A stretch of DNA of 64,000 nucleotides. Origin: Macrostomum lignano (taxonomy: Eukaryota). A program made the translations under genes and the position numbers. Shown one piece after another: positions 1 to 64,000 of the stretch; position 1 is the stretch's first letter, and each line of letters starts with the position of its first letter. The stretch is from positions 1 to 64,000 of the forward strand of contig NIVC01002305.1 of the NCBI GenBank assembly GCA_002269645.1, read 5' to 3'. The notes under the pieces were generated by a model. It saw only the letters and a program-made list of their open reading frames with translations. It had not been told where the DNA came from and ran no database searches.

Positions 1-82
1 TAATACGAGGATAATGGGTTTACATGTACAGTAGTTAAGGAAATCTATAAACAGAATTGGAACACAGTATTTTAACACTCAC

Positions 83-4607
<4,525 letters not shown>

Positions 4608-4799
4608 AGTCCAGCTTGTATAATATCGGTACGGGTGCACCTGCAGCCTCTCTGATTGGTACAGAGCTTATCAGCGCTGTGCTGTGTGATTCACTGGTTT
4701 TTTCCTTTTCACGCGTAAGCCAGAAATCGTTTGTCAAGTCTGAAAGTTGAAATGGATTTCATTTATCAGTAATTTGAAAAGTCGATTAATCCAGATTAG

Positions 4800-5240
4800 A
4801 AACGCATTGATCTATATGAAAAACGCATTGATCTATATGAAAAATGCATTGATCTATATGAGAAATCGATTATTTTAAATTAGAAATTGATTAGCTTTTT
4901 TGAGAAACTTATTAATATATAAGATATATGTAATGTATTAATCTTTATGAGAAATTAATTAAGCTATATAATATATTGATTAATCTATATGAGAAATTAG
5001 TTAATCTATATGAGAAATTAGTTAATCTATATGAGAAATTAGTTAATCTATATGAGAAATCATGAGAAATTGGCTAAATTATATGAGAAATTGATTAATC
5101 TATGAGAAATTTGTTCATCTATATGAGAAATTGGTTAATCTGTATGAGAAATTGGGTAATCTATATGAGAAATTGGGTAATCTGTATGAGAAATTGGGTA
5201 ATCTATATGAGAAATTATGATAAATAGATTAATCTATATA
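4800..5240. repeat. Degenerate AT-rich 21-bp minisatellite (ATCTATATGAGAAATTAGTTA) upstream of XPOT
   Basis: Visible. Confidence 0.85.
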
Positions 5241-5803
5241 GGAAACCGATTATTTATGAGACATTGCATATCTATGTATTGATAATAAATAACATAAAAA
5301 CATACACGTAATATAATCGCATTAACTGACGCAATATATTTCAATTCAATTCTTACAGACTATTTCGCGCACCCAGAAGTAACAATAATGCCCGCAAGTG
5401 CCTATGACGAGCACAAGGCTGATATGACCTGCCGGGGACATCGGGTTGCACATAGGACAATACAATACATAGCTTTCATTTCTTCCCCAGCTTCAACAAA
5501 ATTAATAACAAAAACAAGTACTTTTAAAATTTATTGCAAGCATCGTAAAGCAGGAGAACAGAACAAAATAAGAGACAAACGCAACAGAAAAGAAACACTA
5601 AAAAGGACAAAAAATTGTGAAAGAACTAAACTTGTTTAGTAGAACAAAATAATTATAAGACGGAAAGTAATTCAATATTATAAACTTAGTAAAAATGACA
5701 ATGTGACAGTCGATCTTGAGCCACAGAAAATTAATTCAATTCAATTCACACAATCCACACCCCAATTAACACCAAACTCTAAGGCCCAAATTGTACACGC
5801 CAA

Positions 5804-6242
5804 AGGGCTGTTGTACACCCCGTGGGAGCGTGTGTATTGAGTGCTTTCCAGCATACTAGTATCCGCCGGGCTGTTGTACACCCCGTGGGAGCGTGTGTAT
5901 TGAGTGCCTTCCAGCATACTAGTATCCGCCGGGCTGTTGTACACCCCGTGGGAGCGTGTGTATTGAGTGCTTTCCAGCATACTAGTATCCGCCGGGCTGT
6001 TGTACACCCCGTGGGAGCGTGTATATTGAGTGCCTTCCAGCATACTAGTATCCGCCGGGCTGTTGTACACCCCGTGGGAGCGTGTGTATTGAGTGCCTTC
6101 CAGCATACTAGTATCCGCCGGGCTGTTGTACACCCCGTGGGAGCGTGTGTATTGAGTGCTTTCCAGCATACTAGTATCCGCCGGGCTGTTGTACACCCCG
6201 TGGGAGCGTGTGTACTGAGTGCTTTCCAGCATACTAGTATCC
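5804..6242. repeat. 63-bp tandem repeat, 7 units
   Basis: GGGCTGTTGTACACCCCGTGGGAGCGTGTGTATTGAGTGCTTTCCAGCATACTAGTATCCGCC; near-identical units with no spacers. Confidence 0.95.
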
Positions 6243-7061
6243 ACCGAAGGCGTTGCGCCAATATCGGAATCGGTAAAGGAAATGAGTAAACTAAAATAAA
6301 ATTGCCATTAACAGAAATATTGAATAGTAAAAAACTAATATATGACTTACGCGTACATATATAGTATAAACTTAAAAGTGGAAATAAAAGAGAGACATAT
6401 ACAAAAGAAGCAATTCAAGCTAATCAATGATATTCCACGAAGATCATAATTGCGCTCATTAACAAACGATGATACCGGAGGAAAATAAAAAAATTAAACA
6501 ATGCAAATTGTGACAATACAACAATATCGAGCAGTTTAAATCATTTTGGTGTATCCGTGCCTGTTAATTAAACATACTACTATACACGCATATAGAGCTA
6601 CTCATTATGCAAATATACGAGCAGGCAATAAAAAAGAACTTAAAAACGCACGATGCACTACTATTCATTAATTTTACCACTAAAAGTAGCACGGATAGAA
6701 TTTTATTTTTAAAAAGTACTTTGTGCGCCTTAATAAAATTAACCAATATTGTCTCCGAGACCAATTTAAAAAAAACACGCGTGACTAGAACAAAAGATTT
6801 ATGCGCAAAAGAAAGCTAATAAATTTTGCGGAAGAATATCAAATTTAAAGCGGCGATTAACTTGTATTATAGTAAAATAAATAATACAACGCAGTCGAAT
6901 GATGCTACTAACTAAAGAGTTTCTCAGTAGACGCACAGAAAAATCGATAATTTTTTAATGCTCTTCAAAAATGGGTCAATATTTTGGGTGAACTTGTGCG
7001 TATAAGTTAAATACGATTTCGCACACATTAAAATTGTCATTTTGATTAGAAACAAACACGC

Positions 7062-10000
7062 TTAACTAATTACAAAGCTGGTATTGCCCAAAATTTCCTC
7101 ATCCTCAGACTGGCAGTCGTCGCAGATGCCGCGTATGTCAGCGCCGTCGGTTCCAACGTGGCCGCATCGTTCCGGCATCATCAGTTTGAGCAGGGGACGA
7201 TTGCCGCTGCCAGTGCCCCGCTTGCCGAACGCTCCTGTGTAGGGATACTGAGGGAATTTGAGATGGGGCGGGATGCAGCTGCGAGTATTCATGTAGCTAT
7301 TCTCGATGACTTGGGGATAGATATTAAACTGGGAGGATCTGTGGGGCTGTCCCAGCAACTGAAGATCTGGGAGGCTGGCCCAGCAACTGAGGATCTGGGA
7401 GGCTGGCCCAGCAACTGAGGATCTGGGAGGCTGGCCCAGCAACTGAAGATCTGGGAGGCTGGCCCAGCAACTGAGGATCTGGGAGGCTGTCCCAGCAACT
7501 GAAGATCTGGGAGGCTGGCCCAGCAACTGAGGATCTGGGAGGCTGGCCCAGCAACTGAGGATCTGGGAGGCTGGCCCAGCAGCTGAGGATCTGGGAGGCT
7601 GGCCCAGCAGCTGAGGATCTGGGAGGCTGGCCCGGCAACTGAGGATCTGGGAGGCTGGCCCAGCAGCTGAGGATCTGGGAGGCTGGCCCAGCAACTGAGG
7701 ATCTGTGGGGCTGTCCCAGCAACTGAAGATCTGGGAGGCTGGCCCAGCTACTGATCTGGGAGGCTGGCCCAGCAACTAAGGATCTGGGAGGCTGGCTCAG
7801 CAACTGAGGATCTGGGAGGCTGGCGGTGGTGGCCCAGAGCTGCGAAGATGGTAACAGTTGAAATGCAAGAGCAATAAGATGCATGATGCACTAATAGCAT
7901 ATTGTGCAGAACATCTACATGCATACAACACAGAAATATATAAATGCAGTCACGCTAGTACTTTCACACTACTATATGCATAAATATGAAAGTATATAGT
8001 GCATCTAAATGCATGCATTAGTTACAGGGGGCAAATAGGAACTATCTGCTAAAAGCTTTAGTTTAAAAAACCTTAATTCCAAAGAGTAGTGCCATACACA
8101 ACATGGAGATAAAAACAAGACCAAATACAGAAATACATTCAAGAATGTACCTGTGATATTGTGAAGCAGAAAAACTTGGTAGTTTAAAAAATCAGTCCAA
8201 AGTTTAGAAAGGTATATAAATACGAGCTATTCAATTATAGCAAGAAAAACCGGTAATAGACTGCTTCGTTTTAACTCCGACTTGGAGTACAGGAGGTCCT
8301 TTGAACCTGCGCGTGACAAGCAAATGTAAGATAGACAATAAATCATGGCTTACATATGGCATTGGCGTTATGGGAAATTGCGAACGACGGAAGTATTATC
8401 ATATTGATAATTCAAAATCTAGGAATTAGGAGAGAATTTTTTGCATAGTGGATTCTACTAGTGGCTTAGGAGAGATTCTATTGGCGATTTAGGGGAGATT
8501 CTATCAGCGATTTAGGGGATTCTGTTGGCGATTTAGAGGAGGTTCTATCAGCGATTTAGGGGATTCTGTTGGCGATTTAGGGGAGATTCTGTTGGCGGTT
8601 TAGGGGAGATTTTATTGGCGGTTTAGGGGAGATTTTATTGGCGGTTTAGGGGAGATTTTATTGGCGATTGAGGGGAGATTCTATTGGCGGTTTAGGGGAG
8701 ATCCTATTGGCGATTTAGGGGAGATTCTATTGGCGGTTTAGGGGAGATTCTATTGGCGATTTAGGGGATATCCTATTGGCGATTTAGGGGAGATTCTATT
8801 GGCGGTTTAGGGGAGATTCTACGGGAGAAGATACACGCAGTATACACGCGGACAAGCCGTAGGTAAAACAATCAGGCTCAACTCACATTCAAAGAATTAT
8901 TGCTTCTCTTTAACTCAGAGAACGAGTCGCGCTGTGACTTTCGACACACGGTTCTAACAAAGATGCCAAATACTTGCAATAGATTTTTGCCGATACAGAA
9001 GTCGCACAATACGCAGGCTAGCACTAGAAGCCAGCTAGTAATTAACAATATAGCGTTCAGCGCTTGCAACAATCTAATTGGCCAATTACGCGAATTGCTT
9101 TGATGGTCGCCGTCGCCGCTAGTAGGCTGAGATTGCGACACCCAGGACAGCACCAGTAGCAATAGGCCTAGGCAGAGCAGGCCAAGGTTTAATAGAGAGT
9201 ACAGGCGATACAGGTGCAACTGCGGGCAGGTATGAAACAATAAGCGAAGGATACTACTAAGAGTAGCAATCGTTGAAAACGTTAGTAATAGCATTTTAAA
9301 ATTAAAAATGGTTACTTACCAAGCGCTGCAACGATGTCTTTGAATACCAAAGAGCGAAAATACTGGAGATTATCATCTGCAATTTCAAGCAATTATTCAA
9401 ATTAATCAATATTACAATATAATAGAAAATTCTGGAAACGGAAAAAATTGACAGGCAACATTACTAACGTTTATAGCTTTACACTATACTGCAGCAGACA
9501 ATTCAGTATTTTTTTTATTTTATACAGACAACCTACACCGACACACTTGAAATCTACATCGGCACATCTCAAACCTACACCGACACATCTCAAACCTACA
9601 CCGACACACTTGAAATCTACATCGGCACATCTCAAACCTACACCGACATATCTCGAACCTACACCGACACATCTCAAATCTACACTGACACATCTCAAAT
9701 CTACACTGACACATCTCAAACCTACACCGACACATCTCAAACCTACAGACACATCTCAAACCTACAGACACATCTCAAACCTACACCGACACATCCCAAG
9801 CTTACACTGACACATCTCAAACCTAAACCGACACATCTCGAACCTACACCGACACACTTGAAATCTACATCGGCACATCTCAAACCTACAGACACATCCC
9901 AAGCTTACACTGACACATCTCAAACCTACACCGACACATCTCGAACCTACACCGACACACTTGAAATCTACATCGGCACATCTCAAACCTACAGACACAT

Positions 10001-11188
10001 CTCAAACCTACACTGACACATCTCAAACCTACAGACACATCTCAAACCTACACTGACACATCTCAAACCTACACTGACACATCTCAAACCTACAGACACA
10101 TCTCAAACCTACACTGACACATCTCAAACCTACACTGACACATCTCAAACCTACACTGACACATCTCAAACCTACACTGACACATCTCAAACCTACACTG
10201 ACACATCTCAAACCTACAGACACATCTCAAACCTACACTGACACATCTCAAACCTACACTGACACATCTCAAACCTACACTGACACATCTCAAACCTACA
10301 GACACATCTCAAACCTACACCGACACATCTCAAACCTACACTGACACATCTCAAACCTACACTGACACATCTCAAACCTACACTGACACATCTCAAACCT
10401 ACACTGACACATCTCAAACCTACACTGACACATCTCAAACCTACAGACACATCTCAAACCTACAGACACATCTCAAACCTACACTGACACATCTCAAACC
10501 TACAGACACATCTCAAACCTACAGACACATTTCAAACCTACACCGACACTGTCACGGACATACCTACAATCCACAGGTAGGATACCCACAAGCCTACAAA
10601 AGCCAGCACTTCCCCGCGCCAACGACTCACCGATATTGAGCACCAGAGAGGAAAGCCAAACCCCGCAGTGACATCAAACGGTTGAGCCTGTTCAGTCTCT
10701 TTAAACATCGAGCTGGTGCTAAACGCGGTGGAAGAAGCGTTATTACGATCGCTAGCCCTATTAGCGCAAGATCTATATAGGGCATCCGATAGGCCAATCA
10801 CGCAGCCAACTAAGCCCAGCACTAGCTGAGCCCAGCCCAGCAGCAATGGTACGCGCGAATTAGTTCTAGCGCTAACCACCTCTAATAGACTGTCGGCGTC
10901 TCCGTCTCGACCGCTTCTATTACTACTTCTGGCGTTAATAGTAGTAGCATTAGCATTACTAGCATTATTACTAATCGGGGTAGCAGTATTATCTAATTGA
11001 ACTGACGGCCTGACAGCGGTTGTAGGCGCAGACGAAAACGCTGCATTACTATTGCTATGATTACTATTAGTAATATTATTATTAGCTATCCGATTTGAGG
11101 CAACCGCAGGAATGGCAACAATGGAATCGTCAGAAACAATTTCAGGTTCGCTCCGTGTGTGATAGCCGGCGACTTGACTAGGCATCAT
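7062..11188 (-). CDS. Four-transmembrane MS4A/CD20-like protein; 3' exon structure uncertain
   Basis: Exons 11188-10631, 9376-9320, 9219-8887 (all phase 0, GT-AG) give four hydrophobic segments (LLLGWAQLVLGLVGCVIGL; GFGFPLWCSISMIISSIFALW; LYSLLNLGLLCLGLLLLVLSW; LNAILLITSWLLVLACVLC). The next exon is either 8418-8368 (ILNYQYDNTSVVRNFP*) or 7328-7062; both are in phase. Confidence 0.6.
7329..7822. repeat. 28-bp minisatellite (GGGAGGCTGGCCCAGCAACTGAGGATCT)
   Basis: Visible. Confidence 0.95.
8478..8822. repeat. 23-bp minisatellite (GGGGAGATTCTATTGGCGATTTA)
   Basis: Visible. Confidence 0.92.
9528..10545. repeat. 21/19-bp minisatellite (ACACATCTCAAACCTACA[CT]G), intronic
   Basis: Visible. Confidence 0.95.
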
Positions 11189-11427
11189 TTCTCAACTGAG
11201 CAATGGATGATGGATTGCTGGGTGGAAGCTGACAGGCCACTATGCATTCATTGCCAACAATGGCTGATGTTATCAATCAAATACGAAGACGAAGTGGCAT
11301 GCAAGACCAAGAGTTAAAATACGGTTATTTTTTATTTTAAACGTAAAACTAACAAAATAACTACATGTGTAAATACACAGTCCAACATAGAGACATCCAA
11401 ATCCTATATAGAATTCAGTTTCAGCTA

Positions 11428-12196
11428 AGATTCTCAATCACAGGTAAGAGATTACCAATCACAGGTAAGAGATTCTCAATCACAGGTAAAAGATTTCCAA
11501 TCACAGGCAAGAGATTTCCAATCACAGGTAAGAGATTACCAATCACAGGTAAGAGATTACCAATCACAGGTAAGAGATTCTCAATCACAGGTGAGAGATT
11601 CCCAATCAGAAGTAGGAGATTCCCAATCAAAGGTAAGAGATTCCCAATCACAGGTGAGAGATTTACAATCACAGGTGAGAGATTCCTAATCACAGGTAAG
11701 ATATTACCAATGACAGGTAAGAGGTAAGAAAACCCAAATCTCAGGTGGGAGAACCCCAATCTCAGGTGTGAGAACCCCAATCTCAGGTGAGAGAACCCCA
11801 ATCCCAGGTGAGAGAACCCCAATCCCAGGTGAGAGAACCCCAATCCTAGGTGAGAGAACCCCAATCCCAGGTGAGAGAACCCCAATCTCAGGTGAGAGAA
11901 CCTCAATCTCAGGCGAGAGAACCCCAATCTGAGGTAAGAGAACCCCAATCCCAGGTGAGAGAAACCCAATCTGAGGTGAGAGAACCCCAATCCCAGGTGT
12001 GAGAACCCCAATCCCAGGTGTGAGAACCCCAATCCCAGGTGTGAGAACCCCAATCCCAGGTATGAGAACCCCAATCCCAGGTGTGAGAACCCCAATCCCA
12101 GGTGTGAGAACCCCAATCCCAGGTGTGAGAACCCCAATCCCAGATGTGAGAACCCCAATTTCAGGTGAGAGAACCCCAATCCCAGGTGAGAGAACC
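11428..12196. repeat. Two adjacent related 21-bp minisatellites (AATCACAGGTAAGAGATTACC then GAGAACCCCAATCCCAGGTGA)
   Basis: Visible; switch near 11722. Confidence 0.92.
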
Positions 12197-12960
12197 TAGA
12201 TAACAATGTTTCGTAAAAGCCTATTGTACCAAATCATAAAATAATTCGAAAAGACAACGAAGTCAGAAAATGACACCATACAGAGCATAAAGTTTATTTT
12301 ATAGAGCCATTGATTGTCATCTGCCTACTAAAAAATGACTTGAATAATAAAAAGGCCTACAAATATTCGTAAATTGTTAAATGAAAAAGCACCATTAATC
12401 AGTGATCATAAACAGACTAAATATTCTAATATTCAGATTTCAAGTCACAGAGCGAATGCACAAACGAATGCACTGTAGCGATAGATACTACTAGATACTA
12501 CTTATTAACTTATGCTACTTATCAACTAGAAGACTACAAAAATACGGTATATATAAACAAGCACTAAATTAATACAAAATTGTAAAGTTAATCACAGAGG
12601 GACAAATCAATTCGGCAAAGTATTATTTCACACAAAAACATTGCCACTCTACAATGAATTGTAAAAAGTGCAGTTATTTTGTAAACTCTGGAATAGAACA
12701 GACAGACAGTCATAGAGCAACGTCAGCACCAACAATTAGGAAAAAAATTGTCAAATATCTTAAAAAGATTGTCGCTCAACAGAGTTAACTGATTTTAATG
12801 CACTTTTAATAATAAATGATTACGGCGGACGCACTGATAATCCACTGGTCTACGATAATTGACAGCCACAAATTGCCAAACTTCCAAATCAGACCCTCAC
12901 CATATACCTCTAACCTAAACTCTAACCCTAGACGAAAAACCTAACGCTAACAAAATTAAT

Positions 12961-13264
12961 TTAATAATAATTGATTACACCTGCCCCAATTGGGAGATGT
13001 GCAACCGACAGCTCAGCCGCAGCTATTGCGCGGCGCATCTGAAGGCTGCGTACGGCTGTTCAGTCCAGGGACTGGGGGGTCGTCACACACCCTCAATTAC
13101 CCCAGCTAATGCTGGCACCCATTTTACAGCTGGGTGAACTGAAGCAATGCAGATTTAAGCGTCTTGGTCAAGGACACAAATTGTTCCGAGTGGACCGAGA
13201 ATCGAACACCCCACCCCACCTTCAGGCCGTGAGTCCGAGACTTTCACCACTAAGCTACAACCCC
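12961..13264 (-). mobile_element. tRNA-derived SINE, copy 1
   Basis: On -: A-box TAGCTTAGTGG, B-box GTTCGATTC, central GTGTCCTTGACCAAGACGCTTAA motif, (TTA)-like tail; homologous copies at 28715 and 41476. Confidence 0.75.
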
Positions 13265-13839
13265 ACTAGGCTAACCTAAACAGTAACCCTAGACCATAGC
13301 TATCCCTAATCTAAAATTTTAAACCGTAACCTAAAACCAAAACCTATAATTCTAACCTAAACCTAACTTAAAAGCTAACCCTAATACAAACATCGGCAGT
13401 AAACTTGTGTTGTGCTGTCAACATACTGATTCAGGTTAAACAATACTGAGGTGAAGAAAAACTCGAGGAAAAATCATTTCAATCTAATCAAAAATTCATT
13501 AGTGACTTGTATAGAAGACGTTAAATAGTTCATTTAGTATGAAAAACACTTCAATATAAAAAACTGAAGCAAATTTATTATGCTCGGTCAATTGGTCAGT
13601 CATAAATTACAAAAACAGACAAGTATATAAGGATTTACTGCGTCACCAAGATAGCTCTACACCAAAACCATTATAGTCTTAGGAAAGCACCATTGCCCGC
13701 CAACGATAAGACGATATATAATTATAATAATGCGATGGGAAGATTAAAAGAGGCACCATAATATCCCCGCCTGAACTTGTAGCAGTCCACCCACCGCGCG
13801 ATAATTGTCTCCATAGCAACAAGCACTTGACCGAATCAC

Positions 13840-17779
<3,940 letters not shown>

Positions 17780-17929
17780 CTGAAGAATACAATTGATAGA
17801 CAATTATACGATACATATTATACAGAAATTTAGGGAACGTAAATTGAATTCTGTGACAAAGCTCTAAACTACTTAAAGTAGGATAAATAGCCGGATATTA
17901 AAAGCTCATTTAACGATGCAAAACGGCTC

Positions 17930-18230
17930 TAACACAACTCAAGGCGAATCTAACTGTCTAACACAACTGAAAGCGACTCTAGAACGACTCAAAGCGACTC
18001 TAAAACGACTCAAAGCGACTCTAAAACGACTCAAAGCGACTCTAAAACGACTCAAAGCGACTCTAAAACGACTCAAAGCGACTCTAACATGACTCAAAGC
18101 GACTCTAACATGACTGAAAGCGACTCTAAACGACTCAAAGGGGCTCTAACACGACTCAAAGGGGCTCTAACACGACTCAAAGGGGCTCTAACACGACTCA
18201 AAGTGATTCTAACACGATTCAAAGCCACGC
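17930..18230. repeat. 21-bp minisatellite (AAAGCGACTCTAAAACGACTC) upstream of the first Rab exon
   Basis: Visible. Confidence 0.9.
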
Positions 18231-19195
18231 TGACATAGCTCAAAGTGAATTCAATACTCTAAATGGATCATTGACAACTATGGAGACCTTAAATCTAGTA
18301 GCTATCAATAACTACTCAAAAATTGACAGCTAAATTTAACACATAAATCAGATTTCCGGCTCTAGTTTTGCATATAATAACTATCTATAGACTCATAAGT
18401 AAATGATTAACAATGCAAGTACTACATATGCAACTTATTTATTATATATATATATATGTATTCATGTACTAATTATTAATGAAGACAGTGAATATTTTTA
18501 CCCGTGAAACACAAGCAGAGATTGACAATATTTAACAGAGAAATAAAAAAATATTTCAAGAAACTACTATCATTAATACAGCACAAGGTAACACAAGATT
18601 AAATTAGAGAAAAGCAGGAAAGCGTTGTATACGTTAGAGTCTACAAAATTACGAACGTATGCAGGTTACTTCTTAATTAACTCGAAAATATACACAAAAA
18701 TTCAACAGAAACGAGCTGCTTTCACGCCAAGGACTAAGTTTCTTGTAAAATTTTAGGAGGCTTTTCTTATCGAAAAAAATGCATTACGGAGATGCGAGAT
18801 TTTAATTTCTTCATCACAGTTGATATGTCATGCCTTACTTATAGCTCTTTCGATATTCATAAAGCTATAATAAAGGTAAGACATGTCAAAAGATAAACAT
18901 AGGGTCTTCCTCCCTATCAAAAGTAGAAACAATTTTAGTGCTGATAAAATGAAAACATTCTATTTCCGTAATGTACTTTTGCGATAAAACCTGTCTTCTC
19001 AAAAGTTTCCAAGAAACACAGTGTCCCGTCCTCCTACTTCTGGCTTCACCAATATACACAGTTGAATATTCCAAGTAATAAAGCGACGCTAAAATTGGCT
19101 AACATGATTAATTTTCTGCGAGAATCATTCAATTTCCACTATACACGGCGCTCAGTAACCCGATCGCTAGTGTGAGGAGAAAAAGGAAAAGTTGC

Positions 19196-21149
19196 TCAAT
19201 CTTTCTTCCGTCGTTTGCCGAGTAAAGTCTTCGCCAACTGTTGCCCATCAGTTGCGCTGGTTGAGCAGCGTTTCCGGTTCGGCGATGAAGAGGTTGCAGC
19301 AGCAGCCTCAGTTTCAGCACCGCCCTCGACAACAGCAGACTTAGCAGCCAATTTCTGCTCTAAAGAAGCAATTCTAGTTTTCAACTGGTTGATAGTCTGC
19401 CTACTAGAACGTTCATGAGAGGCCAAATTTAATCTCAACTGTTTAACTGCGGCAGAATTTGAGCACACAGTCGCTTTTAAACTAAGAATCTCGCCAAGCA
19501 GTCGTTGAACGCACTGACGATCGTCATTGGCGGCCGCCGCAGCGTCCGGGCCAGCTGTGGCCGAGTTTGAACCAGCGACCGCGCCAGGTGCCGCGGTGGT
19601 GGCGGAGGCGGCCGCGGCGGCAGCTAATCGTGACAATTGTCGCTGATCACCAGCTGCGGCCATCAGCGACAGCAACGATGAGGAAGAATGCGAATGCGAG
19701 CAGGCAGGCTGGGCAGCTGATGCGGATCCAACTGCCGCATAGACTGGCAGCGAGTGCTGAGAAGCTGCAGCCGCTGCCGCAGCTGCGTCAATTTTAACCA
19801 GCGGTTCAATCTGCTCTTCAAAGTGTTCCATAGCCATGCTAGACAGATCGCGCAATTCGTGCAATAATTCGTGCGCTCTAGGCGGCTCTACAGTGGCTCG
19901 AACTGTGCGCAATATTCGAAATAATTCGTCCAATACTCGGCCCGGTATGAAGCAGCAGCGGCCAAATTGCATGTGCTTTACGTATGTCATGCCGAGCAGG
20001 GACACCTGTGCGATGCCAATTTAAACAGCCATTTTTAATTGCGCCGTTTACCCCAATCTCCTTTGATGGGTGCCGGTGTGAATCCCGCCTCTTCTCCAGT
20101 TTCATGTGTGTGTTCCGATTTTTCCCTGTTCCCTGTGTAGGTTCTGCTTTTTCCCTTGTTCCCTGTGTAGGTTCCGCTTTTCACCTGTTCCCTGTGTAGG
20201 TTCCGCTTTCCCCCTGTTCCCTGTGTGGGTTCTGCTTTTCCCCCTGTTCCCTGTGTAGGTTCCGATTTTCCCCCTGTTCCCTGTGTAGGTTCCGCTTTCC
20301 CCCTGTTCCCTGTGTGGGTTCTGCTTTTCCCCCTGTTCCCTGTGTAGGTTCCGCTTTTTACCCTGTTCCCTGTGTAGGTTCCGATTTTCCCCCTGTTCCC
20401 TGTGTGGGTTCTGCTTTTCCCCAGTTCCCTGTGTGGGTTTCGCTTCTTTCCCCTGTTCCCTGTGTAGGTTCCGCTTTTTCCCCCTGTTCCCTGTGTAGGT
20501 TCCGCTTTTTACCCTGTTCCCTGTGTAGGTTCCGATTTTCCCCCTGTTCCCTGTGTAGGTTCCGCTTTTCACCCAGTTCCCTGTGTAGGTTCCGCTTTTC
20601 ACCCTGTTCCCTGTGTAGGTTCCGCTTTCCCCCTGTTCCCTGTGTGGGTTCTGCTTTCCCCCCTGTTCCCTGTGTAGGTTCCGCTTTTCACCCTGTTCCC
20701 TGTGTAGGTTCCGATTTTCCCCAGTTCCCTGTGTGGGTTTCGCTTCTTTCTCCATTCTTTCGGACAATCCTATAATAAGAATATTAAACTGAACTTACCC
20801 GCGTGTCAACAGCTGACAGAATTTCGCTATGCCTACTAAACGGATGCTGCTTCCTTTCCGACTCGCGCCTAGGCAGCTTGGCTTTAACAAATCGCTGACT
20901 ATCTTGCAAAGTCCGTTCGAGTTTATAGAAACCGCGATTCAAACGACGCTCGCACAGCTGATTAGCCTGACGAGATACTGGCCGCAGCTGACTAATAGTG
21001 GCATAGCTTAGGTAGCTGAAAATCTTGTCTAGCACCAGGTCTGGCAATTCAAACAGACCCATCATTCTATTGCCGCTTGAGTCTGCTGCTTCTAATAATA
21101 AACTACTGCTGTCAGCATTGCTGTTGCAGTTGCTTGAGCGCGACTGCAT
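19196..21149 (-). CDS. FBXO28: F-box only protein 28
   Basis: Exons 21149-20799 and 20005-19196. F-box (LFELPDLVLDKIFSYLSY), then KLPRRESERKQHP, CCFIPGRVLDE and RAHELLHELRDLSSMAMEHFEE as in FBXO28; Ala-rich insert and coiled-coil tail. Confidence 0.92.
20120..20752. repeat. 29-30-bp minisatellite (CTGTGTAGGTTCCGCTTTTCCCCCTGTTCC), FBXO28 intron
   Basis: Visible. Confidence 0.95.
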
Positions 21150-21670
21150 TATTAACTTAATAGCTCTAAAACTGTTTAAGCTCAAATCAGTACTTTTTAT
21201 TTCTTTGTATGAAATGCATGCATTTTACAAACAAAAGTACATTAGTACTTTAACAGTTTTTTCAATGTTGATAATAAAGATCTTCCTCAAGTTTAATAAC
21301 TTGGCCATTCATACTAGATTTTTTATTAAAATAGAGTTTGGGTACTATGTTTGAAAATTGAACAAAGTCAAAGTGTGAAATAAACTACCCTTAGATTTTA
21401 TGGCTTAAACACTGACATAAACATTGACAGTTTTAATATATAGCCAACTGTTGCGCATGTATAGTTGTACTACTACTTACTACTATAATACCCTTTACTA
21501 CTTATTAGTATTACTAGCAAAAGCAATCTATCTTTCTAAATAGTAACAATGACATAGTAACAATGTCATCATAAACAACTCTTTATTTCATACATATAAA
21601 GCATAAATGCAAATGATATAATAATGATTTGATATAATCACATAAATGTTATTATACTATACATACATGT

Positions 21671-21830
21671 GCAACTTTGGGAATCACCTGGCCGTTTCTA
21701 TTGGCAACACACACATGTAAGTTGCTATTGGCTGAGAGCGGACATGTGACTACTATTCCGTCCAATAGCAACTTACATGTGTGTGTGTGTGTGTTACCAA
21801 TAGAAATGGCCGGGTGAATCCCAAGGTTGC
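21671..21830. repeat. Inverted repeat (hairpin) with ~60-bp arms and 30-nt loop
   Basis: 21671-21731 pairs with 21762-21830, with few mismatches and a (GT) bulge. Confidence 0.8.
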
Positions 21831-22064
21831 GCCCAAGCATAATACTATACATAAATTGGCAAGTTAAGTTGAGTGAGACCAGATGAATATATGTGTACTA
21901 ATGTCAACTGACAGCTGTGTAGTAGTGGTAGTAGTATATTTTGTAGCTAACTATGGGCATATGGCTATGATTAGGCCTAGTAGAGCCATGATCATTTGAA
22001 AACTGAAACTAAGTAAAACTTATTTAATTATGATTAGAATACATGTATATGTTCTATGTGCTCC

Positions 22065-22250
22065 AGGCTCTTCATATTGCTTGTTCTGGTTCTAGAACCA
22101 GAACCAATTAGTAAAGTATAACTTTTTGTCTCCTAAACTAGAGGGATATTAGTGCTTTAAAATTTTGATTATTGTGATTGAATGGCAATAGCCAAGAAGA
22201 AAGTGAAAATTTGTGCAAAGTGAGACTGTTAAGGCAATCAAACATTCAAC
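22065..22250. repeat. ~185-bp dispersed repeat with a perfect 22-bp palindrome; inverted copy at 58168-58348
   Basis: GTTCTGGTTCTAGAACCAGAAC at 22083 and 58309 with near-identical flanks; partial third copy near 25681. Confidence 0.8.
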
Positions 22251-24423
22251 CATGAAGAGGCCATGAAGCCATGTCAGTACAAAGCATGACTGTCAGCCAT
22301 GAAGAGGCTCTTTGACTGTTTCTAGCAGTCATTGAGACTATTTTGTTATATAACATTGAGACCTGGACCCTGACAGATACCTTAGAGAGGCAGTTGGATG
22401 CTGGATCAGCATGTTGATGTATGTTTGATGTTGGATCAAAGTGGGACCTTTGAGGCTTTAACCTAAAGTTGCAGAAACATTTAATTGTAGCAATCATTGT
22501 TTAAGTTTAATCATCACTTTTTCAAAATGCTTACAAATGCAACAGGCTTTACATGCACTATACATGGTAAAGTTATCAAATTGCACAAACATAATGTCAG
22601 TTAGTATTAATAATTGGAATTAGTTAGATAAGATATAAAAGAATTGAGTTCCATTTTAAGTTTAATTCAATTCAGATACTGGATAGATATAGTATAAGCC
22701 CAAGATTGGATTGAATCTTGTCAGCACATTAATGTACAGCACTAATACAATTGCTAATTAGATGATGAGGCATTTTTGTCATAGAAAGGGATTATAGTTA
22801 CTCTTGCCATTTACCTTTTACTTTGATTTACATTTGGAAACACATTTGGATATTTTGATTTGGATTTGTAATTTGTTTGTACATTCAGTTTCAGTTTCAG
22901 AAACTTACAAAAATCTACATTTGGTCTATCACTAGTAGCAACTTTGACTCACTAGCCATGTTATTCATCTTGAGCCACTATACAAAGTGTTGCTATTCAA
23001 GTTGCAGGGACTACATAGTTAAGGCCAAAGGCAAATAGTGAGATATCCTAATAGGCTTTGACCAATGCTAGTGCCCTAGACCAAGCTGGGGATATAACTT
23101 TTTAAAGGCTATTTTATTTTTGTTAAAAGCATTTTGTTGTTTTTATATGTATCCAATATTTATAAAATGCATTATATTCTTGCTTTCTCTCAGTTTAAAA
23201 TAATAAAATCTTATTATAACTGTGACACCTTTTTTGTACTAAAAACTCATGTAACTCAACTTGACTTTACTTTTTTCCTAATTTGACAAAGTCAAGTCTC
23301 GCCAGCCAATGAAAACCACTTGTGCTTCGCGCTACCCCCCCTCTGCGCTCCTTTATTAAACCCCCGCCTGGCGGCGGGCACTCCTCACTTAGCTGTTCTT
23401 GTCTGTCCCTCCTGGTCTGTCCTTGGCCTTGTGTGTGTTTTTGCGTTCTTGTCTGGCTGCCTCGAGCCTCCTTATTTCTCGCCACGGCCCCTCTGTCTGG
23501 GCCAGCCTACTCACACGCTTACTTGACTGTCTCATGCCACGGCTGACGCCAACCTCGCCACTGCTCACCTGCCTGCCTACTGCGTCTCACCGCCTTCACT
23601 GTGCTCATTGCCACTGCTCCTCACATTACGTCGCCATTGCATCATTCGCCTGTCACTTGACTTCATATCCAAATCATATTCAACCCATTGTTGTAGCCGC
23701 CAGTGCCCAGAAAGCTATAGTTTGTGTATTGCCAGTAACAACCGAACCTAATATTGATATTAACAATAAAGACAACTATGGCAGTTCCTGCCTTTATCGC
23801 CAAGTGCTCCGCTACAAAATCTGCTTTACAAGAGTTGACTTCAACTTATTTTGAGACTACGACTTACTGCAACGCTTGTTAAAACGGCCCTTTTAAGGGT
23901 CACAGCCATAGCCGCTACGCCAATAACGTGACACTACTGTTTACTGTGAAACCATACTGATATGTATAGAACAAAATATAATAAAGGTAAAAGTAAAATT
24001 ATACAAAACTGCTAAATTCGGCAATGACATGTGGACAAGGCCCCTATATGCCTAATTTTTTGTCCAAGTTCTAGAATTTCTAAGAAACAATACTATCTTC
24101 TTCTTCTAGGCCTAGCTTAAAAGTGAACTATATACTACTATTCCCTGTATTTTACAAGTTTTTATTATATATCCATGTCCATACTATGCTGGAAAAATAA
24201 CTTCACTTTTATTCATCTGGTACCAAATGAATAATAATTACATTATTATTCATCCTCATCCAATACCAATACCAGATGAATAGTCACTGCGTTGCAACAA
24301 TACTTAAGAATTAGTCTTATGACTCTTATTATTATTCCAAATAGGCTAAGCTTAGCCACAGGTTTTTTGTGGTTGTATAAAGATATTTAGCCCTACCTAT
24401 GCCTGGGTTTTTTCTAAGGTTGG

Positions 24424-24885
24424 AAATCCAGTTGCCAGCTGGCCCTTGGGGCTCAAAATCCAGTTGCCAGCTGCCCTTTGGGGCTCAAAATCTAGTTGCC
24501 AGCTGGCCTTTGGGGCTCAAAATCCAGTTGCCAGCTGCCCCTTAGGGCTCAAAATCCAGTTGCCAGCTGGCCCTTGGGGCTCAAAATCCAGTTGCCAGCT
24601 GCCCCTTGGGGCTCAAAATCCAGTTGCCAGCTAGCCCTTAGGGCTCAAAATCCAGTTGCCAGCTGGCCCTTGGGGCTCAAAATCCAGTTGCCAGCTGGCC
24701 CTTGGGGCTCAAAATCTAGTTGCCAGCTGGCCCTTGGGGCTCAAAATCCAGTTGCCAGCTGGCCCTTGGGGCTCAAAATCCAGTTGCCAGCTGGCCCTTG
24801 GGGCTCAAAATCCAGTTGCCAGCTGGCCCTTGGGGCTCAAAATCCAATTGCCAGCTGGCCCTTGGGGCTCAAAATCCAGTTGCCA
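24424..24885. repeat. 32-bp minisatellite, 14 units plus a partial, inside a dispersed element
   Basis: AAATCCAGTTGCCAGCTGGCCCTTGGGGCTCA; single-unit homolog at 62440-62605. Confidence 0.95.
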
Positions 24886-27547
24886 ATGGCTATTTTTGGT
24901 TGCCCATTGGTATCTAGCCAAATTCTCAAGCGAAGGATAGATATTTCCAACACTACATTCAAAAGCACAAATTTGTTTTCTTAACTCTAAGATTGCTATC
25001 TATGGCTATGCTGCAAATAATAACAAGCTATCAATTCTATCATATGATCATATTAGTTACGCTTACAAAATCATTTTTTTAAATTGGCAACTAGCACAGG
25101 GAAAATAAAGTTGCCAGATTGGCCTCTGATGCCGCTCTGGGGCCAAAAAACCTTGTATGGCCCAAAAAAACCCTGACCTATGCACAACCTTGGTAGCGAG
25201 TCCCGTGAGCTATATACAAGGTAGGAAAAATGGAAAAAATGTAAAAAAGTTGTCAACTTTAAAAATGAATAAAATAAAAACTATACACAGTATAAAGAAG
25301 CCACAATATAAACTAAAAAGCTGATAAATGCTACTTTCTGTTTCTGGTGAGTGTCTAATTGTTTAAATTGTGCAAGTGAAAAAAGTTACACTTGGTCAAG
25401 CTTTAATACTATTTTGTACTTAATTTATAAAATGAAGCCGAAAAATGGGAAAAACATATGCTTCTAGAAAACTGAAAATCATTGCAAAATTGAAGGACTA
25501 TAAAACAAGGTAGTGAACAAATGCAAATGGAATATAAACATATTTGACTACAAAAGCATCATTCAAAAGTTCCATCGATCGTTTTTCAAAGGACAAAAAC
25601 TCAAAAACAAAATTTTGCTGGCCTCTTATAGGGGTACATGAAAAAATTTTCTAATATTTCTCTAAAATCTAAAATTTTCTACCAGAACCAGAACAAGCAA
25701 TATGCAGAAAATGCCCTGATCGAGATTCGAGCTGATGTAACAGTAAATTCGAATTGCTGCACAAAGCCGGAGCATGACGAAATATTGTGTCCAAGTTCTA
25801 CCGGTAAATGCTGTATTGACCTTTAAAGCGACATGGCTGATTTCAAACGCAATATTTTATTGTAAAATTATGCATGAGATTTTAAGTTACTATAATGATT
25901 AGTCATGACGCAAATATATAATTTAAAGGGTCCTCATGAAGGCATATAAAAATGTAATTAATCGTAAGTTACATTTTACTTTAAAACAAAATTAAAAAAC
26001 AGTTGTTTAAAAATAGTAGAAGTTTTTTTAAAGTTGAATTAAGCTTTTAACGATTAACTTTCTTTCAAACTTACAAAACAAATTTTAACAGCAACTTTTT
26101 TTGCAATAATTTAAAAGAAACATTTCATAGAAAGCAAGGTTTAATTTCAAAACTATAGTCAATAGACTACAAACTATAGACTATAAACTATATAATATCT
26201 TACACTATACAACTGAATGTGTCGGTATACTAGATGTCAGGAAAAAATACTTTAACCAAAGCCACCTGAGCACAAGACACTTTTACAGTTTAGGCTATGC
26301 TACAAACGAAAACAAAAATAAAAAAAGATTTGCTAGCTATCGAGAAGATCTATAATCTCCCTCCTTAACCGACATGAAAATTATAGAGAACACCATGTGT
26401 ACCACGCTGTTGCTGACCGTCTTACACCAATTGAATCCCTGGTTACCTTGATACTTTACTTGCTATTCCATCTTGCTACTATGCATCTCTTGCTATTAAG
26501 TCCCTACCCCTCTTCGAGTAAACAATACTGGTGCAATCTATCCCGTATTATGCGTTTATTTATGTAAAAATTTTCTTTTTCTAATCGCGCCTTATTTTTA
26601 TTTAAACACTCTATTTTTGGTTATTTCTTTCTTACATATTTGCTTCAAAAATACCCTTCATATTTAATGCCTAATAATTGCCAGCAATCCTTTCATCTGA
26701 TTTTTTGTCTGATTAATACATATAAACTTATTTTTATCACCTACAAATTCAAGTGACACCATACTTGTCTTTTAATTCCTTACTTAAATACTTTTTGCTT
26801 TGTTTGCCGTTAAAGATTTTTGAAGTTTCGTAGAAAAAAAAATTGGCGCCCTTTCAAATACTATATTATTGTAAAACTCGCCGCACAGATCCCATTCTAT
26901 TGAAATAATATTAATATTAAATACACTGACATATACTGGCCAAACAGGCTTCTTGGATGAGCCAAATTACTACTACTACTAGTTTTAATGTCAAGTACAA
27001 TCAGTAGTAAACTTTTAAGCTTAAGGCTGTTAAGCCGTAATGCCTGCACATACCTCACACACTGTCTCTGACTGACTAAAGTCTGATAAAACTGTAAAAA
27101 TATAAATCTGTAAAATTATATAGTGGCTAATTTTTTCGTTTAGAGTAGTTCCATTCCGGCATTCCTTCTATTAGCATTTACCCCTTTTGCTTTTATGGCA
27201 TTTTGATGTCCCATCATTTATTGATGTCCACATGTATGCCAGAGTCAGACAGACATGTACTTTCTTCATTGATTCCTTTAACAGCCACCCTCAAATTGTT
27301 TTTATAATATCAAATTACCAACAATAGTGTGGAGGGATGTTTTTGCACAATGAAAGCCCGAATTTTTCAAAATTAGTATAGATTAGAAATATATAGTAGG
27401 CCTATACAACGATGTATGACAGAGAGAGAAAGAGAGCTGAAACAAAAATGATCTAAAAAGTGTCATGAAGCAAAAAAAGATAATTTTAATAATTTCATGC
27501 AAATGATTTAACAATAATATTATTGTTATAATTTTTCCAAACTTTTA

Positions 27548-27620
27548 GGGGGCTGTAGCCAAGTGGTCTAACGCAAGCTTTGGTATGCCAGCGATCCAGG
27601 CTCAATTCCAAGTGCAGTCA
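27548..27620 (+). pseudogene. Degenerate tRNA-like sequence (SINE head or tRNA pseudogene)
   Basis: GGGGCTGTAGCCAAGTGGTCTAACGC (A box) ... GGCTCAATTCC (decayed B box); stems pair poorly, so not called a functional tRNA. Confidence 0.35.
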
Positions 27621-28714
27621 CATTAATTTAGACTTAGGGCTAAATTGGAATCTTGGCTTGGCTCTGCTCGTGCAATTAATGGCCTTGAGAGCCAACCCCT
27701 CAAGGTGCAGTTAAGTGTACATGCCTTGATGATAAAATAAAGTTAGGGCCCCTGTATACTCCTATATGAGTATGTGCTTGAATCCTTGTGTATGTATCTG
27801 TATGCTTATATGCCTGCTCAGGGGAGTCGGCAGAATGGCAGTAATGCCTCTTGCCAGTTGTATGCCTATGTTGCTTAAAGTGCACCAGGGTGCATATAAC
27901 CCCCCTGCCTCTAATAAAAAAATCCTAAACTTTTAAAATAGCAAAATACTTTTGATAGACTTTGCAAAGTTTAAGTTATTGTATAATTACTAAAAATAGA
28001 AAATTTTCTAGGAGCAATAATGATAATTTCTTTATAGTGTCTCTTAGTAAATTATGTCAGCTTTGTATTGGCAATTGGCATTGCTTTAGATAGTTGATTT
28101 AGCTAAGCATTGTATACTTATTATACAATATTAATATATTGTAATTGTATACTATATTATAATCATTATAATAGATAGAAGTATTAGTATACTATTGCCC
28201 ATCCTCTCAAAAAATATGCATTTGATATGTACTTACTATCAAAATATATTGATTTGGTAAATCTCTTTATTAAAACTTACCTAGCATTGGGGAGGCAATA
28301 TAAACAAAATCTGTTGTGTGGCTAAATGTGCTATAGAAAAAAAGCATTATGGGCAAACCTTGGCAAGAAAAAATTCCATGGGCAATTTGCTTGCAGGCAA
28401 ATCTCCATGGGCAAAATGCACTGCAGGCAAATCTTGGTGGGAAAAGCTCAGTAAGCAAATCTCCTGTGGCTAAATCTTTGCAGACATTTCTTGTACTCCC
28501 AAAGTGCTTTGTATAAACACAATTGTCAATAGCTTGATCAAAATTTAGCTCCCATTAAATAAGCATCAGTAGATAAAAAGTTTTGTAGTTTAGACAAATT
28601 CAATTGAAAAGGGTATATTTTTATATGGCAGTAAAATAAGGCTTGTGTTATTATAACTTATCTACACTTGTAAGATTCAAGTTTTATAATATATCTGGTC
28701 TTCTGATCTTACAA

Positions 28715-29000
28715 GGTGTTGTAGCCTAATGGTTAGAACATCAGGCTCATAACTAAAAGGTTTGAGGTTTGAATCTTGACCTACATGAAGTATTTTGTGT
28801 CCTTGAGCAAAGATACTTAACTCTGCATTGCTTTAGTTCACCTAGTTAAAATGGGTTCCAGCATTAGCTAAAGTAATTGAAGGTGTGACAACCCCCAGTC
28901 CTTGGACTGAATAGCCATATGCAGCAATATGCAGGTGGAGCTGTTGGTTGCATGTCTTATCATTAGAGAAGGTGTAATCAACTATTATTTTTATTATTAA
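28715..29000 (+). mobile_element. tRNA-derived SINE, copy 2 (diverged)
   Basis: TAGCCTAATGG...GTTTGAATC...GTGTCCTTGAGCAAAGATACTTAAC...CCCCAGTCCTTGGACTGAATAGCC...GGTGTAATCAACTATTATT, collinear with the 12961 copy. Confidence 0.7.
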
Positions 29001-29121
29001 TACTGATCCTACATATTTCAATTCATGAGTAAAAATGCTTCAAGATTCGAATGCATAGAAGTAGACAGAATTGAACAGGTGACAGAAGATATCTCTAGTC
29101 ATTAACTGATTATTAATCATA

Positions 29122-32100
29122 ATGCCCAAACGATGGGAAGTATATCCAGGCAAGAGTCAGGTCCTCTTCAGTGGTCGCTGCATCTCGGCCAAGAATCTAT
29201 CAGTGTTCTACCTCACTCTGGCCCTGATTGTCATCAGTTCGTGCCTATTTTTAGCATTCGACTGCAGGCTGCTAGCTGTGACTCTGTCTCCATCAGTGCC
29301 CGTCTTGGCCGCTGTGCAATTCATCTTTGTACTGTGCTGCCTGTTGAGAACTACATTTAGCGATCCCGGAATTATTCCTAGGGGGACGCCAGACGAAGCT
29401 GCCTGGATTGAATCTCAGCTGGGTGAGAGCTGGCTGCCTTGAAACTTTTAAGGGGTCAATTTTCTGTTTAGCTGCTGTGGCATTTAACTGTCGAAGTCAT
29501 GTTTTTATGGGTTAAATAAAACCAATTGGAGACAAGTCGAAGTGAACTTTCGGTAAAAGTATAGAACGATGTAGACACTGTCGATAATTTTCATTAATTT
29601 ATCACTAAAAGTTGTATCTAGATATATTACTAGTATATAAAAATACAGCAATCGATTAACTAGAAATAGGTTTTTTAGATTTTTCCGTCTCTTTACATAG
29701 CTCTTAGAGGATTACGGAAGGTTTAGCATAAACAAAGCTAGATGTTTTATTTGACTAACTAAATCCCTTGCATAAATTGATTTTGTGCAAAGGTGCTTGC
29801 TACTTTAGATCAATATGCTGTCTAATTCACGTGTCACATTACTGAATGCTTACCGATCTGTGAAAGTGCTTTGCACGTATCGATGTTTTTCTGCTTATGC
29901 CACAATGTAAATTGAACATGTAATTCTTTATTTGCATATTACCCTCGTGTGCTCTGGTCTTTTCTAAATACTATGGCATTCTGTTGCTCGATTCTGTCTG
30001 TTTTAAACATTGTTGTGGCGGCTGATCAAAGGGCTAATGAGTGTTGTGGCTGATTAGAGGGCTAATGAGTGTTGCGGCTGATCAGAGGGCTAATGAGTGT
30101 TGCGGCTGATCAGAGGGCTAATGAGTGTGACGGAGCTGATCAAAGGGCTAATGAGTGTGACGGAGCTGATCAAAGGGCTAATGAGTGTAACGGAGCTGAT
30201 CAAAGGGCTAATGAGTGTGACGGAGCTGATCAAAGGGCTAATGAGTGTGACGGAGCTGATCAAAGGGCTAATGAGTGTGACGGAGCTGATCAAAGGGCTA
30301 ATGAGTGTGACGGAGCTGATCAAAGGGCTAATGAGTGTGACGGAGCTGATCAAAGGGCTAATGAGTGTGACGGAGCTGATCAAAGGGCTAATGAGTGTGA
30401 CGGAGCTGATCAAAGGGCTAATGAGTGTGACGGAGCTGATCAAAGGGCTAATGAGTGTGACGGAGCTGATCAAAGGGCTAATGAGTGTGACGGAGCTGAT
30501 CAAAGGGCTAATGAGTGTGACGGAGCTGATCAAAAGTTAAAATGTGGCGAGGCTGATCAATGGGCAGCTTAGAGGTTAGTAATGACACAATCTAGTAATG
30601 AAAACTACCCTTAGCGGTGAATGCCGTGTTCTAATTAATACTAATCTAAGTTCAATACTCGCCCCCCCCTCTCCTACCTGCCAGAGGGCCCCCAGGTCGA
30701 TCGAGACGGCAATTACCGACCGCCTGTACGCCTGAAAGATGTACAGATCAGTGGCAGGGTATTCAAGCTAAAGTACTGCTTCACCTGCAAACTGTGGCGT
30801 CCGCCAAGGGCGAGTCACTGCTCAACCTGCGACAATTGCGTGGATAGATTCGATCACCATTGCCCGTGGGTTGGCAACTGCGTTGGCAGGCGGAATTACC
30901 GTTATTTTTATCTGTTCCTGATCAGCTTGTCTGTTTATTGCCTATACGTTATGGTGTTCGGCATTGTTAATTTGGTGCTGCGTAAGTTTCTTTCTCGCTT
31001 TACAGCTTTGCTGTCAATGCTTGAGAATTTTCTATCATTTAGTAATTACTCAATGCGAGCTCAAATGCAATTTGAATTTAAATTAGGTATTAGTGAATGT
31101 TTGGGATCTGAATTTAAATTAAAGATAAAAATAAATTACTGGTGCCACTGATACCAGAAGAACTAGATGGGCCACTCCGCACATTTGCGTGTAAGCTACT
31201 CGTACTTTCAGTTCAGTAGCAAGTTAAACGAAGCATTTTAATGTATTTTTAAAGCCAAGGTTTAAAGCCATTTATTGGCGCTCTTATACCCCCTCCTCCC
31301 TCTTAAACCTCCAACCGCGCCTTTCCACGCCCCCCCCCACCCCGCCTAATTTTTATTCCCTTCCTCGGAATTCCAGCCTAAAGCTACCATGTACATTTCA
31401 GTGGACTGGCTAATGTACATTGCTCAAAATGTCTATGGTAATTTACGTTAAGGCAATGACATTCAAGCAAAGACCGGTCATTGTTTGAAATTGACAATAA
31501 AGCAATTTACCGGGATATCATTTAAGAAAACGAAACGAGTCTATGAGCGTAAAATAAAAAAAAAATAGTCTGATTGTAAGTGGGGGCTTCGCCTCCACAC
31601 CCCCATTCCACATTCCCACTCGGATCCTGATGGACAAATTGACCAATGAAGTTAGCTGGAAGTGAGGAAACATGGTAATGGCCACATGCTATGCCATGGC
31701 CATTACCATGAAATCTCACTTCCAGACAACCCCCCATTGTTGCTGAACCAATTAGCAAGCTGTTTACGCCTGCAAGCTTGGGCTTTTAAACTTATCAAAG
31801 TCGTTTCAGCTGCCTTTATTTTTATAAAATAGCTTATGTATTCTTCTTTGCTACTGAACTGAAAGTAGAAAGCATATGCCTGAGTGGCCCATCTAGAGTA
31901 CCTATTCAAATATTTTCAATTTCAGTGTCCAACATGCGCAAAGATTTCCTAATGGCCATGAAGGAGTCGCCTACAAGATATCCTTTGTTACTTAGTTTAT
32001 GAGTTTTTTTCCTAATCACACTTTTTGTATTGAAGTGAAGTTATCATGATATTTTCCTTAACCCTGGCGCCGCCAACGTTAACTGTGCTCACTATACTAG

Positions 32101-34387
32101 TTGCATTTTTCTCTATCTGGTCGGTCGTCGGTCTTGGCGGCTTTCACACTATGCTTATCTGCAGGGAGACATCTACTAATGAGGATGTAAGTTATTTTTA
32201 TTATCTTAATTTTATTATTCTCACTTTCTCTGTTCGCTTGAAATATTAAAATAACTCTGAAATATTTACTGTTGGCTGGAATTTGTAGCACCGTACCCCT
32301 TCGTGTAGTTTGATTCCTATTGGCTAGTCGTTATATGGCTTTGGAGTCCCTAAATCGTTTACTATTCACCGGCAGTCTAAATCGATTCCTATTGGCTGGC
32401 AGAAATCTAACATTCGGTCCCTTTCACCGATTCCTATTGGCTTGCATCAATCTAATTTTCGGTCCCCTTTACCGATTCCTATTGGCTGGCAGTAATCTAA
32501 CCTTCTGTCCCCTTCACCGATTCCTATTGGCTTGCAGTAATCTAACCTTCTGTCCCATTCACCGATTCCTATTGGCTTGCAGTAATCTAACCTTCGCGCC
32601 CCTTCATCGATTCCTATTGGCTTTCAGTAATCTAACCTTGTCCCCTTACATCGATTCCTATTGGCTTGCAGTAGTATAACTTTCGCCCCCCCCCTTACAT
32701 CGATTCCTATTGGCTGGCAGTAATCTAGCCTTCGTGTCACTGCATCGATTCCTATTGACTGGCTACTTTATTACTTATTCCATGCTTACAATTCGCAGAT
32801 CAAAGGCTCTTTTAATCAGCGACGCCACCCGGACCTAATAAATCCATTCGATCAAGGCAACGGCCTAGCAAATTGTTGCTACGTACTATTCGGCCCGGTG
32901 ACGCCTTCGCTATTAAATTTCAGAGAAGATGAAATCGGACTCGGTTCCAGCATTAGTTTAGTTACTAACAACGGGCGCAACGGTACTGCTTCTGCAGCAG
33001 CAGCTAGTACTGCGGTAACAGCAACGCCAGCTGTGCGCTATTCAAATTTAACTCGCAACAATAACGACGCAACTTCTAATAGCGTTGGACACGTTAATAA
33101 TAGCGTACAGGTGATCAGCGAATCCTTACCTGCACAGCTGCCAGGTGACGGTAATGATGTAATTGTTAAGAATGGCAATGGCACTCCTGCGGATGGAGTC
33201 ATATCTGGCGGTACTGATACTGTCGGTGGTGAGTCAGTTTGCTTTGGGTTCGAATATTGTGCTCAAAATTTCAAGTTTTATAGCAGTAGTGGGTACCCAC
33301 AAATGCAAATTAAGATTAGAAGTACTCACAGAAAAAACCCATTTAGAATGCATTTACCAACAGAAATAGCCATTTAGGATAGCATTACCCACAGAAATAC
33401 CATTTAGGATAGCATTACCCACAGAAATAGCCATTTAGGATAGCATTACCCACAGAAATAGCCATTTAGGATAGCATTACCCACAGAAATAGCCATTTAG
33501 GATAGCATTACCCACAGAAATAGCCATTTAGGATAGCATTACCCACAGAAATACCCATTTAGGATAGCATTACCCACAGAAATACCCATTTAGGATAGCA
33601 TTACCTACAGAAATACCCATTTAGGATAGCATTACCCACAGAAATACCCATTTAGGATAGCATTACCCATTTAGGGTAGCAGTACCTTCAGAAATACCCA
33701 TTTAGGATAGTAGCAGTACTATTAGGGGTAGCATTATGACCAACTAAGACACCCATTAGGGGTAGGCGGCAGCATTATGACTCACTAAGACACCCCATTA
33801 GGGGTAGGCGGTAGCATTATGACCCACTAAGACACCTATTAGGGGTAGGAGGTAGCATTATGGCCCACTAAGACACCCATTAGGGGTAGGAGGTAGCATT
33901 ATGACCCACTAAGACACCCATTAGGGGTAGGCGGTAGCATTATGACCCACTAAGACACCCATTAGGGGTAGGAGGTAGCATTATGACCCACTAAGACACC
34001 CATTAGGGGTAGGAGGTAGCATTATGACCCACTAAGACACCCATTAGGGGTAGGAGGTAGCATTATGACCCACTAAGACACCCATTAGGGGTAGGCGGTA
34101 GCATTATGACCCACTAAGACACCCATTAGGGGTAGGAGGTAGCATTATGACCCACTAAGACACCCATTAGGGGTAGGCGGTAGCATTTTGACCCACTAAG
34201 ACACCCATTAGTGTTAGCACTGCAGTACATTATTGAATATTTATATATTTCTATTTAAAATTGAATTATTATATATTCAACATATATTATTTTGTACTCG
34301 TTATATTGTCCTCACAAATTGCCCATCAACCTTGCAGCGCAGAATTCAAACACTCAGTCAGCCTCGTCAGTGCACTGCATTGTCTGA
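29122..34387 (+). CDS. ZDHHC9/14/18: DHHC palmitoyltransferase, ZDHHC9/14/18 (approximated-like) group
   Basis: Exons 29122-29422, 30685-30981, 31926-31977, 32084-32186, 32799-33228, 34338-34387. Motifs [67 protein letters not shown]. One intron is AT-AC. Confidence 0.93.
30018..30560. repeat. 30-bp minisatellite, ZDHHC intron 1
   Basis: GCTGATCAAAGGGCTAATGAGTGTGACGGA. Confidence 0.95.
31978..32083 (+). other. U12-type AT-AC intron in the ZDHHC gene
   Basis: Donor ATATCCTTT at 31978, branch-site TTCCTTAAC at 32054-32062, AC acceptors at 32076-77 or 32082-83. Splicing restores [22 protein letters not shown] in frame. Confidence 0.88.
32372..32760. repeat. 45-bp minisatellite, ZDHHC intron 4
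   Basis: CGATTCCTATTGGCT recurs every 45 bp. Confidence 0.88.
33368..34212. repeat. Adjacent 31-bp and 41-bp minisatellites sharing TAGCATTA..CCCA, ZDHHC intron 5
   Basis: GCCATTTAGGATAGCATTACCCACAGAAATA then GACACCCATTAGGGGTAGGAGGTAGCATTATGACCCACTAA. Confidence 0.92.
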
Positions 34388-36844
34388 CGCAGACTTCTAG
34401 CCGGATCGAATGATTTATAATCATACTTTTTGTTGTTTTTCTTGACACTTATGAATATCTCTGTTATAAAACTGGAAAGCTATAGTATTCGTTTTAGTAT
34501 TATTAATTGATTCTAATTATTATTTTTTTAATTCAAAATATTTTTGCATGTAGAACGGCTTAAGTTGAGTTTTATTTCTTAACATAGCTGATCTGTGCTG
34601 GTGGATTTTGACAACCTAAGTTTGTAATAATCTACTCTAAATCAGATTGCTATACTTGTATTTACCATTACTGCGCTTGTAATAAATAATATGCGTTGGA
34701 ATGCATAATATTAATAATAATAATAGATTCTTTCTTCTTTATTCTCTTAGATCTATCTTTAGGGAGGTAGATCTATTCTCACCCTGTATCTCAGCTGTCT
34801 ATATGGATCTATTCTCACCCCGTATCTTAGCAATCAATCTATATCTATTCTCACTGTGTCTCAACAATAATCTCTGTTTAGTTTGTACTTGTATATTCTA
34901 ATAAAAATCCGCCCTTCTCTTAATAAAGTGACTAGCTAGATGACATATGAATGTACATCCGAGTAAACCGGTACTTATGTCTGTAATTAAAGCTTGTTGT
35001 TTTTCACACAGTTACTGTGGATCCGAGTGAAATATGATTTAGTCACAATTAATAATTGTTCATTTCTAATTGTCTATCATTCATTTAAACAAATATTTCT
35101 ATTATAGATGCTGTATAGAAATACCTGTGCGTAAGTCTCTGTTTTACAATGCCAAAGCTATTTGTGTTGGTCTCAAGTTATTCTTTCGTTTTCAAATGCC
35201 AAAGACCCCATTCTATGAATGGGTTGGTAATTTTTAACTAGCTCTTGTAGTAATGCATCCAGCCACTGTTTTATATTTGGTTGTCTAAGCGGATTTATTG
35301 TTTTATTATTCTCTAAACACGAATTCTCTGGCGGAAACTCACTTTACAATTTACATGGAATTGAGCCAATCAAATTCAAATGGAAATTACCGAGAAGAGT
35401 AATACATTTTTATTCTTGCAATAACTACCGTATTAAGCTATTTTGCCAACGAAAAAGTTTCGTAACAAAGAATAATATGATGAGCAATATTTTATGTACC
35501 TTCACTGCAATATACTGTTTTTGTATTATTTCAAATTCACCTTAAAACAGCGCATTGATTTGTGTGCTTCTGTAATTATTTAATTTTTGCGCCACTTTTG
35601 TTTCAATTATCGTCTATCTGTTTTTTTAATTACTTGAATCTAGACAAAAAAATTACTTTGAATTTTTCTCATTTTATTCTTGATTTACAGTTTTTGCTAA
35701 TGGCAAAATGACTGCACTCTCTCAGTAATGATTTAGCCTACTGTTTGAAACAGAAAATAGACAGACACAGGGCTGCCCTTAGCAACCATGCAGACTATTT
35801 TTACGGTTGCTAAATGTAAATTTCTCTGTCGTTGAAAACGCAGACATTTAGCGTATTGTCTTCAGACTGTTTCATTTTACCAAATAGCTAATGCCAATGG
35901 AAATGTTTTTGTATCTATTTTCTTTTTGGGTCATGAACTGTAGCTCGTATGACCCATTGCCGATTGCAATGAAAATTGCGTGCGCAATTATGCTCCGACT
36001 GTCAGTGGCAACGAACTGAAAATCGTGCATAGTGCATACTAGCTGGTGAATGTGGCGATAATATTATTAATGATTGCTTTTCGCTGTGAACTATGCGTAT
36101 TTGTGAGCAGAAATTATACAGCCATAAATCAATTAAATGGGAACTGTAGAAAAAATACATTTGGTTTGTTTTGTTGCAAATGGCTACGTGAATCCTATCA
36201 TCTTGCAGATGATTTGAAATCAACTAATCCGTTAGACATGAGTGTAGAGTTGCACATTGTGGGCGTTTCTCTGGCTATCAACTTGGAACCTGCGCTGTTG
36301 AACAAGCTGATTTATACGTGGTTTTGTTGCCAATGTATAAGAAAGTACGCGGTACGGTTGTACCTGCATGCCTTTATTACAATTTTCACTTGCGAAAAAT
36401 ACTGCAGTATGACCCTGTCAGAAATCTTAAGGTAAAAAACATAGATGAGCATATACATAGAATTTAAAGTATCTTTCACTTCAGTTCAGTGAGTTCAGTG
36501 AGTTCAGTTCAGTTCAATCTTTCACTTCAGTGAAAGAAGTTTTTCCATTCCTCACAAGGACGACGCTACGAGCTAAACTTTTATTATCACGAAAAACTTA
36601 TTCTATTTTATAACATACTTTTATAACAGAAAAACTAGTAGAAAACAGTATATTTATGTTAATTTTGATTTAAAACAAACTTAGTATGTATACGAGCTTT
36701 GAGAAAAATAATGCTTTGTTTAAACTACTAAAACTATAGTAATCAAATTTGACATGCTGCTCATTCAATACATTTTTTGTGGACCCATTCGCTATTGCAC
36801 GGGAGTCGAAGCTACATATGTAATAGTAGCTTATTTTTCAAATA

Positions 36845-39800
36845 ATGTCTAGAATTTCTTCCACTTACGGAAAGCAAGCGAATGACAGATCAGTTAAGTC
36901 TGCTTCCAAGATGTATGGAGGTAAGAAAAATACAAATATGCTGGTTACCGCGTTTGCTGCCCATTTACTACAACATTTAGATTAGATTTTGGATCATTGA
37001 TTAGTGGGATGCATCGAAGCTATAGAGTAAAAGTATATTTATTTGGAGCTGCTGTCTCCAGTTTTTAGTCTCAGTTGTGTTTGATAATAATAATGAGTAA
37101 ATTTAATTTCCCTTTGAAAGTTAAACAGTGTACAGTGAAAGTTTTTAAGTGAGCTTTAAAAATTGTTAATTATTTTATTTTTGTGTAGTAAAAATGAATT
37201 TTCCATTAATATCAAGTTTTTTATGTGATTTTCTCATAATTTTTTTACTGAACAAAAACATTTCTTTTGAATTTTATACTTTTTGCTGTGTTAAATTCCA
37301 GTTGAACTCCCTAGAAAACTGCAAAAAGGTGCAGAAGCAACAAAATATTTAGCGCAGAATGTTTAGCCCATGATTTTTCTATTTTTGTTATTTTAGGAAA
37401 CTACTTGACTGACAGTGGAAAATCTTTGACTCTCTCTGGCGAGCAACAGCTGAGAGGCTCCCAACAATTGACTAAGTCTGGAAAAAGGTATAAATGAATG
37501 TATTTCTTTGGTCTAATTCTAAGAATCTAGTTCTTTATTTCAGAATAACCATGTTAAATTCCGCATTTGATTTTCAATTTTAGCACAAAATCTTCATTCG
37601 CCGATTCGATTCGAACCAGCACTGGCGCCCTTGAACAAGAGTATATCAAGTCACTCCAGCAACAAGTCTATCTGCTGGAATTGGAAAACAATCATCTATA
37701 TCCTTCTTAATTGAAATTTCTATATTTTCTTTCATTTATAATTTATCAGACATTTTCATTTTAATGCTGCAAGAAAGCCTAAGATATTAAATAGCTAGGT
37801 TTATTAATTTTTGCTTCCTTGACCATTAACTTTTTTAGTAATCCTTTGTGTCAACAAATTTAATAAAATTGATTTAACCATTTCATCCATACATGTATTA
37901 AGAAACTCTGACTCTAACCAATAATCTAAATGAATAAGAAGTCAAAACTATAAATGTATATCGTTTATTTTATTTTCCCTTTGTTTCCAAGAAACAAATC
38001 AATCGGTTAAGATTTTCCTTGACGCAGCATTCTCCATAAAATTTGCCCCGACTGATACGCGGTCACAGGCTGTGAAAGCCACTGAGCTTCACCCGACGAT
38101 GGCTGCCGAGGCGGAGAAAATGTTGCGCGAATTGAAAGCTCTGCAAGCCAAGGTCGACGCGCTTCAATTGGAGAATTTTCGAAAAGAAGGCGCCGCTGAA
38201 GTCCTTCACCAAAAGGTGCGTAAATAAAAACTAAAGGCGCCCGACACCGTAAACAAATGTGGGTATTAGTCATTGGTTCGTGAGCGTTCCCCAAATTAGG
38301 ATGAAAGTGCTTGGTAAATATAAATTGTTACACCACTGTTAAAATGGTGTCTCTTCCGGATGATCCAAAATTAAACGTAGTTATTAAACGTAAGCCGCCA
38401 AAATCCCAACCAACTCTCAGGTGAACGGACTCACCCAGAAGCTGGCCCAGTACGAGGCCAGCCACAGCGAGGAGCGGGAACGATTCGACAAGGACAGCGC
38501 CGAAGCCCGCCGGGAGAGGGACATGTACCAGAGAGACGTGGGCCGACTGCAGATGCGACTCGGCGAGCTGCAAGAAGACTTCGATCACAAGCTGTCCGAT
38601 CTGAAAGCGTCCGAGACTAAAGTGGCCACATTAAGAGGTGAGCAACTTTATATCCATTTTCGCCCATCTGCTTGTACAATCTTGACCAAAGTCATACTGA
38701 TTGATACGTGACCCGCATGGGGCAGAGCAGTTCAGCGCCTTGTCAAGCGACTGTCCCCCAGTATGAGTGCCTGCGGCGCCAAGTATGAGTGCCTGCGGCG
38801 CCAAGTATGAGTGCCTGCGGCGCCAAGATGAGTGCCTGCGGCGCCAAGATGAGTGCCTGCGGCGCCAAGATGAGTGCCTGCGGCGCCAAGTATGAGTGCC
38901 TTCAGCGCCTAAAAGAGTACCAGCGGCGCCAAATGAGCGCTGACAACACACCGATGCTGGAAATAATGTACATGTAAATGTATAATTCTTGGCTTGTCCC
39001 CCACCACCATAAAATCCAAGGCGACATCCCTGCTGGCCACATTACTATCGCAGATTACCCGCAGCCTAGTGCATGACTCATACTTCTATTTTTATTCTCC
39101 ATTGCGATGCAATTTGCTCAGATTCCGAAAGCAACTCAAAGGCTCAAAGTACCATCAATTTTATCAGCGGTAATGTTGACTATTTATTCATTTATTTATT
39201 GCCACACATTTTTGTTTATCCTGTTGTAAGCACGTGAAAAAATGTTTTGCTATACATTTTTTGTTGTTGTTGTATCTAACAATTACGACTCTACCTATAG
39301 TATACAGAAATCCCACGAAATAGACGTGTAGTTGTTATTTCCTATTTGGTGAAGGTAAAATGATCCAGAAAAATTTATTATTTGTTTAAACTATTTGTGT
39401 TAATTATCTCTATATCTATACACAATGACTTACATTGGTGTCTATCATTTGTTATACTGCACTTAAACCTCTTATTTGCCTTTCGTAGCTTTTATCCTTT
39501 TAAATGTATACCCGAAATTTATAGTGTTTTTTGGAACTACTGCTATTATTGTAGTAGGCTTCTATTGTATGTTACTGTATTTTTGTTTGTAAACGGGGTG
39601 CTAGCTTAGCGCTGAACACCTCTGCCTATAGGATCTCCGAATCCTGGTGGGTGAAACTAGCAGGGTACCAACTTCTGGGGCCTTCCAGGTGGCCCTTTAT
39701 GATCACCAGCCTTCCAGGGGGTCGATTTACAATTGCTGTCAGCACAAGTCAGATCACCCAGCACAATGGCAGCTCTAAGCAGCTAGGAGTGCAATCATCT

Positions 39801-41914
39801 TCCTGAAGTATGAGAAGCTCAGCCAAAAACGCAAAATCATCAGGCAGGCCGCCCCCAGGACACACTAGCACCCTCCGGGTACACCCACGATCTTAATGAG
39901 ACCGGCCGTACTGAACATCATGTACACTTCGGACTGCTATGGATGTTTAATTTATGTAATAACTTGCAACGTTTGTTTTTACTATAGCTGACGTGGAATA
40001 GAGACCCAGAAACAGCCATGTTTTACTGTTAACAATTACCAGTTATCTTATTCAGTAGCCATATATCATTCTGAGCTGACCGTTCAACCATCTCACTCAA
40101 GGCCAGCTCGAGGCGGCTCTGGACAAACTGGCTGCGGCGGACTCGGCACTGACCGAGGAGCGAGCTCAAACTGCTCGGCTTGAGGCTCGAGTCCGAGTAC
40201 TCGAAGTCGAACTAGCTAGCACCAATACGAAAGGTTTGGAACGAAATATTCGCGAACTACGAGACGAGAATTTGGCTTTAAAAGAACGACTCCGCCGGGA
40301 GCAGAGTAAAGCTCACGAAGAGACGCTTCTGCGCAGCAAGACGTTTGAAGAGACGTCGGCCCTGGTGAAGCAGAATGCCGCTTTGGAGCAGAAAGTGGTG
40401 GAGCTGGAGCGCCAGATTGAGGCGGAAAGGGACAAGTCGCATCAGTGGGCGGGACACGCGAGTGTCGAATCCGATGAGCTGGTGCGGCTCAGAGAGCGAG
40501 AAAAGACGCTTGAATATCAGGTTTGTAGCCTGTCTGAGTTCTGATTGGACGAAAAGCTCAAGTATGTAATTGGGGGAAGAGTTTGGGGTGGGTGGAGCAA
40601 GCTGATTGGGGGAAGGAGTTTGGGGTGAGTGGAGCCAGCTGATTGGGGGAAGGAGTTTGGGGTGGGTGGAGCCAGCTGATTGGGGGAAGGAGTTTGGGGT
40701 GGGTGGAGCCAGCTGATTGGGGGAAGGAGTTTGGGGTGGGTGGAGCCAGCTGATTGGGGGAAGGAGTTTGGGGTGGGTGGAGCCAGCTGATTGGGGAGGA
40801 GGTTCAGGGTGGTGGGTGAGAGCCCGCTCTAATTGAGGGAAAGGGCTTGGGGTGGGTTTCAGCCAACTAAGGATAATACTAAAGCTGTTGACTTGGCTTT
40901 ATCTTTCACATTTTTGCATTTACAACAACAAATTTTTGCGTTAAGCTTACTAAAAGTAGTGCGTACTGTAAAGCGCATCGTTAGTATAACCTTCAAACGA
41001 TATTTACTATTCAGGTGTCCAGCGGTGTAGAAGAGGTGGCCAAGCTGCGTCTAAAAGTGCAACAGCTCACCCAGCAACTCAACGAAGCTTCCGAGACCAA
41101 GGACGCCGGCACCATCGACTTGACCGTCGCTCGGCGTCGCCTAGAAGAGGCCGAGAACTCTCAGGCCAGCTTGTCGGACCAGCTGAGCAGATTGCAGCGG
41201 GACAAAGCCGAACTGGTTGCCCACGTTGACAGCCTTCAACAGGAGCTGATGAAGCGGGAGTCTGAGAAGGATGGATTGGCGAGGGCGCTGGATCGGGCGG
41301 AGCTGAGACTCAACGAATTGCAGGGCGAGGTGACTCGGCTGCAGCAGCTACAGGTTAGATAGGGTTTGCTTACCTGTTAGAGTTGGGTTTGCTTACCTGT
41401 TAGATTTGGGTTTTCTTACCTGTTAGATTTGGATTTGCTTACCTGTTAGATAGGGTTTGCTTACCTGTTAGAGAATTTTTATTACACCTGCCCAAATGGG
41501 CAGATGTGCAACCGACAGCTCAGCCGCAGCTATTGCGTGGCGCATCTGAAGGCTGCGTACGGCTGTTCAGTCCAAGGACTGGGAGGGGGGTGCCAAACAC
41601 ACCCTCAGTTACCCTAGCAATGCTGGCACCCATTTTACAGATTGATCTGAATGGTCGAGAATCGAACCCCCGACCTTTCAGCCATAAGTCTGACAACTCG
41701 ATTTAGCTTGACTACCTCATACCTGTTGGGTCAGGTTGGGTCAGTTTCAGGTATGTCAGGTTGTGTTTGCCAAGAGCAACACCACAGCAATCCTCCCACC
41801 TGATATCTGTTCTGTACAACTTTGCAGGCTACCCGCTGGTCGGAGGTGGAGAAAATGGCCGACACGCTTCGCTCTGCCGCCCACTCCAATTCTGTCCTGT
41901 TCGATAGCTATTAG
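36845..41914 (+). CDS. Uncharacterised ~500-aa coiled-coil protein
   Basis: Exons 36845-36920, 37397-37487, 37584-37697, 38059-38215, 38421-38637, 40102-40520, 41015-41353, 41828-41914; all phases concordant; heptad-rich E/K/R/Q/L sequence, e.g. EYIKSLQQQVYLLELENNHLRSQAVKATELHP. Confidence 0.8.
37698..38058 (+). other. U12-type AT-AC intron in the coiled-coil gene
   Basis: Donor ATATCCTTC at 37698, TTCCTTGAC at 38015-38023 (second copy at 37815-37823), AC acceptors at 38051-52 or 38057-58. Splicing restores the frame. Confidence 0.82.
38752..39032. mobile_element. Second copy of the same MITE family carrying an expanded 21-22-bp minisatellite
   Basis: Shares ACACCGAT.CTG.AAAT.ATGTACATGT...AATTCTTGGCTT.GTCCCCC...CCAT.AAATCCA.GGCGAC..CCCTG with 47955-48040; unit ATGAGTGCCTGCGGCGCCAAG(T). 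Confidence 0.6.
40570..40800. repeat. 37-bp G-rich minisatellite, intronic
   Basis: GGGGAAGGAGTTTGGGGTGGGTGGAGCCAGCTGATTG; four G-runs per unit. Confidence 0.92.
41354..41470. repeat. 22-bp minisatellite starting at a splice donor
   Basis: GTTAGATAGGGTTTGCTTACCT, about 5 units; the first unit begins with the donor GT. Confidence 0.85.
41476..41716 (-). mobile_element. tRNA-derived SINE, copy 3 (internal deletion)
   Basis: Body nearly identical to 12974-13130; the segment around CAAGGACAC is missing; lies in the last intron of the coiled-coil gene. Confidence 0.72.
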
Positions 41915-43622
41915 CTAATGGATATCTCCTTTGATAATGGAGAACTTTTTCTTAGAAAAAGAAACTATTTTTGCATCGTCTTCCATAAAACAGTTTTACT
42001 GTGCGCAACTCGATAATTAGTGATGGCTAAGAGGAGGATTTAACGCGTCCAAGTTTGAGCATTTTATTGAAGGCCTGCAGAGTTTTTGTCTGGCTTTAAT
42101 ATTAAGTTTTAACTTAAGTAACCAAACGTCTCTACACATTGCGAAGTGTACAGAGAATCAACCGCCATAAACAGTACGAAACCGTGGACCACCAAACCGC
42201 TTTAGCGTGAATGTTTTCAGTAACAGAGGTCAAATATTGGTGCTGCAAAAATCTCCCCCTTCCCATTCTGTCCCAAATGCAAAGACAAAAACGAGCATAT
42301 TCCCGTAGTAATTGAAAAATCACACGCTGATCTGTACTCATAACTTCAATGCTCAACATCCTCCTTACACTACACTTGTGTACTTCGAATTTGTAACTTA
42401 ATAGTTCGTTTTTACTCGTGGCAAATTTTAAATTTTACTTTTAGTTAAAACAAAAATGTGTAATTTTTTTGGCACGCACACAAAGTTTTTGCTTTCCGAA
42501 TAAAGGTTGATCCTTGAATGTTTGTGTTTTTCTCAACCATTGTACTATACTTCAGCTCATGGAAATCGAAAGTAGCTTTTTCACAGAAAAGAATCATCCT
42601 GAGATTGGAATGCGTTTGCACCAATCTATCCATTTATTACCTAATTTTGTTAGCTTTCTGTGTTAGCCAATATTCTAATGCTACCAATATTTTTATTACG
42701 AATTACCGTAGCATACAAAATGATTGTTTTTTTTGAGCTGGCTTCAAAAGTTTGTCAATAGATTATTTTTTCTCCCTTGTTAACAATTAGCATATTATTA
42801 TTTAGTGCTTAATGCGGTGTTTCATTTCCAATACAGAGGCTTACGAAACAGATATTTGCTGCACTAAATGTGTCGCGTTTTTGAAATTTATATCTTTCCC
42901 AGAAAAGCATGTGATAAATTTTCTGGGTTATTTTTACTTGATTTTTAATTATAAACTGTGCCTCTTCAAAGTACATGTTGTAGTTTTAGTATAGTATTAT
43001 ATAATGGATGGGACTGGACCTCCTCAAACCACATGTAGTTTTCAGTGCCTTGGTGACATGCACTTTAAAAATCGAGCTTAACCTATTTAACTAACTACTT
43101 CAGCTCTGGTTAAGAAGTTACTTTCTCAAGTTCAAGGTCTTTCAAATCGTATATTCAACAGATTTCTAAATGGAAACGAATTCGGAAAACAACGCGCCCA
43201 AACTTTCGAAACCATCGCCGCCACGTGCTCTGCTTGATAAGCGTTCGCAGTCTCTCTGTGCATTTTTCTCTCCCCCCCCCTGTCTCTCAGCCTCTGTAAC
43301 CATAAGCCTCAAACCTTAACCCTGAGACGAAAGCTTTCACAGTGCACTGGAGGAGACACTCGCTATGCGTGAGAGCATAGACTCTGATAAACAATTAAGA
43401 CTTAGGAAAATTAGCTCTGCGTGTTTCCGTCTTATTCTTCTAAAATTGTCATATTGAAGTATTGAGTTGGCTGGGTGCTCAAGCTTGCTAAACGCCTCTA
43501 TAAAAATTGAAGCAAGAGAGGCGAGGAGTCCGTCTGTCTATATAAGCATACGAAACTACACAGACAAGTTGAACCATAGCCAAATTCAGGATTAAATTCA
43601 TACGCATTATACGCAAATCACC

Positions 43623-44707
43623 ATGAGGATGCCAACAGTCGTTATTTTGGTTGGCATGGCAACTGTCTTTAGCATAGTCGGAGCCATGCAACACCAATTC
43701 GAAGACGGACCAGAGGAGTCGGTGGACGATTTGAGCACAAATATGCTCAGCGACGAGGTTCTTGAAAATGGAGTAGACGATTCCAGCATTGATGAAGTGA
43801 GATTACATATTGTAGCCTAATTATTGAATAAAACACTTCTGACACGCAAGCTCCTCTCAAAGCACCGATCACTTCTGATTCGCAAAGCTCTTCTCAAAGC
43901 ACCGATCACTTCTGATTCGCAAAGCTCTTCTCAAAGCACCGATCACTTCTGATTCACAAGCTCTTCTCAAAGCACCGATCACTTCTGATTCACAAGCTCT
44001 TCTCAAAGCACCGATCACTTCTGATTCGCAAGCTCTTCTCAAAGCACCGATCACTTCTGATTCGCGAAGCTCTTCTCAAAGCACCGATCACTTCTGATTC
44101 GCAAGCTCTTCTCAAAGCACCGATCACTTCTGATTCGCGAAGCTCTTCTCAAAGCACCGATCACTTCTGATTCGCGAAGCTCTTCTCAAAGCACCGATCA
44201 CTTCTGATTCGCAAGCTCCTCTCAAAGCACCGATCACTTCTGATTCGCAAGCTCCTCTCAAAGCACCGATCACTTCTGATTCGCAAGCTCTTCTCAAAGC
44301 ACCGATCACTTCTGATTCGCAAAGCTCCTCTCAAAGCACCGATCACTTCTGATTCGCAAAGCTCCTCTCAAAGCACCGATCACTTTTGACACGCAAGCTC
44401 TTCTCAGAAACACCTCACTTCGGACTTTTGAATTGTCAAAAACCCTAAGATTCTTTCTAAACCTCAAAACCCTCTCCCACACTCGCAGGCGCTCGACCAG
44501 CGTACGAAATCGTCGCCCTGCTTTCGCCAGAGCATCTACAACAGAATCGCCAGCCCAGAGGCGAAGATGGCCTACAGGCGCACCTTCGGCCCGTGCCCGA
44601 CCGCCGCCGCGCGGAATCCGAGCTGCTTTCGAATGCAGCAGTATTTGGGATTTAGTAGATGGGCCGACAAGGCCGCTTATCGCAAAACGCACACGCAGTA
44701 CTGCTAA
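43623..44707 (+). CDS. Secreted 130-aa precursor: signal peptide, acidic propeptide, cationic domain with two Cys-bounded repeats
   Basis: Exon 1 43623-43796 (donor GAA|GTGAGA), exon 2 44489-44707 (acceptor ctcccacactcgcag|), phase 0, open to TAA. Exon 2 = ALDQRTKSSPCFRQSIYNRIASPEAKMAYRRTFGPCPTAAARNPSCFRMQQYLGFSRWADKAAYRKTHTQYC. Confidence 0.75.
43840..44407. repeat. 36-38-bp minisatellite in the intron of the secreted-peptide gene
   Basis: GCTCTTCTCAAAGCACCGATCACTTCTGATTCGCAA. Confidence 0.95.
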
Positions 44708-44997
44708 GCAATTGATTTTTTAAACGTTCAAATGCGCCCTGTTTGGATCCAATTTCTGCGGTAAAAGTTTGACAATTCAGCATTAGACTGTCTTCAGTAC
44801 TCGTAAACACGCTATCAAACAGTTGTCGGGGTTTCGAACTCATTTACCAGACAATATACTGTATATAATACAAGCGTATTCGATACACACTATTCAAAAT
44901 TAATCGTATATATTTACCAAAAAATACACCACGATGGAGGCTAAAAATTGTCATTTTGGTTTTGGTCATCACAAATAAAATCTGACTTTTGGGCCTT

Positions 44998-45178
<181 letters not shown>

Positions 45179-45525
45179 AACCTTGGAGGCCATAATATGC
45201 ATTCGGGTTCCTCATGGCTTTGCAGATGATAAATCAATGTGCGGAATTTGCTTATTTTATTTGGTTGAGCTACGAGTATTGGACAAAAATGATGCAAAAT
45301 GCATGTACTTTTACATGAATGTGTTAGAAGTATATTTTACACATTCTTTTTCGTTGCAGTTGTAAGGTTACATGGTTGAGAAATTTTACATACCATATTT
45401 GCCAGTAATTTTTTGTATAATTTTAATTACCTTTATTTTTACGTATAGATTAAATCTTTCGCCAAAGGAATAATGCATGCAAAGCAATATACTACTCCTG
45501 TTTTTGGAGTCTGCATGTCATGAGG

Positions 45526-46056
45526 TTAGTTGTCTCCGAATTGCTTGTCTGATTCATCAACAATCTGGCACTGGTCTTCCGCAGTATCGGCGGTCGCCTT
45601 GGCAACCATGTCAATTTCGGCAGCCGTGACGCTAGCAGCGTCGCAACATTTCTGTTTTAACACCGCCGATGCGCTTGTTGCAGACTTATGCTTTTGCAGG
45701 CGTTGCTTCTTTTGGAATTTGATTCGTTGCAACTGTTGCTGCTGCTGCTGCTTCAGTAGCCTGTCATTTCGTCGCTGCACAATGCGACTCATGTCGATCA
45801 TCTCGCAGTCTTTCTTCATATTAGCATTGGCAGCCGATTGCGCCTCTTTGCCGCTGACGTCCTTCTCGGCGTCGTTGCTGGAATTTCCGCTGCCGGAATT
45901 GTTTCCCGCCGGGTTCGGGTAGTGCGGAGGCGGCAGGTTCTCGGAGCAGCGGACGCTTTTCCGGTGTCGCGTCGCTAATAGAGTGACCAGCAGGGCTGCA
46001 GACAGCATGGATAGAATGGTCAGCGCGCCTGCTAGGGTTATGATGAGTGGCTCCAT
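45526..46056 (-). CDS. Small single-pass membrane protein with poly-Q/basic cytoplasmic tail (orphan; possibly the last exon of a larger gene)
   Basis: ORF MEPLIITLAGALTILSMLSAALLVTLLATRHRK: hydrophobic helix followed by basic residues; GC-rich coding-like composition; acceptor-like ctctgctatag 11 nt upstream of the ATG. Confidence 0.55.
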   Translation of the reverse strand: MEPLIITLAGALTILSMLSAALLVTLLATRHRKSVRCSENLPPPHYPNPAGNNSGSGNSSNDAEKDVSGKEAQSAANANMKKDCEMIDMSRIVQRRNDRLLKQQQQQQLQRIKFQKKQRLQKHKSATSASAVLKQKCCDAASVTAAEIDMVAKATADTAEDQCQIVDESDKQFGDN

Positions 46057-46160
46057 AAGGACAGCGGCTATAGCAGAGTTGGGTAAAATTGGTTTCAATT
46101 GCCGCCGCTATAGAAATATTATATCTATGTTTTTTATTTGCGTAACGTTTTTGGCCAAAG

Positions 46161-46882
46161 ACAAACAACAACAACAACAGCAAAGTACGCAGCCCCGAAT
46201 GCAAGGAGGTCACAGTGAGAGCAGTGAGCGCGATCAGATGGCGCGCCGCAGAGCCTGAGAGCGGACAAATTCCGCCCCGTTGGCAGGTTGGGGGCAGTAG
46301 CCCTCGGCCCGGATCACGTGGCCCGCCAGTTGTAGTCGCCGCCGGCGCAGGATGGTGGACGGGCGCTGCAGCTTGGCCCGATCGTACAGGGCCTCGGTCC
46401 CGACGCTCTCGTCAGCTCGAAAGGCCGCACGGAGCAGCCCTGAGTGCGCCGAGTCCAGCTGCCGCTTTGGCGTAGCCGTCAGCGTCCACGTCTCGGCGTT
46501 GTAGAGCAGGACGGTTTCGACCACCGCCTGCCACAGCCGAGCCCTCTGGACGGTCGGGCAGCGCTTCGGACTGGAGGGCGGCTCGGATCGAACGAAAGGC
46601 CGCCCAGGCAAGTCCCCTGCGCCGCCGGAGGTCCTCTTCCACGTGGGGCACCAGACCGCCGAGGTAGGTGAACCGCTGGCAGCGTGCGAGCCTGGTCGTC
46701 TGCCCGTCTGCGCCGCGGCACGTCAGGTCCACTGGGATGTCGGCCGGCACAGTCAGCACCTCGGTCTTCAGCGTGTTGACAACCAGACCAATGCTCGATG
46801 CCACCTCGACCAGCCTGTCGATCTGGCGCTGGGAGTCTTCAACCAGACGAGGACAGGAGAGCAAGGTCGTCGGCGTAGCCAA
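46161..46882 (-). mobile_element. 5'-truncated, frameshifted RTE-like non-LTR retrotransposon (RT C-terminus)
   Basis: GYADDLALL, GLVVNTLKTEVL, FTYLGG, VETVLLYNAETWTLT and RRRRLQLAGHVIR across shifted frames; (TTG)n tail at 46161-46180. Confidence 0.85.
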
Positions 46883-47370
46883 GCACGCTCAGGCGCTTTT
46901 CGCTGTGGCAACGACCGATGCGTCTGCGCAGTAGGAAGCTGGCGACAGCCGAGGGGAGTGCGGTCTGAAGCACTCAGTTAAAGTGACCAAAGACAATATC
47001 TGTATTTAAGCGCAGTTTCAGGTCTCTTTCTTTTAGTACGTCATTCCCAATGCAATGTATATCTCATCATCTTGACTGTGGATTTACAAACGGAGCAATT
47101 ATGCGTATTTTTTTAATTCTTTTATTTAATTCTGATGCCATATGAAAATAGCATCTAAGTGGATACTACGCTTTTTTCGTCATTCTACGAAGTTTAAATC
47201 GGTCAAAGCGTTCCATGCTGGTGGCTCGTGGAAAGTAAAGACGACAGTGCACTCGCAAACAGCAAGGAGGCAGGTTAGTCACGTCGAGTCCTGACCCCGG
47301 GAACTTTAATGTAAGAGTCTGTACAGCACGTGCGAATGCTAAATTAGATCACTCATAAAATCTGTTTCAA

Positions 47371-47510
47371 GACAACAACAACAACAACAAAATACGCGCT
47401 CAGCGTCACAGGGTGCAACTCAGGGCCAGGTCGCGAACGAATGCCACGCCGCCGGCCGAATCCGGGACGCCGGCGTCAGCCAGCAGGCAGTCGACGAAGC
47501 GCCTCATTCT
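47371..47510 (-). mobile_element. Short 3'-terminal fragment of a related RTE-like LINE
   Basis: RRFVDCLLADAGVPDSAGGVAFVRDLAL* followed by a (TTG)n tail; parallels GAEFVRSQALRRAI* of the 46161 copy. Confidence 0.6.
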
Positions 47511-47839
47511 TAGCCACGACATATGTACCGTCACGAGAAAATTTCTGAACGAACGGTGCAAATTCGGTGCCGTTTTTGGCCGTTTCTTGCTAAACTAAAT
47601 CGCATATGGACATACGGATTTCATTTTAGTATATAGGACTGGCTCTTTAACCCCCTTCGGGGGTTTTATAACCTTACAGTACAGCAATAGTACATACAAA
47701 TGTACATTTAGTAACTTTGATGATTGAGATGCTTGAAAATGTTTTTCTCGCCCTATTGTGTACTGTATCGTATTCACAATACTAAATATTAATATCTGAA
47801 GTATGCATAGCATGGTTTATGCCCTGAACTAACGTACTA

Positions 47840-48044
47840 TAGTCAGGAGCGTCGGTAAAAGCTATTAGGGGGACATGCCCATTCTTTGTCCCCCACAAAA
47901 TATGGCGCCTGCGGCACCAAAACGAGTGCTTGCGGCGCCATAATGAGTGCTTACAACACCGATTCTGAAAATTATGTACATGTACATGTAGAATTCTTGG
48001 CTTTGTCCCCCTAACCATGAAATCCATGGCGACGCCCCTGACTA
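47840..48044. mobile_element. MITE-like element with short terminal inverted repeats
   Basis: TAGTCAGGAGCGTCG ... CGACGCCCCTGACTA; related copy at 38752-39032. Confidence 0.6.
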
Positions 48045-48535
48045 CTGTATAGTGTAGTATAAACACGAACCTACTTTAACGAAATGAAACATCTTTTTAG
48101 GTAGGACATACATGTATATTATTTCTAGCTTGTTTACCTTTTTTCTGCAGAAATGTATATTTGAAGCATTTTTATAAAAAATTTTTACATAAAGATGAAC
48201 GTAGAGATCAGTACGCTCGTATACATAGATAATATAGCGCCCGAAACCATGCATGACATGCTGATGTGTGCACCTGTTGCAACTTCTATGATTGAAGTGC
48301 ACACATACCTACCTGTATAAGCGCATGCAAAAATTGTAGTATCTAAATTTGTTACTTCTTGTTCATGAATTTAAGCATAATTTGTTCAGAAGAAAAGTGA
48401 CTCCGTATACTTTCTCTCTAGAGTCCTACCTAGTGCCTAGGGAAACGCACTATCTGCCTAAGTGTTTGTCTTGGTATCTTCTGCCGTGTACCCACCAACA
48501 AGCTCTAAATCACAGTGCAACTTCTGGGCAAGTCC

Positions 48536-52073
<3,538 letters not shown>

Positions 52074-52970
52074 GGATACTGTTAAACGAGCGCAACTAAG
52101 AAAATCAAAGCACGGAAGTTTTTACTCTCGTATTTCTCTGATTCTCTAAAACGGGCAGCAACAAGCTAGTCTTCTCTATCGGGCTTCTCTTGTGTTTTTT
52201 AGCGTTTTGCATTTCTGTGTTGGCAGCAGATGTTGCCACGTATGGGTTAGTGGGTTTAAGAACTGGGCCGGCTTTCTTAATCTCAGCTAGTGGATTAGCG
52301 CGTAATACCTACTGTAATGTACGCGCAGAGTTTACAGCGTACGTATTCATATGACTCACTGGGAGGCATTCTGATCCTTTAGATTCTTAATATCTGAAGT
52401 TGCTATATACATGAGACATATTGTAGAGGTGCCATCGTTGAGGGGGGCTCCATCACGTGGGCGCCAACACAAGGGGTTTGGCCCCCTAAACTAGACCAAT
52501 CCGCTGCGTACGACCCTGCTGACAGTACATATATAATACTTTAAATAGCAAGCTTGAAAAAAGCAAGAGACAAAACTTAAAAAATTGCTCACTTGAAGAT
52601 AAAAAATCACGGCTATCCAAAATACTGTTTGGAAGTGTAATTACCACTTCTAGAACAAAAAGCTGATGCAAGCTTGTACAAGCTAGTTTAATTACATTAA
52701 TTTATATGCATGTACATTTTTATGAAAGAGAGCTATAACAACCAATTTTAAATTGGAAATACTATACTGTGATCATGCCACATGTAGCAATAGGTTTCTT
52801 TTCATCGCAGAACGTTGAGAGGCATTGTGAGGGGATTGCTAAGGCCACTGCCCCGGTGACATTTGAGACACTCCAGTGGAACAATAAATTAAGTCTTGTT
52901 GTCAGTACCTCCAGACAAGCAAAACTTGGTAAAAAACACGAAACGTTTCAACTTTAATCAGCAATGTATA

Positions 52971-53566
52971 CTCAGCAACAGCTAACCCCCCCCCCAACTC
53001 ACGCTGTCACACGGCCCAAAAGTTTTGTGCCGACTCACAAGGTGTTTCACTGCACGCCTGGGCTGGCATCGCACTGAATGGCAAAACAGAGCTTGTCATT
53101 CTGGAGCAGAATGTAACTGGGCAGACCTATGCAGAGCTGCTACAGCAGCAGTTTCTACCATTTGCTACGACAACCTTTGGCGGCCCGCAGAACTGCATTC
53201 TTCAAGACGACAACGCTGCGCCACATCGAGCAGCACACGTGCAGCTGCTGAAGGAGCAGCTCGGCATTCGCACATTGAACTGGCCGTCAAAGTCTCCAGA
53301 CATGAACCCCATCGAGCATGTCTGGGACTTTGTAAAGCGAAGAGTTCAGCAGGATGCCCCACAGAATGCTGAACAGTTGCGACTGGCGGTGCAGCTGCCC
53401 CAAGAGTTCATCAACCGGCTGGTGATCAGGATGCCACGACGAGTCACGGCACTTTTGCATGCTCGTGGTTCCTACACACGATCCTGAGACTAGAATTAAA
53501 GACATTGCTTAACTTTTGTGCCCGTGTGACAGCGTGAGTTGGGGGGGGGGTTTAGCTGTTGCTGAG
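52971..53566 (+). mobile_element. Internally deleted Tc1 (DD34E) element
   Basis: ~55-bp TIRs (CTCAGCAACAGCTAA-C10-AACTCACGCTGTCACACGG), TA flanks, open frame with the C-terminal catalytic half (AWAGI, QDDNAAPH, WPSKSPDMNPIEHVW; 34 residues between D and E); N-terminal half absent. Confidence 0.9.
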
Positions 53567-53879
53567 TATAGTATCCATTGGCGAAGGCGAGTGGCGATCC
53601 TGGTCAAGTTTCGGCTGGGCAGCTGATCTTAGTGCGTTCTTCAGCAAGAGGTGTCGCGTTCTTTGGTGCATGCATGCTAATGGAGTGGTTAACTCTATTA
53701 TCGATTTTTATTACTAGCCTATAACCATCCCTCTCCGTCAGTCTTTTCCTATACGTACGCACTTGTGAGGGCGGCTACGTACTTGTAGACTGCCCAGCTA
53801 GACATAGCAAATATATATATTTGAGTCAGGAGGCCACTGGCCCGAGCACCTTGCTCTTTCTTAGTTGTTTGAACGACAG

Positions 53880-54700
53880 AATCTCAGAGTCTCAGAGCAT
53901 AATTGTTATTTTTACAACAAGAGGAGCAGAAATCGGCCACGTACAGGTTCAGACCGAGACTGTAGGGGCTCTGCCAAATCTCGGTGGACATTGCGCTCTT
54001 GCAGGAAATCCCCAAAGAGTCCTACAACATGCGGTCGAGCATTGTTCATTTGCAATCTGATCTCGCTCAGTCGGACTGGGCTGGGGGTAGCTCACCATCT
54101 GCTGGGCATCCACGTACACCGTCTCTCCCTGAGGCAATGCAGTCACACTGAGAATCGCTTGTTGGCTGTGAACGTGACCATCAGCAGGGACTTCCGTTTC
54201 GTCACGGCATTCGGCGCACAACCTGCTTCCGGGGGTATATACCCTGTCAAGCCAAGTCCTGTTTGTCAGTCTTGGTTCCATCAGCATCCCAAGGACATCC
54301 ATGTCTCGTCTTGCACAGCGTACAGAATATACCTTTCATAGCTCCCGATCCTTCATCCTTAGCAAAACCCATCGCAATTGTGTGCACAGTTGACTCGCAT
54401 CTGTCTCTGCCCATCCGTGAAGTTGTGGGTTACCCACACATTGAGCACATCCACCTCAGCTCATTGCCAGCTCACCCGTCCAGCTTGAGCGATCCTTGGC
54501 CGGCGCGGCCAGGTCGATCATCATCGCCGAGCACTTCCCGGGTCCCATTATTGCTGCTTTTATCCAGCGCTGTATGGTTCTCAGGGATGGAACAGCATCG
54601 ACCCCAAGCAGCTACCAGATCTTGGTGGACTTCGGTAGCTGATTTACAGATATTTTGGCGAAATGCGTATTGTCAGGCTCCATGCTTCTTGACTGCACTT
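53880..54700 (-). pseudogene. Decayed mariner-family transposase
   Basis: Across several frames: KSATEVHQDLVAAWG..VPSLRTIQRW (HTH), WVTHNFTDGQRQMRV (WVPHEL-like), QDETW, QMNNARPH, QSPYSLGLN (YSPDL-like). Confidence 0.7.
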
Positions 54701-57700
54701 TTCCTAGACTCTTTACCTGTCCATAGACAATTTGGTTTTAAGCCTGACTCTATGTGAAGTTAGTTTTACTTGAAGCAAGCTACTAATTTTTAGCAAGTTT
54801 TTATGTGTCCATTTTTATTTAAGTGAAAAATGATAAAATAAATATGTAATAGCTATTTTTATTTTAGCAGTGTTATAAAGCTTAAACAACAACACTTTTG
54901 TTCCACCAGAAGAAGTAGTATTGCTTGCAATTAATCCAATTATGACGTACTATGTACATATCTGCAATGAGGGAGCCAACACATTGAAGGCTAGAGAGTC
55001 AAGTACATGCATGTATAAAAGCTGATGATGTTATTTAATTTGCTTATACACTAATTTGCACATGTGATATGCGTTACCCTTTGATAAAATCTCGCCTGTG
55101 GCTTCAAAATTTGCATAAAAAATGCTGCGATCAGTACATGTTCCGTACAGTGTGGACTCTTGCACCTATGGCAAAAATAGTACCGTACATGTATGCTTTG
55201 TATGAAGAGGAAATGTTACTCGTAGCACTAGCATGATGGCTGGTTTTGAAACACCGGGGGCACGACGTACTTCAGTGTACATGATAATTTAATAACGTCA
55301 GACATAGAAAAAATCTTTTCTGCAACGCAAATCAATGATTTGCTTTTGATCTGGGGCAATGCAGATATGATCGACCATTTCTTTTAATTTTGCAGTTGTG
55401 TTTGGTGAAAGTAAAAGTGAAAGTTTCATTTTCATATAATGTTTCTGATACATGTATACATCATGCAATCCTTGTTGAAATACTTTATTTGGTTACGACT
55501 TCGGACTAGTTTGCTATATAATTTGGTAACATTATAATTAGCTCATGCACTCATTCTTATTCTTAAAGCAAACCAGCTGTATTGGCCTAATGATTCTACC
55601 TGACAATGTGCATCGAAAATGGTGATTAAAAAGTGATATTTATTTACTTTAAAGGTTTAAAATTAAAACCCAATCTCTACAACTGACTTAGCTGAAAGTT
55701 AAAAACTATAAAGCCAGTAGCCCTAGCATATAATTTTTTTAACCATAAAAACATTTTACTAAATTTCAGTGCGAATTCTGAAATAACGTGGAGCTTGCTG
55801 CACAGAAGTAATCTAGATTGAAGTTATATGTTGATAACATGTAGCTACATTTAGACAGTATTTAAAGCAGTTAGCAGTCTCTACCGGTCTCCATCCATCC
55901 CTGTCTTCTTTACTCTCTGTCTTCTCCTTGTCTTCCTGTCTCCCTCGATCTCTTCCCGTGACTTAGCATCGCCGGTACGTAAGAAAAAGCAATCAGCTAA
56001 ACAAATAAAAGCAGACGCGCAACTTTTAAAACTTTTTGCACACCTTTTGTTAAACTGAAAACGACTGTAAAATATATATAATACGGAAAATATTTCATTT
56101 TACGATTTGGGTAATCTTGTTTACATATTTCAATTGTCACAGCATTGTCAACTAGCGCGTCCTGTAGTATGATACTAACTACTGAATTCACCGGCACTTG
56201 GGTTCACCGGATTTTTAACTTTATTTTTAAGGCTTAAAAATATACATAATCGATAGCGCAAGTAAAACTAGAGATGCGCCTAGATTTTTGGCTCTGCGCG
56301 TTGCCCCTGGACATCAGGAGGGCGATTTTTGTTATTTTTTGGGGGGTGAAACCGGCGGTGAACCCAATAAATCCTTCCAGAGAGCTGAAAACCTGTCATG
56401 CAATATTTCAAAGCAAAATATAGGCAGATTTCGACGTGCGCATAAAATTTCAGCGTTGCGCGTTGCTCCTGAACTGCAGGAGAACGTTTTTTTGTTAAAT
56501 TCCGGTGTTGAATGACTGCCGCTGAACTCCGCGGTGAACGAAATTAAGTGCGTTTCCCGAGTCGAAAAATAGTAAATTTTCCTATTAAAAAAGTTATCAA
56601 ATTAAAGTTTTATCACTTTCATCAGCATTTTTGCACTCAATTTTGTGTTGACTGTTAAGCTATTTATTTTAATGCAAAGCGAAAACATTAAAAAATATTT
56701 CGAACTGCGAGTCTTTATTGCGCAACGTGGCAGCAGGCAGTTACAGCGCACTTGCGCATAAAAAATACATTATATTTATACGCCGTGTGGTATTTTTGTG
56801 GCCATACTTAATAATGAAGCCTTTTATGCTGTTTTACTTCCTATATTTTTAGATTTATTTTTCAATTACGTCTTGAAACATGCAGTCAAAGTGTTAATAT
56901 CAGTATAGGCAATAAAATAAAATTGGCATTTCTTGGCTTGATGCTTTTTACAACTTGTTAAAACCTCTATTTTAATATTTCTTCTCTTCTAATAAGTCAA
57001 ATTATAAACATAATATCTATTTAAGATTCCATAGTGCTTTTCCATTAAGTATAAATTCAATTATATCAGGCAGGCACTTAGTATACTTTTATAAAATAAT
57101 AACTATAACATGCAATAAAAATATTGACTATACTAGCCTATTTAATTACTTGTAATTTTATGTAATATTACTAGCCAATAAATATTTTTATATTTGATTT
57201 CATTGTAATTATAAAAATTTAAAAAATTCTGTATATTTATAACATTGTTGACTCATAAAATTCTTTCTTGTTTTTTCTCCTAACCATAATTAATATTTCA
57301 AAAAATATACATCAAGAATTATTAATTTTTCTTGATTTGTAAATAAAAATATTACCCTGCAATTTTCAATATTTTTCATGTATTTTATGTAAAATGCGCA
57401 ATTTCATGTGTTTTTTGTGTTTCCATCAGTTTAGCTTGGGCTAACTAGAAACTGCAGACTGACAGAATGCATTTCTTTCTCCGGGATATTGCTTCTTTCT
57501 AAGTTAAAGAGACCAATATGCTCATTAGGAGTAGCTTTATGCCCAGAAGCACAGTACGCACAATAAATTGTGTTTTTTGTGTTTCCATCAGTTTAGCCTG
57601 TTATTGGGCTATCTAGAAACTGCAGACTGACAGAATGCATTTCTTTCTCCGGGATATTGCTTCTTTCTAAGTTAAAGAGACCAATATGCTCATTAGGAGT

Positions 57701-58348
57701 AGCTTTATGCCCAGAAGCACAGTACGCACAATAAATTGTGTTTTTTGTGTTTCCATCAGTTTAGCCTGTTATTGGGCTTTCTAGAAACTGAAGACTGACA
57801 GAATGTATTCCTTTTTCAGGGATACTGTTTCTTTCCAAGTTAAAGAGACGAATCTGCTTCATACCAACGTCTTAATCGCTAAAATCACAGTAACACAATA
57901 AATTCGGAACCCACTTTCCCTTTTTACTCGCGTTTATTAACGATGCGTACACTGGATCGGCCGTTTGCCTCGGCTTCTTTGCCGGAGGAGCCTAGGCCCC
58001 AGTTCCGGTTTCGGAAGCCTTGGCATTCTTGGCTTCATCAGCTTTCCGCTCCTCGCAACGGAGGATGGTCAGCTGAGTCAGACCAAGAGCCTCTTCACGG
58101 CAATCGATTCTCGAACCAGAATCGGTTCGGATTTCCAAGAAAAAAAGCAGTATAACTATTTAACTTTGTTGAATGTTTGACTGCCTTAACAGCATTTATT
58201 TACCACTATTTTTCACTTTCTTCTTGGCTATTGCCATTTAATAATCACAATTTTAAAGCACTAATATCCCTCTAGTTTAGGAGACAAAAAGTTATACTTT
58301 ACAAATTGGTTCTGGTTCTAGAACCAGAACAAGCAATATGAAGAGCCT

Positions 58349-59430
58349 TCAATATGGATTGTGGACTTAGGCGGCAAGTGCTCAGCCCAGTCATTAGAGA
58401 GCCCTAGGATCACCGTAGCCCCCTTCTCCTTGCGGGAAGTGGCGTGGTGTAGGAGCCCGTTGACCTCAAGGTCAGGGTGCAGCTTTAGCAATATTTGCCT
58501 AAGCTGATCTCCGGACTTAATGGCACTGCCGGCCGGGATCCAGACGCGAAAGCGCTGGCGAAGACGAGCTTGCCGAGCTTCTTGGGCCAGTTCAGCTTTG
58601 GCAGAAGCTCGCGTAGACTGCGGCTGCTCTCCTCCGAGCTGCACCAGATGAAGATGCAGCCGTCGGTCTTGGCGGACTTGACCACGCTCACAGGGCGGCC
58701 CGCCAGGAGCTGGTCGATGAGCGCAGCATCGATGGTGCGCCAGGCACTGTCGAGCTCGTCGGCCGTGAGGTCTTGCTCTTCCCCGAAGACGATGACCGCC
58801 GGTTGGAGCTTGACCTTTGAGGCGTAATTTGAGGCGGTTTCCCAGCTCACTGTTGTGTATTGCAAAGGCATGCGATGCGTAGGGGTAGTTCGGGGACAGC
58901 GTTTCTAGAAACTTCCACCGCGGACTTGTTTACGCATAGTTCCAGAAGTTTCCTTCCCCGGTCTTTCTAGAACTTTCCTTCCCCGCGTGCATAAATATAC
59001 GAGCCGCCCTCCTATTGGCCAACCCCTTCTTTTGGTGCCACTGAGCGCCCGGATAATTATCTATCTTGTTTCTGCGTTCGTTAATTCCACAACAGAACAC
59101 TCACCAGCGGGGGTTGTATCCTTGGGGGCAGGGGTTGCTGTGGCTCCTTTCGGGCCAACAGCAGCCTCGTCCTCCCTAGGTTCCCCCTCCGCCGGTGGTC
59201 GGCCCGCAGTCGCCGTCGCCGCTCGTTGCGGCGTTGGTTGCGGGCGCGTCGGGCTTCAGCGGAGGGCCCGGTTGCGCGTGCGGGCATGTCACCGGCCGAG
59301 CCGGCGGCAAGCCCATCTGCCCCCAGTGGGGCGGCGCTCGTGCCAGAGTCACCGGCCGGAGTTGCCGGGGCCCCGGCTTCAGCGGGTTGAAAGAGGCGGA
59401 TGACGCCATAGCTGAAAGCGGGAAGGATGA
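58349..59430 (-). pseudogene. Non-LTR retrotransposon ORF1 fragment (DUF4780-like, R1/LOA-type gag), disrupted
   Basis: SNYASKVK..LTADELDSAWRTID..GCIFIWCSSEESSRSLRELLPKLNW..RVWIP..ILLKLHPDLEV..GATVILGL resembles the DUF4780 pattern as I recall it; one frameshift near 58550 and a solo-LTR insertion. Confidence 0.6.
58851..59099. mobile_element. Solo LTR (249 bp)
   Basis: TG...CA termini, 5-bp target duplication CTCAC at 58846-50 and 59100-04; removing it restores ..QPPLVSWETASNY.. in one frame. Confidence 0.8.
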
Positions 59431-59436
59431 GATGAG

Positions 59437-60036
59437 GCACGGTGCTGATGAGATGAGACGCTTCGCTTCGCTGAAGGCCATCTCGCATTTTGCGTCCCAG
59501 TTCCATGGCGTGTCCTTGCGCAGGAGCGCTGTTAGCGGCTCGGCGACGTGAGACAGGTTCTTGATGTAGAACTGGAAGAACTTTGCAAAGCCAAGGAATG
59601 AGGCTAACTTTGCCGTATTGGTGGGTGCCTTAAGTCCCGATGCGGACTCGGTGTGCGACTGGAGAGGTTGAATTCCCGCTGCGCTGACGCGGTGTCCAAC
59701 GAACTCGATCTCCGACGCCTTGAAGGTTGCACTTCTTGAGGTTGACGGTTACTCGATGCTGCAGCAGCTTGTCCAGTACCTGAAGTACGCGACTTTCGTG
59801 CTCAGCTTCAGTACCGGCGTGAACGGCGATGTCGTCTTGATAGTGAACGACGCCTCTGATGCCTTGGAGGATCTTGCCGACGAGCTTCTGGAAGGCCGCC
59901 GGATCCGAGCTGATGCCGAACGGCATGCGTCTGAAACGGTAGAGGCCGAATTCGGTGTGGAAGCAGGTCAGATTCTTGGCGTCATCGTGCAGAGGCAGCT
60001 GTAGATACGACTGGTTGAGGTTGATTCGTGAGAAAA
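59437..60036 (-). pseudogene. Ty3/gypsy reverse transcriptase fragment (frameshifted)
   Basis: FSRINLNQSYLQL, GLYRFRRMPFGISS, HYQDDI, EFVGHRVS, SFLGFAKFF, FSEAKRLISSAPCL; frameshift near 59720. Confidence 0.9.
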
Positions 60037-63000
60037 ACTTCGAATTGTAAACCTCAAATATATTACTAATTAAAAATTTTAAAACACGTTTCCATTCTTT
60101 TGAATTAGAATAGCAGGTATGTTCAGAGCTAAAATAATTCTGGTTTAACAATTTTATGCCTTACTTTATTTCATTCACAACTCTCGCTGCACTACTCATA
60201 GTAAAGTAGTAAAGATGTATCAATGTTGTTGCAACAACATTGCCAATTTTGACAATGGCACGACAAAAAATTTCTTGTGACAACATTGATGTCAACAATT
60301 CAGCAACACGAGGAATATCCGTAAAAAGGAATACATTCTGTCAGTCTTCAGTTTCTAGAAAGCCCAATAACAGGCTAAACTGATGGAAACACAAAAAACA
60401 CAATTTATTGTGCGTACTGTGCTTCTGGGCATAAAGCTACTCCTAATGAGCATATTGGTCTCTTTAACTTAGAAAGAAGCAATATCCCGGAGAAAGAAAT
60501 GCATTCTGTCAGTCTGCAGTTTCTAGTTAGCCCAAGCTAAACTGATGGAAACACAAAAAACACATGAAATTGCGCATTTTACATAAAATACATGAAAAAT
60601 ATTGAAAATTGCAGGGTAATATTTTTATTTACAAATCAAGAAAAATTAATAATTCTTGATGTATATTTTTTGAAATATTAATTATGGTTAGGAGAAAAAA
60701 CAAGAAAGAATTTTATGAGTCAACAATGTTATAAATATACAGAATTTTTTAAATTTTTATAATTACAATGAAATCAAATATAAAAATATTTATTGGCTAG
60801 TAATATTACATAAAATTACAAGTAATTAAATAGGCTAGTATAGTCAATATTTTTATTGCATGTTATAGTTATTATTTTATAAAAGTATACTAAGTGCCTG
60901 CCTGATATAATTGAATTTATACTTAATGGAAAAGCACTATGGAATCTTAAATAGATATTATGTTTATAATTTGACTTATTAGAAGAGAAGAAATATTAAA
61001 ATAGAGGTTTTAACAAGTTGTAAAAAGCATCAAGCCAAGAAATGCCAATTTTATTTTATTGCCTATACTGATATTAACACTTTGACTGCATGTTTCAAGA
61101 CGTAATTGAAAAATAAATCTAAAAATATAGGAAGTAAAACAGCATAAAAGGCTTCATTATTAAGTATGGCCACAAAAATACCACACGGCGTATAAATATA
61201 ATGTATTTTTTATGCGCAAGTGCGCTGTAACTGCCTGCTGCCACGTTGCGCAATAAAGACTCGCAGTTCGAAATATTTTTTAATGTTTTCGCTTTGCATT
61301 AAAATAAATAGCTTAACAGTCAACACAAAATTGAGTGCAAAAATGCTGATGAAAGTGATAAAACTTTAATTTGATAACTTTTTTAATAGGAAAATTTACT
61401 ATTTTTCGACTCGGGAAACGCACTTAATTTCGTTCACCGCGGAGTTCAGCGGCAGTCATTCAACACCGGAATTTAACAAAAAAACGTTCTCCTGCAGTTC
61501 AGGAGCAACGCGCAACGCTGAAATTTTATGCGCACGTCGAAATCTGCCTATATTTTGCTTTGAAATATTGCATGACAGGTTTTCAGCTCTCTGGAAGGAT
61601 TTATTGGGTTCACCGCCGGTTTCACCCCCCAAAAAATAACAAAAATCGCCCTCCTGATGTCCAGGGGCAACGCGCAGAGCCAAAAATCTAGGCGCATCTC
61701 TAGTTTTACTTGCGCTATCGATTATGTATATTTTTAAGCCTTAAAAATAAAGTTAAAAATCCGGTGAACCCAAGTGCCGGTGAATTCAGTAGTTAGTCCT
61801 GATGATCCGTATAGACAGTTTGTCAAAGTATTTGTTTCGTTAAGTGTCCATAGTCAATTTATTTAGTTGACAAAGTAACCTGTAGAATTTTATTATGAAA
61901 CTTAATGACGTATAATTCAATACATTCATTATCATTTTTTAAATGTTTAAATAAGACTAAATAGGCCTAAGTTATGCATCTGTACTCGTGCTTGTTACGT
62001 TTCCGTGTAGTAAATAAAAATAAATTCTTAAATACTGATAGTGATAGGGTGCGCATTGATCTTGTCTATTGCATTTTCATCTGTTAGTACAAAACAACTT
62101 TTCTCTGGCATAGCCTATCATTCAGATACATAGGCCTAGGCCTATCCCAATTTTGTGAAATAAATCAAACAAATATAAATATTGGAGTAATTTATTTGTC
62201 TAATCTGAATAAGGGGTTTGTATAATTGTATAAGTGGCATGCTATATAAAAATTATAAGTAGGCCCTAGACTTAGACTAGGCCTAGGTTGTGGCACTAAA
62301 ATGAATGCCTGCAGCACCAAAATAAGTGCCTGCAACACTAAAATGTGTACTAGCAGCGTCAAAAGTGGCAATGGCATAAGGCATGGCCAGCCAGGCCAAC
62401 CCGCCTCCCCCCAATTAAAAATTCCTGGCTATGCCATTGGCAATCTTAGACTTAGAGTTTGGAGAACAAATTTCTGCTTTTCAAGTGTAACCTTAGAATA
62501 GGCCTATCCATCCTTGAGAACCAAAAATAGGCTAGCCATTGGCAACAAGATTTTGAGCCCCAAGGGCCAGCTGGCAACTGGATTTCCAACCTTTAAAAAA
62601 CCCAGTGTGTATGCCTAACTTTTGGTATGCAAAGCGGCGGCTGCCAAAGCCAATGCATGCCCAAATTTTTGGATATATAGGCGGATAGGCCTATTACATG
62701 ATCTAGAATATGGCATGATTCCATAGTTAGGATCATAGCTCACCTGCCTCTAAACAAATCCTAAGCCTATCTATCAAAGAGTTTGCTTGCACTATGTGCC
62801 AGAACTATTCTTTTCAATATACTAAAATAGAAATTTTGTCTGTATTTATGTATGTTTGTAACATAACTCTTCCTAGGCTACTTGCAACTAGTGTTCCGCT
62901 GTAAGGAAGGTCCATATATTGTAGCCATAGCCATAAGCAAAACTATGGCTTATTCCAATTCTCTATATTCTGTAGCCATAGGGACCCTAATATTAGGGCC

Positions 63001-64000
63001 TACCATATTCCCATAGTTCCCACTATGGATAGTTTTAATAAAAGTCTAGAAAACAAAAATTTTGAATCAAGAATATAAAATAGTGCTTAAACAACTTCAA
63101 ATTAAGTTAGAAAATAAAAGAAACACTCAATTGCCTTTGTATGATAATATTTCATCTTTTTTCAAAGCAACAATACTTGATCATTAATTACTAATGCTGA
63201 ACTTTTTCACATTAATAAAAATTAGAGTTTGCTAGTGTTTTATTGTACTTTTTTAGGTATATTTTAAAAGTTTTTAAGTTGATAATACAGTTAATTAAAA
63301 GTATCTTTGTTTTACTTTACCTGTTTCTAATATTTTTCAATTTTTAACATTAATAACTACAGCCATGGGAATCTACGGAATGTGACAACAACTACCATAT
63401 TTCTGTAGTCATAGCCATAGCTGCCATAGGCACCTATTTTACCATATTTGCCATAGGATCCCGTAGTCGTAGCTATGTCTATGGTGAAACATTACTTGCA
63501 ACTTAGCATTTTAACTTATATAAGAAAATTGCAACTTTTCTAGAATTGGCTTTAGGCTATTTATCAAATAAGTCTACTTGTGCTATGTTCCAAAACTTTT
63601 TACAAAGAAACACAAAAATGGTATTTTTCATTTGAAAAATACTAGTAAAAGTTACATTTGAATCTGTTTCATAAAAATGCAATGTTAACATATTTTAAAT
63701 ATGAGAACCATCAATACACTGGCAAATAAAAAAGTGCTAATAAAAAGAAATTTTTCTGGTATAATTTTCTGTGTGCAAAAATATCATCTTGCTAAAATTT
63801 TTTGTTTTGCAACTTGTACCAATTTTTTTGTGCCATACTGTGATAAATTTTTCTCTTTGCCTGCTATTATGCCAGAATGTGCTTACATGATGCATGTCCA
63901 ACCCCATTTTGTACTAGAATTTTCAGTGAAAAAAGGCTATCTTTTTGACTATGGGCATAATCCAAAGTGAACAATCCACATTGTGAACAATGAACAATGT

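Follow-up and report, generated by a model that had tools for sequence, protein, structure and literature searches.

The window analysed in this study, a stretch of 64,000 nucleotides from the flatworm Macrostomum lignano (contig NIVC01002305.1, forward strand), carries on its plus strand a two-exon gene that encodes a protein of 130 amino acids. The ATG start codon lies at position 43623 and opens a frame of 58 codons that runs to position 43796 (exon 1, 174 nt), where it meets the sequence GTGAGA; exon 2 (44489-44707, 219 nt) follows an acceptor of the form ..CCCTCTCCCACACTCGCAG|G, and its sequence ends in a TAA stop codon at 44705-44707 (plus strand). Joining the segments 43623-43796 and 44489-44707 gives a coding sequence (CDS) of 393 nt, which translates into the 130-aa protein. 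The GT-AG intron between them (43797-44488, plus strand, 692 nt) has the GTGAGA donor, a pyrimidine-rich tract and a CAG acceptor, and both its donor and its acceptor are invariant in all three copies of the gene found in the genome (see below). Inside the intron lies a minisatellite with a 36-nt unit in 16.2 copies (43834-44421, not assigned to a strand; TRF score 999, 95% matches), which occupies almost all of the 692 nt, as had been claimed in an earlier note made from the letters alone (hereafter the sequence-only reading). At least 25 minisatellite arrays of such kind were found across the window.

A pattern scan of the flanking DNA revealed two TATA-like boxes on the plus strand (43499-43545), i.e. 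TATAAAA at 43499 and TATATAA at 43539, which precede the ATG by 78-124 nt. Neither box varies among the three genomic copies, with 16 nt between the boxes absent from the window copy, and the two boxes may form the core promoter of the gene. A pattern scan also located a polyadenylation signal, AATAAA, at 44974-44979 (plus strand), 267 nt past the stop codon and again invariant in three of the three copies, which presumably is the signal used for polyadenylation. The base composition of exon 2 bears a clear coding signal (GC 59.8%, GC3 77%), and the GC content of the 3' UTR is 34%. Two other possibilities at the locus were considered and rejected. A 128-aa ORF on the minus strand over exon 2 (44306-44692) is regarded as a by-product of the GC-rich coding sequence, as GenBank annotates the plus-strand gene alone here; and another acceptor that would keep the frame, at 44448-44449, is conceivable from the sequence, but it is 44489 at which the annotated product is spliced.

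Annotation and copies of the gene

The 130-aa sequence is identical to that of the GenBank entry PAA59031.1, 'hypothetical protein BOX15_Mlig012304g1' of Macrostomum lignano, and the annotated span of BOX15_Mlig012304g1 is 43623-44707 of NIVC01002305.1 (GCA_002269645.1, Mlig_3_7), where the coordinates of the window and those of the record coincide. The two-exon splice model, the reading frame and the 130-aa product that the sequence-only reading had put forward are exactly those of this record. That reading had also called the gene hidden, because a mechanical list of open reading frames gave exon 1 only (as 65 aa running into the intron) together with a 46-aa fragment of exon 2 that starts at an internal ATG; this label has to be withdrawn, as GenBank has listed the gene from the Mlig_3_7 release of 2017 onwards, where it stems from RNA-seq-derived transcripts. 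The GenBank annotation of Mlig_3_7 was built from genome-guided RNA-seq transcripts (StringTie/TACO) and a de novo assembly, with the ORFs called by TransDecoder, and novel models with an RPKM < 0.5 and without overlap with a de novo transcript were dropped (PMC5730564). As this RNA-seq-derived annotation arrives at the same product, the junction 43796/44489 has indirect RNA support. On the other hand, no transcript contig encoding the protein was found in the Logan or ENA collection.

Two more loci carry the gene, L001 (NIVC01001208.1) and L002 (NIVC01002078.1), and both match the window at 94-98% identity along a stretch of >20 kb that takes in the flanks. A tblastn search found no further paralogue within the 64-kb window. 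The presence of three near-identical loci fits the assembly redundancy that has been described for the DV1 line of M. lignano (PMC5730564). Because reads multi-map among loci of this degree of identity, the window copy might be silent even when the family is expressed. The gene spans 859 nt in L001 versus 1085 nt in the window, and the difference of 226 nt would amount to about six repeat units if it is located in the intron minisatellite. The CDSs of these two copies differ at five synonymous and four non-synonymous sites and by an in-frame indel of 3 nt, and the rough dN/dS of ~0.27 is based on nine changes, which are too few for significance; the 3' UTR of ~296 nt shows a single substitution. 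In the protein, the variants that tell the copies apart are His24/Gln, Ser103/Asn, Met107/Ile, Ser114/Asn and a Val indel. Three of the four amino-acid substitutions between genomic copies fall in the second of the two repeats described below, and in L002 a 1-nt deletion frameshifts this repeat, leading to the 152-aa product PAA61034.1. As similarity is no lower in the flanks than in the exons, the comparison of the copies is nearly uninformative about selection.

Organisation of the predicted protein

The protein starts with a signal-peptide-like leader of 21 aa, MRMPTVVILVGMATVFSIVGA (43623-43685, plus strand), which has an arginine (Arg2) in its basic n-region, a hydrophobic core of 17 residues (mean Kyte-Doolittle value 2.3), and V-G-A at positions -3 to -1. 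V-G-A before the cut agrees with the (-3,-1) rule for signal peptidase sites. The signal-peptide call is rule-based, resting on Arg2, the hydrophobic core and V-G-A, and it agrees with the hydrophobic leader proposed in the sequence-only reading. The 42 aa after the leader form an acidic region, the exon 1 share of which (MQHQFEDGPEES...SSIDE; 43686-43796, plus strand) is predicted by AF2 with a pLDDT < 50, and the end of which is formed by the sequence ALDQR (44489-44503, plus strand), with Arg63 at 44501-44503. This region contains 14 D/E and one K/R, with a charge of -13.4 and a pI of 4.05. The remaining 67 aa (TKSSPC...THTQYC; 44504-44704, plus strand) make up a basic domain with 12 K/R, 2 D/E (one of them Glu), 4 Cys and 10 aromatic residues, a charge of +9.4 and a pI of 10.1. 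The residue counts given earlier for both parts, 14 D/E in an acidic propeptide and 12 K/R versus 2 D/E in the C-terminal 67 aa, were reproduced, and the segregation of acidic and basic charges along the chain is highly significant (Fisher p = 2e-5).

Cleavage between the two parts, after ..DQR (Arg63), might take place, although this is a guess from the sequence. The context of Arg63 reads ..EALDQR|TK, with L, E and I at P4, P6 and P8; since none of these residues is basic, Arg63 falls outside the monobasic convertase rule, and the boundary has no KR, RR or other dibasic site. The dibasic sites of the protein are RR88 and RK123 only, both of which lie within the conserved motif AYR[RK]T.

The four cysteines of the basic domain follow the spacings C-x24-C, C-x9-C and C-x25-C, and the domain is made of an internal duplication. 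Repeat 1 (Cys69-x24-Cys94, CFRQSIYNRIASPEAKMAYRRTFGPC; 44519-44596, plus strand) and repeat 2 (Cys104-x25-Cys130, CFRMQQYLGFSRWADKAAYRKTHTQYC; 44624-44704, plus strand) align ungapped over 26 columns with a BLOSUM62 score of 40, for which shuffled sequences give p = 0.0009, or p = 0.0016 when the cysteines are held fixed. Common to both repeats are CFR, a Tyr, a Lys and AYR[RK]T, so that the duplication sharing CFR and AYR[RK]T that had been seen by eye withstands the shuffle test at p ~0.001. AF2 consistently predicts a helix-turn-helix for each repeat, at low overall confidence: the pLDDT is 51 for the full protein and 61.5 on average for the basic peptide alone, in which five helices are predicted, the block means for repeat 1, at positions 11-30 of the mature peptide, being 84 and 77 and the confidence for repeat 2 being low (~50). 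Foldseek found no match to the AF2 models in the PDB below E = 2.4.

Search for relatives

The full protein, each of its repeats and the paralogue were compared with Pfam, with nothing above threshold. Three sub-threshold Pfam matches, to SAS-5 implico, YqiJ_N and DUF6245, were judged to be due to chance. The match to the SAS-5 implico domain (PF21518) covered 20 residues and reached 13.8 bits, where the cut-off is 27, and the PDB entry 4ynh was matched at E = 0.26; as SAS-5 is a centriole protein found inside nematode cells, we treated this match as chance. In the sequence search of the PDB, SAS-5 was the only match of the full protein, and the mature peptide had none at E <= 10. For distant homologues, a word-indexed search of 5.8 billion proteins returned the M. 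lignano cluster only, and an exhaustive phmmer search of 1.84 billion representative proteins, with the peptide encoded by exon 2 as the query, returned its own cluster only, in libraries that may lack other Macrostomum proteomes. Judged by these searches, the known relatives so far would be the three near-identical M. lignano copies only, and the sequence family appears undescribed, having no relatives in the libraries searched. The sequence-only reading had recognised no named family either, and Pfam, the PDB and phmmer give none.

UniProt, however, gives the name 'Matrix Gla protein' (MGP) to A0A1I8J8R4, a copy with 96% identity, while it lists the window protein, which has the identical layout, as 'Uncharacterized protein'. 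The name would imply that the gene encodes a remote protostome relative of osteocalcin and MGP that lacks carboxylated Glu residues. For this comparison, we prepared one alignment of 18 MGPs and another of 16 osteocalcins, both families carrying Pfam PF25890, and confirmed the human osteocalcin sequence from PDB entries. There is indeed some resemblance, confined to short motifs. The A-Y-x-R-[FY] motif is present, with MAYRRTF and AAYRKTH here versus QEAYRRFYG in osteocalcin and AAYNRYF in MGP, and AYRRxxGP and NPxC-x7-GF are motifs in common. With its filters off, the osteocalcin HMM gave 4.1 bits, a score equalled by 0.7% of shuffles, and hhalign against the osteocalcin alignment gave E = 0.004 over 11 columns. 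BLASTP against human osteocalcin placed NPSC-x7-GF...AYRK on NPDC-x7-GF..AYRR at E = 6e-4 for a single pair, and such single-pair osteocalcin E-values are optimistic, because the comparison was picked once the motif had been seen.

Against this resemblance, the hhalign probability was 2.2% for MGP and 8.3% for osteocalcin, with 11-12 columns around AYRR aligned; the MGP HMM with its filters off gave -0.3 to +0.4 bits and so did not outscore shuffles; PF25890 was unmatched even at E <= 10; and in an unbiased search the PDB osteocalcin chains were unmatched at E <= 10 as well. The features of the sequence point in the same direction. Three Glu residues, E60, E67 and E71, never vary among the aligned MGPs, whereas almost none of the 30 invariant columns of the MGP alignment are kept here, and the mature part contains a single Glu. 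The motif ExxxExC is not present, the residues preceding Cys being QRTKSSPC and AAARNPSC, and in place of the C-x5-C of MGP and osteocalcin the spacings are C-x24-C, C-x9-C and C-x25-C. A literature search for a vitamin-K-dependent carboxylase in flatworms gave nothing relevant. We rejected an identity with Matrix Gla protein, for which the profiles fail and the carboxylatable Glu cluster, ExxxExC, C-x5-C, a docking sequence for the carboxylase and the phosphoserine triad SxE are all missing. As the defining features of MGP and osteocalcin are absent, the name 'Matrix Gla protein' is unsupported, and as a candidate for membership in an already described family it fails both the profile and the feature tests.

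Interpretation

What can be predicted firmly is a protein of the secretory pathway whose N-terminal half is acidic and disordered, and whose C-terminal half is basic, helical and disulfide-containing and is made of a duplicated module. The best overall explanation of the locus, which we adopt tentatively and at somewhat short of an even chance, is that of a transcribed M. lignano gene for a small secreted protein, with a defence-type cationic effector slightly favoured as its role. According to this explanation, the 21-aa leader would route the protein into the ER and would be removed after Ala21, and the basic 67-aa domain would fold as two tandem helix-turn-helix hairpins with one disulfide each. 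The disulfides could pair Cys69 with Cys94 and Cys104 with Cys130, or equally well in a nested arrangement with a C94-x9-C104 loop, the choice being a guess. The acidic segment (-13) would offset the +9 domain during packing into gland-cell secretory granules, and perhaps would be removed after packing. The basic domain, which is rich in Arg and aromatic residues and poorly hydrophobic, might then bind a polyanionic or protein target outside the cell; such binding is favoured over membrane lysis because of the low amphipathicity, the low aliphatic content and the Boman index of the domain.

Precursors of host-defence peptides and toxins classically pair an anionic half with a cationic half of balancing charge. 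The setting of the M. lignano protein may be either host defence or a reproductive or other glandular secretion, and our analysis slightly favours a defence-type effector, because its balanced acidic and basic halves fit the cationic-effector layout. The identifiers Mlig012304 and Mlig002367 are absent from the supplements of five M. lignano papers, and the gene identifiers had no matches in the full-text literature.

Among the alternatives, a reproductive or tail-gland secretion survives best. The protein would then be a prostate seminal-fluid protein, or a product of cement, shell or adhesive glands, with a target in the mating partner or in the secreted material. Secretion signals are enriched among the tail-region genes of Macrostomum (54 observed vs 32.9 expected), and secreted proteins without detectable homologues are likewise enriched among its tail-region and prostate genes (PMC7336406); the gene studied here is of the secreted type and has no homologues. 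Its identifiers do not occur in the supplements mentioned above. The case for this alternative is one of prior frequencies, and we consider it unlikely, albeit of appreciable weight. It is rather unlikely, too, that the gene is the founder of an undescribed, Macrostomum-restricted family of secreted effectors with single-disulfide tandem hairpins and charge-neutralised precursors that would serve defence or the manipulation of mating partners.

A classical membrane-lytic antimicrobial or toxin precursor, cut after Arg63 to release a cationic twin-loop peptide that permeabilises microbial or prey membranes, would share with the precursors of alpha-defensins, amphibian peptides and venoms the order of signal, anionic pro-region and cationic Cys peptide. 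It would also suit a gene without relatives whose copies differ unusually often in their coding sequence, as is common among immune effectors. The physical properties of the basic peptide, however, speak against lysis. Its maximum 11-residue hydrophobic moment is 0.65 versus a shuffle mean of 0.62, with 36% of shuffles reaching at least that value, and the predicted helices have a muH of 0.11-0.38 and a negative mean hydrophobicity, although these amphipathicity measures are heuristic and not decisive for Cys-stabilised peptides. In addition, the peptide contains one Leu, two Ile and no Val, with a GRAVY of -0.80 and a Boman index of 2.6, and Arg63, without a basic residue at P4, P6 or P8 and without KR or RR at the boundary, does not fit the monobasic convertase rule as the site of the cut that the lytic peptide would need. 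Taken together, we regard this alternative as distinctly unlikely.

Even less probable, and very unlikely in our view, is the precursor of a neuropeptide or hormone, in which convertases would cut at RR88 and RK123 to yield disulfide-linked chains or shorter peptides. The sole dibasic sites do sit in the conserved AYR[RK]T of both repeats, and acidic spacers are common in prohormones; but there is no amidation Gly and no Gly-basic site, and RR88 and RK123 lie within predicted helices and Cys-bounded loops. Orthologues were found in no other animal, whereas neuropeptide families are usually kept at least phylum-wide, and we know of no neuropeptide family with the C-x24/25-C spacing.

That the locus is a decaying or non-functional young gene, transcribed into a protein without a selected function, is highly improbable. 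The restriction to a single species, the frameshift by a 1-nt deletion in repeat 2 of one of the three copies, and flanks conserved like the exons, with little sign of constraint, would all agree with it; yet two of the three copies keep the full frame, the sole indel between those two is in-frame, the rough dN/dS is ~0.27 (from nine changes only), the GC3 of exon 2 looks strongly like that of coding sequence, and the protein has an organised layout with a conserved, duplicated four-Cys module. Finally, kinship with osteocalcin and MGP is extremely improbable, since the few shared motifs and optimistic E-values are outweighed by the profile and feature results given above, and UniProt itself leaves the window copy as 'Uncharacterized protein'.

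Our preferred reading, a small secreted protein with a defence-type effector slightly favoured, places the locus among ordinary lineage-restricted secreted-protein genes, as one of the many orphan secreted proteins of an annotated genome; its gene model is already public, and small lineage-restricted secreted pre-pro-proteins are a common kind. What has been gained is that the gene model is now checked against an RNA-derived annotation, and that the database name 'Matrix Gla protein' on a near-identical copy is found to be unsupported. Should the twin-hairpin peptide prove bioactive, it would add a new scaffold, from a flatworm that lives freely and is amenable to transgenesis and RNAi, and it would exemplify a secreted effector that is young and restricted to its lineage.

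Comparison with known systems

A parallel within the genus exists with the rapidly evolving secreted proteins of the tail and prostate of Macrostomum (PMC7336406), with which the protein shares its small size, its secreted type and its lack of homologues outside the species. With osteocalcin and MGP it has in common that it is small, secreted and predicted to be helical, that NPxC-x7-GF and AYRR-x2-GP occur as in the C-terminal helices of osteocalcin, and that AAYxR occurs as in MGP; unlike this family, which is known from vertebrates only, the M. lignano protein has its module duplicated.

Among helical hairpins held by disulfides, the Cs-alpha/alpha scorpion kappa-toxins, the plant alpha-hairpinins and the twin-CX9C proteins have two disulfides per hairpin, in the pattern C-x3-C...C-x3-C or C-x9-C...C-x9-C. 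The M. lignano repeats differ from them in having one Cys at each end (C-x24/25-C) and in giving no Foldseek match in the PDB; on the other hand, each repeat is similarly predicted to be a helix-turn-helix, and its end cysteines could staple the hairpin.

Some cationic host-defence peptides are made from precursors with anionic pro-regions, as in the pro-pieces of alpha-defensins, the amphibian precursors of the dermaseptin type and the periculin of Hydra. Compared with these precursors, the M. lignano protein is not known to be similar in sequence or Cys pattern, lacks a KR or RR site at the boundary, and has a basic domain that is non-amphipathic and poor in aliphatic residues. It nevertheless resembles them in the succession of a signal, an anionic segment and a cationic Cys-containing C-terminal peptide, and in charges that are near balance (-13/+9). 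Furthermore, periculin and arminin of Hydra are taxonomically restricted, and the M. lignano gene is like them in this respect as well.

Coding divergence among the genomic copies

When the peptide gene BOX15_Mlig012304g1 was compared with its copy on NIVC01001208.1 (L001), nine substitutions were found in the 393 nt of coding sequence, versus a single one in the ~296-nt 3' UTR. The stretch of interest in this comparison is 44558-44657: five of the nine coding substitutions, three of them non-synonymous, are packed into ~35 nt (44622-44656) where repeat 2, the second Cys-bounded segment of the basic C-terminal domain, begins. Given the small number of changes, diversifying selection and gene conversion are both only possible causes of this clustering. 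In the other copy, L002 (NIVC01002078.1), a 1-nt deletion (GCGCGG to GCGC-G) at ~10765, equivalent to ~44615 in the window, shifts the frame of repeat 2 and leads to the annotated 152-aa protein PAA61034.1; either L002 is decaying or the indel is an assembly error.

The UniProt label "Matrix Gla protein"

One of the three near-identical proteins, A0A1I8J8R4, the product of a paralogue of the gene at 43623-44707, is named "Matrix Gla protein" in UniProt, a name that the other two do not carry. This identity was unsupported by profile tests, and the label looks like an automatic over-call from the AYRR and NPxC..GF motifs.

Flanks and neighbouring genes

Upstream of the gene, L001 and L002 both have 16 nt between the two TATA-like boxes, CTCTCTAAGCCAACTT, that are missing from the window copy (at 43531-43532). 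Downstream, an (ATCT)45 microsatellite (45001-45179) begins ~20 nt past the AATAAA signal of the peptide gene; the alignment with the other copies breaks and shifts there, which suggests a length difference among them. Beyond it, two annotated genes lie on the minus strand, one (45526-46107) for a protein of 193 aa that has a single hydrophobic, TM-like segment and a stretch rich in Gln, the other (48536-52073) for a 365-aa FGE-sulfatase-domain protein, and this 3' gene order, a small 193/194-aa gene followed by the FGE-sulfatase gene, is identical in all three loci. Within the 10-kb flanks, the upstream neighbours are not alike across the three loci; those annotated in the window, both on the plus strand, are a protein of 499 aa that matches KASH_CCD faintly (36845-41914) and a DHHC palmitoyltransferase (up to 34387). 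No functional link to the peptide gene is evident among its four annotated neighbours in the window.

Tandem repeats

The intron carries a 36-nt minisatellite (43834-44421 in the window; 10208-10573 in L001/L002), whose copy number appears to vary among the genomic copies: the window copy has 16 units, and L001 would have ~10, judging from a gene span 226 nt shorter. Tandem arrays are unusually dense throughout the window, where TRF detected at least 25 mini- or microsatellite arrays scoring 300 or more, among them a 2.1-kb (AGAT)n array; examples lie at 2402-3221, 9530-10549, 11435-12196, 14008-16164, 20105-20745 and 50069-51023. Such a density fits the reported figure of 15% tandem repeats in the M. 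lignano genome.
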